A DNA stretch of 64,000 bases, from positions 806,001 through 870,000 of the forward strand of contig JBLWGC010000104.1 in the NCBI GenBank assembly GCA_048772705.1, given 5' to 3'. Positions 1 through 64,000 of this stretch are shown one piece after another (the stretch's first letter is position 1; every line of letters begins with the position of its first letter). Source of the DNA: Leidyana gryllorum EB-2025a (lineage: Eukaryota; Protista; Apicomplexa). Both the position numbers and the translations under genes were made by a program. The notes under the pieces were generated by a model. The model made no database searches. It was not told where the DNA came from and was given only the letters and a program-made list of their open reading frames with translations.

Positions 1-512
1 GTTTCACATCAGAAGACATAAGAAAGGTGGACTCATTGAGCGAGGTACCTCTGGCTCGGATGCTTGCCCTCATTGCTGTGAGTAAAATCACCCCTCCTAT
101 CTGGTTGATCTGTGTTTCGCTCAAAATGTAGACTGATCGCACTAGGGTCCCAAGCTTGCGGTTGTATCCTGACTTCGCGGAGGCCAGATCGACAAACCCC
201 AGCTGGCTCACCTTGGAGCTCGAACTTTTTGTATTGACTTTGGAACTCTCAAGATTTGCCGCCTTCCGCTTGTCCGACGAATGCAACGCTTTGTACTCCG
301 GTGAGCCATCAACACCTCGCCACACCTCATCTCACTCCAGAACTTCGAGCCTTACTCCCCATTGATTCATCCGAGAGGGTCACCAAGATATTGAAAGTGC
401 GGTTGAGCCTGGCATCCAAATCTGATGTTCTTTCCGGGGTTCTTGAAGTACCGCCTTCTCCCGAAAGTCCCTTGGTGATGTCCTCAGATTCATGCGAAGG
501 TACGCAACCCAT
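1..512 (-). CDS. Hypothetical protein with N-terminal MGC acylation motif; spliced, runs off the window edge
   Basis: ATG at 512 gives MGCVPSHES... (Gly2/Cys3 myristoylation-palmitoylation pattern). The ORF ends at a GTGAG-type donor near 330 and minus-strand coding appears to continue toward position 1. Confidence 0.5.
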
Positions 513-1053
513 ATAAATGATCAGTATCTACGAGTGGGTGCAGCCGATATCTTTGGAGCATATCTATCTATTCTGGCCCCCCTGATGGGAGCCGGATCCA
601 CCACCCTACTGCGATCACACTCTGGGGCAGCCAATCCTCGCATCACAACCGCTGAGAATTGGCCTACCCGCCTCATTCCGACCACATCCGATACAGAGCG
701 CGTTTCATGGAACGCAACCCCTATCAGAGATGACCAACCTACAGCAGAAGTGATCTGCCAAGATCAAGAGGTCCAATCCCCTGTGCATATGCCGTCACTG
801 GGGCAAAAGAGCCGCAGCGGGCAGGACGATTTGACTGGGCAAGTCCCCCCCTCAGCGGATCTAGATGCACCCGTTTCTCAAGGGGACCGACCCAGCGGGG
901 GTGAACGCATGAAAGATCGCAATGTCGAAGCTGAGGACTCGAAATTGCCATCTGCGGCCGCAACCCGACCTAATTCGGCTGTTTCGAGGCAATGAGGACC
1001 CTCAAAATCCTTTGTTTCAAATGGAAAAGTTCAGAAAGGGGGATGATGGTCCT

Positions 1054-1125
1054 GGGCACGTAGCTCAGGGGTAGAGCAGCTGACTGCAGATCAGCAGGTC
1101 TGCGGTTCAATTCCGCACGTGCCCT
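1054..1125 (+). tRNA. trnC-GCA: tRNA-Cys (anticodon GCA)
   Basis: Acceptor stem GGGCACG/CGTGCCC, D-arm GCTC..GAGC, anticodon arm GCTGA-CTGCAGA-TCAGC, T-arm TGCGG-TTCAATT-CCGCA; 72 nt, no intron. Confidence 0.97.
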
Positions 1126-1128
1126 CGC

Positions 1129-1135
1129 TTTTTTT
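1129..1135 (+). terminator. RNA polymerase III oligo-T terminator of tRNA-Cys
   Basis: Run of T residues 3 nt after the discriminator base. Confidence 0.8.
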
Positions 1136-1480
1136 CCGCACAACCTCGCGGCCAATGGGCCAATAGGCCTCTTTATGGACACCAAAGACCAAAACCAGCC
1201 TCGCCAAAGGCGTTGCATGACCAGCTTGCGGTTTCCAACTTGCTCGGTTTCGTGGGAGGGGGAACGGTGTAGCACACACACGAGCACACACAACCGGTGT
1301 TGGGCCGCATACAGTTTAGTGATCTAGACCTGCCTCAACAAGCTCTTTATGGAACTGTGGGATATGTCTTGGGTCAATGTTGCAGCACACAGCTTTTGGG
1401 ACAGATCGTCCGGAGGTGTCAAAGATCGTAACAGCATATTCACTCACTCATCAACTCGCATTCTAGTTTAATCTAAGAAA

Positions 1481-2306
1481 ATGCGCGTTTCAACTCACTT
1501 GATCACTTTGGCAATGCTCTCTATGGCCCCGGCCACCAATGCGGAAGGACACGACGGTGTTGCCGAGTTCTTCCAAGGTTTAAAGGTTGGCCGTGATGCT
1601 ACTGAGTATAGACGTAACCCGTCGGCATTGAACGAAGTTCGTGAGCATCCCCATCATCAGCATACTCAAGATCACATCCTGTACAATCCGGAATCGGACC
1701 TACACATTATCACCCGTGGGAGCTTGCTGCGCCGTCTCGGTGACATCGAGAACCGTATTCTTGAAGCTGAATCAACCGTTGCTGTTGACGCTCAGGAATC
1801 TACCGTTTCTACTGACGCTGAGATCTCCTCTACACACGTGGTCGTACCAGCCCCCGAGACCACCCAGCCTGCTGTTGAGCCGTCTTCGGCAACAGACGCT
1901 CCCGTGGTTACACCAGAGGTTTCTCAACAAGAAAGTGCCGAGACCCCCATCACTACCACCGCCACCACCACGACACCTGCAACTCACTCCAGCCCAACGG
2001 TAAGCAACATGATGAAAGGATAGTCTTTCATGCAAGCCTTCCGCACAGACGAGTTCTTCTACCACAACTCGTACACCTTTGACCTGCCGAAAAGGTGGAC
2101 CGATTGTCGGTGATGTGGAAGTCTGTCAGGCTGGTGTCACTGCAATGTTCTCGGTACACGAGGCCTGGTGCAAGGAACACTGTGCTGAGGTGCTTGAAGA
2201 CCCCTCTGGAACTCCTTTCCTGTGGTGCCAGATTGTGGGTATCTGTGACCTCACAGAATGTGTTTACACATTCTGGAGCACAGCTTGCAAGCCCGTTGCT
2301 GCTTAG
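1481..2306 (+). CDS. Secreted Thr/Pro-rich mucin-like protein with C-terminal 8-Cys domain (paralog A)
   Basis: Signal peptide MRVSTHLITLAMLSMAPATNA. A 37-nt intron at 2000-2036 (GTAAG..CAAG) joins ORF 1481 in frame to ORF 2079 (CRKGGPIVGD...FWSTACK). Confidence 0.85.
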
Positions 2307-2524
2307 ACACGTCATTGTTTAGTTAGTTTCAAGGGAAATAGATTTTATCGAAGTCGAGTTCAACTAAAGTTGGAAAAATTGATTGAGATTAGATTGCGGA
2401 ATGCCGGAACGTTGGATAGCTGGATGGTGGGTGCCCCAAAGTTAGACACACACATAATTTGTCCCCTGCGCATTCATGTTATACTCCGTGTGAAAGTTTG
2501 TCCTCTCTCTTCTCCCTTCTCAAG

Positions 2525-3415
2525 ATGCGTCTCTCCTCCTTATTTGTTGCCGCTCTTGTCCTCAACGTCGGTTACGGATCAGAGTCTTCGCTTCGCTCTG
2601 CGAACTTGAGGCAGCTCGAGGATGAGGAGGAACAACGACTGTGTTTCTGGCCTTGGTGCGTGGCAAGCACCACCACGACCACAACAACGACAACAACAAC
2701 CACAACAACACAGGTCGACTTGACATCGGAGGGGCCGACGACAACGGAGACAACAACTACGACAACGACTACGACTCCGGCACCTACCACGACTCCCCCG
2801 CCAACAACTCCGGCGTCGACTACGACGGTGCCGATTGTCCACTCCACTCTGACCACAACCGGCACCCCACAAGTGGTACTGACGACGGGTCCGGCATCGA
2901 CTACGACGGTGCCGATTGTCCACTCCACTCTGACCACAACCGGCACCCCACAAGTGGTACTGACGACGGGTCCGGCAGCGACTACGACGGTGCCGATTGT
3001 CCACTCCACTCTGACCACAACCGGCACCCCACAAGTGGTACTGACGACGGGTCCGGCATCGACTACGACGGTGCCGATTGTCCACTCCACTCTGACCACA
3101 ACCGGCACAGCCCAAGCCACACTTACCACGGGTCCCGTCGTGCTGCCAACGACCGCTACAGCACAGCCAGTTCAGTCCACTGCTGCTACTGTTTGCCGGA
3201 AAGGAGGCCCAATTGTAGGCGACCTGGCCGCTTGTAAAGCAGCAGTGACCTCCATCTTACCGGTGGCTGATCATGAAGTGTGGTGCAAAGAGCACTGCGA
3301 TGAGGTGATGAGTGACGCAGCAGGCACCCCGTACGTCTGGTGTCAAGCTGTGGGAGTTTGCGACCTGACTGAATGTGTGTTGACTTTCTGGAGTACAGCC
3401 TGCAAGGCGGTTTAG
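2525..3415 (+). CDS. Secreted Thr-rich mucin-like protein with 27-aa repeats and the same 8-Cys domain (paralog B)
   Basis: Signal peptide MRLSSLFVAALVLNVGYG from ATG 2525, poly-Thr tracts, C-terminal CRKGGPIVGD...CDLTECVLTFWSTACK closely matching paralog A. Confidence 0.88.
   Translation: MRLSSLFVAALVLNVGYGSESSLRSANLRQLEDEEEQRLCFWPWCVASTTTTTTTTTTTTTTQVDLTSEGPTTTETTTTTTTTTPAPTTTPPPTTPASTTTVPIVHSTLTTTGTPQVVLTTGPASTTTVPIVHSTLTTTGTPQVVLTTGPAATTTVPIVHSTLTTTGTPQVVLTTGPASTTTVPIVHSTLTTTGTAQATLTTGPVVLPTTATAQPVQSTAATVCRKGGPIVGDLAACKAAVTSILPVADHEVWCKEHCDEVMSDAAGTPYVWCQAVGVCDLTECVLTFWSTACKAV
2813..3136 (+). repeat. 81-bp coding tandem repeat, 3 near-identical copies plus 1 degenerate
   Basis: Each unit encodes ASTTTVPIVHSTLTTTGTPQVVLTTGP. 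Confidence 0.92.
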
Positions 3416-3744
3416 AGTTTAAAGATTTCTATAGTTTGAATGGATTGTCCCCACGCTTTGAAATTCATCCCCTAATATTGCTAATGAAACATGAGCACCA
3501 AGTGATGAGATAATGTAGCATTCAGGATGTATCCGAGCAGCCGCTGTTGTTGTGGTCTGGGCACTGTCCACACACTCTGCTGTTGTTTCATCGCCCTCCA
3601 GCATTCTGAGTTCGACACAATATATCTGTTCGCTCTTCCCGTTCTTGGTGGTTAAATCAGCTTCGTCAGTGAAAGTGGAGCTATTCTAATCTGGTTGGGG
3701 TGGCGGGTAGGTGTTCCGGACAGAAAAGTTGATATGGCCAGCAC

Positions 3745-4616
3745 TCAGCTCTTCACGTCGCTCTTCTGCGCCAGATAGATGTATATGTAAGGGTTGGCCG
3801 AGGCTGACTGAGGGCCCCAGATCTCAGGGGGGAGTTGTCGGGACAGTGTTCGTACAGAAACATCCCATTGCAGGGGTGCACGCTCGAACATTTGGAGCCG
3901 ACTGTTAGGAAACGCGTGAGACACACAAACGAAGGCACCTCCAGGCCTGCAGAGAGAAAGATTGAGACAGCCAACTTGATCATCATATAGCTGGGTAGGT
4001 CCACAATAGGCTTAGGACATCCGCTTACTTTAGGACCCGGTACACTTCTACGAGAACTTTGTGGACTTCTGGCGGTGCTACATCAGCACACTGAGCAGAG
4101 CATTCATGTGATGAATGTGTTTGGCGCACTCACCATGAGGCTATCGATGAGGCCTTTATCGATCACATGCGTGAAAGTGCCGCTTGCAAACTCGTTCATG
4201 TGCCGTGCATCCATAGTTTGATCTGGGTGGAGGGCATGATGAGGGAGGGCACTTTTGAATTATCAGCGACTCACAGACGAGCTTAGGTTTGGCTGCTTTG
4301 GTTTTGAGACTTATGGCAACCGAGGAGTAGTCGATACTGGTAATTTCCTTGAATCCGTCCTCCTCCATATCTTCCGCAAGGGCTGAAACAGAGGTCGTGG
4401 GCACTCCTGGGGTTCGCTCTTACTGGAGGTGCCACAGCCAATGTGCAGAATGTTGGCCTTCTTGGCATTAATTACTTCACGAAGGAATGGTTTTAGGTGA
4501 CCATAGTTGCAGTACCATTCAAAGACCTCAGGGTCTCTGTTACGGGTTGAATATAATGGGTCAGAGCCTCACCTGGTGTACTTGTCATCCCAATATTCTC
4601 GTTTGGAATACTGCAT
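3745..4616 (-). CDS. SAM-dependent methyltransferase, METTL13-N/EEF1AKMT4-like
   Basis: Spliced translation MQYSKREYWDDKYTR-DPEVFEWY...ILHIGCGTS..LAEDMEEDGFKEITSIDYS...VYRVLKPGGAFVCVS; several short introns. A further 3' exon toward 3419 is possible. Confidence 0.85.
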
Positions 4617-4674
4617 TATGGGTTTTTGGCCCCATTCTGGTCGAGGTGCACTTGAACTATACGTGTCGAGTGAA

Positions 4675-7600
4675 ATGCTCTCACAGGAGAGATACACTCT
4701 TTCTGTCACTATCCATTCTATACAACAGCTAGTGTGGCCTCGCCAGTCACAGTCGTACAATGGGACCGTTTCAATTCAGGATGCCTTACTTTTAAGTCGA
4801 ATAGGTGGCACGCCAGCAACAAATGGGGCAGCCACCCACCTCCCACTGCCCTGTGTGGAGATTAAAGCCGGAAGTGAGTGACCAAGTTATTCTCCGCACT
4901 CATTTACCCACAACTAGACACCACGCACATATTGACATCGAAACAAGCGGGTCACTCTCAGACCTACGAGAGGACGTTCAGTTTGCCTGATGTCGCCCCT
5001 TTGTCCACCAGCGGAACTACAGATCAGGGTAACTTACCCACCCGACTATTTCAGGCCATTATGGGCACTAACTCTCCCAATGAATCTCCCCGTGGCTCGG
5101 AGACTGGAGCAGCCAATAGTTCGAGTGAAACAATGATTACCATCAAAGTATATCATAAAGCTTTCTGGACTCAGGAGCTCATTGGGGAATATGCTCGCAG
5201 TCTCCAGTCCGTCGTCGCTGCGGGACCGTCCGGTGTCCGTCGTATCCGTGTACCACTTCGTCAATCACTCGATCCTTCCACAGTCCGAGGGTGGCTGACT
5301 CTCAGTATTCATGTACTCTTTGCGGCCGATCAAGCCTTGGCAGACAGATTCTCTCTGATGGATCCTTACGCCGCGCCGAGAATGGAGGAAGGGCACATTC
5401 TGGAATATCAGCAGAGTTGTTTGAAATGCAACATATATTGGGCTCGCGACATCCTGGCAGTCGCTGGTCGTCTCACCAAGTCCGCCACACTGCCTACAAT
5501 CTATCTAAGACTCCGCCACGGTGTTGCCGTCTCACAATTGTCCCGCGTCTCGCACTCCAGGGAACCCAGCTGGAATCAGTCTGTGGGGCTTCCAGCCACT
5601 AATCCCCTGTCTGATGACTATCTATACGTAGAGATGTATCAGGTTCCTGAGAGTGGGATGGACAGCTCGGCGAAAAGGATAGCTCGGCGACGAATAAAGT
5701 GAGTCGGGTCTCGCATTCCTCCTAATCTGCCTTTCTGCAGCGGTCGAGAGCTCTTTGAGCAGCCCACGTGGATACACTTTTATTGGACAAACTTTGAGGA
5801 GACAACCGAAGACTTGGACTCGGAGGACTCTGGGCTCGAGGCTGGGGCTGGGGCCGGGGCCGGGGCCGGGGCCGCAGAGGGTTTGATGCAAGCCGTGCGT
5901 ACTTTGAGTCGAGGCTTCAGTCGCTTCTCGGCTTCTAGCGATGAGCAATCCAATAAAGGTACCAGTGCCCCGAACACTCAGCAGCAGCAGTTGTCGAGCA
6001 AGTTTTTCTCGCCGTCTCCGCTCGAATACCTCGGCGCAGTACTCTTCTCTGCCACCCTCACCTCGGACGAGAGGCCCTCGCTCTTACCCCTGCCCCTTCC
6101 GTCAACAGCACTGCCCACTGCCGACCCTCCCACGATTTCTTACCAACTTCGGATAGATTTGTACTCATTGAACGTGAGAGGTCGGCGTCTCACCTTCCGA
6201 TCCGGGGCGGTGATGATTCTGTCTATGGGCACTTGGTTACACACCATTGACCTCCCGCCAACCTCGGCCTGGCCGATGCCCCTGGATGTGCGAGTCGATG
6301 ATCAACAAATGAATCTGCCTCCGCTTCACATGGCGCCCGGACTCATCATCAGAATCATAAGCAAACAGCAGTTGAACAGTGCGTCACCCGCGACCAGTTC
6401 TACCAGCTGTCTCTTCATGACAGTGATTCCTGCTGTACATATGATAGATCAAGACGACACGCCTGTGTGGAAAGAACTGTATGTGGAGAGTGAGGAATTT
6501 GCAGTAACCGGAGGTCAACGGGATGATGTGTTGGCGCCCGCCACGTCACCAGTCCAGGGGACCGGAGCTCAGCTTTTGACCAGTTGCGTATTGATACCCG
6601 AGAGAGATGTGAGTCACAACATATTATCAGACTGCCAGAAACAGCCCGCCCTGCCTTCAGGTTGCCCTTCGCCCGCGAGTCGGCAGATCCTCCATGAACT
6701 TTGTGCTGCGACACCTACGCGCGTGTGTATACCAAGCGTTCTGTGTCCCGTCTTTCACGGCGGGACACTTCCCCAATACTCAAGTTGAGATAACATTTGG
6801 TGGTGTGACTGAGACATCACAGACAATTCTGGAGTCACACAGTCCAGAGTGGACAGAATACATAGACTTCCCCGTCATGATGCCGGCAGAAACTTCTCTG
6901 TGTGGGCCAATGGAAGTGCGTTTGTGGGCGATGGATGAAACGGGACACGATCGTGAGGGACTTTTAGGGCAATTTGACATCAAAATAGAGCACGTCTTGG
7001 GGATGCGGTTTGACAAACCCGAATGGTTCCTCGCATTCCAGAAATCGCTGCCCTCTGAACTCGCGGCCAAAGTCCTGTTGGGCATACAGCTCCTCGATAG
7101 CCCCCCACCAGCTCAGAACGATACGGGTCAACCTCCACCACTGGACAATCTTCCAGGACCTCTTGACGATCTGATAAAGGCAGAACTGGAACTTTGTGTC
7201 GTGGGATTCCGACTTTTACCTTTCGTTCAATGCGCCTTTCCTTTCCCGAAAATCAATCTCAGCATGGGCAGGTGGGTGTGTCTGGTGCAGTGTAGTGTAG
7301 TGTCTCATACTCAATACTCTTCTTTCAGGCGTCCCGACAACGTGAATGGCTGGATTTTTGACGAGACCTTGGTCGACTCCGAGGTGGCGCGTAGAGCGAG
7401 ATCGGGACAACTGAACCTTCTGAGAATGATCAGTATGGCAGCCCATTTCCCTCAATCGTCAGAGTATCAGACTTGCATGTTCCTTAGTGTCTACCAGAAA
7501 GCGTCAGACTCGGACTTCTTCCTGCACCCATCCAGCGCAGATCATCTTGCAGCGATAGGAACCCTCAATTTGACACCAATTGCACCGTGGACAGATCCTC

Positions 7601-9688
7601 AGCTCGGAGTCTTATTAGAAAAGACTTTTATTCCCCATTTACCTCATCTGAGATCAACCGGGATCTATTGGGAAAGTATTCGGAACGCCATCGGCGTCAA
7701 CTCCTCATTCCCCACACCTAAGAGTGTTTTGAGTTCCGCTTATGCTGAAGTGGATGATGGCCCGCATCTGAGTCCCTTCGGAGATCCAATTGAGTCTGGC
7801 CAAGCGTTCACAACTCTCGGCCCTCAACTTGAGGATATGACTGCCCAAGACGTGAGTGATGGATCTATAGTGATATTTGCATTACACCGCATCCCATCTC
7901 CAGCCATTGGTCGTATTGAGTTTGCGCGCCGTCAAGGACGCGGCGGCCAGTTCGAGCAGCCCGGAAGTCTGGGAGCTGGAAACAGTCGCCACCGATGAGC
8001 AAGAAATCTTAGAGAGAACTCGCGAGGTGGGTACCAGACATTGTATCGGGAGCAATTCTTTCAGTGCGCCGGGTCATTGGACGCAAGGCTGCAGTTTCGC
8101 AGAGCCCCGTGGATATCAATACCGCTCGTAGGATGCTATCCGAATGGAACCTATGAGTTAGTGGGCTTCACTCGGATGATTGTCAACATCAAAGAGGCCA
8201 ACACCGAGACCGTATCCCCGGTTCCGACCGTTAGCGCGCGCACTGAATTAGATCAGAAGGTTCAAAGAGTTCTCGACCGCATTTCACCCGTGCAAAGGAT
8301 GTCTTTGAGACTTCACGTTTACAGCGCTACGGGTTTGAGTCCGGCACATCCAGACCGGATGGGTGAAGATGATGGTCCCCCAAAGTGGTCTTTGGCGGTC
8401 CAAGTGGGCCGCGATAATCAGACCTTTGAAGACGTTCGAATTGCTGCCGGGAACAGTGTAGCGACTCAACTCCACGGAACTGGAAATACTTCATCGGGGA
8501 AACACTCGATTGCTGACGCTCAAAACCCTGCAGTAGGCTACGAGCCATCCTTTTATCAATCCTTCGAACTCGATGTATACTTCCCCATCAATACCTTCTG
8601 CGTCTTCACCCTCCTGGAACAGTGAGTGACAGTTGAACCGTTCCACATCAACTCTGCTCTATTCGACAGTGGGCCACGAGATAGTCCGATGTTCGCTAAC
8701 TGCAGAGCCTGGGTGGACCTCGAGAACCGTTTCGCTAACGACGAATGGCATAACCACCTTAGATTAGAGGTGAGACAATATCTCCAACTACTCCTCATTC
8801 TTCCATATCTCCCAGCCACCGATCGAGGTGTTGGACCTCTTCCGGTTGCCTTTGACCCACTCTCCGTCGCTGGGAAACTTGTCTGCGGGACAGCTCAAGG
8901 TCGCCATTCAACTCGTTCGCCAGGAAGAACGACCTCTGCAGTAAGTTCAGACTCGCAACGCTCGATTGGAACCTTCGTGTTGCAGTCCATACCGTCCGTT
9001 GGTGCGACCGAAGACACAGAATATGGAGGTGCGGCTGGTAGTCTTCGGGATCCAAGGCGTACCGTATCCGGATGGGGAGCCTCGGTCTCTCTTTGTACAA
9101 TGCGCCTTGGCCGGATATGAAACTGAAGCCGACGTCCAGACGACCGACGTTCATCTCAATTCGGCCGATGGATCGGCATTGTATAATTGGCGGTTCAAGT
9201 TCTGCTCAGAGGTGTACATTCAGAAACGAGTTCGCACAATCATCTGTCAAGTTTGGTCGAGCAATTACGTCGCCTCCAACGAGCTCTTAGCAGAGGCTGA
9301 GATACCCATCACAGACGAGCTGTTCCAGGCGTACTGTGACAATAAGGGTATTATCGGCGATGTGGAGAGGCAACTCAGATTGCATCTTCCAACAGGAGAG
9401 ACAGCCAAGGAGGCCGGGGTATTGACATATCGATTGGACGTGTTGACTGCCGAAGAAGCCGCAGAGTCACCAGTGGGATTGGGGCACGAAGAGCCAAATA
9501 GAGACCCATACTTGAACAAGGTGACACAGAATAGGAGCTTATTGGCCGACACGGCGCTGATGAAGCTCGCTCAAGATACGGTAGCGGGTGTCAAACGAGA
9601 AAGCTGGAAGTTGAAAGCTATTCTGATACTCATTGCGTGCTTGCCAGTGTTATACATGCTTAGTTTGGTCAAGTCGTTGGTGTCATAA
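4675..9688 (+). CDS. Ferlin-family multi-C2 tail-anchored protein
   Basis: Several C2-like segments (YTLSVTIH, CNIYWARD, SPEWTEYIDF, LRLHVYSA, YNWRFKF), the ferlin-type C-terminal motif SPVGLGHEEPNRDPYL and one C-terminal TM helix. Multi-exon; start could be ATG 4618 or 4675. Confidence 0.85.
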
Positions 9689-9707
9689 TCATTTTTACAC
9701 ACTACAA

Positions 9708-11005
9708 ATGGACTCAATATGGGTGGAGAAGTATCGACCAACCTCGCTTGACGACATTGTCGGGAATGAATATGCTTTGCAGCGCCTCAAAGGTGTCATC
9801 AGTGCCGGAGCCACCACCCATTTGCTCGTGGCGGTGAGTCAAGACAGCAATCTCGGCCAATGAACTATCGCAAAGGGGCCTCCCGGAGTGGGGAAGACGT
9901 CCAGTTTGCACTGCATCGCCAGAGAGTTGCTCGGCAACAAACTGCAGCGAGGACTACTCGAGATGAATGCTGCCGATGAGCGGTAAGGGGGAGAGTGTGC
10001 ACCCGTACTCGAATCTATCTTGCCGCAATCAATGCTCTGCATGGCCCCTCCGTCTGGCTGTCAAATGGAGCTTGTCTTTTGCAGAGGGATCGATGTGGTG
10101 CGGGAAAAGATCCGCAATTTCGCCAAGGAGAAGGTTGACCTGCCGCCAGGACGCACCAAGTTTGTTATCTTGGACGAGGTGGACTCGATGACAGAGGCCG
10201 CGCAACAAGCACTGAGACGTATCATGGAGTTGTATTCTGATACAACACGCTTTGCTCTAGCGTGTAACCAAACAGAGAAAGTTCTGGACCCCATCCAAAG
10301 TCGATGTGCGGTGGTGCGCTTCTCACGCGTGACGGCAGGTCAGGCCAAGGCCTGTTTGCGACGAATCTGTGAAAAGGAAAATCTCAAGTATGAGGAAGAA
10401 GCGCTGGATGTGATTTATCAAACATCCGAAGGAGATATGCGAAAGGTGGGCCAGATTGTCTACGGTATTCTAAAGTGCTCCCACATCCGACAGGCAATTG
10501 GAGCACTTCAAGCGGCTGCTGCGGCCTATGATTGTGTCGCCATTCCGTCAATATACCACGTACGCCACTGCACACACGTAACCGATAGACAAACTCCGCT
10601 ATCCACTAGGCCTGTGATGTACCCCCGGCTGACAAGTTGAATGAAGTATTTGAAAGCTGTCGTAAGGGGAATTGGCGGCCGGCGCATGACATCATGTCAA
10701 CACTGCTATCGGATGGATATAGCCCAACTGATCTTCTGAGTAAGTTGGGTGTGTGTGCGGGGACCAGATCGTTTTTGTTCAGAATCATTGAAATATGTTA
10801 TCAATAATTGTGACTTGTGTGAGATCCGACGGAATGCGTGTTTCCGGGAGATTGTCTACGCCAGTACGGCCGGGGAGCGCCATCACATGACGATGATGCA
10901 GATAGAGTGGGTGATACACCGTCTTTGATTACTCCGCGACTCGCCCTTTAACTCAGTCGACTGTTGTGCCGTTTGTGCCAGACCATATTGGGGCCAGTTC
11001 GTTGA
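9708..11005 (+). CDS. RFC2: Replication factor C small subunit (human RFC2 / yeast Rfc4 type)
   Basis: WVEKYRP, Walker A GPPGVGKT, EMNAADERGIDVVR, KVDLPPGR, ILDEVDSMT, ALRRIME, RFALACN, IQSRC; about 6 introns. Confidence 0.92.
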
Positions 11006-11047
11006 CCAAATGGTTAATGGTGCATCATTGCGTGCGCGCGTGACAAG

Positions 11048-12565
11048 ATGAGACCATCACGAGGGGTAGCCTTTGCCGCAATATGTTTGATATTCGTTGT
11101 GTTCCTCCCTAAGTTGCTAGACAGTGTACCTCCTGCGCTACTGCCCTCCAACCAAGCTTTATTCATCCTCGCATTATTGACGGTTTGCACCAGACAAGGA
11201 TCGCTTGTCTTCTTGTTCTGTGGTGTAGCAGTTCTGGTGTTGGAGATCTTTGTACTGACGCATATGCACCGCGCGGCCCGTCGCGCAGCCTACACTGTTG
11301 AGAATTCCCACCCCTCATTGGAAAATACCCCTCTACAAATCTGGACTATGGCCTTGGCAGAGAACATCAAGTTTGTTCAAGAGGCTCAGCAGATTGGACT
11401 GAACGTCTCTCAATTATGGCCGGAGATCTCGCGATCTCAGGCGTCGCTGGTGGCGGGTCAGCGGCAAGAGTCAGAAGCGCTCAAAGATGTTCAAGTAGTC
11501 GACGATCCACACGCACACACCGAAATGTTTGATGTCAACTACTACTCGGACTCTACTGGAGCAAGATGGGTGACTGTCGGATACGAGACAACGGAAGAAG
11601 CAGAAGCCGAGACCACAGAGACGGTGACCACAACAACGGGTGCGAGAAGCAGAGCAACCACAAAGACTGCTGCACTATTGGGAGTGGATGAGGAGGAAGA
11701 GATTGGGAGTCTGGGAAGCTATGGCGCTGGAGTGAGAACAGTGGACATCATGACAGAGATTTTGAAGGGCTCTCCGGATGTGCGACATGTTCTGGAAGGT
11801 GGGAACCCGACTAAAGATTTGGAGACATTGGTCAGTACTTTGCAATTGACTCCGGTCGCCACTCGAGCGGGTCAGCTGAGCACTGCAGCCAACAAAGCCA
11901 CAAAGGCGAACGAGATAAGTAACATGCCTCAATCAGCGAACTCGAGACTCGTCAGAGAGTTTCTCGCGGAGATGATGGACGAGAATACCACAGATTGGTC
12001 ACAAGCTATTCTGGAAGGGTTCGTTGCCATCTGCCTAGGCGCCAGCCCCAGTGAATTCAAAGCGTTGATGGAAGCGATACTCGCCGACAAGGTATTCGAA
12101 AAGATGACTGTGCAGGAGGTTGATGTTCTCAATAACACTTTGTATGAACAAGTTGACCGTCTGGCGAAGATAGTGGATCAGAATCAGCGACATCCAACTA
12201 ACGGACGGGGTGGGCTGAGGCTTCTCGGTGAGAAGCCACAGAGAGGACACCGAAATGACACTCGGCGATCTCAAAGTCCCAATGCTTTTGCGCGTCTCCC
12301 GCCACCGATGAACATTACAGAACACAATGTCGAACGGGTCCGGGAGGCTTTGCAATTAGACTGGCAACGATTCGTCGAAGATACGCAAGACATGATTAAT
12401 TCGCGTGGCATTGGGCTTTTGCCCGAGATTGCGATTCTGGTGGTCGCGCTGTTCGCATCGTATCGCAAAGCCCCCAAATTGTGCGTCGCCTGGCGTTGGT
12501 GCAGCGACGATCCAGAGGATGGAGACACCTCCAACACGGCCGAGATGGCACAACTGCCACAATAG
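11048..12565 (+). CDS. Hypothetical membrane protein, 505 aa
   Basis: Long uninterrupted ORF with 2-3 N-terminal hydrophobic helices, a Thr-rich patch and a C-terminal TM segment. Confidence 0.7.
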   Translation: MRPSRGVAFAAICLIFVVFLPKLLDSVPPALLPSNQALFILALLTVCTRQGSLVFLFCGVAVLVLEIFVLTHMHRAARRAAYTVENSHPSLENTPLQIWTMALAENIKFVQEAQQIGLNVSQLWPEISRSQASLVAGQRQESEALKDVQVVDDPHAHTEMFDVNYYSDSTGARWVTVGYETTEEAEAETTETVTTTTGARSRATTKTAALLGVDEEEEIGSLGSYGAGVRTVDIMTEILKGSPDVRHVLEGGNPTKDLETLVSTLQLTPVATRAGQLSTAANKATKANEISNMPQSANSRLVREFLAEMMDENTTDWSQAILEGFVAICLGASPSEFKALMEAILADKVFEKMTVQEVDVLNNTLYEQVDRLAKIVDQNQRHPTNGRGGLRLLGEKPQRGHRNDTRRSQSPNAFARLPPPMNITEHNVERVREALQLDWQRFVEDTQDMINSRGIGLLPEIAILVVALFASYRKAPKLCVAWRWCSDDPEDGDTSNTAEMAQLPQ

Positions 12566-12719
12566 AAACGAGACGTCTGGCGAGACTCAATCTGGCGGGT
12601 GTCCCACGCCACTTCTCGCGCCATTGTGAGTAGTCGAGTGGATGTGTAGGGAAAACAAGCTCATTGACACAGTGACAACTCACTTGTGATCGCTGCCCTT
12701 CGAAAGAGTCCGACACGCT

Positions 12720-13552
12720 ATGGATCGAGAAGGTCTCGATGAGTTCCCGGACCTTCGTGAAGCCAAAGCTGCGATGCAGCAAAGGGGATCAGGTACGTAC
12801 TGAGACACTCGTCGTCGCAATTCAATCGTATTTCAACAGCAGACCGCACACGCGGCGGTGCTTGGGCCCGGAAGAAGATACCGCAATCCCCCAGTGACGG
12901 CAGCGCGGGAACTCCCATGCGTTCGAGTGGAGGTGGTGGTGGTGGTGGTGGACAAGCCACGCAAAAACGCTTTAATTCATCCCGCCAGTCGAGCTGGCAA
13001 TCCAGACCGATGCCACCACGCAGGATGGACGAACACTCCGCCTCTGCCATCATAGAAGAGACTCCCAGCCGTCGCGGTGGTGGGCCTCTCTCGAGTCGGG
13101 CAAGACGTGGCCGTGGGACTCCAAACAGTCACTGGCGAGGATCTCGCGGGGTTGCGAGTCATCGTCGGGGGCAGAGTCTCCAGATGATCACTCGACACTG
13201 GCCTCCAACACAAGATACTTCAATGACTGTCACCCCCACTGGAGGTGCTCCTCCGTCGTCCTCCGGGATTGATGTTGCCGATGGGTGTGCTTATGATGGG
13301 GAACCTCCTTTGGGGGGCCTCGTCGTGGGTACAACGGTTCAGAAAGAAGATCTCGAACAGCTTAATGAGCTGCCCCGTCCCCCTCCACACACTGGCGAGC
13401 CCCGCGTTGTAACCAGCTCGCCCCCAGGATACATCTGGATGGGTCTTAGCCCCCGAATAACCAGTGAAATGGAACACGCGATGGCAGAAGTCTTCAATGA
13501 GCCCCGACTGCTGCAGCTCGTCTCAGTCATGACTGACCCATACGAAGACTGA
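12720..13552 (+). CDS. Hypothetical Arg/Gly-rich low-complexity protein
   Basis: First exon MDREGLDEFPDLREAKAAMQQRGS, then a GTACGT intron, then the ORF 12917 frame with poly-Gly and RG-rich segments. Confidence 0.55.
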
Positions 13553-13604
13553 GGGCCAAGTGCGACTTGGAGAGAAAAGTCCTCCATGGTTGTTGCAGTC
13601 CCGC

Positions 13605-15059
13605 TCACTCACCGCCACCTTCAGCGCCGTTTGAGGGCCCAAGATGTGACCATAACATCGCCAACAGCCACTTGAGCACGTTGGGGGTGAAATTGTACAT
13701 AGCTGGGAATATCTGTGGAGCACCGTCAGAGGAAGATTTGAGTGGTGTGGCCGTACCATAGAACTGTCCGAATGTCGTTAACAGATTGGGCGAGTCATAC
13801 TTCCACACCGCCACTCGGCCTCGATTCATGGACGGATCCCACAGGCCGACGGTGACCACCGACTCGTCTGATGGGATGCCTGGCATTCCGTATCCGCAAG
13901 AATAATATTCCATATTGGTCACTGCGGCCGCGCCGGGCGGTCGTGAATTGCGACAAGCAAGAAGACTGTCTGTTCGTGTCCACTTTGGAGCTTGATATTC
14001 CACCATCTGTGTAAACGATGGCAGAGAAGCAGTGAGAGCAATCCACTCACCACCGAACCGTCTACCGAATTGACTAACATCATACGTCCCATAGCCGTAG
14101 TCACCAGCAAATTGTGAGTTAACGGAGTGAAGTCAATGGTCTGTTGACAGCATTGCTCAATGATAGTCAAATTTGATTGCTTACTCTAATCCAATCTTTG
14201 GGACCCATGTGGTCCTCCAAACAAATTATCAAGAATTCCCACTGTAAATGAAGATGACTGTTGTCGCTTTGTCTGTTGGCCACTTACATTCTGGTAGTGT
14301 CTGAGGTCCAACAGACGAATTATCTTTGGATCAGTAGCGATCGCAAATGTGTTGCCTTCTCTGCCATTCTCAAATGCAGTGACCGGAGCGAACAATCTGT
14401 GCCAACTGCGTGGAGCAGTGTTTGTCGGGCAATTGCAGTTATATACAGCGATGGGTTTCTCCACTTCTGATTGATACAGATGAACTTTGCCTTCCAAAGT
14501 AGTGACCATGAAATGGGGGTTCTCAATGGTTTGCATCTTCAGCCCATTACACCTCAGCACCCTGGGAAAGAAATATGGAAATACAAAGTCATGTGGGAGA
14601 TCTCACTTGGCGTCAAAGTTCAGCACTTTGATGAATCGGTTCTCGCGAAGATCCCAAAATCGTGCGGTAGCTGTGTGGAGGATATGACGGGGATATGTAC
14701 AACAGTATCCTTACTTGTCACATCCCGGTGGAATTTACTCAGAGCGAGGGCCATGTGGTTTGACCGTCCGAGATAGTGAGTCAACTCGGCGCCATGTTTG
14801 CGGGAATATAAGCCTCGCAGACTGAAGAGGGAGATAGAACATAGAGAGTGCTCCGATAACATGCCTACCTCCATTGTTTCTGGCCGGAGTCCAGGCTAGC
14901 GACCACCACAGAATCGTCATCCGCACTCGCCAAGAGTTGAGAGCCGTCGGCGCTCCAGGTCAATGAATTCGTGGGTGCAGACACTTCTTGTACAACGGAA
15001 TCGAATATAATAGTCTCTTCATCCCAACTCGAGCTATTACTGTCATAGCCTCCCCTCAT
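13605..15059 (-). CDS. WD40-repeat protein, WDR82/Swd2-like
   Basis: NSLTWSADGSQLLASADDDSVVV..LYSRKHGAELTHY resembles the WDR82 N-terminus (SSDDDSI..LYSKKYG). Multi-exon; 3' end uncertain. Confidence 0.65.
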
Positions 15060-15077
15060 ATTACAAGTTTTTTGGTG
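15060..15077. promoter_or_regulatory. 18-bp head-to-head spacer (WDR82-like / TRMO)
   Basis: CAT-attacaagttttttggtg-ATG. Confidence 0.55.
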
Positions 15078-16640
15078 ATGAGCGAGGCAGATGAAGAACA
15101 GGAAAGAAAGGCTATAGGATGTGAAATTGAACGGTTATGGCGCCAGGTGCAACAGGTAAGCCCTGATATATCAACTAAGTATCGTCAAACCGCCGGTTAG
15201 GAGCAACTCGGTCGTGAAGAAGCACTCCCGATCCCCTCGAACATCCAAGTTAAGAGGCCGAAGAATCCGACCTTTGGAGTCTGGACAACAGCCGTACTCA
15301 CCAAGTTAAAGCATACAGCCAAACCACAAAACTGTCAGGGGGCGTTCGCTGATGAACCTGCCCACGTCTGGGCTTCAGCGCTGGCAGAACTATGGAACGC
15401 CGAGCCCCTGACAGGCATCCGCACTCAGTTCAGGATGGACGCCCGAAGTACCGGCTTCTTGAACTTCTATAGTTGGGACTCTCGACCTGAGACTCTAGTC
15501 ACAGGCATCCCTGAGCCTGATGCCTCTTTGTGGACCTTCTCATCTATTGGTACAATCACCAGCTGCTATAAACAAAAGTTCGGAACTCCTCGGCAAGGTG
15601 AGGACCCCAAGTCCCCGTCTCCACCTAACGGTTTATCACTCAGGAGGTCGACTCGTCCCGCACAGTCTTGCCATTGTGACATTGAAGAAAGAGTTCAATG
15701 AACATTGGTTCGCGGGGCTAAAAGACTTCTCACACGTCTGGATATTGTTCCTGCTCGATGCCGTGGGACACAGACCGTTGGTGGCAGCTCCGAAGTTGGC
15801 AACAGGGAAAGTGGGGGTATTTGGATCTCGATCTCCCCACCGACCGAATCCTATCGGACTGACACTGTGCAAACTAGAGGCTGTTCATGGTCGTACCATA
15901 TCAGTCAGTGGGCATGACATAGTGCAGGGTACCAATGTGATTGATATTAAGCCGTACCACCCTCTAGATGTGGTGAAAGAATGTCAGGTTCCGAACTGGG
16001 TCTCAGACACCATTCCCCCCCCGCTCTCAGACGACCTCTCCGAGCTTTTCCGCAAAGAGCACCCTCTCGAGGGATTTGCCACCGTAAGTATCAGACCCTC
16101 CCGCACATGACGCTCCCATAGGTCGTCATTACCCGACGGGTCTGGAGGACTCTCTTCGCCACACTAACCGACCGTTGGGAACAATTACTGAGCCGTCCCC
16201 GACATAGCAGAATAATGGATGATGAAAAGAAGGGGGCACCATTGCGGGACAGCCTCCAGCGGCTAAAGACGTTGATCAGTGACGAAGAAGACCTCGCGAC
16301 CATTGCGACTACTGCTGACACTCTGATGCAGACGGCCAAGGACCTCTTACGGCCACAACCCATCGGGGGTGTGCCTCCCTTCGAAGTGTATGAGAAGTTG
16401 ACTGACTTTTGCCGGGCTGTTCTCGAAACGTTGCGGTTGGATCCGCGCAGTCGGGACGATCGCAAAGCCACCGGCGAGTTACCTTACCAGATCTTTCTGG
16501 ACAACTTTGAGGGTTAGTTGGGAGGGGGGTTTCATGGTACTCTTGGTATGATTGTGACTGCAGTGCTATTCAATGCCATTCGCGTGGACGAAAAGGTTCC
16601 CGTACGATTGGAAGTAACTGGGATCACTCGGATGAATTAG
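15078..16640 (+). CDS. TRMO: tRNA (adenine37-N6)-methyltransferase, TsaA/YaeB/TRMO family
   Basis: IGTITSCYKQKFGTPRQG, GLKDFSHVWILF, VGVFGSRSPHRPNPIGLT, VIDIKPY, LRLDPRS. Intron 15156-15200 joins the first exon in frame. Confidence 0.9.
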
Positions 16641-16660
16641 TAGACCGTTTTTTCACCTGG

Positions 16661-19600
16661 ATGAGTTCGCAAGTAGTGGGTTGGAATGGTTCGGGGACCC
16701 ATTACACCCAAGGTGGCTATTCGTACCCCTCACAATACATTCAACCTGACCACGAGCGTTGGCAACCGGAAATTGGTACCAACTATGACTACATAGCCCC
16801 TACACAACATGATCACTACAATAGAGCCGTCCAACGGTCACCACCTGCATTCCGCTACCCCGTAGCGGACCACTCTCTACAGTACCCAGCCGAGTTTGAG
16901 CCCCAGCGCTACAACGACCAAGCGCCCATCCGGTATCATGAGCCTCTCCACCCTACCAGCACTTCAACCAGAGCACCCTCGCCCCAGCAGTACTTACCAG
17001 ACTCCGCTGGCATTCGCCGTGTGGGACGTCACCCTCAGTTCGCGGATGAGATCTCGCCTATCAAACAAGGCGGAGGCCACCAACGAGGTAGATACATGGA
17101 TGGTCCAGGAGTACAATATATTGACACCACCCCGGGAGCCTCCATCAAGTACAATGAGCACTCGATGGACCCTCGGTTCGGAGCGGTCGATCCCTATCGT
17201 GATCTCGGATTTGCAAACGATGAAATGCTCTCAATGACATCCGGCATGTCCGACGGTCGTCCTCGTGGGCAATCAGTTGTGCGAAGGATGGTTCTGTCGC
17301 GAGAACCGTTGTCAGGCCCGGAAATGGTACCGATGTCGTCTTCGGAGCGGTATGCGGCCACAGTGGCCTCCGTGGCAAGTGTGAGGCCAGGATTGATTGC
17401 TCACCATCGGGTCAGCCCACCCTCCGCTCACGGGCATGCCTTCCGACCCGCTACCCATACTTTCGAAGACACACAGTTCCCAATGCCCTCACGTGGTGAG
17501 AGCCGTGCTGCCTCTTCGGTAGGAGGTTTGCGACGCGCTCCACATATGGGCACAGAGGTGAATATTCCTCTGCCTTCAACCGCCGATCTGAGCGGGGCTC
17601 AATGGGCTCGTCCAGGAAGGCTTGTGGGCGACCTAATATTGGAGCCAAACGTCGTTGGCGCTCGAAATAGACGACCAATGACCAGCAACGACCTTGGAGC
17701 CGTCCCCACTCCCGTAATTCGGCCCGCTTCTGCTCAATTAAGGTGAGTTTGCTATTCTGTGTCTCCGTTTGGCATTTGTGTGTTCGAAGGCCTTTGCACA
17801 CCCGACTTCTTCCAAGTGAATGGGGTTATCAGCCGAGCACGCGGGCGGCGACCGCAGCATCCCCGCCGATGGATAGTGAATGTGCCGTCAACAGTGGGCG
17901 AGAGGAGAACACAGCTATGACGAGAACAAGAGCTGCAACGGCAGTGGGGCGTAGTCGGTCCAGTCGTAATGCTTCCACGACAGTGGGGACCGTCGCTATC
18001 GAGAATCGTGTCCGGCTGGAGGCCGTTCGCGCGTGCGCAGTCCAGCAGATTCCCTCCGTGTCGGGAAACGACAGCGCGCGAATGGATACAGCAAGGACGA
18101 AGTCCAGAACACCGAAAGGTGGCGATAAGAGTCCAGTTTCAGTGGAAGGCGGTGGAAGCAGAAGCATCGGAGGTCAGTCAACAGGTCAACGCCGTGGGCG
18201 CGGGGCCCCGGAGGAGGAGTCGACTACCACCGTTGAAAGCATTTCAAGGAGTAGTGGCGCTAAGACGGTGCCAAGACGTCGGCCTGCTGCGAATGACAAT
18301 GGGAAAGGCGTCGAAGCCCTGGATCTGGCGTCGCTGTTGGCAAATGTCACCGGCTCCCTCAATGAGCAGCAGCTACCAGTTCTGGATCAAATCCGATCAG
18401 CGGTGAATGATCTTGCGGCAGCATGTCGAACATTGGCTTCGAAACGCGCAGAGTCCCCCAGTCCATCGCATTCTCATTCGCCAGCTATCACCGCCTCCAC
18501 CAAACGACAACCAGAAGTCTCCACGTCAGAAGAGTCGGCGAGTACGTCGAACAATTCGAAAGGACTAAGCAACAGTAACCCTCTGACCAATAGCAAAGTC
18601 ATTGATGAATTGACGAACCGCGTGTCACAAAAGGTGATGACGAAGGTCCTGGCCTCGTTGCTGAAAACAATGGCTGGAGACGCGGACGCGTCCCAGCAAC
18701 CGGCGGCTGCTGATGACTTCAACAACTCGCAACACCGTGAAAGAGGACGAGCTCTCAGCTGGACCGAGCAACAGAATCAACAAATGATGAAGAGTCGGTC
18801 TCCCGTGGCGGCCGTGGCGGCCGACCCCTCAATTCCCTATGCAGCTGACTCTCAATCAGTAGCATCCTCGTCTAATATTACCAGCCATAAACCCGATATT
18901 CACACGTATGGTGGACCCTTCGGAATGCAACCGTGGCAGTCTCTCTCTGGACAGCATCACCAGTACGACACCGTGGCAGCAGCATATGGATTCCCCCCCG
19001 CTGCCGGCGAAACAGTTTCTCCTCCAACTTCATTCGCACCTCCCACCGCTGCCCTTCTCGAGGATAAGGTGCGGAGAAACTTCACCGATGCCCCCCAGCA
19101 TCCTACCATAATACCCCCCCTGATCAAGGCCGCGCCTCGGGCAGACTTGGACGGCCCGATTCTAAAAAGCAAAGAAGAGAAGAAGACGCCGAGTACTATT
19201 GACCCTCTGTCCACAACTAAGAGTCGGGATTCCACACACAATGAATCTGCGACGGGTACACATCCGACACCCGCTCAACGTCCCCCGAAGGCCGGCATGA
19301 GAGAAGTGATGTTCACTCTGCGAATTGACACCTTCCAAGACTCGAGTAACAGTCCAAACAGTTCTTCCTCCAACCGTCAGGCCTGGCAGCCTACCACACG
19401 TCAAGTTGATGTGGTTCGCATCAACAAAAACCCCGATCTATTTGTTCTTCCGGACTGCTTTACTGCGCCAGAATGTCATCACCTTATTGCTGAACTCCCT
19501 ATAAAGTGGGATGTGAATCCTGTACCAGGAGTCATCGTGGATGCCGCGCGCAAAACCGACGGTTTCGGTCGAATTATCACCTCTCCCCCTTCGGTAAGTT

Positions 19601-20218
19601 CACCAATTCGCGACCAGAGCCGGAGACACCACAATGTGTGAGGAGACGCCACAGTGTGTGAGACGGCTCTCGACAATTATATTCCCCCTTGGTCTTGTGG
19701 CTGTCTCTTCCCCCCGCCTCCTGTGCTCTATAAATAACTTGATCTATATTTGTACTATCTCGCAGAGCGCTCGGGCCGGGTCTATCAGCACTGCGTTGCT
19801 GAAGAGAGGATCTTCGCCTTGTGTGTCGCGGTTGGAGCGCCGCTTGGCCGCTGCTTCGCAATGTCAACAAGATCAGATCTCGCGGATCTTGCTTGTCAAA
19901 TTCAGTCCCGGAGCTTATTTGGGACCTCACTTGGAAGGGCACGACGTCTTCAAGACCATCGTCGTATTTTTGAACGGTAAGACCGCCTTGATTGCTTTGC
20001 TGAGCTCATTCCTAACAGACTTGGAGGGTCGAGGTGGCGACGTGGCCTTCACAAAATTAGGACTGCAGGTGCGACCAAAACGTGGCACGGCTCTTATGTG
20101 GCAAGATGAGATTGTGGATAAAGACGGTAATCCCAAGCCCAACCCTGCGATGATCCGCTGCGATCGCCCTACTGAACATGATGAGAAGATCCTTTTGGTG
20201 TGTCAATTCCGACGCTGA
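16661..20218 (+). CDS. Large low-complexity protein with C-terminal prolyl-4-hydroxylase-like 2OG-Fe(II) domain, probably degenerate
   Basis: A 47-nt intron at 17743-17789 fuses the 361-aa and 632-aa ORFs in frame. C-terminal NPDLFVLPDCFTAPECHHLI, LVKFSPG..PHLE, TIVVFLN, GGDVAF..LGLQVRPKRGTALMW. Confidence 0.7.
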
Positions 20219-20229
20219 TAGCTTTTTTT

Positions 20230-20793
20230 ATGTGGTTTTGTTGCTCACGGGTCCGTCAGGAAACTGCAGAGGAGCACGAGCTTGGTGTCGGCTTGTCTTC
20301 TCAAAACAGCATAGGCTCTCGTCGCCATGTCCCCCCTTCGACCAGTTCGACCTCAATGCACAGCGACCGACGCTACAGTACCAGAATGAGTGGTGTCCGT
20401 ATTACTGTTAGTCGTAGCTTGGTGCCTTTGTCGGCAAAGAGCTCCATGACGCTATCCACAGAGTCCAAGTCCTCTTCTTCCATAGATACAAAGGCTGACG
20501 GTGGCACCGCCAGGGAACTAATGCTGGAACAGCCCGTATCAATTACCAATTCACCAAGACGCCGTCGTGCGAGCTCCCGTGGAGGGTCTATTGCCTCCAG
20601 GACGCGGCGATGGTGGAAGAAGGACCCCATATTGCTATTTTCACATTCTGTAGATAACATAAGAACTTACAATACATTACCCCGATCTCCCTCCATTGAG
20701 TCTGTACACAATTACAATGATGGTGAAGTGACTGATAGAAATGGTCTGTCGTCCACCAAAAGTCGATCAAGCAGTCTACAAGCGTCACAGTGA
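20230..20793 (+). CDS. Hypothetical Ser/Arg-rich protein with N-terminal di-Cys (MWFCCS)
   Basis: Open frame from ATG 20230; possible palmitoylation site. Confidence 0.5.
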   Translation: MWFCCSRVRQETAEEHELGVGLSSQNSIGSRRHVPPSTSSTSMHSDRRYSTRMSGVRITVSRSLVPLSAKSSMTLSTESKSSSSIDTKADGGTARELMLEQPVSITNSPRRRRASSRGGSIASRTRRWWKKDPILLFSHSVDNIRTYNTLPRSPSIESVHNYNDGEVTDRNGLSSTKSRSSSLQASQ

Positions 20794-20818
20794 TCGTGTG
20801 TGCGCAAGCAAGTCAAAC

Positions 20819-22549
20819 ATGTACAATGCGGCGAGCAAGTGGATTGCAAGCTGCAAGTCAACCCTTATTACCGCTGCTGACTCACTCGCCTCACGAGCAC
20901 CCACAACCGCGCCACTTGCAGCCCTCAGCAGTCTGCGAAGCCGGCTTCCTGCAACTACAGGTAAGTGTACAAAGTTACTAACCTCCATATGCGTCTATCG
21001 TCTGCCATACACAGATTTGTCAGTACCTCCATGTATTCAGGAGGTGGGTGACCAACTTTTTCTCGTATCAGCCGCCGACGCGTCGCATACGGCGTGCGCA
21101 CTGGGGTGGCTGGACTCCTTGGCGCAGACGACGTTGGAGAATGAGGTGGAAGCGCGGTGCCTCGTGGTTCACCTCAGACGAAACACTGCATTGGCCTCTC
21201 TTCCCGCAGCATTCACGCGAATCTCTCTGACAGTCTTCGATGTTCCCAAATCCAGATTCCCGGGCTTTTCTCTTAGCCAACTAGCGGAAACATGTGCCGC
21301 CATAGAGCTCTGGTAGGTTCACTTGTTAAAGAGTTGTGGCGTTATCTCTCCATTTCATTCAGGTCCCAGCGGTCGCGAGATCCGTGGGCGGTTGTACTAT
21401 TTTATTCTCCAGAAGGTGCTACGAAGCCACTGTACGTATCAGTTGCATATCATGTAAGTCTGGTTCACAGAGAAAGATGGACTGATTCATACTATCGATG
21501 CTCAGATATGGCGTCACCCCCGCAGTGATGTCGAAAAGGTATTAGAATGCTTCCGCGAACGAGCTGCAGGCTTTCGGGCCTCGCAAGGCATTGGACTTGT
21601 GGCACAGCTAACCCATCCGATCCTTGCTCCCCTACCATGTTCTCTATTTCCTTCGCAACGACGCATGCTATCCTATTGGCAGACGGAGTGTCAGAAACTC
21701 TATGAAGCACGCCAGGCTGGTGGATCGGCAGTGACTCGCAATCTTCACTTCAATTTGCAGCTCGCTAGGTTTGAAGCTTCTTGGCCTGCTCGCGTCCAAT
21801 CTCTAGAACTCCCTGATCCTGTTTTAGAGTTATGGATGTCCAATACCACTGTCTACACCACAGATCCCAGAGCCTCAAAGGCATGGCTCAACGGCACGGG
21901 AAGGGAAGATCACCAAACAGATTCCCACTTGACAATAATCCCGTTGCTAGTCGATGTCGCCCAAACTCACACCCCTCGATCTGACTCGACGAGTAGTGTA
22001 CGCTGGGAGTACCGATCGGCCAATTTCCCCAACTTCTCAGGAGACTTCCTGATCCGATTCCTTCCGAGTCTGGAAGGCGATCCGCTCAACACTTCTGGAC
22101 TTGGCTATGACTGTCGAGGCTCACCCACCTCACCAGAGTGGATGCTTAGAGCTCAGTTTCACACCCGAATGTTCAGCTCGCAGAGCCTAACGCAGAAGAT
22201 TAGGCTCTCGGGACCCGATTTGGACGGCTTCGACTTCCTTCAGACTGTCGCAGCGCCTGTCTCCTCTGTCGATATGGAGCTAAAGTACAGTACCAGCCCC
22301 CGACCTGGCGGCGGTAGTGTACTCCGCAGTGTTGAACAACTTCTCGATAGCTGCCTCGTCAACAGGCCCCCAGAGTCCACTGGCGGAGAGCTCCGGCCTA
22401 CTGCCGAGGGCGCGACTTCCAGTGCCATTGACGAAGATCAAGATGACTTTGCAGCAGAGATCAGCCGCATAATTGTTCCAGACAGCACAGAATCTACCTC
22501 CGTGGAGCTCGAGAATCGAACTTCATCCGAGGAACGTGTATCGCTCTGA
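20819..22549 (+). CDS. PTEN/tensin-type phosphatase-C2 domain protein, likely pseudophosphatase
   Basis: SLSQLAETCAAIELW, PSQRRMLSY, DPVLELW, SGDFLIRF and MLRAQFHT match tensin/auxilin PTEN-like motifs; no HCxxGxxR loop; about 3 introns. Confidence 0.65.
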
Positions 22550-22577
22550 ACAGAGAGCTGACACTGACTCACGCCCG

Positions 22578-23862
22578 TCAACCCAAAGACGCATCCAATA
22601 TAGTCTTGACCAGCGTGCGGGCCTTCTTGCGACTTCCGGGCTCCCTGAGGTTCTCGATTCGGGTATTCTCGCCGATCTTCGAATCCGCTATCCCTCCAGC
22701 AACCACAGTACCGAACTGGAAGAATCCGCTATCCGCTTCTGACAATGCCAACTTGCGCTTGGCCCCTCTGTATCTTTGCTTCGGATCCACAAAACCACGT
22801 AGTTCTAAGGCTTTCAGTTCTGCCCGATCTTCATCAGTAATGGTGCGTCGTTTCATTCCGAACCACCCATCGATCTCATTGTGTCGTCGTTTATACTCCG
22901 TTTTCCGATTCTGCGCCTTGTCATCCAGTGTAATTGGCTATAGGGGAAAGAAGTAATTGGTAGTGATACCCTGTCTCTTTACTTACCTCATCAGCAGGAT
23001 TGGCGTTCTTCAGCTCTTCGATAGCTGTTTTGGCGTTCACCGTCTCGTGCAAGAAATCAACTCCACCCCAATCTTTACTTCGCAGAGCACTGAAAGCGGA
23101 CTTGCCTCGCAGAGACTTCAGCTTCCGGCGCCGTTCAGTCTCTTTTTCGTTCTCGGTGGCTTTGATCAAGTCAGCTCCGCCGATTATTTTGCCCATTTCC
23201 AAGACGTCTTTCATACTCTCCACTTTCTCAATCTCGTTCAACGCAGTCACCAATGTGAGCGGAGCACTCTGCCCAGCCGGGTCGACTTCATCGTCGGCTC
23301 CAGCCGTATCAATGACGAAGAAATCGTCATCATCGGCTTCTTTGCCCGCACCACTTCCGGATTTGGCGCCGGAGTCTTCCTTACCATCAGCGAACTGACG
23401 ATGTATCTCGGGCTCGGGAAGCGGGAGCTTGAGGGTCGCAGCCTGAAGCTTTGCGACGACCGGAAGCAGCTTAGGATTAATGCGGACTGGCAGCAAAGAA
23501 ACTTTGCCCGGAGGTATTTTGACGTCCAAAGCAGGCCGATTATCGGGTTTGATGGGTATCAAGTAAAGATCGTCATAGGTTGGTCGATCTTCGAAAACCA
23601 CAATCGGACCCTTGCGAGCTTCAAAGTGGCTGAGAAGATCGCGAATGGTGAAATTCTTGTTGTCCGGATATGTGGCCTTGAAATCCTCGATAACTTCCTT
23701 GGCTTCGCCAATAAGCTCCTCAACGTCCAGCGACTCCAACCATTCATCAGGATTATCTGAATCTGGCTTTGCAACGACGTCTCTGAATCCTGCCGGAGTC
23801 AGAGAGTCCAAGTCCAATGTATTATTATTAGTACTCATGTACAACTCATCACCGTCTGACAT
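22578..23862 (-). CDS. FCF2: Fcf2 / DNTTIP2-like pre-rRNA processing protein
   Basis: C-terminal GWFGMKR..ELKALELRGFVDPKQRYR..FFQFGTVV..KKARTLVKTIL, with an acidic N-terminal region. 3' end uncertain. Confidence 0.8.
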
Positions 23863-23908
23863 GACACTTTTTTTTTGGAAGTTTCGAACATACGCATAAA
23901 AGTAACGG

Positions 23909-26900
23909 CTAATGACGGCTCCTTCGACTCATCTCGGTGGAGACTTGAGATCTTCTTGAGCCGCCAACGGATGAGGAAATCGATTTGGTGGCCACAGTGG
24001 CAAAGTCCATTCCCTGTAGACATGAATGGGGGAGTAGGAACAACAGTAGTTTCGGATAATTACCTTGGGAGGGATGATGGTAACCGACAGAATAGTCTTT
24101 CCACGACCTTTGACCTCCACTTGGTGCGAGACATGGCGAGCAACTTCTTCAGCTAGATGACGGGTCTCATGGTCTGAGCCCAAGAAATCGGACACCTGCT
24201 TCTGGACTTGATCCTTGCTCGCGATGGAGAAGTGCTTGTAACCCAGTTGCGTTTCGGCGGCAGGTACGAACAAAGTGACGACCGGAGGTACCAGATAACC
24301 ACTCTTGCACGCTCCCTTGAGTTCCGAACTGGAGAACTCCAATGTCGGTTCCTCGCCACTGGGGTATACGGTGACGTGGACACGCTTGGGACCAGTTTGG
24401 GTGCAGTGAGCCTTGAGGTCACGGACAGCAAACTTGCTGAAAGCGGGGACGTCGAAACTCCATCCGCCTTGCTCATCAGAGACAGTGACATTGCAGTTAG
24501 CCAACTTCTCCAGGAACCTAGGGACAATGAGATGAGAGACGTGTCATCCAATCAATGCCATCAATTTAGTTGTGTACGGAGGGGTTAGTGGAGTGCCGAG
24601 GGGGAGGATGAGACTCACCGAGATTCCTCGAGGGGCGGGCAGAACAATGCCGAGAAGACCGAGAAGGTGACAACGCAAGAGTATGCGGCAAGCAGAGAGC
24701 AGCATGCGGCAACGAGCCAGAGGAAGATATCAGCAATCCACGATGGGTCTTTCTTGTTGACGGCGTAGAACACGAAGGAGCTGGCGGAGAAGGCGATAGT
24801 CGCGAGCATTATGACGACAAGCCAGTTCTCGACGCCGCGCGAGTAGGGACGAGTAGCTATGGGACAAATGATGTCGGAGAAGTGGTCCTGTTCGCTTTAC
24901 TTACTGGCAACGTAGCTAAGGAAGGCGCCTGAGAGAAGGGCAATGAATGAGAACATGGCGGCGTCAACTTTATATCCTTCAGACGCGAGCGCCACTCCAA
25001 CGAAAATGCCAATGAGAATCCGGTAGAGGAAATCGCCGATGCGGATGAAGGGGATGCGAGCACCATCGTAGAAGAAGGCATTCTTTCCGGACGCGATGGG
25101 ACCGGACAATTGAGATGTTTTCACAATGAGAGGGATCGAGAAGCTGCCCGTGTCGTGGTTGACTTGGGCGTGGAAGCGGTTGAGACCCTGATACGTGAAG
25201 AGGATGTCGAGCCACTGTGTTCGCAGCAAACCAGCAACCAATCTCTGGCCCTTGCAGGGTCCGCCGGGGGCCCGTGTGCGAGTGACCTCTACGATCTGGG
25301 GGTTCTTAGCCAACGGATAAGCGGCTTCCTTGTGACCACGAGCCAACTTGGCGGGAGGGAAGATCTCGTCGGAGCCACCATTGTTGAACAGCGCTTGGCT
25401 AAGGCTGACCGGGATGATATCCGCAACAGTGCTGATCCATCTGTATGGGAAGAACCCTTTGCACAGACTGCGGTTGACTGGCTGAGTGAGAAGTTGATCG
25501 GCTTGAACATCCATCCAGTAGCCAGACTCATCCTCCAAAGAACCATCTTCACGGACTGAGCTGTTCCAGATCCAGCAGACTTTGCGGTCATTGACAGCTG
25601 ATTGCACCTCAAAGTAGGCCATCGCAATCCAGGCACAGTAAAAGGCTAAGACCACACCAGCAATAGCTTTCCAAGCTTGAGTGGTAATGTCGCTGGTCAG
25701 GATCATGGAGGCACCCGCGCATGTGGGGAAGGACAGCCAGTGAAGGACCCGACTTTCCCAGTTACCAAAGTTGATGCGGTGTGGCTTGGTGTACTCCGAC
25801 TCGAACATATGGAATTTCATATAGACAAAAGCATGAACTATGAGGAAAATGCCGATAGCCGTGGCGGACCAGAAGAGACAACCACAGGCGTTGCGGATAT
25901 CAGTCACGTCACCCAAACTGCTCTCGCCCCAGAGCTCAAGACCATAAGCAGAGGAGAACGAAGTGATTTCAAGAAGCTGTCGGCGCTTCAAGCTATCACC
26001 CACGGTCCAGGGCAGAGGCCAGAAGAGGGTGACCCACTTGAGAGGTGCAACCATCTCATTGAGTACAGTAGAGCCACGCATGAAGTTCGCGAAGCACAAG
26101 TACTGAATGATGAGAGTAAGAGTGGCGGCAATCTCAGTGGCACCAAGAGGCACACCCAGACCGAATACATTAGCCGCGCCAATAACTCCAACAAGAGCCA
26201 ACAAGAGAATTGCAAGCAACAGGGCGAGGATCCAACCGAAGACCGCCAATAAGGATGGGAGAGCAGTGCCACTGAAGTAGACGGGCCACGACTTCTGGTA
26301 TTGGCCAGCGTATGCTGTGAGGGTGAGAGCGTTGGAGTAGGTGAAGGGAATGGTGGGCTGACGGTCGAGGAGACGAACCTCAACACGACCATTCGCCGAA
26401 GTCAAAACGTATTTGATGCTCGGTTCGTTGTTGCTCACAAGGCGAGTTTTATGAGAGTCAGTTTTGGGGTCGGGACATTTATATGCTTCCTTCTCTTCAT
26501 CGAACAAACACTCATGTCCAACATCATCGACAACAAGACGTGGCGGCAGGATTTCTTCTTCTGGCCAATCAGAGTTGATCAAAAGAGCGTATTTCCGCTC
26601 AGCCGGAACATTGGGGTAGGAATGTGCTCGCGAACAGGTGACTTCAACTAACTGAGTATGTCGGTCTTTCTCACGCTTGACTGTGAGTTCTGCGCCATTC
26701 GTAGCCGAACGTCCATTCACCTTCAATGCTGACTTTGTATTGCAGCCAATCTTCAAGGTCACTTTGTTCGCAGCAGGAGCCGCATAGATGTGGTACACAG
26801 AGTCATCTTGATTAGCGACTGGCTGAACCAATACCGCATGACCAGTGTCGTCGTACCCCTCGACCACCTTAAGCATCGCAGGTGGTGGATACTTTTGCTT

Positions 26901-27479
26901 GAATTGAACACGGTACGAAGCCGTGGTCCCGTCCACAGGGCTGACAACTTTAATTGACACTGGCAGGTCACTTCCGTCATCCGGAAGATCAATTTGCTTC
27001 TTCAGGGCCAGTGCGCTAGCTTCAGGGTCGGATTCCTTGTTCCCTTTCCAATTGAGAGTCACCAATGGCATGCCATCCGATTGGTATTGCGGTAGAGAAC
27101 GATCTACTTCGGGCACCACGGCGACTTGGTCAACTGGTTGGTCAATATTCACGGTGTATTTGAACACGGTCGGGTCAAACGCTGGGTCGAGCGCACCATG
27201 AGAAAGTAGAATATTCCTCAGAAGTACTGAATAACTGTCGTCGTGGAGAGGCCCTGGAGGGGGAGGGGGTGGAGGAGGTGGACCGGGAGGTCCACGAACA
27301 GGTGTAGGCGCGTCGGACACTTGCTTAATGTCCTCATCCATCGCTCCGGCCGCGAAAAAGTCGCCGATGCCAGCCCCGACTTGTCGGGGAGGCACGACCG
27401 CGGCAAAGTCCACGCCAGCAGACACGCCTATCGCCGATAGTGCCCCAACCAGGAGACACCGAGTCATTGGAGCCTTCAT
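23909..27479 (-). CDS. Signal-peptide multi-pass membrane protein: poly-Pro, cadherin-like beta-sandwich ectodomain, TRP/FLC-like TM region, cytoplasmic tail
   Basis: Signal peptide MKAPMTRCLLVGALSAIGVSAG; LDPAFDPTVFKYTVNI; many TM helices; RPYSRGVENWL. Introns join the 863-aa, 64-aa and 191-aa ORFs (ESR|FLEKLANCNV) and a last exon ending at TAG 23909. Confidence 0.75.
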
Positions 27480-27776
27480 CAGGACCAAAATCTGCTACCA
27501 GATCGGTCGTCAGCCGCCGGGGGTGTTATGAATTGATACAGCAGGCCACGCAACGAGAAGCGGAAATTTCAAAAACCCCCTCGCTTTCAGATCCCAAGCC
27601 CCCTTTTTTTGCTCAAAATACGCTAATGCACAGGACTGGCCACACACAGACCACCGGAGTCTCTCTCAATCTTCCACCTTACACACACTTTTCCCCCACA
27701 GCTTCTCAATATTTCACACATTCTCATCATTGGGAACCCTTGCTTTCTAAAACTTCAAAATGTCGCACTTGTTCTA

Positions 27777-29030
27777 CTAATCCTGAGCATTGATAACCTC
27801 CAGATGCAACTCTTTGGGCTTGTGACGCAACTTGATCTCTACCTCATCGCAGCAGTCGCCGTCGCAGGGAGGACAGGGATCCACTTCACAGGGAGGACAC
27901 TCCGGTACAGTAGTGGGACGCAGGTTGGTCTTTGTGGTCGGCGGTTGGGTCGATCCGACAGGGGTCACCGTCGCTTCCGGGGTAGTGGTCTCGACCGTGG
28001 TGGTGGGTCTGTCCGTCACTGAGGTAGAGGCCTCTGCTGTCGTAGTGGGGGTTGTGGCCTCGGTAGTGGTTGTGGTAGTGGCCTCGGTAGTGGTGGTCGT
28101 CGTCGGAGCGGCGGTTGTTGCCGGCCCACATTCAATTTCCTCGATGTGAGTGATAGTTTCGCTGAGTACAGTCCAGAAATTGCTGGAGTCCTCAGCCAAA
28201 CCGTTCACGAAGGCACTGTCTTGGCCGATGAAGCTGTTGAACCAGGTCCAACTGTCAACTGGAAGCTCATTCCAGTAGTCGCCATCGTAGATCAAGAAGG
28301 CCGCGTATGCTTGACGGGCCACAATCGCTTGCTTGACTTGCTCAGGCGTGGGATAGTACTCAGCCAGACATTGATCGGCTGCATGGTCCTCATCGAATGT
28401 ACCCGAGAACTTCGTCATGCCATAGACGTTCAAATCATCTCCTTCAAAATGGGGAGGAGCATCCGTGGCAACAACGAGTAGTCGGGCGGCTTCGGGATTG
28501 GACCAACCCGGGGTCGCCGACTGAGAGGCGGCGACCAGGGTGCCGAATTGGTTCTCGCTGGGGTCTCCACCTCCAACCGAGAGCAGTTGGCCGTAAATTC
28601 CCTCTATCACAGAGGTGTCGGCCGTCAGAGGTGCTTCGAACTTGACACAGTAGTCAGTCTTGGGCTCTCCGAGTGACCAAATGGGTTTGTCGCGAAAGGA
28701 AACCACACTGAAGGTGGAACCTGGATGGGATGCGGTCAGTGTAGAAATCATCGTGGGCACCTGGGAATCCTTCATCATCGCAAAGTCATCTTGAAATGAG
28801 GCTGTCGCATCCTGGAGTATCACGACTTCGAGCGGGAAGTCACATTCTTCTGGAGAACGGCGTTTGAAATAGCTCTCTGGCAGAGCCGCTCTCCTCGAAG
28901 TCTCTCTCTCGTGCCAAGCTGGGGTCCGTTCGACTGGGCTGACAGCACCGTAGACCATCTCGAGGGTTTTGTTCTGGCCGGTTGCCGTCGCCAGAGCGAC
29001 TAACGACCCAACACTGATGAGAGAACGCAT
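27777..29030 (-). CDS. Secreted integrin-beta-like vWA protein with Thr-rich stalk, copy 1 (variant C-terminus EVINAQD)
   Basis: Signal peptide MRSLISVGSLVALATA; CDFPLEVVILQDATASFQDD, SFRDKP, GGGDPSEN, RLLVVATDAPPHFEGD, YPT, LAEDSSN; intronless CDS. Confidence 0.88.
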   Translation of the reverse strand: MRSLISVGSLVALATATGQNKTLEMVYGAVSPVERTPAWHERETSRRAALPESYFKRRSPEECDFPLEVVILQDATASFQDDFAMMKDSQVPTMISTLTASHPGSTFSVVSFRDKPIWSLGEPKTDYCVKFEAPLTADTSVIEGIYGQLLSVGGGDPSENQFGTLVAASQSATPGWSNPEAARLLVVATDAPPHFEGDDLNVYGMTKFSGTFDEDHAADQCLAEYYPTPEQVKQAIVARQAYAAFLIYDGDYWNELPVDSWTWFNSFIGQDSAFVNGLAEDSSNFWTVLSETITHIEEIECGPATTAAPTTTTTTEATTTTTTEATTPTTTAEASTSVTDRPTTTVETTTPEATVTPVGSTQPPTTKTNLRPTTVPECPPCEVDPCPPCDGDCCDEVEIKLRHKPKELHLEVINAQD

Positions 29031-29219
29031 CTTGATGGTGAATTGAAGCACTAAGTTCAATTATTTGAAACCTACGAGTCAGTCAAGGGTATGTCGCACA
29101 CAACGCAATCTCTCTATGGTGTCCGCACAGCATTCCTCGTTCAAGTGGGCTGTCTCATCAATCTCTTCGATCTATTTCTGATCTAAAAACTTCCTTTCAT
29201 TGCATTTCAATTCAAATGT

Positions 29220-30467
29220 TTAGGCATTCAGGATATCGAGATGGAGTTCCTTGGGCTTGTGACGCAACTTGATCTCTACCTCATCGCAGCAGTCGCCGTC
29301 GCAGGGAGGACAGGGATCCACTTCACAGGGAGGACACTCCGGTACAGTAGTGGGACGCAGATTGGTCTTTGTGGTCGGCGGTTGGGTCGATCCGACAGGG
29401 GTCACCGTCGCTTCCGGGGTAGTGGTCTCGACCGTGGTGGTCGGTCTGTCCGTCACTGAGGTAGAGGCCTCTGCTGTGGTAGTGGGGGTTGTGGCCTCGG
29501 TAGTGGTTGTGGTAGTGGCCTCGGTAGTGGTGGTCGTCGTCGGAGCGGCGGTTGTTGCCGGCCCACATTCAATTTCCTCGATGTGAGTGATAGTTTCGCT
29601 GAGTACAGTCCAGAAATTGCTGGAGTCCTCAGCCAAACCGTTCACGAAGGCACTGTCTTGGCCGATGAAGCTGTTGAACCAGGTCCAGCTGTCAACTGGA
29701 AGCTCATTCCAGTAGTCGCCATCGTAGATCAAGAAGGCCGCGTATGCTTGACGGGCCACAATCGCTTGCTTGACTTGCTCAGGCGTGGGATAGTACTCAG
29801 CCAGACATTGATCGGCTGCATGGGCCTCATCGAATGTACCCGAGAACTTCGTCATGCCATAGACGTTCAAATCATCTCCTTCAAAATGGGGAGGAGCATC
29901 CGTGGCAACAACGAGTAGTCGGGCGGCTTCGGGATTGGACCAACCCGGGGTCGCCGACTGAGAGGCGGCGACCAGGGTGCCGAATTGGTTCTCGCTGGGG
30001 TCTCCACCTCCAACCGAGAGCAGTTGGCCGTAAATTCCCTCTATCACAGAGGTGTCGGCCGTCAGAGGTGCTTCGAACTTGACACAGTAGTCAGTCTTGG
30101 GCTCTCCGAGTGACCAAATGGGTTTGTCGCGAAAGGAAACCACACTGAAGGTGGAACCTGGATGGGATGCGGTCAGTGTAGAAATCATCGTGGGCACCTG
30201 GGAATCCTTCATCATCGCAAAGTCATCTTGAAATGAGGCTGTCGCATCCTGGAGTATCACGACTTCGAGCGGGAAGTCACATTCTTCTGGAGAACGGCGT
30301 TTGAAATAGCTCTCTGGCAGAGCCGCTCTCCTCGAAGTCTCTCTCTCGTGCCAAGCTGGGGTCCGTTCGACTGGGCTGACAGCACCGTAGACCATCTCGA
30401 GGGTTTTGTTCTGGCCGGTTGCCGTCGCCAGAGCGACTAACGACCCAACACTGATGAGAGAACGCAT
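29220..30467 (-). CDS. Secreted integrin-beta-like vWA protein, copy 2
   Basis: Near-identical to copy 1; ends DILNA. Confidence 0.88.
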   Translation of the reverse strand: MRSLISVGSLVALATATGQNKTLEMVYGAVSPVERTPAWHERETSRRAALPESYFKRRSPEECDFPLEVVILQDATASFQDDFAMMKDSQVPTMISTLTASHPGSTFSVVSFRDKPIWSLGEPKTDYCVKFEAPLTADTSVIEGIYGQLLSVGGGDPSENQFGTLVAASQSATPGWSNPEAARLLVVATDAPPHFEGDDLNVYGMTKFSGTFDEAHAADQCLAEYYPTPEQVKQAIVARQAYAAFLIYDGDYWNELPVDSWTWFNSFIGQDSAFVNGLAEDSSNFWTVLSETITHIEEIECGPATTAAPTTTTTTEATTTTTTEATTPTTTAEASTSVTDRPTTTVETTTPEATVTPVGSTQPPTTKTNLRPTTVPECPPCEVDPCPPCDGDCCDEVEIKLRHKPKELHLDILNA

Positions 30468-30656
30468 CTTGATGGTGAATTGAAGCACTAAGTTCAATTA
30501 TTTGAAACCTACGAGTCAGTCAAGGGTATGTCGCACACAACGCAATCTCTCTATGGTGTCCGCACAGCATTCCTCGTTCAAGTGGGCTGTCTCATCAATC
30601 TCTTCGATCTATTTCTGATCTAAAAACTTCCTTTCATTGCATTTCAATTCAAATGT

Positions 30657-31904
30657 TTAGGCATTCAGGATATCGAGATGGAGTTCCTTGGGCTTGTGAC
30701 GCAACTTGATCTCTACCTCATCGCAGCAGTCGCCGTCGCAGGGAGGACAGGGATCCACTTCACAGGGAGGACACTCCGGTACAGTAGTGGGACGCAGATT
30801 GGTCTTTGTGGTCGGCGGTTGGGTCGATCCGACAGGGGTCACCGTCGCTCCCGGGGTAGTGGTCTCGACCGTGGTGGTCGGTCTGTCCGTCACTGAGGTA
30901 GAGGCCTCTGCTGTGGTAGTGGGGGTTGTGGCCTCGGTAGTGGTTGTGGTAGTGGCCTCGGTAGTGGTGGTCGTCGTCGGAGCGGCGGTTGTTGCCGGCC
31001 CACATTCAATTTCCTCGATGTGAGTGATAGTTTCGCTGAGTACAGTCCAGAAATTGCTGGAGTCCTCAGCCAAACCGTTCACGAAGGCACTGTCTTGGCC
31101 GATGAAGCTGTTGAACCAGGTCCAGCTGTCAACTGGAAGCTCATTCCAGTAGTCGCCATCGTAGATCAAGAAGGCCGCGTATGCTTGACGGGCCACAATC
31201 GCTTGCTTGACTTGCTCAGGCGTGGGATAGTACTCAGCCAGACATTGATCGGCTGCATGGGCCTCATCGAATGTACCCGAGAACTTCGTCATGCCATAGA
31301 CGTTCAAATCATCTCCTTCAAAATGGGGAGGAGCATCCGTGGCAACAACGAGTAGTCGGGCGGCTTCGGGATTGGACCAACCCGGGGTCGCCGACTGAGA
31401 GGCGGCGACCAGGGTGCCGAATTGGTTCTCGCTGGGGTCTCCACCTCCAACCGAGAGCAGTTGGCCGTAAATTCCCTCTATCACAGAGGTGTCGGCCGTC
31501 AGAGGTGCTTCGAACTTGACACAGTAGTCAGTTTTGGGCTCTCCGAGTGACCAAATGGGTTTGTCGCGAAAGGAAACCACACTGAAGGTGGAACCTGGAT
31601 GGGATGCGGTCAGTGTAGAAATCATCGTGGGCACCTGGGAATCCTTCATCATCGCAAAGTCATCTTGAAATGAGGCTGTCGCATCCTGGAGTATCACGAC
31701 TTCGAGCGGGAAGTCACATTCTTCTGGAGAACGGCGTTTGAAATAGCTCTCTGGCAGAGCCGCTCTCCTCGAAGTCTCTCTCTCGTGCCAAGCTGGGGTC
31801 CGTTCGACTGGGCTGACAGCACCGTAGACCATCTCGAGGGTTTTGTTCTGGCCGGTTGCCGTCGCCAGAGCGACTAACGACCCAACACTGATGAGAGAAC
31901 GCAT
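30657..31904 (-). CDS. Secreted integrin-beta-like vWA protein, copy 3
   Basis: Near-identical; E->G in TTPGAT. Confidence 0.88.
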   Translation of the reverse strand: MRSLISVGSLVALATATGQNKTLEMVYGAVSPVERTPAWHERETSRRAALPESYFKRRSPEECDFPLEVVILQDATASFQDDFAMMKDSQVPTMISTLTASHPGSTFSVVSFRDKPIWSLGEPKTDYCVKFEAPLTADTSVIEGIYGQLLSVGGGDPSENQFGTLVAASQSATPGWSNPEAARLLVVATDAPPHFEGDDLNVYGMTKFSGTFDEAHAADQCLAEYYPTPEQVKQAIVARQAYAAFLIYDGDYWNELPVDSWTWFNSFIGQDSAFVNGLAEDSSNFWTVLSETITHIEEIECGPATTAAPTTTTTTEATTTTTTEATTPTTTAEASTSVTDRPTTTVETTTPGATVTPVGSTQPPTTKTNLRPTTVPECPPCEVDPCPPCDGDCCDEVEIKLRHKPKELHLDILNA

Positions 31905-32093
31905 CTTGATGGTGAATTGAAGCACTAAGTTCAATTATTTGAAACCTACGAGTCAGTCAAGGGTATGTCGCACACAACGCAATCTCTCTATGGTGTCCGC
32001 ACAGCATTCCTCGTTCAAGTGGGCTGTCTCATCAATCTCTTCGATCTATTTCTGATCTAAAAACTTCCTTTCATTGCATTTCAATTCAAATGT

Positions 32094-33341
32094 TTAGGCA
32101 TTCAGGATATCGAGATGGAGTTCCTTGGGCTTGTGACGCAACTTGATCTCTACCTCATCGCAGCAGTCGCCGTCGCAGGGAGGACAGGGATCCACTTCAC
32201 AGGGAGGACACTCCGGTACAGTAGTGGGACGCAGATTGGTCTTTGTGGTCGGCGGTTGGGTCGATCCGACAGGGGTCACCGTCGCTTCCGGGGTAGTGGT
32301 CTCGACCGTGGTGGTCGGTCTGTCCGTCACTGAGGTAGAGGCCTCTGCTGTGGTAGTGGGGGTTGTGGCCTCGGTAGTGGTTGTGGTAGTGGCCTCGGTA
32401 GTGGTGGTCGTCGTCGGAGCGGCGGTTGTTGCCGGCCCACATTCAATTTCCTCGATGTGAGTGATAGTTTCGCTGAGTACAGTCCAGAAATTGCTGGAGT
32501 CCTCAGCCAAACCGTTCACGAAGGCACTGTCTTGGCCGATGAAGCTGTTGAACCAGGTCCAGCTGTCAACTGGAAGCTCATTCCAGTAGTCGCCATCGTA
32601 GATCAAGAAGGCCGCGTATGCTTGACGGGCCACAATCGCTTGCTTGACTTGCTCAGGCGTGGGATAGTACTCAGCCAGACATTGATCGGCTGCATGGGCC
32701 TCATCGAATGTACCCGAGAACTTCGTCATGCCATAGACGTTCAAATCATCTCCTTCAAAATGGGGAGGAGCATCCGTGGCAACAACGAGTAGTCGGGCGG
32801 CTTCGGGATTGGACCAACCCGGGGTCGCCGACTGAGAGGCGGCGACCAGGGTGCCGAATTGGTTCTCGCTGGGGTCTCCACCTCCAACCGAGAGCAGTTG
32901 GCCGTAAATTCCCTCTATCACAGAGGTGTCGGCCGTCAGAGGTGCTTCGAACTTGACACAGTAGTCAGTCTTGGGCTCTCCGAGTGACCAAATGGGTTTG
33001 TCGCGAAAGGAAACCACACTGAAGGTGGAACCTGGATGGGATGCGGTCAGTGTAGAAATCATCGTGGGCACCTGGGAATCCTTCATCATCGCAAAGTCAT
33101 CTTGAAATGAGGCTGTCGCATCCTGGAGTATCACGACTTCGAGCGGGAAGTCACATTCTTCTGGAGAACGGCGTTTGAAATAGCTCTCTGGCAGAGCCGC
33201 TCTCCTCGAAGTCTCTCTCTCGTGCCAAGCTGGGGTCCGTTCGACTGGGCTGACAGCACCGTAGACCATCTCGAGGGTTTTGTTCTGGCCGGTTGCCGTC
33301 GCCAGAGCGACTAACGACCCAACACTGATGAGAGAACGCAT
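32094..33341 (-). CDS. Secreted integrin-beta-like vWA protein, copy 4
   Basis: Same protein as copy 2. Confidence 0.88.
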   Translation of the reverse strand: MRSLISVGSLVALATATGQNKTLEMVYGAVSPVERTPAWHERETSRRAALPESYFKRRSPEECDFPLEVVILQDATASFQDDFAMMKDSQVPTMISTLTASHPGSTFSVVSFRDKPIWSLGEPKTDYCVKFEAPLTADTSVIEGIYGQLLSVGGGDPSENQFGTLVAASQSATPGWSNPEAARLLVVATDAPPHFEGDDLNVYGMTKFSGTFDEAHAADQCLAEYYPTPEQVKQAIVARQAYAAFLIYDGDYWNELPVDSWTWFNSFIGQDSAFVNGLAEDSSNFWTVLSETITHIEEIECGPATTAAPTTTTTTEATTTTTTEATTPTTTAEASTSVTDRPTTTVETTTPEATVTPVGSTQPPTTKTNLRPTTVPECPPCEVDPCPPCDGDCCDEVEIKLRHKPKELHLDILNA

Positions 33342-33620
33342 CTTGATGGTGAATTGAAGCACTAAGTTCAATTATTTGAAACCCTGAGACAGTGTATTCG
33401 AGGGTTTCACTTCGCTGTGTCACCTAGCTGGTCGAGTCTCTCTCAAGTTTTCTGTCCTGAACGAAGCTATGTCTCTCTCATTCCTGACAATTGGGTAGAT
33501 CGATGTCACACATTGAGAAATCGATGGTGAGGTCTAAGGTGAGCTGTCTCTACCTGATGCACTTAATGAATATACGGTGTTTGGGTGATTGGACTAATTA
33601 TCCACAAAATCTTGATCGCA

Positions 33621-35117
33621 TCATAGCTCGTCCCATGGTGGGCGATCGACATTGTGGACTGTGCGCATCAGCAGCATGGGTTTAGCCCAGTCAGTGAAAG
33701 GACATCGGGTGTCAAGCGCTGTAAATTTCCTTGGTGCATTTTGTTGCTCGGTGGAACACCTTCGGAGAGCATTAAGAAACAGATTGTCGACTATTCTAGA
33801 ATTTTGACCGAAGCCAGGTTTGAGGAGGAGGTCTGGTCGGTAGAACTGTTGTATGGCCAGGATCTTCGCAACCTGAGTCTCATTCAACCCATCAAAGATT
33901 TTCTGTAGCTCCCCAACAGGATCGGCTTCAAAAGCTTTCGTCGAGATTCTCAGCGTAAACTCCTCCCAAGGCACTTGACATTGGAAAGGCAAGGCATTGT
34001 CGAGATTCTTGTCGATCGTGTTGATGATGATAGCATCTTGCTGGAGTGCTTGATATATGTTGTCTTCGTGTGGGAATTCGCCCCGTGTGATGAGAGCAAA
34101 TTGAGTGCGACCAAAGACGTTGTCTCGGAGCTCCGCTGTGACGTTGCGATTTGTGGTGTCAATCCGGCAAGTTTCGAGGGGTCGGTCGCTCGGTTCACAC
34201 AAGGAATAACCTTCCAGTTCGGGCGCCGCCGGACCCCCAGTGACGACAAACTCCTTCTCACGGCGGAAAAAGCTCTTCAGTTCGTTGAAGGCCTTCCGAC
34301 GAGTGGTATACTTGGGATCAGCTTCGTTTGAGGTGAGGGGATCCACAATACTCAGCTTTGATGGGCGCGAGGCTTTCCATTTGGCCACATCTGGAGGACT
34401 CATCGATGACGACGGTTCATTCGCTGGCTGACGAGTGATCTCGTGTTGGAGTAATTGTGGGCGGAATAGTTGACAATACTGGAGAGTTGGTCGGTAGAAT
34501 CTTTCTATAGATATCATTTGACTCATCATGTAGTCAATCAAGACATCAGGGGGTGTAACACTCTTTCGTATGGGATGCTGATAGCGGTAGTTCTTTTTGA
34601 CGATCATCTCTGTACGATTGAGCAGCCTCTCGTGTACGGCTTCAGTCGAACTGAACATGACGAAGGCATGACCATGACTAGACATCCACAGGTTGTGGTC
34701 AAGTAAGTTTGCGAAAGCCCTGTCAAGGGACTCCCGAGCACCTTCTTGGCATTGTCCATCCAGGACCAAACCAGCAAAAGTAGGGACGAATATGAAGTCA
34801 GCCATATCCATCCGCTGTCGACGCCATGGGTGTGTGAGTAGAGCCTCATGAAATAGATAGTCAGACCGCTCGGTGGCATTACTGCATAGAGCCTCTACAT
34901 TTGCGAGATCCCCGTTCTCGAGAATATGGAATGTGACTTCCTTGCCGTTGTTCAACCAGCTCTTGGGATAGAAGTAGCGGCGTTCCTCATAGGACGAGAA
35001 GCTTGCATAATACTCTGGACTTTGAATCCATCTCTGACTCAAACTCAGCACACCAGGATACATCTCAGCGCCACATGGCCACGCCACTAACCCCCCCAAA
35101 ACGGTCCAACGCCACAT
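33621..35117 (-). CDS. Exostosin-family (GT47) glycosyltransferase-like protein
   Basis: Signal/anchor MWRWTVLGGLVAWPCGA; LLTHPWR..MADFIFVP; TQFALITRGE..IYQALQQDAI; LPFQCQVPWEEFTLRI. Confidence 0.8.
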   Translation of the reverse strand: MWRWTVLGGLVAWPCGAEMYPGVLSLSQRWIQSPEYYASFSSYEERRYFYPKSWLNNGKEVTFHILENGDLANVEALCSNATERSDYLFHEALLTHPWRRQRMDMADFIFVPTFAGLVLDGQCQEGARESLDRAFANLLDHNLWMSSHGHAFVMFSSTEAVHERLLNRTEMIVKKNYRYQHPIRKSVTPPDVLIDYMMSQMISIERFYRPTLQYCQLFRPQLLQHEITRQPANEPSSSMSPPDVAKWKASRPSKLSIVDPLTSNEADPKYTTRRKAFNELKSFFRREKEFVVTGGPAAPELEGYSLCEPSDRPLETCRIDTTNRNVTAELRDNVFGRTQFALITRGEFPHEDNIYQALQQDAIIINTIDKNLDNALPFQCQVPWEEFTLRISTKAFEADPVGELQKIFDGLNETQVAKILAIQQFYRPDLLLKPGFGQNSRIVDNLFLNALRRCSTEQQNAPRKFTALDTRCPFTDWAKPMLLMRTVHNVDRPPWDEL

Positions 35118-35135
35118 AGGTGCTGCCAAAAATAA
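35118..35135. promoter_or_regulatory. 18-bp head-to-head spacer (GT47 / CstF77-like)
   Basis: CAT-aggtgctgccaaaaataa-ATG. Confidence 0.55.
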
Positions 35136-37847
35136 ATGGGCCCACTTGACGTCTATGCCCACGATGTCTCCTCTCGAATTCTCGATCCTCAAAACGATGA
35201 GGCCAAATTCAAGGCCCTAATATGCGAGTTCCCTCATCACGTACGGTCACACCAAAAGATACACATATAAATAGCCCCTAGGCCACTGCATGGATTGCCT
35301 ATGCACGATATCTCCACCATGTCAAAGGCGACCACCAAGAAGCCCGTCGGATACTTGAAAAGAGTGCCACGGAACTCAGGTCTCTAGGTGTGTTCAGTAA
35401 AGTATATCGTCAAATCAATCACCTCTCACGTCAAAACAGACTTGTGGCTCGCTCTCGTAGAGCTCGAAGTTGAGATTGGAGACTCTCACGTATCGAAGTA
35501 TCGCACGCTCAAAGCAGCTGTCCAGGATGTAAGTCCATCTCTTCTTGTCAATATTCAATGGCAAAGTCACTTGTTGCAATGAGACTGCTTTGAGACGAGA
35601 CTCTTCTTATCAATCGCTACATACTCAGGTTGGATGGGATCCTCGATCACTCCCACTGTGGGACTCATTCTTCGCTCTTTTTGTGATGCTGCACAACTCG
35701 ACTGTCAAGTCTCTGGCCACCCAATCGGCTGAACCGGCAATCACAATGCCAACTTCGGCCACCGCGCCGCTGGGCCACTTGGAGGCTCCTTCGCAAGGCT
35801 CCTCATCAGGAGGGACGTCCGCTGCCAATAGCAACAACCTGGCACAGGACGAGGACCTGTCGCGATTCTTCACAACGGCGGACCAGCTAGACCTCACTAC
35901 TCGGGTTCCCGCGCGTACACTGACAGAAGCTCTGCTGAAACATCCTCTCCGAGACGAGCGAATTATGGACCTCCCCAACACGGAGGTCGAAGGAGATCAA
36001 TTGAAGACATTGAGTTCGAGTGGTGATCTGAACATGAGCGTTTTTTATGCTCACTTGTCTCGCCTTCTGCTCACCCCGTTGGTTGACTTGACATCCACAG
36101 CGGTGAAAAATGCTCTCGGCTCGCTGGAAGAGGGTCGCAGACAGGTGTACGAGCCAGTGGTGAACCATATCATGAAAATAAAGTCCTCTGTACTGGAGAA
36201 CATACCGTCGGAAGCTCTTATCAGTACTTCGAGTCCTTTGCATCCGGAGATGGACGAGCTGTATGCACCTTACTGGCTACAATTGGTGGAGTTTGAGCAA
36301 CAGGACGGGTGGCGGATTAGAGATGTCGACGCTTCTGTGTACGAGGCGCGTGTGGAGTTTATGTACAATTGGGCGTGCAACGTCTGCCATCATGTTCCAG
36401 ATGTGTGGTTCAGTCGCGTGCAATTCGCATTCCGAAGCGGCAACAATGATCGCGGTTTCCATATCCTATCTCACATCGTGGAGAAGGAGATTGTTCACGC
36501 AGGTAATGACTCGAGTTCGCGCTGCTCCTGCCGTCTTCCTCGGGGAGACATGGAGTTGGATCTTTACTTTGGCTTATTGCAATCTCACACTTTCTTGACA
36601 GATGAAATGGCCATCGTGCACGCTGACGCAGTTGCATTGCTGAAGAACAATGTTGGTCAAGCTGTCGACATATTGGCTTCGGCAGTGCGGTACTGTGTTG
36701 ACAAGGGACGGGTTATCGAACCTTCTCTCCTCTACCACTCATTGGTCAGCTGTCTGCGAGCCCACGGCCAAAGGGCTTGGGAGAAGGCCATTCGAGCTAT
36801 GCTGGCAGACCCGAAGGTCAAGGGAGCCGTGACAGATCATCTCTTACTCATGATCATCACGTTGCATCACACTTTGGAGCCGTCGGATGAATTACCGATA
36901 GCGTCCCTCATAGACCAGTCCGCGAAGCTCTTTCCCGACTCCTTGCCGCTCCAGATGTTGAGATCAATGAGGGTGGAGGAGATTCCTCGTTTTGTTGATT
37001 GCCGAAAGTGCTTATACGGAATGAGTGATATGGCCGGGAGAGTGTTGGTGACAGCCGGTGTCACTGAGCTGATAAAAAGGGCTGCGGAAGACAGTTATCA
37101 CTTCAGCTCCTCGACGTGGGTCAAGCGAAATTGTCTTTCCAGTCATCATTCATATGCAGGCGTGACGTCAGGAAATGGTTGTCGATCGCTTCCAGACTGA
37201 ACAGTTCCCTGACGGATGGCAGCAGTACTTCCGTCAATAACGCCAACTCTAACACAATATCGGGGGCGACGGGTGCCCATATCGATCTGGAAGACGAGCG
37301 CTATGTGCTGAAGTGTTTGTTGGTTCCGAATGGTGACAGTAAGTGCAGCATATTGTTGGTGCTTTCGGTGAACGTCTCGCAGAAACTTTTAGACGGTATA
37401 TGGCGATGGCTAAGGATTTGACAAGCCGAGGTTTGAACGCCGTTTTGACTCAGAATCGTTTGAATGAGGTGGCGATCGCTCAAGTTTCAACTAGCGGAGG
37501 CATCAATGATGAGAAGATCCAAGCTATCGCGCGCTCGGGACATCGTATCCAGCAGCTTGTTGAGATCCTGCAGAGCATCGTTCCTGCTAACGAGAGTAAG
37601 TCTGTGACAAAGGGTCGACGATGGGATATGTGGAACTCCAGGCTCGATGATGGATGAAGTAGACGCACCCAAAGAAAAAGCCTTGCTTCTTCGAGACATC
37701 TTGGAACGCACCGCTGACAAAGCTCGAAGTCGTCATCTGATCAGTCCAGTTCGTGTTGATCAGATGAAGACTATTTTGGCAGATCCCCAGACACTCAATG
37801 CTCTCGACAGATGGTTCAGATTCCAGCAAGCAACCAAGTCCTCATAA
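35136..37847 (+). CDS. HAT-repeat protein, CstF-77/Rna14-like
   Basis: Spliced N-terminus MGPLDVYAHD..EFPHH|ATAWIAYARYL; DLWLAL; VGWDPRSLPLWDSF; WLQLVEFE; RVEFMY..HHVPDVWF. Confidence 0.65.
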
Positions 37848-39998
37848 TTCCTCCACCAATTTTGGGAGGTCATCGGGCTCATCAACGAGCTTCAATGCTT
37901 GAAGAACTCGATTCATGTCAAATCGGAAAGTAGACTGCAGCAAGAATGATTTGAGGATTGAAGCAGCTCGGCAACGAACACACATACATATACACACACA
38001 CACCGAGGCACACAGCCCGCGTTCAAGAGACTCACGTGTTGATGCACCCATTTGATCAATTCTTCGGGAGTGTGAACGCCTCCCATGTGTTCAGCCGGGC
38101 GGTCCTTTGCCTTGGAGGTATACAACAGCAGTGTTGGGTACGCGCCTACAAAGGGGGGAGGAATTAATGTTGCGGGATACAAAGGAGGGGACGACAGAGA
38201 CATGAGTTAGCTTACGTAGCTGTAAGCCCGCGACCTCGTTGGCTGTAGCGTCAATCTTTGCAAACTTGATTTTCGTGATACCGGCTTTTCGAAATGCTCG
38301 TGCAACCTTCTCGTATACGGGTGCCAGAACACGACAGTGCCCACACCATGGCGCGTAAAAATCGACCAACACATCGTCACTAGTGTTGATCACTTCCTTT
38401 TGGAAGGTGAGTCCGACCAACATCCGTACGGCTCCCGAGTTGCTCTCTTCGGGTAGGGGCGTCTCCGACTTGATGCTCGGTTGCACACGACCGCCCTGCA
38501 CATCTGCAATCCAAGAACGCAGTTTCTCAGCGGCCAAACGGGTACTGGCCGCCGGGTTCTCGGGATCAGCAATAGTAAAGACCATCTTCGTGATCTCGGG
38601 AGGGGCGTAGTACCGCAACTGGGTAAGATGTACAGTTTGAGGGTGGGAACAGACTGAAGACGCTCACTGTTGGTGCATAAATGCCAGTGCCTTGTGGGTT
38701 CTGTGCCACATAAACTAAGGCCGGCGTCTCTTCGACGTGAAGAGTACCTGAGGGGAGTGGGGAGAGACACATCATTTCGATCGCAAGGCGGGGTGCCAAC
38801 TCACTCATTAATCTTCGTTCATGGAATCTATCTAAGCCGCTGACCACTACGGACATGCTGGATTTGAACCGCTTGCCCACATCCCAGAGAACGTCTTCAA
38901 CGTGGAGTAAGAGAGTGTCTCTGGCTTCGAAAGTCTCCTCCTCCACCATGTGTTCTTCCAATGAGGGATTCATATGACGGAAGGCTACCAAGAAAGGTCG
39001 TTGCTCTTCGATCAAGCGGGAGCCAACATCTGCACTCCAACGGCTGATGGTAGGAAACTGATAGGCTTTGATGAATTGTTCCATTGCGTGTGCGTCTTCC
39101 AGTAGATGACTTTGCCGTTCCTGTTCCGGGTATATATGTGCAAGATACTCGAGATGGCTACGATCGTAGGTGAATCGGTCTGGATCATCGCTATAGTGGT
39201 GCGGGTTTAGGAGAACGAGGAACGCTGCATTGAGATTCTTCCGTAAATAGAGAATACGAGTGGTGGAATCAGTCTGAGCTCTTCCTTTTTCGTAAGTGTC
39301 CAAAATATGCTGTGCCATCTTGGCTCCTCGAGCAATACCAAACATCACTTTTGAAGCTCCTTTGGCCACCGAGTCGTAAGCCTTCTGGATTTTCGGCGTG
39401 GGATTGACGAGTAAACAGACAATATCAGAGTGGTGGAGTTTCAGCAGCGCCGTCAGCTGTTCCGGGCTATTGATCTCAACGTTGCTAGTTGTCAGGTCCA
39501 TCAACCATGACATGAGAGGCTGCAATGAATAGGCGAATTCAGCATAAGGTGATTATATCCCCATAACAGGGGGAATTCAAACAGAGTAGTCCACTGCATA
39601 TCTCTCCTGCTCACCTGGAAGCTTTGCTCGCCGTTATAGACAATAGTTGAATTCCCATAGCCTTTGTGCAGCTTGACTGTGGGGAAGCCAGTAATGTCCT
39701 CTTTATCGAGAACGGGTCGGTTCTCTTTGATGCTGAGATCAATACGAGCGAAAACGGGTCGGTCTTCTTGGGCCCCGAGAGGCTGAAAGGTGGTCTCACT
39801 AGCGATTACCACATCTTCGTACACTGGCATGAATGTACGACACCAATAGCACCACGGTACAAAATAGAAGACGACTGCATTCTTGTGACGTTTGATATAG
39901 TCTTCATGATTCTCGGCCGTCAAATTCGTCAATAACTCTTCATGGGCTCGACAGAATATGAGGAGAGTGCTCGTCAGCAATGCCAGTGGCAGCCACAT
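37842..39998 (-). CDS. Protein disulfide isomerase family protein
   Basis: Signal peptide MWLPLALL; thioredoxin domains FVPWCYWC and DFYAPWCGHC; KIDATANE; C-terminal VEEL retention-like signal. Confidence 0.9.
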
Positions 39999-40021
39999 TG
40001 GGTAATTTCTTTTTGGGCTCG

Positions 40022-42033
40022 ATGACTCGGAGACGTGCAGACGCCAAGAAGCCATCTCGTCCAGGGAAACGCGCGCGAGATTCAGAGACTGATGGCTCAG
40101 ACTTCCCCAAGCGTAAGTATGCCATCGTTCTGGGGTATCTCGGGACCGGATACTACGGAATGCAAAGGTACGCTCTCAACCTCAAACACTGTTCAACAAT
40201 ATCTCCTTTCCCGTTCGAGCAGGCAGATGAATCAAGCGGCTGAGAAAGAGTGTCGTACGATAGAGGGAGAACTGGAGAAGGCTTTGGTGACCGCTGGAGC
40301 TCTGGAGCCGAGCCACGTGACCAATATGGGAAGGCTGCAATGGTCTCGGGTGGGGAGAACTGATAAGGGCGTGCACGCTGCTTGTCAAGTGGTCACTCTC
40401 AAGATGACCCTCGGACCCATCACAGAGGAGCAACAGGCCGCCTTCACGGCCGCCTACGGCTCACCAGAGGATCCCGAGGAGGTTCCTCTGCTGAGTGCTG
40501 ACGGGAAGTCACTGGACACGTCTTCGGCTGGCTTTGAGCTGTTGGATGAAGAGGATTTGGAGATCAAGAAGAAGTGTCTGGAGAACGCCCGCGCAATGCA
40601 ACGTCAGCGTGAGGAGGCCATGAAAGCTAAGCTGCAAGCCCAATTGCCGGACACTTTCCGATTGTTTGACATTGTCAAAGTGATACCGCAATACGATGCT
40701 CGAATGCGGGCAACGAAGCGGCGTTACGAATACATACTGCCCTCATGGATCCTGCGAAGGTTCGAGGTGACGAGTACAGAAGAGAAGTTGCGCAGCTTTT
40801 TCGACCAGTACTGTCCACAGTTCGCGCCTGCAGAGTATGTTGGTATTGAGGAGAAACAACGGGTTCTGAAAGCTTTGAGGGAGAACGAAACCGACGCCAT
40901 TGCGATGGTGACAGACACTTCGCAGAGAGATAGTCTCGGGAGTATCCTGAATCGATGGTACGAGGAAGTGGCGAGTTTCCGTCGGGGATACGCAAGTCTC
41001 AATTTGGAACAGAGAGAAACGGTTTGGAGTGATGCAGGTGAAACGTTCGTCAAGGAAAGCGAGACTTTCGTGCCGCCATATGGTCCCTTCGGCTACGCAA
41101 GTTACAGATTGCCCGCCCAACAAGTTGAGAATACGTTATCCGATAGTGACTTGGAGGAATTCCAAGAGTTGCTCAGTCACTATAAGGGCACTTATCATTG
41201 GTTCAATTTCACGTCACGGATCGCGAGTGACGAGGCAACTGGGAACCGCACCATTGAAAGCATCCAGGTATTGAGCGATAGAACGATTGGCGGCGACTTG
41301 ATATATGTGTTGGTGGCGGAGGCGGCGATCCAGTGTAACATGAATGGCACATCACGTGCAATAATGAATTCTTTGTCTGTTTGCAGGTGGAGCGGGTTAC
41401 ACGTAACGGTCGAGAGCTGATCGTAGTCAGACTAGTCGGTCAGAGCTTTTTGCTCAATCAAATCCGGAAGATGGTCTGTAAGTCCAAATAAGTGTATGCG
41501 GCCTACAAATGAATGTCAGCCCTGGCGGTTGAGGCCTTCTGCGCCGGGATCAAGGGTGTTAACTCGATCGACTGGCTTCTGAAGGAGCCGTTGACCCCGA
41601 AAAAGCACTTGCACTTGGCTCCGGGGGAGGGTCTGTTGCTTGAGAGGGCGTATTTCGACGCGCGTCATGTCGATCAGCGACGACAATATGCAGGATTGAA
41701 TATGGAAGATGAAGGAGTCGGGGGACAGATAGAAGAGTTCAAAACTCAAGTCGTCTATCCATTCATGGGGGAATCTTTCGACTCTAACTCAACGTGAGTC
41801 ATAAGTGCTCGCCTCTTTCTCACAAATCAACGTGTATCATCAGATGGCATCGGTATCTAGCCGATCTCACTTGGCATCCCTTCATGCTGGAGAATTTCCC
41901 CAATCCCAATAAAGGAGACGATAAATATGTAGATGAACGAGAAGCAAATCACCCTCCCGCCAATGCACAACCAGATGATCGTCCAGAGCAGAAGGACAAT
42001 GAGCCTTCTACCAAAACTCGTAGATTAACATGA
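40022..42033 (+). CDS. PUS1: tRNA pseudouridine synthase, TruA/Pus1 family
   Basis: KRKYAIVLGYLGTGYYGMQ, SRVGRTDKGVHA (catalytic Asp), RRYEY, GTYHWFNFT, GQSFLLNQIRKMV, APGEGLLLE. Confidence 0.9.
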
Positions 42034-42319
42034 CTTTTGCGAACAAGAGAACATTACAGGGAATATGGGGATAATGAAAAGTCTGGGCACCACCGAACTA
42101 ACATAGAACCGATTGCATCGGGGCATTAATAGCAGTGTTTCGAAATCGGATATCAGGGAGATATGGATGGATCGCAAGGAAGAGGTACAGCCCCGTCGAC
42201 ATGAGGTAGTAAGGTGCTCTCGCTGTACAATGTTGGACTTATGAATGGAGGTGGCGCGGTGCAAGCAGATCCAGCCTCCAAGCGAGGGGACGACATCCTC
42301 CACATACGGTGGCGTCAAT

Positions 42320-42913
42320 TTACTGATTCGCGTAGTGCGCCAACAAATCTTGCAGCAACTTGTTGTGTACTGGCATCCCCAATGATCGATTCACGTGGTT
42401 GTGGACGTCACTCATCCACACGGAGAATACTTCACGATTCCCGTTCTCCGGAATCGGCAACTCAGCAAGGGTGTTCCCAAAATCACTTCGACACTCTGTA
42501 CATGGGTACAATGCAAACGCCGCTTCATACCACGCCGCTAGAGCCAATCCGCCGTCTTCCTCCACATTAGCCGCTGCTGAGTGAAAAACTTGCCATGCAG
42601 CTCGACCGAGCTCCCAACGTAGCGGTGGGTGGACCCTGAAATGTCAACATGTGACACGCAAGTAGACTCATAGACGCACTCAATCAATAACCACTAGAGT
42701 GATTACCCATACATATGACGTTCCACTCAGCAAACAGGCACCAGGCACTCACACCATCATGGTGTCCAACGGTACAGCCACAGCCACAGCACACACGCAC
42801 ACACACGCCAGTAGATACACGACCACACTCATCCATGGCACTTACGTAGAATTGCAAAGGTCTTGAGGGATCCTGTCACGACAATTGAGTCCAAAGCATG
42901 GAGTAGGTTTCAT
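42320..42913 (-). CDS. ERV1: Erv1/ALR FAD-dependent sulfhydryl oxidase
   Basis: MKPTPCFGLNCRDRIP.., an intron of about 208 nt (42638-42845), then PPLRWELGRAAW..H, YPCTECRSDF (CxxC), W...VHNHVNRSLG. Confidence 0.88.
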
Positions 42914-42942
42914 TTTACTTGTAAAGGAAAAGGGACTACAAA

Positions 42943-44142
42943 ATGGAGTTGACACTGCCCCTGTCGGTCGGCACTCCGCGCGGGACAGCAGCTGGAGGCG
43001 ATTTGAAGACGCCCCAGGCTCCTGCCCGGGGGCGCCGTCGGTATTGGCTAACGGCCATGTTGAATGATGAGATTGAACTGATTGAAACACTCTTAGATGA
43101 TGAAGATGAGGTGAACGAGGAGATGAAGGCGCAGTGGTTGGTATGGGACTGCCAAGAGATCAACGCGATTGCGAGCTGTGACTTGATCAACGTTCCCCCA
43201 ATCATATTGGCCGCCCGCTGGTGCTCCCCCAAGACAATTCGTCTATTGATTGCCAAAGGGGCATCAATGGGCTACCTCGGACCTCAATCCATGACGGCAC
43301 TACATGCATTAGTATCACAACCCGAATGCTCCTACGCATTCCTGGAGGCTGTCAGAGCCTATGTAACCCCTTTAGCGATGAAACTGGACCGCGTGACTAT
43401 GACCAGACCTCCGTCGTCCGACTCAATGGATCCCTTTTGCATGGGTTTGGGCGGAGCTGAGGCGGAGCCACAGGATGAGGATGCTTGTTCCAGTATGGGG
43501 GAGCGAACTCCGACCGCAGCTCGGCGAGTAAAGGCAATGTCGCCCTTAGCCATTTCGCGTGCCTTTCATCAGCACTCTCTATCGACTCCATCTACACAGG
43601 TATCGTCGAATACTGCTACACTGTCACCCGCCGAGTCGTACATTGCACTGCGACGCAAGGAGATGGCTTTGGTGGCCCAGCTACTCATTTTTTACGGAGG
43701 CTTGGATCCCCGAACTCGAGATGCGACTGATCGTTCGGCGATGGACTACGCCCGTATATTTGGCCACAACGACATTATTGAGGTGTTTGAAGCAACAATG
43801 GCGGCTGAGGCGCGGACAATCTCTGCGCCGATCTTGATGCCCCCAATGGCTCAAAGCTCGTTGCCCGCCTTCCCTGTGTGTTCAACTCCAGCTGCGTACT
43901 CGGCGCGAGCGCTGACCGTGCAGAGTCCCATGAGTATTCTGAATAGTGTTGACTCCTCAATACCGACTGGATGCTCCATCCCGGAAGATTTCACTACTCG
44001 TCATGGGGGCGGTTTGAAGAGAAGAGGACCCCGTCTGGCGAAATTGCCGGACGAAGGCGAAGCATCACCACCTATGGCGAGTCGACGACGTACAGTGACG
44101 CCCCTCGGCTTCAGAACCCCTTTAGCACCGGTAGAAAACTGA
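42943..44142 (+). CDS. Ankyrin-repeat protein
   Basis: PPIILAARW..IRLLIAKGA, MTALHAL, DATDRSAMDYARIFGHNDIIEV. Confidence 0.75.
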   Translation: MELTLPLSVGTPRGTAAGGDLKTPQAPARGRRRYWLTAMLNDEIELIETLLDDEDEVNEEMKAQWLVWDCQEINAIASCDLINVPPIILAARWCSPKTIRLLIAKGASMGYLGPQSMTALHALVSQPECSYAFLEAVRAYVTPLAMKLDRVTMTRPPSSDSMDPFCMGLGGAEAEPQDEDACSSMGERTPTAARRVKAMSPLAISRAFHQHSLSTPSTQVSSNTATLSPAESYIALRRKEMALVAQLLIFYGGLDPRTRDATDRSAMDYARIFGHNDIIEVFEATMAAEARTISAPILMPPMAQSSLPAFPVCSTPAAYSARALTVQSPMSILNSVDSSIPTGCSIPEDFTTRHGGGLKRRGPRLAKLPDEGEASPPMASRRRTVTPLGFRTPLAPVEN

Positions 44143-44178
44143 GTAGTGAGATGAATAGAACCTCCAAAAAGCGCCGAC

Positions 44179-45975
44179 ATGCTTCGCCAACTGTTTGGGT
44201 TACTCGGGGGATGTTACCTGGCCGTGAACGCTCAGGTCAGAGTCCTCTCTCCAAGCTCGCTGCAGAAGGCTTTTGAGGAGGGAGGCGAGTTGGCGGCCCC
44301 CAATGGAGTAATTCCCGCCTCCACAGCGACCTTTGGAACACCTCATTATGGAGAGTCGTTTGTCGGACGTCTCCTTAAGATTGACGCCGACTCTTGTACC
44401 TTTGATTATGCCAAGGAACTTGAGAAGTGAGTCTCCCCATTTGTCAACAGCTCTCACCCCCCACTGTCACACCACTCACTTTAGGTACAACATCACTGAG
44501 AGAACCATTCACCGCGAGACCAATGCTTTGAGGGACATATTCTTGATAGCGAGGGGGGGATGCTCGTTTGTGAAGAAGGTGGCAGTCGCCCAGCAGGCTG
44601 GAGCCGATGCCGTCATTATTACTGATCTCCCCGATAGCGAGTGGGATCGTCGCCAAATCACTCAAGTCATCCTTGCTGATGATGGAAATGGGCAACGCAT
44701 CAATATTCCATCCGTTCTGGTGGAGAAGAATGATGGGGCTAAGCTGGTGAGGGTGACGACTTGTGGCCGGGGGATTTGTGAACGCTCATTGTTCTTGACA
44801 GGCTTCTGCTGACTTTAGCGTCCCACCGCTGGTCACGATGGAATGGTCGTTGCCTCAAAAGAGTCTCGTACGAGCTGATTATTGGACAAGCTCGGGATCT
44901 GTGGAAGCGACCAGATTCCTGGCGAGTATGGCGCCTTTAGTGGAGAATCTCAAGGGCGTCGTAGACTTTCAGACACATTATTACATACTGCGTCTCCCAG
45001 TTGGTGAGTGATTACAGTTGAGAGAAGTTCACTCGCTGACCACCAAGCAGAAGCGGATGCCGAGTCTGTGAAGCAGATGTGTTTCAATGGAGATCCAAAT
45101 CTGTGTGTAGCGCCTGCGGACGCCGGCACCACTGCCACAACACAGGATGTGCTGCAGGAGAATCTGTTGCAGCTCTGTTTGGCGGACTTAACCCGAACGA
45201 AAGTCAGTGTTCCCGATGGTCAAGAAGAAGTTGACTACTCGGCTGTTTGGTGGAAGTATATCAGTAAGGCACCGACTGCTTGCCCATTGCGAACTGCTGA
45301 TCAATCGGGCTCCATGAAGTTCGGCCGCGAGTGCTCTCTGAAGCTACTGGCTGAGGTTGGGGCATCGGTACCGGATGTGGAGAAGTGTATCACAGAACGG
45401 GCGGAGACTCTGTTGAAGCGTGAGCAGAACAACAACGCCTGGGCTGTGTCTGCTCTGCGTGTGAATGGAGCGAGGTGAGTCCACGGCGGTGGACGCGGAC
45501 CTGCAGTATCAACCCCTTTGAACAACAGGTTTAGTGGCAACTTAGAGGCCCCGTTGGTATTACAGGCTGTATGCTCAGCCTTTGAGAAGGCGCCACCGCA
45601 GTGTACTGAGGCGGCAAAGTAAGTGTTAAGAGGTACATTTATTGCGCCAGACTTCCCGTCCTCAGAGTGGTTCACACCGACACCGCTAAGGTGGTGCCCA
45701 CGGGTCCGTCGAACGGCCATGTGATTCTGGTTTGTGCCGCGATGATCGTGTGTCTGCTGGTCGGAATGTATTTGTGGCAGATGTATTCCAAGAACATGCA
45801 GCGTCGAGCTCTGAGACATGAAGTCATGCTGGAGGTGAAAACTCAGTTACAGGACTATTACAGAGTCGAGGACCCACAGGCTCTGTGGGCAGAAACGACG
45901 GGCGGCACTGGAGGTTCCAATAGCAAAGGTGCTCGAGAGACTGAATTCACTAAGTTGAAGTTTAGGGTTTATTAG
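44179..45975 (+). CDS. PA-domain type I membrane protein, vacuolar sorting receptor-like
   Basis: Signal peptide; ATFGTPHYG; IARGGCSFVKKV..AQQAGA; INIPSVLV; QENLLQLC; VNGARFSGNL..AVCSAF; TM helix and Tyr-containing tail. Confidence 0.85.
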
Positions 45976-45999
45976 CAGCAGAGAGGAGGGTGCGCGCAG

Positions 46000-47247
46000 T
46001 TAAAGAAACACTAACATCGGGGAACACAGAATTGCATTCACTACCGCCCAGACGGCATTCTGATAAGGAAGGTACACATACCACCAGGACCCGGGGACCC
46101 TTGGGTGAAAGAACAATTCTTCATAGGTGGTATTGCCCTCATAAACTTACCATTTAGGGGTGAATACCATAGGCAGCAGTTTGACATCTTTCCAACCGCT
46201 GTAGGACAAGTTTACGTTCAAATACATCAGCTTGAGCGGTCTGCCACGATTATCACGGCGAATGTGTTTTCTTTCATCAGGAGTGAGGATCCGATCATTT
46301 TCAACCGGCCACAAAGCGAAAGGAGGTAAGAAGAATCGAGGGCAACCGACCAGAAGGAACTCAATCACGAGGCCCATAGTAATGGAAGCCAGAGGGAAAC
46401 AGTTGTAAGCGGATGGAGGCCAATGCCACAATGCCCAGCATAGCAGCGGGGTGAACCAGAGGTGATGACCACATGTCACTTTCTTGAACCAATGCTAAAA
46501 TCGCGGGTTCATTTCATCGGGAAGTTTCTATCGTGACAACCTCACCGTTTCCTCCCATTTCAAATAAGCCGCGACTCCAATCACGAATTTCCCTGTCACG
46601 GCCCATGACGCAACGTCGACATACCACAAGATTTGATCTGATCGCACATTAAAATCTCGAGAGAGTGATCCCTTTCGTCTTCACCCACCGATTGCCAACG
46701 CGAATGCGATACCGGAAGTCCACAGGGGTCGATTGAGCCACAGTCCTGCGGCACCGATCACAAGTCCAATGTTACAGCCCCACAGAGCTTCATAGATGTT
46801 TTGGAAGCCCAAGGCTAATATCCGCCCTCCGAGGATTGCCACATAGTAGGCTGCCAGAAATGTGGCTATTCCGCTGCGAATCGGCTGTCCTTCGTTGTAG
46901 TCGCCAGTTATTCCGTTGTATTTCCAGTATCCATTTCTGATACACTCGTCCACATCTGGGAATCGGTCATATGGGCAAGAGCCTCTATCAATAGGGGTGA
47001 GCCAAGGGGTTGTGAGAATGTAGTGGTTTACGACTGTTAAGACTGTGAAGAATACTGTGTACGATATCACGCAGGCTGAGATGGGGTGCCATGCCTCCAA
47101 CATCTTGGGGTCATCTGGGGGACCCCGATATAGCCAACGAATGACTTGTGGTAGATGTTTAGCTGCATCCCAATCCCATAGCTTCGTCAATTCCAGATTG
47201 GCGGCGCTGGCCTTTCGTTGAACTTTGGGAGTACGCGTTGAAGCCAT
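46000..47247 (-). CDS. Uncharacterised multi-pass membrane protein
   Basis: Spliced EALWGCN..DQILWYVD..GKFVIGVAAYLKW..GHHLWFTP..LNVNLSY; several TM helices. Confidence 0.75.
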
Positions 47248-47265
47248 TGGGACCTCAAAAATCAA
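47248..47265. promoter_or_regulatory. 18-bp head-to-head spacer (membrane protein / hypothetical)
   Basis: CAT-tgggacctcaaaaatcaa-ATG. Confidence 0.5.
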
Positions 47266-48110
47266 ATGGCCGATTTGTGGAGTGGATACGAGGACGCTTC
47301 TTCCTCGTCGTCCTCTGCTGACTCGACCCCAGCAGTAGCGTCACACTCCCAAGACCACCAGCAGCCTATTCCGCGTCGGGGGTCTGAGTCACCTCAACCG
47401 CCAGTTTGGGCTCAAAAGGTTGAGCAAGGCTCAGCACCAACCGATCGATCAATAACTACTGAACTATCAAATGAGCAGAATGTCGAAGTTCAAGATATTC
47501 AGGTGAGAGAGAGCGCGAAGGATCGGGGACACCAATATCACCACAGAGACGGGTCCACAACGCTTCAAAAAACCGAAGTGTCTTCTTTGAACAAGTGCTC
47601 AAGGATGCCCGAGATACTCATATTCGAACTGTGGGTGCTATCTATTCAACGCTGTCCTCTTATGGTGCGTATTCCTCTCAGCTCGGTTTGAATGCAGACA
47701 CGTCACTCTTTGAGGGCCCACACGATCCATTCGAGCACCTCGACACACTCAAGAAGTTCAACTACCACGGTATGTGTCCAGCTATTCCCAGCCACACTTC
47801 ACCGCTCCACCAGCCTTGAGATCCCTCGTGGAACAGTGACACTTCCGATCGAGGAGGAGTTGTGGCGTCTACTCGGATGGCTTTATCTACTAATGTGCTG
47901 AACAGCATTGATTAGGTCTGAGCGGGGGGTCACACATCACCAGCGGCCAACTGTGCACTCCGCTGACCACCGCGGCGACCAGCTTTGGGAGCGTGGTCAG
48001 CCCACTCGTGGGTGGCCTTGCTGTCACTCGTGGGTAGCCTTGCTGTATTGTCCTCGCGTCAACAGAGCGGCGCCAATAGGATCGCGAGTGTCAGTAATTT
48101 GTTTAGAGGT
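47266..48110 (+). CDS. Hypothetical protein, weak resemblance to SAP30BP/HCNGP
   Basis: MADLWSGYED start; spliced core IRTVGAIYSTL..QLGLN..LFE loosely resembles FRNPSIYEKL..ELGTN..MFD. 3' end uncertain. Confidence 0.4.
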
Positions 48111-48127
48111 TGAGCATATCCTCTGCC

Positions 48128-48699
48128 TCAGTATCTATATTTCGTTGAGTAATCCTTGGGTGAATTAACGAGACCGCGTCCTGAAGTTGGATGTGGATGA
48201 GAATCAAGAAATACTCCCAAACTGATCTCACCTTTCCGAGCGCCTCGATAAATCACTTCAATGATATCAATCAGCTCCTGTTTGTTGTTCATCGGCCAAT
48301 TGATCTTGTTGTTATTGCCGGTTCCGAGGTCAATCATCATGTGCTTGTTACTGAGAATGGTTCGGAGACGCACATTTACAGTGAGACAGGAGACGGCTTA
48401 CCGATAGAAGAACATGAGGGTGACCGCGTCATACAGTTCATACATTGCGTTGAAGTCGGGCACCTCAGTTGTGTCCACAAGATATATCACGGCGAATTGT
48501 TTGACTTCTTCAGCCACCTTGTAGAGCAGTTCATCCATTTTCATGCAGTCGTGATCATAATCGTGGCCGAACCGAATGCACTGCGACCGAGTTATGGGTC
48601 GATGACAGATCGAAGACTCACCACCAGTCGGTTCTCCTCACGCAGGATGGCCTGATCCACAGCCCAGCCTGAGTGAAGGTGTTGTAGCATGTAGGACAT
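48128..48699 (-). CDS. DIM1: U5 snRNP thioredoxin-like protein Dim1/TXNL4A
   Basis: MSYMLQHLHSGWAVDQAI..RFGHD..EVPDFNAMYELYD..NKHMMIDLGTGNNNKINW..RGARKGRGLV.SPKDYSTKYRY; 3 introns. Confidence 0.97.
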
Positions 48700-49078
48700 G
48701 GTTCCCGCGCGTTTTTTGAGAGTTTTTTGGGCTTCGAATATTGAGGTATGCAGGTGGCCCCTCTGGGGTTCCACTCCAGCTGCCAGGGAGCACCTACTAA
48801 TGGTGGCCGTTTTGATTGTTGTGTGTGTGTCTGTGTCTGTGTAGCGAATGGAGAAGTCTGAGTGGTGTGACCTTCCCCTTTCACCTTTGCCCGGTTCGTT
48901 CTTTGCCATTTGCCCCCCCCCGCGCAAAGGATGTGTGCTCGTTTATCACTCTGTTTGTGTGTATAGAGGGTTTGGGTTGGTCTGGTTGATAAGATCTAAG
49001 CAAAATTGTGGTATTTGTTGGCGCTTTAGATTTGTGGTCGTCACCACTGCAGTTTTAGTACTTTGCTACGGCTAAGAG

Positions 49079-49429
49079 ATGCGTGTTATTACTCTTATTT
49101 CAGCTTTTCTCTTGAGTACAGGTGAGAGCGAAAGCGAAAGGTGTCTCTATTGGCCTGAGCACCCAACAACAAGGCTTATTCTGCTGCTGGCTGCAGGTGC
49201 CCACGCCGGGTTTTCCCCCTTGAGTTGGTTGGACGACGTGAGGAAATGGGGTGAAGACCTGCTACATTTTGAGTCTAAAGAAGAGCCGTCGAGTGATGGG
49301 TTGACGCCGGCTTCGGCCGCGCCGACTGTGGGTGGCCCTAGCATGGCCCCTCGCTCTGACGTTCTAGACCTAAAGCAGGCAGCAGATAAGTATGCCCCTG
49401 AATGGCTTCTGCGTGGGAGCAGCAGTTAG
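49079..49429 (+). CDS. Small secreted protein, about 91 aa
   Basis: Removing the GTGAG..CTGCAG intron (about 49122-49196) yields signal peptide MRVITLISAFLLSTGAHA followed by GFSPLSWLDDVRKW. Confidence 0.6.
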   Translation: MRVITLISAFLLSTGESESERCLYWPEHPTTRLILLLAAGAHAGFSPLSWLDDVRKWGEDLLHFESKEEPSSDGLTPASAAPTVGGPSMAPRSDVLDLKQAADKYAPEWLLRGSSS

Positions 49430-49487
49430 GTTTTGTTTGAGGTTTTACCGTCACCAACTGTGGCTAAATTATATATAACATACGACG

Positions 49488-51843
49488 ATGGCACCCCACT
49501 CCACTGACAGTGATAGTCCCTTACTAGAAGCCCAACCCTCCCCGTGTGATAGAATATATCGTAAGTTTTTGGAGATCTGCACCATTCGGACCAAAGATCA
49601 ATCGCCGACGCACTTTCCAGGCGCGAAAGCATGCAAGCTGGTTGACCACGATGATAATATCAGCGACACGGATGCCACACGCTTACCGTGGGATGATACA
49701 TTTCAGTCAGAGTCAATTACAGAGAACATGCTTTCAAGAGTGAGGAACTTATTAACTTTTATTCTAGACTCTTCTTCCAAATATGTTGATACAGGAGCCT
49801 GACACTGCGCGAGTATCGCCGACCGCTGCTAGAAGGTCTGCACCCCGCAGCTCCCAATCGCTGCGTGGAATTGAACATACGAGTCCGCTGCTGCCCCAAA
49901 CGGCTTCCACCGTTGCCGAGGACTTCGAGTGGCGCAGCCCAGAGATATCACCCATGACAAAAACAACAAACATTGCGTACCGTGGCGCTCCATCCAATGC
50001 CATTAATCGAATCGTCAACGAAAAAGGTGGCATACTCGCTTGGCACGAACTGGAACGAGTCGCGTTCGATGGCGGTACCGTCTTCTGGACACAACTGCTC
50101 GCCAGCTTGAACCCTCAATCGGAAGACTGGGCAACCCAAGCTCAAGCTTTAACCACCGTTCGTCGAATATCACTACATCACCCTACTAAACTTGACACTC
50201 TTGTCAATCTTCGGCCAGCAGGACCTCTCATCTTGGCTCGAGTTGTCTCTCTTGCCGACTCCCTTCGCTCGGCCGTCGCACGCAACGCTATGCTAACTCT
50301 AAATGATCTCTTTCTCTTCTCTCCATCTCAGGTGAATCTCTCTCCCCCCCCCTCAACCTCTCTCATCATGCCCAAGGCGGTGATCTCGTCGACACACTCC
50401 CGTCTCGTCTCGTCTCGTCGACACACTCTCGTCTCGTCTCGTCGTCACACTCTCGTCTCGTCTCGTCGGCACACTCCCGTCTCGTCTCGTCGGTCGACCC
50501 TCCCTCACTCCCATCCCATCCCATGCTTCCGACACACTCACCCTTTGACCTTCCTTCTTTACTATCGGTCTTTGTAGGTAGACTCCGCGTCCGTGGTTGA
50601 CAGTGTGGCGCTCTGCCTGCGTAAATCCGCGGGTCCGGGTGGTCAATTTCTCATAGAAGAGGCAGAGCGAGCGTGGCGTCAAGTGGTTCTGGTGGCCGAG
50701 CATATGAAGATTTACACCTACTTAGGGACGACTTTGAGCAAAATCACGTGGGTGGCATTCCCATACCGCACATTGCAGCGATCAGGAAGTCTAATGCGAT
50801 GTTGAAGGCGAAATGCATCAACGCGCTCGCTTTCTTCTGTCTTCGACTTGCAGCTCCGGCACTGAGGGTGGTCAGCGAACACAAGGACTTCGCCAACAAT
50901 ATAGTCCGAGTCGTATTCAAAGTGAGTCGAGCGAGATTTATCTTTAATCTCAACGTACCAAAGGCTACGGGGGACGCGCACCAAGAGTGTCGCGGAGCTG
51001 CGGCGCGCTGTCTAATTGTGCTATTGAAGTAAGTTGTGGACGGGTCGCAAATCTAAGGAATGCTTGGTGCAGCTTGATTCCCGATTTGCAGCAGCGCTAC
51101 CGTTCTGCACTCATTGACATTGATCTCAGTCAAGTAAGAATGGCGAGTGAAGACACATGCTCTTCCTCTCTTTTTCCTCTCCGCAGATCATTGGTCGTAT
51201 TCGCCGCACCTCATTTGACGTGAAGACTCTGTACGGTATTTCGCAGCTGGAGGACTCCTACAGGACTCTGCCTCCCTGTGCAATGGCCGACCGGGCGCAG
51301 CTCAATCTGCAGATAATGTTGGATAACGTGGACTCAATCCTGAAGCGTAAGGAGGAGGATGGAGACGTCCCAATACCCTTGCGTTCGATTCAGACCCTCT
51401 GCATTTAAGTTCGACTCCCAGCGCGAGCAAGACAGGCGCAGCCAAAACTACCCGTGTATCGGTCGATCCTCGCAGTCACGTCGAGACGCCACTACGGGTC
51501 CGAGAAGGTCAATCAACTGCTCCCTCTCCTCGGGCGGGATCTGTTGTTCCCGTCCGTGAAGGAAAGGGGAACGACTTGGTGACTAGAGGAAAATCTCGAA
51601 CGGATACAACGACGACTAACACTCTCGGTTCAAGAGCCTCCGGGCGCCCGAGTACGGCGAATACCTTTCATAATAACGTTACAAGGCTTGCGAATCCGGT
51701 TTGTACTACGCGACCCACGACGCCGCTGCGAGTCCGGGACCTCACTTCAACTCAATCTGCGCAGCGCTCCCGCGCCGCCTCTCAACTGCGCACTGAGCAA
51801 GCGCATACGCTCGAAACACGTGGTTTCGATCCTAGTAAGTCCA

Positions 51844-51889
<46 letters not shown>

Positions 51890-52934
51890 TGGGTGTGGAG
51901 GGGAGGGGGCAGCGGGTTTGAGCGCGCGGCCCCCTACGTGTGTATAGGCGACGCAATCAGTCGCCACGTGGACTATTCCAGCGATGGTTGGAGTGTTTGA
52001 AGTTGAAGTGTTTTGTTGAAGTGTTTGAGTTTAAGTTTCTCCATGTTGTTCCATTGAGGTTCCATGCGCCCTCGCTGGTTCGCTCGTTATCGTATATTGT
52101 TCATCATACATACACTGATGCACTATCTATATTTGCTATCATGGTATGATGTGGTGACTTGTCGAAAGTCACCAACGACAACAAAGGCAAAGGTATACAC
52201 ACCCCACGATCGAGGACGGGTGTGAAATGATGGGTTCACCACATTTTGAAAAGCAGTGATGATGGCAGGGTAGCCTGGCCGATTGGTTGTGTATGTCTTG
52301 TTGTGTGAGATTCGTCGGGTAATAATCTATCATTCGTGATATGCATGTTGCAATGATAATTCTTCGATTCGTTGCTGCTGTGAGAGCCAACCAACATTCA
52401 TTGCGTCGTGTGTGAATCGTTGCAACACACGTCTTGCTAAAATCGGACTAATTATCACTTCATTCTATTTGCGCAGATGTCTCCAGCTGGTTGCCCGAGG
52501 AGGACGCCGAGGAAGATACGCCGTGGTGTACGCGGGGAGGCACAACGGTGAGCGGCCGCAGGACTCCAAATCGCCGAGACACTACGACAACTCGCACCCC
52601 ATTGCGTTCGCGAACACCGTTCGAGAGTCAGTGTCAGTCGAGTTCGAGCGTGAGTGCTGGTCGCCCCGGCGCGATCACGCCAACGTTGGCTGCGACGCAG
52701 AGGGCCTCGACGAGACCACGAAGCATAGTGGAGCCTCTGGGTGAGTGGGCAGAAGAGGAGGATGACAGTGACTGTGCAGCACCGGCGGTCACATCGGGCA
52801 CGACGGTACGGGTGCCCCGTCGGGTTGTCGGGGGCACTGCCTACACGTCGGTTGCGCCAGACCCAACGACTTCGCGCACGACGGTGTCCCCAATCGCGGA
52901 CCGAAGTTCTTCACTGATGAAGCGTCGTTGGTAG
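49488..52934 (+). CDS. TOG / CLASP-N domain microtubule-binding protein with basic Ser/Thr-rich tail
   Basis: EDWATQAQAL..VRR, DSLRSAVARNAM, QFLIEEAERAW, SNAMLKAKC, GDAHQECRGAA (TOG HEAT-loop motifs). Exon structure after 51400 uncertain. Confidence 0.75.
50386..50493. repeat. Intronic minisatellite of about 24 bp built from GTCTC pentamers and CACACTC
   Basis: About 4 copies of CACACTC(C/T)CGTCTCGTCTCGTCG within an intron of about 245 nt. Confidence 0.85.
51848..51883. repeat. (TG)18 microsatellite in intron
   Basis: Seen directly in the sequence. Confidence 0.95.
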
Positions 52935-54383
52935 CAAAAGCTGGGCGATGGGCGAGTTGGGAAATGCGGACAGATACGATCGCCATGACGCCAGGACCTC
53001 TAAAGTGGCGGCGGCGTTCGTGATCTGAGGCGTGAGCAACCAGGGGAGAGCGAGGAGTATCCCAACGAACGGCAGGCGCCACGCTTGTTTTTCATAGTTT
53101 ATGTCTCTGCATACAACCGCTTTGTTAAGATGAAGCAGGAAGGAGCGCGCGTGTTGGATGGCCTTGGAAAGATCGCGGTCTGCGTCCAGGAGGGCCAGAA
53201 GTCCAGCGGAATACCAAGCGGTCCAATAGGCAGACGGAGTCTCCTCTGACAATGAACGCAACCGCCCCTCATACAGGCGGACCAAAGACTTCTGAGCCCC
53301 TATTCGCTGGAAAAGTTCTCCAATATCTCGCTCTTCGTCCTCGGAATAAAACTCTGGCCGCTCGACATTACAACTTGGGCATCTCCATCTGTACAAGTTT
53401 TCATCATCAACTGAGGGGCAGATGAGAGCATCGCATTTAGGGCAGGGCAGTGGGCGCAGCTGGTCTGGAGCGACGCAACGGTCGCAACAGCAGTGAAAGA
53501 ACTTTGTGGCAGAGAGGACTGCTCGACGTGAAGGCGTCCGACCGAACGCTATACCATCGACAGTCAAGCCGCTCTCGGTTAAATACGAAAACGTCAAAAC
53601 CTCTCCTTTAGCTACGGGTCTGGTTACTGTGAAGGTCAGTTCCCAGGTTGTGGGCTCGAAGGACACCACCAAATTCGGTTCGCAGCTGTGAGCGAACTTT
53701 GAACCCAGCGGATACAGGGCTATATGTGTTAGTGGGCCCTCAATGTCTCGGTCTTGAGGCCATTGACGATACGAAAAGGCGCCATTATCGGGGTGTTTCG
53801 CTTCATAGAATCGACGGCGCGCCTTTCTCCGTGAGTGATTGGGACCCTGGCGAAAAGTTCGAAAGGCCACGGCATGGGCGTTGGCTAGATTGACGAGAAT
53901 GAAGTCTCTGGCGAGGTCAAGAAACGCTTCAGGCGAATTGAGATAGGCCTCAGCGATCCGTTTTTCGATCCAAACTCGGGTTGTGGGGTCATCAAGCAAA
54001 TCTTGCAGGGCTTGAATGACGGCTTGTATGGTCGGGTGGTTGGTGTCACAATCATGTATGGGGTTGTAGTAACGGTGAATATAGCGTCGAACGGGCTTCG
54101 AATTGCCCGAGACGCCTCTTAGAAACGCAAAGAAGGCCGCTGGTACAGCAGGCACGAGTTGCTGGTAATGTGTCGAGTCAATTGCAAGCCGACTTAGGCT
54201 GGATTCGAGATGATCGTTTATAGGCGTTGAAAAGTAGGGGTTGCTAATGGCACTCCGACCATTTGACTTGAGTACGTAGCAAACGTCCGGCAAGTCCTCC
54301 AAAACAACTTGACCCGGAATCAAGTCTTGAGCGGCAACAAAGCTCCTCCCATAAGGCGTGTTCGGATTGAGGAACAATAACAT
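52911..54383 (-). CDS. SET-domain lysine methyltransferase, SMYD-like
   Basis: YGRSFVAAQDL..GQVVLED; ALYPLGSKFAHSCEPN; RPVAKGEVLTFSY; post-SET FHCCCDRC; extra CPKC..CPSC zinc motif. Confidence 0.88.
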   Translation of the reverse strand: MLLFLNPNTPYGRSFVAAQDLIPGQVVLEDLPDVCYVLKSNGRSAISNPYFSTPINDHLESSLSRLAIDSTHYQQLVPAVPAAFFAFLRGVSGNSKPVRRYIHRYYNPIHDCDTNHPTIQAVIQALQDLLDDPTTRVWIEKRIAEAYLNSPEAFLDLARDFILVNLANAHAVAFRTFRQGPNHSRRKARRRFYEAKHPDNGAFSYRQWPQDRDIEGPLTHIALYPLGSKFAHSCEPNLVVSFEPTTWELTFTVTRPVAKGEVLTFSYLTESGLTVDGIAFGRTPSRRAVLSATKFFHCCCDRCVAPDQLRPLPCPKCDALICPSVDDENLYRWRCPSCNVERPEFYSEDEERDIGELFQRIGAQKSLVRLYEGRLRSLSEETPSAYWTAWYSAGLLALLDADRDLSKAIQHARSFLLHLNKAVVCRDINYEKQAWRLPFVGILLALPWLLTPQITNAAATLEVLASWRSYLSAFPNSPIAQLLLPTTLHQ

Positions 54384-54778
54384 GTGCTCCGAAATTAATT
54401 TGCCAATTAATGGAAGGGCGGGCCGTTTGGGGATGGGAACGGGGGATTGTTGAGCGGATTCGATTGGATGGGATGGGATTGACCGACCCTGAGAGTCTCT
54501 CTGACTTCCTCTTCTATTTTCTCTCTCATGCGGGTGGGAAATATACGTTGAAATCAGAAAGCTAACTAGGCGGGGAAGGGGGCGGAGCGTCGCGTGCGGA
54601 TGATCGCAGATTCAATTCCGAAGCCGCGCGCGCGCTCTTGGCGTGGGTGGGTAAGTGAGAGTGAATTGGTGACTGTTTGGCTTCGCTTCCACCGAGAGCC
54701 GCAGCAATATTTTTCCTTGGATAGCACACTCCATTTCGAGCTCGCTTCTAGGCGCCAAACAGAATAACATGGCAGGAG

Positions 54779-55159
54779 CTAGGGATCCCATCGTGGCCGA
54801 GGCACCGCCGATGGCTCGGGAGGCCGCATGAACAGCGGCCGCTCGAAATGGGGTGCCTCTTCTTCTGTCGTGCAGCAACTCCCCGATATGCTATTCTTCT
54901 CCTCCTCCTCCCCAGACGCGGTCGACAAGGCTTCCAATACAACAGGATGGATTATGGTTTCATTCTGAGCCTCCTCCTCTTTCGCCGCCATACACCTTAT
55001 GATGTTCAGTAATTCGGCACTTGCCTTCTCATTGACCGTGTCGCCATTCAGCGGGGTATTACAGATCAGATCGAGGAGCATTCGTCCTGCTTCCCTCCCG
55101 CCGTCCCTATTCTTGTGGTTGAGGTTCGGGAATACTGATTCTATCGATAGACTCTTCAT
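54779..55159 (-). CDS. Hypothetical small acidic protein
   Basis: Open frame from ATG 55159; no recognised motif. Confidence 0.4.
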   Translation of the reverse strand: MKSLSIESVFPNLNHKNRDGGREAGRMLLDLICNTPLNGDTVNEKASAELLNIIRCMAAKEEEAQNETIIHPVVLEALSTASGEEEEKNSISGSCCTTEEEAPHFERPLFMRPPEPSAVPRPRWDP

Positions 55160-55214
55160 TAAAGAAAATTGCAACTAGAACAAAATAAACTCTTAAACCC
55201 TTACGACATGCAGC

Positions 55215-56180
55215 ATGCCCCCGCTATACCCTTTTCACTCCTTCACATCCAATAGTCCCCCTCAACCCGTACTCTTGTCTATCTCCCCACACGGAGATCT
55301 CCTTTGCTTCTACCCAAAGTCCCAAGATGCACCCCCGTTCCTCGAAACTTTACCACAGCCGCAGGCATCTTTACCAGAACTACGCTCAGCAAACAATCAG
55401 AACAGCCAACCCCTATATGCCTTAGCCTTCCCCACCGGTCCACCTGACTTTCCCCTTCTCGTCACAGAGGACAAAACGACACGTGACGCTCTGTATGACG
55501 CCCTTCTCCGCACATACACCCGCGACTGGACGCTGGAATACCAGAACAAACTGTTGCGGAAAGCCTTAGCTGCTTCCAACCAACCCTTCCAACACAAAGA
55601 TCCACTGATCCAAGAAATAGCCCTCACACAAACGGTAAGCTGCATTACGGACGGACCGGTGATACAGACTGCGGCTGTTGCTGCTGCTGTGACCGTTGTT
55701 CAACGACGGCAACGTATTCAGCGGAACCTTTGATGAATGTCCTCAAATGTCGTGCCGTCTGTGTGTGTGTGTGTATGTGTGTTGTTCTTCGCCCGCCCAC
55801 TGTGACTGATATGACATGTGCAGTTGCTTCAAGCCACAGAGGAACGATTGATAGAGGTTTTGGAGGAAAACAGGCGATTAAGCAGCAGTACCAAAAGCAC
55901 GCGACGAGCGGCCATCTTCACCCGGGGAGAGCCTGTGGAAACAGAGATTGTATCTACTCCCACGGAGGTGGCTTCGCACCATCGATGCGGTTCCTCCAAA
56001 AAAGTGTCGCGAAGTGAGACCGCACCTCGTCACATTTCGGCGACTGTCAAGCCCCGGCCGCCGTCGCAGCTGTCGCGCTTCACCCAGGAACAGCAACAAG
56101 TCGACCCCCGAGATGTCTTGGAATACAAGAAGGGGTGGCTCCTCAATCAGCTCACCGAGCACCGGACTCTCCTCACCTGA
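55215..56180 (+). CDS. Hypothetical protein, PH-like N-terminus and coiled coil
   Basis: Exon 1 ends at a GTAAG donor near 55634; exon 2 reads LLQATEERLIEVLEENRRL. 3' end uncertain. Confidence 0.55.
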
Positions 56181-56253
56181 CAGCCCCAGCAAAGAGCAAT
56201 ATGGAGGATAGGCTGGACATTGAAATAGGCAGTTTGAGGGTGTGCATAATACA

Positions 56254-57629
56254 TCACAGATCTGAATTGGCCCAGGGGGAATCCGGAGGAAAGGTGATTT
56301 CGTGGACTGCCACCAGCAATCCCTTCTTCCAGACGCCGTCGATTGTGTACCCTCCCGGCAGTCTCAATATCCCGCTGCAACGTGACACATTTATTGCCGC
56401 AACGCACCGCCGTAGCACTCACCGTCCTTCGCGTCGCCCCGCCACCCATTCACCCTCGTAGACGCCTCCGTCTTCAGCGCAATGAAACACTCCTGTCGAC
56501 AAACCGAACATAGGCTGCGACTCTTCCACTCTCACCTTTGCCATAGCGTTTGTCTTCTTTCCACTCGCCTTCGTAGCGGTTCCCATTAGCGTAAATAAAG
56601 ACACCGTAACCACAGGCCCGGTCGTCCTCCCACTGTCCTTTGAACCGGTCTCCGTTCGCATATATAAGTTCTCCTTCTCCGTGCTTCTTGGCGTCGATCC
56701 AGTCTCCGATGTACCGATCTCCGCGACAATATGTTAAAGTTCCACGCCCATGCACTCGATCGTTCTTCCATTGACCCTCGTAACATTCGCCGTTCTGATA
56801 CTGTAAGATGCCGTATCTGACCGTAAGCCAACATACATGAGACGCCCGCCAACCTGGTACCACGCCTACCCATCCTTCATATCATTCAACCATTCGCCTT
56901 CATATATGTTCCCGTTCGGGAATAGGAAACGACCCCGGCCCTGCATCTTGCCGTCGACCCACTCGCCTTCGTAAACTCCCCCATCTCCGTAGAGGTACTT
57001 GCCAGTTCCGTGCATCTTTCCTGGACGAAACACATGACACTGCTCTCCTCGTCCAAGAGCCCTACCAGCTTGCCAGTCGCCTTCATACTTCTCAACGACA
57101 ACGCCTTTAGGGTTGACATAGCTCACAGTGCCTTTGCCGTGCCGCTTGTCATCTTTCCAGTCACCCACGTAGACATCTCCTTCGGCGTACTTGTAAGTTC
57201 CACGTCCGTGCATCTTGCCGTCTAACCAGTCGCCCTCGTATATGTCTCCGTTGGCGTAGATGAGTTTGCCATAGCCGTTGATGCGTCCGTCCTCCCATTG
57301 CCCTTCATACCTGCAACAACAACCGTAGTCGCCTCACTCGACAAACGCATTTCCCCTACCGGTTGCCGGAGGCAAAGAGTGCCACTCCTTGACCATGGAT
57401 TTTGTCGTCTACCCATTCACCGTCGAAGAGCGCTCCATCGGCGTACGTGAAGCGGCCCCGGCCCTCACGTTTGCCTTGCACAAATTCACCCTGTCCCACA
57501 GCTAGTCCGAACACCACACGACTTTGATTCACGCACCTCGTACTTCTCGTTGCCTGAGTATATCAACGTGCCATGTCCGTGGAAAAGGCCGTCCTTGATT
57601 TGACCATGATAGGCATGGCCGGCCTCCAT
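56254..57629 (-). CDS. MORN1: MORN-repeat protein 1
   Basis: Spliced [32 protein letters not shown]...[18 protein letters not shown], closely matching recalled Toxoplasma MORN1; about 6 short introns. Confidence 0.95.
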
Positions 57630-57732
57630 CTTGTCACAACTAGGTGGAAATTAGCTAATCACGGAAGCACATATTGCCACTAAGTTCGAGTGCATTGGAA
57701 AACGAACGCCCAAGAAACAACTACGACTGCCT

Positions 57733-59506
57733 TCACTCCTCCCCTTCAGCAGGAGTAGTATTGTCAGGTTCCAAAGGAGTGTAATGTATCTTAAGCTGGG
57801 GCTGCAGAGCATCTCGGGTGATAATGTACTGTCCGTCCTCATTGTTGTCCGACAACACTATATCCAACACTTCTCGGACAATACCCCAGGCGTTGCCAGG
57901 CTTCAGACCCATCTGGGCGGCCAAATCGCCCACCCGATGAGACTGAACCATCAACAATGAAAACTTCTCGTTACGCTTCGTAATCCAACCCAGTTTCAGC
58001 TGAGTGCATCCAGCCATCATGGCAGAGTAAATCCATCGGGTCATCTTGCAGGCGTTGTTTCGCAACTCAGTCGCCAGCAATGCTCCCTGCAGTCATAGTC
58101 AAATCTAAATCAACCGCCCACCCACTCGAACCACTCACCTTTGCAGTTGTCAAAGCACTCGACCAACTCAGGGTACCCGGACGGGTGCTCGGGCCCTCGT
58201 TCAGGGCGTGCACCGCAACGTATGCTTCCACATCTCCGTCACTGTCCACAATCACACCGTCCACTTCAGCTCGCACAGCCAACGTGATTGGTTTACCACG
58301 ACGACTGTTGGCGCCAGCGACGCCAGCGGCCTTGCCAGGGGGCAGCTTCACAGTCCTGTATCTGTAAGCCTTTCCTGGCGGAGTCTCGGAGTTCTCAACG
58401 AAAGGTAAAGGTCCGTGCTCTTCGAAGGACTTGTCAGTCTCAACAACCATTTGATGGAAGGCGAGGTTTGTCTTGGCAGCCTCAACACCAACTTCGTACA
58501 CACTCCGGACCTTTGTTCCCATCTCCATCGGAGGAGGGTCTGGCGAAGTCTCATTTACGGACAGCAGGTCCAGAGTGGACCCTTCGGTCTTATCAATGAT
58601 CACGCGGCCCTCAATACGCCAGCATCGCACCTGCCAAGCATACCGAGATTGAGGAGCAGCAAGCAAGGCGGACAAAGCTTGGTCAGTGACAATGACGTCA
58701 ATATCTTCATTCTCCTCCAGTAAGGTGGTAAGCACGATATCTGTCTGTGCTTGGGGTACGGTGGTGCTGTATTTCGTCGCAACCTCCAATCCCAATTCTT
58801 TCGGAGTCTTGGGGTTCACACGGTCATATGTCTGGTTGTACACTGCGCTCTTGCCTCTCCACTGTTGATCACTGATCTCGATGTCCTTCGGGACAACAGT
58901 ATATGGCGATAAGTTAGCCAAAGGCAGGTCCGTGACAATCTTCCACTCTGGATTGATCTCAACAGCACACTCAGCAGCCACAGCGCGAGCCCGAATGCTG
59001 CTCCAGCGATTGTTTTGTTGTTGATTCCTGTTTTGCTGATAGGCAGCACCAAGCTTGTCCTTCTTGCCACCACGAGCAAAGTTCTGTCTCTGTTGGAACC
59101 GTTGCTGCTGTTGTCGCTGTTGCTGCAACTGGCGTTGTTGCTGTTGTTGGGCTTGACGTTGAGCTTGTTGTTGTGCGGCCGTTTGACGAGCGCGTCCTTT
59201 CTGGAAGCGACTCTTCGCCTTGACGATACGGCTGGAATCAACCAGTGTGAAGTCCGTCGGCTCGCCTTGTGTGGGTGCCACTGGAGCGACGCGGCCCTCT
59301 CTTTGAGCGTTTAGGTGTTTCTGTGCGGTCCAGAATGTGAAATCGCAAGCACGTGCAGTCTTGTCCACACGCATCGAAGGGGCGAACGGAACCTGAAGGA
59401 CTTGTGACAAGCAGGCCTCCACCGCCTCATCGGGTAACTCCGTGGGTCTCCACCATACACGCTCTTTGAACAAAGAGGGTGGTACCACAAGACCTGGACC
59501 TGCCAT
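57733..59506 (-). CDS. eIF3d: Eukaryotic translation initiation factor 3 subunit D
   Basis: VPFAP..DK..DFT, FTLVD, LDLLSVNETS, AYRYR, ALNE, LATELRNNACKMTRW..AG..LKLGW; one intron near 58090-58138. Confidence 0.92.
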
Positions 59507-59853
59507 CCTTGGTGCCAAAAAAAACAAATCCCCACAAAATCAGCTCAACATTGCACCCATGATGCTGAATGGAAAGCGAGTCCTCAAGGCAGTACAGTAG
59601 CTAGTCAGTCGTGATATGGTCAGCCAGAACCAAATCTCCAGTTTCCACACGTGTGTGCGACTTTTTGTTCGACTCCTTCGTATCACTAGATGAAGTTTGA
59701 GGGTAACACCACTTTATAACTCTTTGTGTGCCATGGCAGTAGACGAGTATCATAATTCGAGTAGTGCCGAGTGCTCCCACAGCTCCACGACGGCGAATCG
59801 CTCTCTGTAGTAGTATTAAGCAGGCACAGTGGGTGTGACAAAAAAAGGCCAGA

Positions 59854-62800
59854 ATGCTTGGGGCGTCAGACACTTTCCAGGTCTGTAGCCGACGGATAGC
59901 AGAATGGCAAGTTGCGCGGCACACAGATGCGGGAGTTCACGTGCTGGCCGATCCTCACTTGGAACCGACTGGCTTTGGAGCTTTATCACTCCGTGTTATA
60001 TCAGTTGCCCGAGCGGCACATGAGTGTTTGGCTTGGATTGGCACCCGTACTGTGGACAATCAGCAGCTGACACCCAACAGTGAAGAGCGAACTGAATGGC
60101 GAGGTTTATTCCTGAGCCTGGGCCGGATGGCTGTACCTTTGATGATTGAAGACTTCCAGACTGCGTCTCGTGTATTCGATGAACAACGGGCTGTGGGAGA
60201 GCCGGATCAGGCGATGAGCTCTGGCGCCTTAACAGTGATGACGTGGACGGCGGCTGCAGCCAGCTTGACGTTGGAGTTGGCGAAAACTCTGATGAAGATA
60301 TTGACTCCTGTGGCCGGAAATACCGCTTCTCCCAAGCCATTGGACTCTTCAGGGCTTCCAGAGTTGGGGTCAGTAGCTGCGGCTGCTCCAGACTCGTTGG
60401 AGTGCGAGTGGGAGCAGTTGATGGTGATACTGGCGTTGAAATACCAGGAAATGGCTGGATACCTGGATGCTGGCACCTTGCCGACGAACGTAGCCCAACA
60501 GGTCATTCTTCTTCTGGATTGTCTCACCAGTGCTGTAAAGGTTGACAAAGTGCGTCAGACCGCAATTGATGCCATTATGCGAGCGTACCTCAAGTCCATC
60601 GCCTCTTTGGTAGCTCAAGCTGTTGAGGCGTGTGTGGCTGTTAGACAGCCCAGCGGAACAGCGGATAACAGCTCGAGTGCACCCTTATTCTGGGGTTTAC
60701 ATCATCTATATGCGGAGAAATGGCAAGCGTTCCGAATGGCTATGAAGGTGGTGGGATCTTCTTATGACGAGTCGCAAGCAGACTATGCTCTTTTTGGTTC
60801 TGGTCCAACGTTATGGCGGAATCAGTTTGGGACCGAGATTAGTCCTGAGTTGCAAAGTGTGATATTGGCGCTGGAGAAGCTGGGAGTCATACACACAATG
60901 ACTGAAGCATTTCAGAGGGTGCTGCTGCGTATTGTGCACAGTGGGTCTGGAGAGAAGCAGATTGTTCACTACGAGGAGAAGGTGAGTAGGGGATGCCGGT
61001 GTGATTATTGACGTACCCGCCTTTGACACTGCAGCAAAAGTCCAGAACTATAAAGAAGACTCTCGAGACCATCAAGCAGTATGTTGATTACGCTGAGGGG
61101 GTGAAACCGACTTGGGTCACGGAGGTTGCCTTTGCTGTTTTGCACCGAGTAATCTATGCCCTAATCGCTGGCTACTACACCAGTCGCGAAGGAGAAGAGA
61201 TATCGGCGCTTGCCATAGCACCTCAGATGGCAATGCTGAGAATATGTCGCCACGCCCGACTGAGTGTCTCAGCTACGCTTCTGTCCACCACACCTCTGGT
61301 GGCCCTTTGTTACCATCGCAAGGCTCCTACCGGTATCAGCACCTTTGCTCTCGCCGATCTCGACAGACTCATAACACCCCCTGAGACACTTGAGACAAAT
61401 CATCGACAGTAAGTGTCTCGATTTTGATAAGGGTCTATGAGACTCTCCCCTCCTTCTCAGAGTTATCACGACGGTATTGTCGAGACGAGAGTTGATGCTC
61501 GCTGCCTCGGACCCGAGTGATGCGAAGGACGCTCCTCCCGAACAGGTCGTTGATACTCCGCTCCTTACTGTTTGTCAACACGAGGTCATCTTGACGTGGA
61601 TTGCTTTCGGTTGGGAGAGGAATACCAATTATGTTACGGCGAACCCCATGGATTTACGGTCGTCTGTGGATAAATTGCTCCCATCTTTCACCAGCCTCTG
61701 CCTTTTTGCAAGAGACTCTTCCGGATGGCTACACGCTCACAGTTCGGTCATTTTGCAGTGAGTGTGAGAATGTTTGAGTCGATCTCTCTTTCTTGTATAG
61801 CGCGCTATTGCACATGATAATGCAACGCATATTTGCAATGGCGATCAATTCGCCTCCACAAGTGTCCGATTGGGTTCAGAGTGCGGCAGCCACTGTCTTG
61901 GACCCGCTGTGTCAGTACGTCTGTTATCCGAGCACTCTGGCAGAAGCCACTCTCGCGGCTGGTGTCGCTGCAGAGACATTTGAACAATCTCTGGTGGGTG
62001 ACCTTCGTCTCCGTGACCGGTCGATCTATTATCCATTTGCTTCTTTTCCTGCAGCAACTTCTCTTCAAGATTGTAACTATTTCGACCTCGGCTAAGTTTC
62101 ATCAGATGACATTTCCCCTGATGACTTACTGTTTCGATTTCATGCGGAGAACCTTCGCATTGACATCGGAGATGCATCGCTTTGAAGCCCGAGAGACTCT
62201 GCACTCATCTACACTCCACCCGGTCCGAGTGCCTCCGACACACATCAAGAATTTGTTCCGAAATCTAGCTGTAAGAAATGCCTTAGCGGACAACTGGACT
62301 TATCTTGCCACCTCAGAGTTTGTCAAATTGCTGTGATATGTTCCAAGCAATACTCAAGAAGAAACAGAATTGTGATCTTCTGTGGTTCCCGGATCTGCCA
62401 CAATCAGCTATATCTCTCAAGTCATACATTAGATACGGCTCGACACATAATGTTGGCTGCGACGGTGTCGTATTCTGCCTGCAAAGGAGGGATCTGCAAG
62501 GGGTCTGGAGATTCTACAAAGCGTGGCTCAATTACGTTTACCACCGATGGAGTGACCTCATCCAGTCCAACTCAGCCACCTCTCTTCTCCACGAGCTGAA
62601 GAGTGTACTGGAGTGTGCCTCCACACTCAACCAATGGGACCGTATATACGTTTATAGACGTATACTAACCGAATGTATTGAGCGATTCCATCTGAAGCCG
62701 AGTTGTTATGCCGCAATCCTCGCGGTCGCAGCCGGCTGTGCAGACGATGTAAGTAGACGATGCTTCCCCCTCAGAGATTTCAACCCTATCTCTTTGATCA

Positions 62801-64000
62801 CAGATCTGCTTGAAAGGCTTCGCCTTAAGATGTGCATATGGTTTCCTCCATATCCCTCGACAAGACCGCGAAGAGCACAATTGGGTGTACCCATTTTCGG
62901 TTGAAGAAATACATTTTCTACAAACCCTCACCCTGAAGCGCAACGCTAACGGTTTCTGCAAGGAGCCTGCGAGTCCATGTGGCTGGTGAGCGTCTTTGCG
63001 GTCCGCCGTAGCCCTCCACTGTCATTCTTTATCTCTCTCTCTCCTTCAGGGGCGTCAATGCCATACTGCAGCACAGCTTCCCAAGTTTGTACCCAAATGC
63101 GCAGTGTCGCGGATGTGAGGTCCGAGCAGAGCACGGGAGTGCAATAGGTTTACAGGTCGTCTTGCTGCTCCACCACGACTGTCTCGCTCACTTTGGGAGT
63201 GTCAAGAAACACTGCGAGTTTCTCGAGGGAGTGCTCCCCGATTTGGACGACTTATTCCAGGACCCCATCTATCCCCTGTCTAATTACGTGCTCAAAACCA
63301 GCGAAGCTTACCGCATGAAAGAAACTATGCTCAAACACAGGGCCCAGAAGTGGGCACGTGAACGGGCAGTGGCCGCAGCCGCAGAGGCGGGAGACGATGA
63401 GAAGGCAGTGGATTATGAAGAAGAGTGTGACTTTTACTACAGTGATGACGAGGAAGGGGAGGCACCCCGTAAGGCAGATGGCACCGTTAGGATGGGCGAG
63501 TGGGAGAACAACTGGTATGATGACAGCTATCCTCCAATCAGAACCTGGGAAGCCAAGCCAGCCACTCAACAATGGAAGGGAGTGTTTGGCACCGGTCAAA
63601 GGAGAGCTCTTCGTGAGGCGCGAGGAGAAGATAAGCTCCTCGCCAAAGCGATACCAGACAAACTGGTCAAGTCAAGTCCAATATTCCATCTGGAAGGACT
63701 CCTATTTCTGCAGTCCCTTGCCTGGGCAACCGTCATTCGGTGTCACGACCACGTGCCCCAACTCCCCTTCATATGGACGCTCTGGGTTCTCGTCGCGTAA
63801 GTTGAAATTGTACCACTCTCATCATCGCGAATCTTCCTGTACAGTGGGCTGTATCCAAAAGAACAAGAGGATCCGGCGGCGGTATTGGATCCTTTGAGTG
63901 CAGAGGAGATGCGAGATGCTCCTGTCAAGGAGCCGACTACCAAACGTCTCGAGCTGTCCCGCGCTGGTCTCAGTAGGCTGGAAGGGATGGTGAATGACGG
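59854..64000 (+). CDS. Large multi-exon helical hypothetical protein, runs off the window end
   Basis: Consecutive plus-strand ORFs separated by 40-55 nt GT-AG introns; no recognised domain. Confidence 0.65.

Follow-up and report, generated by a model that had tools for sequence, protein, structure and literature searches.

In the 64,000-nucleotide window of Leidyana gryllorum DNA analyzed here, four near-identical genes lie in tandem, raising the question of what kind of protein a gregarine would make from so uniform an array. The original prediction was of secreted, unanchored adhesins with an integrin-beta-like head, set apart from the TRAP/MIC2 adhesins of other apicomplexans. We therefore consider the array, the type of its head domain, the wider family and, finally, what the proteins may do.

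A tandem array of near-identical genes

The four genes are intronless, encode products of 415-417 amino acids in the ORF listing, and lie on the minus strand in a 1437-bp tandem repeat (Table 1). Repeat spacing is exactly 1437 bp, and the units are either identical or differ at 2-18 bases. The count of four is as read from the genome assembly. Whereas the coding sequences of copies 2 and 4 are identical and copy 3 differs from both by two bases, copy 1 carries approximately 16 differences, most of which fall near its 3′ end, where the repeat stops. In line with the prediction of amplification, the array genes have been either recently amplified or homogenized. Collinearity with full-length homologues from gregarine transcriptomes, which share the C-terminal end of the array proteins, indicates that the predicted lack of introns is correct and that this C-terminus is real. 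Paralogues with saturated synonymous sites also end at this same stop position. A dispersed paralogue on C2 encodes a protein 91% identical, with only 46% identity at third codon positions and a dN of 0.066; array-type genes are thus under strong purifying selection.

It is very improbable that the four copies represent a mis-assembled repeat, or duplicates that have recently died or are decaying. Their near-identity is what would be expected in that case, but all four reading frames are intact, the copies are marked by distinct single-base differences, and a 3′ end of its own sets the terminal copy apart. Moreover, the old paralogue shows very strong purifying selection, and tandem clusters of the family are present on several other contigs.

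Table 1. Features of the array, with window positions; gene coordinates are counted from the first ATG, and residue numbers refer to copy 4.
Feature	Position	Strand	Basis
Tandem array, 3.9 units of 1437-bp repeat, four genes	27814..33384	-	Unit comparison; copy-to-copy identity from ~27814 (3′ side) to ~33384 (5′ side)
Gene copy 4, most upstream, 415 aa, reference	32094..33341	-	ORF; CDS same as copy 2
Gene copy 3, 415 aa	30657..31904	-	ORF; 2 differences from copies 2, 4
Gene copy 2, 415 aa	29220..30467	-	ORF
Gene copy 1, most downstream, 417 aa, variant C-terminus (..LEVINAQD)	27777..29030	-	ORF
189-bp intergenic spacer	31905..32093, 30468-30656, 29031-29219	-	
43-nt leader 5′ of ATG; sole 5′ flank common to all four copies	33342..33384	-	
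Putative signal peptide, residues 1-18	33288..33341	-	Hydrophobic N-terminus, by eye
Integrin-beta-I-type VWA domain, ~residues 60-300	32442..33164	-	PDB profile matches, Foldseek, structure model
MIDAS D-x-T-x-S then ADMIDAS D-D pair, residues 73-82	33096..33125	-	Residue-for-residue against D-x-S-x-S..DD of beta-6, beta-2
F-x-D-K-P, residues 112-116, SyMBS Asp equivalent	32994..33008	-	D, K, P (nearly) invariant in 35 family domains
GGGDPSEN, residues 153-160, equivalents of SyMBS D217 and MIDAS/SyMBS E220; Gly for N215	32862..32885	-	Alignments, conservation
TDAPPH, residues 189-194, MIDAS D251 equivalent	32760..32777	-	T and D invariant
Thr/Pro-rich mucin-like stalk, residues 303-372, 33 Thr and 9 Pro in 70	32226..32435	-	Composition
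Cys/Pro-rich segment, residues 378-394, six Cys, two CPPC	32160..32210	-	Sequence
Conserved C-terminal motif V.IKL..[RK]P..L.L.I, protein end	32097..32156	-	Kept at C-terminus of 26 family genes, which bear the tail module in the genome

An integrin-beta-I-type head on a mucin-like stalk

Each product comprises, in order, a putative signal peptide, a 45-residue N-terminal extension, the VWA head, a stalk of approximately 70 residues, a Cys/Pro-rich tail and a short conserved motif. This agrees with the architecture originally proposed, a similar hydrophobic start segment being present in every family member, except that the supposed propeptide cleavage site at KRR (residues 56-58) is unsupported, as the dibasic motif is not conserved in orthologues or paralogues, which keep only one Arg. 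The stalk has a pLDDT below 50 in the structural model and contains a 12-bp microrepeat, and the Cys-rich tail is poorly modeled. With no 19-residue window exceeding a Kyte-Doolittle value of 1.0 and a hydrophilic C-terminus, the array proteins have neither a transmembrane helix nor a GPI-type tail, as had been expected.

Profile and structural comparisons strongly support assignment of the head to the integrin beta I type, rather than the alpha-I/TRAP type. Searched against the PDB, profile A1 placed 41 integrin beta chains ahead of any other VWA domain, while the family profile A2 matched the whole beta-2 I domain with an E-value of 2.5e-23, its best 59 distinct PDB sequences all being integrin beta. 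The best 50 Foldseek matches were likewise all integrin beta. The domain model (pLDDT 93.8) gave Z scores of 23.3-28.6 against beta I domains, compared with 16.0 or less against all other VWA domains, 13-15.5 against alpha-I domains, and 14.5 and 13.4 against Plasmodium TRAP. Its closest comparison, with the alphaVbeta6 head (PF00362; PDB 5ffg chain B; Z 28.6, rmsd 2.2 Å over 228 of 248 residues), shows the same fold, including elements specific to beta I domains. As the single-sequence Pfam score of 22.3 bits falls below the Integrin_beta cut-off of 24.8, the assignment rests on the profile and structural evidence.

The ordered motif correspondence claimed in the original prediction was reproduced by HMMER alignments to integrin beta-6 and beta-2, which pair DxTxS..DD, F.DKP, GD..E, TDA..HF, YP[ST] and EDSSN. 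In animal integrin beta chains, the MIDAS, ADMIDAS and most SyMBS residues follow one another in the same order and at the same spacing, and the F.DKP, TDA..HF, DYPS and EDSSN motifs recur. The anticipated metal-site equivalents are present in these alignments: every residue of MIDAS, both Asp residues of ADMIDAS and three of the four SyMBS side chains. MIDAS is kept family-wide as QD.T.SF, with the complete ADMIDAS pair found only in the array's own subfamily. The substitution of Gly for N215 and a specificity-determining loop approximately 16 residues shorter than in integrins suggest that ligand binding and allostery may differ from those of integrins.

The array protein is, however, not an integrin. 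Identity to integrin beta is approximately 20%, and the protein has no PSI, hybrid, I-EGF or beta-tail domains, transmembrane segment or NPxY tail. No integrin alpha subunit was found in the genome, with no match to PF08441 and one sub-threshold match to PF01839. Beta-I-type heads outside the canonical integrin architecture have parallels elsewhere. The mouse beta-integrin-like protein Pactolus, whose I-domain (PDB 2iue) gave a Z score of 24.2 to our model, acts independently of any alpha subunit and has a soluble form as well. Pactolus has lost the MIDAS residues and kept the integrin stalk, in contrast to the gregarine protein, in which the metal sites are retained and a mucin-like stalk takes the place of the integrin one. 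Sib proteins are likewise non-animal adhesion proteins with an integrin-beta-like VWA domain and no canonical integrin architecture, but are membrane proteins with talin-binding tails.

A gregarine adhesin family and its origin

Six-frame searches of the genome returned 58 and 34 family matches. The family comprises at least 35 genes, represented by 35 non-redundant ORFs, of which some encode transmembrane helices and acidic tails. Relatives, whose existence in gregarines had been anticipated, were found in Blabericola, Protomagalhaensia, Gregarina, Porospora, Polyplicarium and Lankesteria; the family spans eugregarines. TRAP/MIC2 adhesins, from the same phylum, also present a MIDAS-containing VWA head on a stalk, although the window proteins lack TSR domains, a transmembrane helix and a cytoplasmic tail, and the TRAP VWA is of the alpha-I type (PMC7351488). 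Other members of the family are type I membrane proteins whose acidic tails, like those of TRAP/MIC2, end in an aromatic residue; a small-residue-rich transmembrane helix, an acidic tail and an aromatic residue near the end, all present in paralogues of the window genes, are listed as TRAP-like features (PMC9250747). The contrast originally drawn with typical TRAP adhesins consequently fails in this genome, where the transmembrane proteins that end in TRAP-like tails share the beta-I-type domain of the array. As no generic VWA domain (PF00092) was found in the genome either, the array, rather than being a mimic that stands alone, belongs to the parasite's main adhesin family as its soluble branch. 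Only two loci in the genome carry TSP1.

Stand-alone, secreted and alpha-independent beta-I-type heads also occur in bacterial adhesins such as Methylobacterium WP_269780293.1, with RTX repeats, and Okeania WP_324236081.1, with cadherin-like domains; a cyanobacterial integrin-beta homologue is mentioned in a preprint (10.1101/2020.04.29.069435). These differ from the array proteins in their RTX, Calx-beta and cadherin-like partner domains and in their secretion route, and match the Pfam model much better, at 119-161 bits against 22 bits for the window protein. PF24909 had no match in the window protein; it matched only bacterial relatives, two of them above the 27-bit cut-off, and one Porospora protein, the remaining matches falling below it.

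The gregarine family may, tentatively, derive by horizontal transfer from such bacterial RTX or cadherin-like adhesins, followed by expansion, a reading that concerns origin rather than function and is compatible with each of the functional explanations below. Among the 30 of the best 150 family-profile matches to which names were attached, the best non-gregarine ones are bacterial (Methylobacterium, Okeania and metagenome RTX-like proteins), at approximately 150 bits per domain versus 86 bits for human beta-2. Bacterial domains adjoin marine-gregarine sequences in a FastTree of 164 domains, and the genome yielded no integrin machinery. That tree contains no metazoan or other eukaryotic integrin beta, however, and is therefore unrooted for this question. 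Bacterial domains also score 119-161 bits against Pfam Integrin_beta, compared with 76 bits or less for any gregarine domain. Where they fall in the tree may reflect no more than a slowly evolving base of the family.

A proposed role in adhesion

Taken as a whole, the best explanation is that each array gene probably encodes a secreted, unanchored adhesive glycoprotein with a stand-alone integrin-beta-I-type head. Most likely, the array proteins are abundant, cation-dependent, alpha-independent coat or trail proteins with a mucin-like stalk. In this model, the head would work without an alpha subunit, binding an acidic side chain of its ligand through Mg2+ at MIDAS, with Ca2+ at the adjacent sites modulating binding. 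The stalk would be O-glycosylated and hold the head apart from the Cys-rich tail, which could form covalent links between copies of the protein, giving multimers, or with the parasite's coat or membrane-bound relatives. Four near-identical copies would increase production of an adhesin that is abundant in the trophozoite coat or gliding trail, and the coverage of orthologous transcripts (assembler values of 862-3193, from trophozoite-derived transcriptomes) hints at high expression at this stage.

Less probably, the products are structural matrix proteins of the gametocyst or oocyst wall, glycocalyx or mucus layer, comparable to collagen VI and mussel byssus PTMP1, with self-assembling heads and covalently cross-linked tails rather than a role in host-surface adhesion. 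PTMP1 and collagen VI were the first non-integrin PDB matches, and the crowding of six Cys into 17 residues, CPPC motifs included, the absent membrane anchor and a four-copy dosage suited to bulk material all fit such a role. Yet the model scores only Z ~15 against matrix VWA domains, compared with 28 against beta I domains, homologous transcripts come from trophozoite-derived transcriptomes, and the TRAP-like tails of membrane-bound relatives point to adhesion.

A host-directed soluble mimic or decoy, as originally suggested, which would compete with host integrins in the insect gut for ECM ligands of the RGD or another type, is decidedly unlikely. A secreted, unanchored head with MIDAS and ADMIDAS residues is consistent with it; however, integrins form their ligand pocket from the beta together with the alpha subunit, none of the latter was found in the genome, and the specificity loop is truncated. 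Use of the same domain across the 35 genes of the family, membrane receptors among them, instead suggests a part in the parasite's own adhesion. We found no paper describing this family in the literature. It may be the source of the surface adhesins that have yet to be identified in gregarines.

Domain type and metal sites

Comparison by profile and by predicted model makes a strong case that the domain of the window protein is of integrin beta I type, as the original prediction had held. The protein alone scored 22.3 bits against Pfam Integrin_beta (PF00362), slightly below the 24.8 cut-off, and matched no other Pfam family; six of six members of its subfamily, that is, its close relatives, matched PF00362, with a best E of 4.4e-10. 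A profile of the window protein and four gregarine homologues (the subfamily profile) ranked integrin beta chains, 41 of them distinct, ahead of any other VWA in the PDB (E 3e-10 to 1e-7), and a profile of 35 domains from the wider family of beta-I-type proteins covered the entire beta-2 I domain at E 2.5e-23, its best 59 distinct sequences all being integrin beta. The top 50 Foldseek matches of a first AlphaFold model (pLDDT 61) were likewise integrin beta chains only. When a domain-only model from the 35-sequence alignment (pLDDT 93.8, pTM 0.92) was aligned to 48,161 PDB representatives, here without Foldseek, the alphaVbeta6 head (5ffg_B) reached Z 28.6 (rmsd 2.2 A over 228 aligned residues), other beta I domains 23.3-28.3 and Pactolus 24.2, against 16.0 for the next best VWA of any kind, 13-15.5 for integrin alpha-I domains, and 14.5 and 13.4 for TRAP of P. 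falciparum and P. vivax. This gap, 23-29 against at most 16, led us to reject a generic or TRAP-type VWA; neither gave the better match, and the beta-I-type assignment therefore stands. A language-model Atlas search with the window protein returned only unspecific VWA clusters.

Residue equivalences were taken from HMMER alignments of the window protein to integrin beta chains, using the beta-3 numbering of the metal sites (D158, N215, D217, the P219 carbonyl and E220 as SyMBS/LIMBS ligands; D251). D74-x-T76-x-S78 corresponds to the MIDAS D-x-S-x-S with one Ser changed to Thr, D81 and D82 to the ADMIDAS Asp pair (aligned to the DD of beta-2 and beta-6), D114 (in F-R-D-K-P) to the SyMBS Asp, D156 and E159 (in GGGDPSEN) to D217 and E220, and D190 (in TDAPPH) to D251. 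At alignment level the MIDAS set (D74, T76, S78, E159 and D190) is complete and is nearly invariant across the 35 domains, in which D74, D114, K115, P116, D156, E159, T189, D190 and the YP of the DYPS-like motif are all invariant or nearly so. The first ADMIDAS Asp is retained only in the window's subfamily, most others keeping the second alone. For SyMBS, D114, D156 and E159 are present, Gly occupies the N215 position, and the Ser at the P219 position would supply a backbone ligand. The residues of MIDAS and ADMIDAS are thus in place and those of SyMBS in part, making metal binding a putative property of the protein.

We considered a true integrin beta subunit and rejected it, since all other domains are absent and no alpha partner was found. 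Pfam detected no PSI, hybrid, EGF (I-EGF) or beta-tail domain in the window protein, PF00362 being the sole match. Unlike in ITGB, the beta I domain leads directly into a Thr-rich linker, and there is neither a TM helix nor a cytoplasmic NPxY tail, no hydrophobic segment occurring past the N-terminus. Genome-wide, Integrin_A_Ig (PF08441) had no match, which is weak evidence as control genomes were equally blank, and FG-GAP (PF01839) had one, at 17.4 bits and below cut-off, a search that a very divergent alpha subunit might escape. The window protein is not an integrin but a beta-I-type VWA protein that stands alone, and resembles in this the bacterial RTX/cadherin-like, Sib and Pactolus-like proteins, whose extracellular beta-I-type VWA also lacks other integrin domains and an alpha partner. 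TRAP and MIC2, in contrast, have an alpha-I-type VWA and/or TSR, whereas the window protein matches neither TSP_1 nor PF00092; the one TM helix they have, and their short acidic tail with an aromatic residue near its end, are missing from the window genes but seen in paralogues.

The array and its products

The 415-residue protein consists of a hydrophobic N-terminus, an extension of ~45 residues, the domain (~240 residues), a stalk, a Cys segment and a tail. Of the 70 stalk residues 33 are Thr, 9 Pro and 3 Ser, a composition that fits a mucin-like secreted glycoprotein with predicted dense O-glycans; the Cys segment holds six Cys in 17 residues, two CPPC motifs included, and the last 20 residues are hydrophilic. 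Past the start every 19-residue window falls below Kyte-Doolittle 1.0, and the protein therefore has neither a TM helix nor a GPI-type hydrophobic tail. Full-length homologues in gregarine transcriptomes are colinear with the window ORF and end at the same point, and the stop position is retained in old paralogues; the ORF thus makes up the entire gene, with no intron and no hidden exon for an anchor. The predicted absence of a membrane anchor is borne out by both the hydropathy and these homologues. A propeptide ending in KRR had also been proposed; we reject this cleavage site as not conserved, orthologues and paralogues keeping one Arg only. When the C-terminal module and the VWA head were modelled as a complex, the score was 0.01, which is not evidence either way.

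Positions of the array genes, their relatives and other features discussed (window positions unless a contig, C, or a stretch read from this genome, L, is named; G000 is the genome)
Feature	Position	Strand	Remark
Gene copy 1	27777-29030	-	from first ATG; ORF listing
Gene copy 2	29220-30467	-	from first ATG; ORF listing
Gene copy 3	30657-31904	-	from first ATG; ORF listing
Gene copy 4	32094-33341	-	from first ATG; ORF listing
Window (whole stretch)	G000:C104:806001-870000
Array identity	~27814 to 33384
Repeat boundary	33380-33390		spacer equivalents e.g. 31945-31950
Upstream neighbour	33621-35192	-	exostosin GT47-like
Downstream neighbour	24897-27488	-	863 aa
Dispersed paralogue	L005:1501-2727 (G000:C2:79559-80782)	+	single
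TM-type paralogue	L038:2648-4387	+	same beta-I-type head (L038-L040: contigs C51, C230)
TM-type paralogue	L039:1238-3190	-	same beta-I-type head (L038-L040: contigs C51, C230)
TM-type paralogue	L040:3093-4895	+	same beta-I-type head (L038-L040: contigs C51, C230)
TM-type paralogues	L042:1588-2754 and 3240-4289	-	C104:438-445 kb
TM-type paralogue	L036:1759-2997	-	C133
Tandem cluster	C47:45.6-52.5 kb		five genes
Tandem cluster	C33:196-212 kb
Tandem cluster	C133:19-34 kb
Tandem cluster	C36:182-185 kb
Tandem cluster	C230:268-276 kb
TSP1 repeats	C121:110.7-113.1 kb
TSP1 repeats	C160:92.9-93.2 kb
Tandem units, rejected	C2:173410-198264 (L043 = 182000-191999)		acidic repeat proteins

The four genes lie in a direct repeat with a period of exactly 1437 bp, whose identity was delimited by position-by-position comparison. 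In coding sequence copy 2 equals copy 4 and copy 3 is two bases away, while copy 1 has ~16 base differences, most at the 3' side where the repeat stops. The spacers measure 189 bp each, and the 5' flank common to all four copies comprises only 43 nt before the ATG. The internal copies have just those 189 bp to hold a 3' end and a promoter. At the repeat boundary, 43 nt 5' of each ATG, AG precedes in both contexts (..CTCAG/GG.. and ..CGTAG/G.., the slash marking the boundary), which may mark either the acceptor site of a spliced 5' leader or merely a duplication breakpoint. On the same strand the array is flanked upstream by an exostosin GT47-like glycosyltransferase (31.4 bits, slightly below cut-off) and downstream by a protein that combines a cadherin-like beta-sandwich with several hydrophobic segments, and the whole may form a surface-coat neighbourhood.

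A single gene on contig C2 shares no synteny with the window in its 1.5-kb flanks, so that it counts as a dispersed paralogue rather than a second haplotype. Its protein is 91% identical to that of an array gene, third codon positions are 46% identical, dN is 0.066 with synonymous sites saturated, and the head domain is almost unchanged. Read at the codon level, this pattern shows a working protein under strong purifying selection, and shows the near-identity inside the array to reflect recent duplication or gene conversion and not slow evolution.

The family in the genome and beyond

Six-frame searches of the 15.5-Mb genome gave 58 matches to the subfamily profile; Pfam Integrin_beta had at least 34, and over 20 of these passed the cut-off (best 70.8 bits, on C204). 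Among the loci read, the family numbers at least 35 non-redundant ORFs, a count based on partial reading of a 3563-aa ORF (C180) and of stretches in the C33, C133 and C230 clusters. The Cys-rich tail motif of the window genes ends 26 genes, all without a TM helix, and there are giant multi-domain members (a 2233-aa frame with three domains and the 3563-aa frame). About nine members are type I membrane proteins: their TM helix is rich in Gly and Ala (..GVIAGAAGGA..), and the acidic tail behind it ends in ..TMDMFQ or ..DYGG. A helix and tail of this type are among the features given for TRAP-like proteins (PMC9250747), and those of the paralogues in the table resemble the TRAP/MIC2 ones, making them, by analogy, candidate glideosome-coupled adhesins. 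PF00092, the generic or alpha-I-type VWA, has no genome match at E <= 0.001, and TSP1 repeats occur at two loci only. Taken with the soluble-tail genes and TM-type paralogues, this makes the array the soluble branch, amplified recently, of what looks like the main adhesin family of the parasite. Members of the other tandem clusters are more diverged among themselves than the array copies, and the family is one that expands through local duplication. A further tandem series on C2, with at least 10 units of ~2.7 kb, gave weak tail-motif matches (22-24 bits) and was set aside, its ORFs looking unrelated.

An exhaustive search with the family profile returned 328 cluster representatives at E <= 1e-30 and 3126 at E <= 1e-10, and the taxonomic range described here rests on 30 named sequences from it. 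The eukaryotes among these 30 are eugregarines (Blabericola, Porospora cf. gigantea B, where the protein is annotated hypothetical, Polyplicarium and Lankesteria) and one springtail; word searches added Protomagalhaensia and Gregarina sp. Poly, and all close homologues found agree with the genome being that of a gregarine. The springtail, Orchesella dallaii, has three multi-domain proteins (CAL8127523.1, CAL8084034.1 and CAL8110882.1; P0005, P0006 and P0018 in the profile search) with up to 12 tandem beta-I-type domains, on contigs of 0.7-15.9 Mb, and its domains adjoin gregarine membrane-type members in FastTree. A gene transfer between the lineages of parasite and host, contamination, or an arthropod family that has gone unnoticed could explain them.

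The bacterial sequences among the 30 are RTX, Calx-beta and cadherin-like adhesins (Methylobacterium, Okeania and metagenomes; P0014, P0153, P0146, P0128). Against Pfam Integrin_beta they score 119-161 bits, the most canonical gregarine domains ~75 and the window protein 22; no gregarine copy comes as near to the animal model as these bacterial Integrin_beta-type VWA domains. A FastTree built on 164 domains and rooted at its midpoint puts the bacterial clade next to marine-gregarine sequences and the canonical gregarine subfamily. The tree holds no metazoan integrin beta and therefore does not separate transfer from an ancient shared origin; horizontal acquisition of the gregarine family, as originally proposed, seems to us unlikely.

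Probable adhesive function and its meaning

We regard the window proteins as probably secreted, alpha-independent and putatively divalent-cation-dependent adhesins. Indirect support for this reading comes from the conservation of the metal sites, membrane relatives of TRAP-like form, the strong selection, and the high assembler coverage, taken from contig names, of orthologous transcripts in trophozoite-derived transcriptomes. In this model, the MIDAS head would be carried on a putative glycosylated stalk, the Cys-rich tail would join the proteins into multimers or to a coat, and the four gene copies would allow bulk production. The main rival, a self-assembling matrix or wall protein, we judge unlikely. 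A host-ECM decoy, also suggested at the outset, is a possible but unsupported role, since the ligand pockets of integrins depend on the alpha subunit and the equivalent of the specificity-determining loop is truncated, being ~16 residues shorter than in integrins.

Extending the adhesin reading, it is conceivable, if somewhat doubtful, that eugregarine surface adhesion is built entirely on alpha-independent integrin-beta I domains, with TRAP-tailed membrane members coupled to the gliding motor and the abundant soluble array proteins forming a coat or trail engaged by those receptors or the host surface. If true, integrin-like adhesion would exist a second time, in a non-animal system that has kept the ADMIDAS and SyMBS regulatory metal sites, and the family would supply the 'missing' gregarine adhesins remarked on in PMC9250747. 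That study of Porospora and marine gregarine genomes, in which the word integrin is absent, sought adhesins via TSP1 domains only, found canonical adhesins scarce and considered that gliding may use partly alternative machinery. Literature searches on gregarines with integrin beta, VWA or integrin-like found nothing relevant, and a survey of integrin evolution names only cyanobacterial and Sib-type outliers. An Integrin_beta match is already present in the precomputed Pfam annotation of public gregarine proteins. As far as searched, the family is undescribed in the literature; the molecule type itself is already known.

The integrin beta I domain is generally taken as a mark of adhesion in animals (and in some amoebozoans and apusozoans), bacteria having isolated copies. 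In this apicomplexan lineage it appears as the predominant adhesive head, and no other VWA type was detected in the genome; it occurs in soluble and TRAP-like membrane forms with no alpha subunit found. The family thereby offers concrete adhesin candidates for gregarines, and a natural experiment in the capabilities of a beta I domain that has MIDAS, ADMIDAS and SyMBS residues but stands alone.
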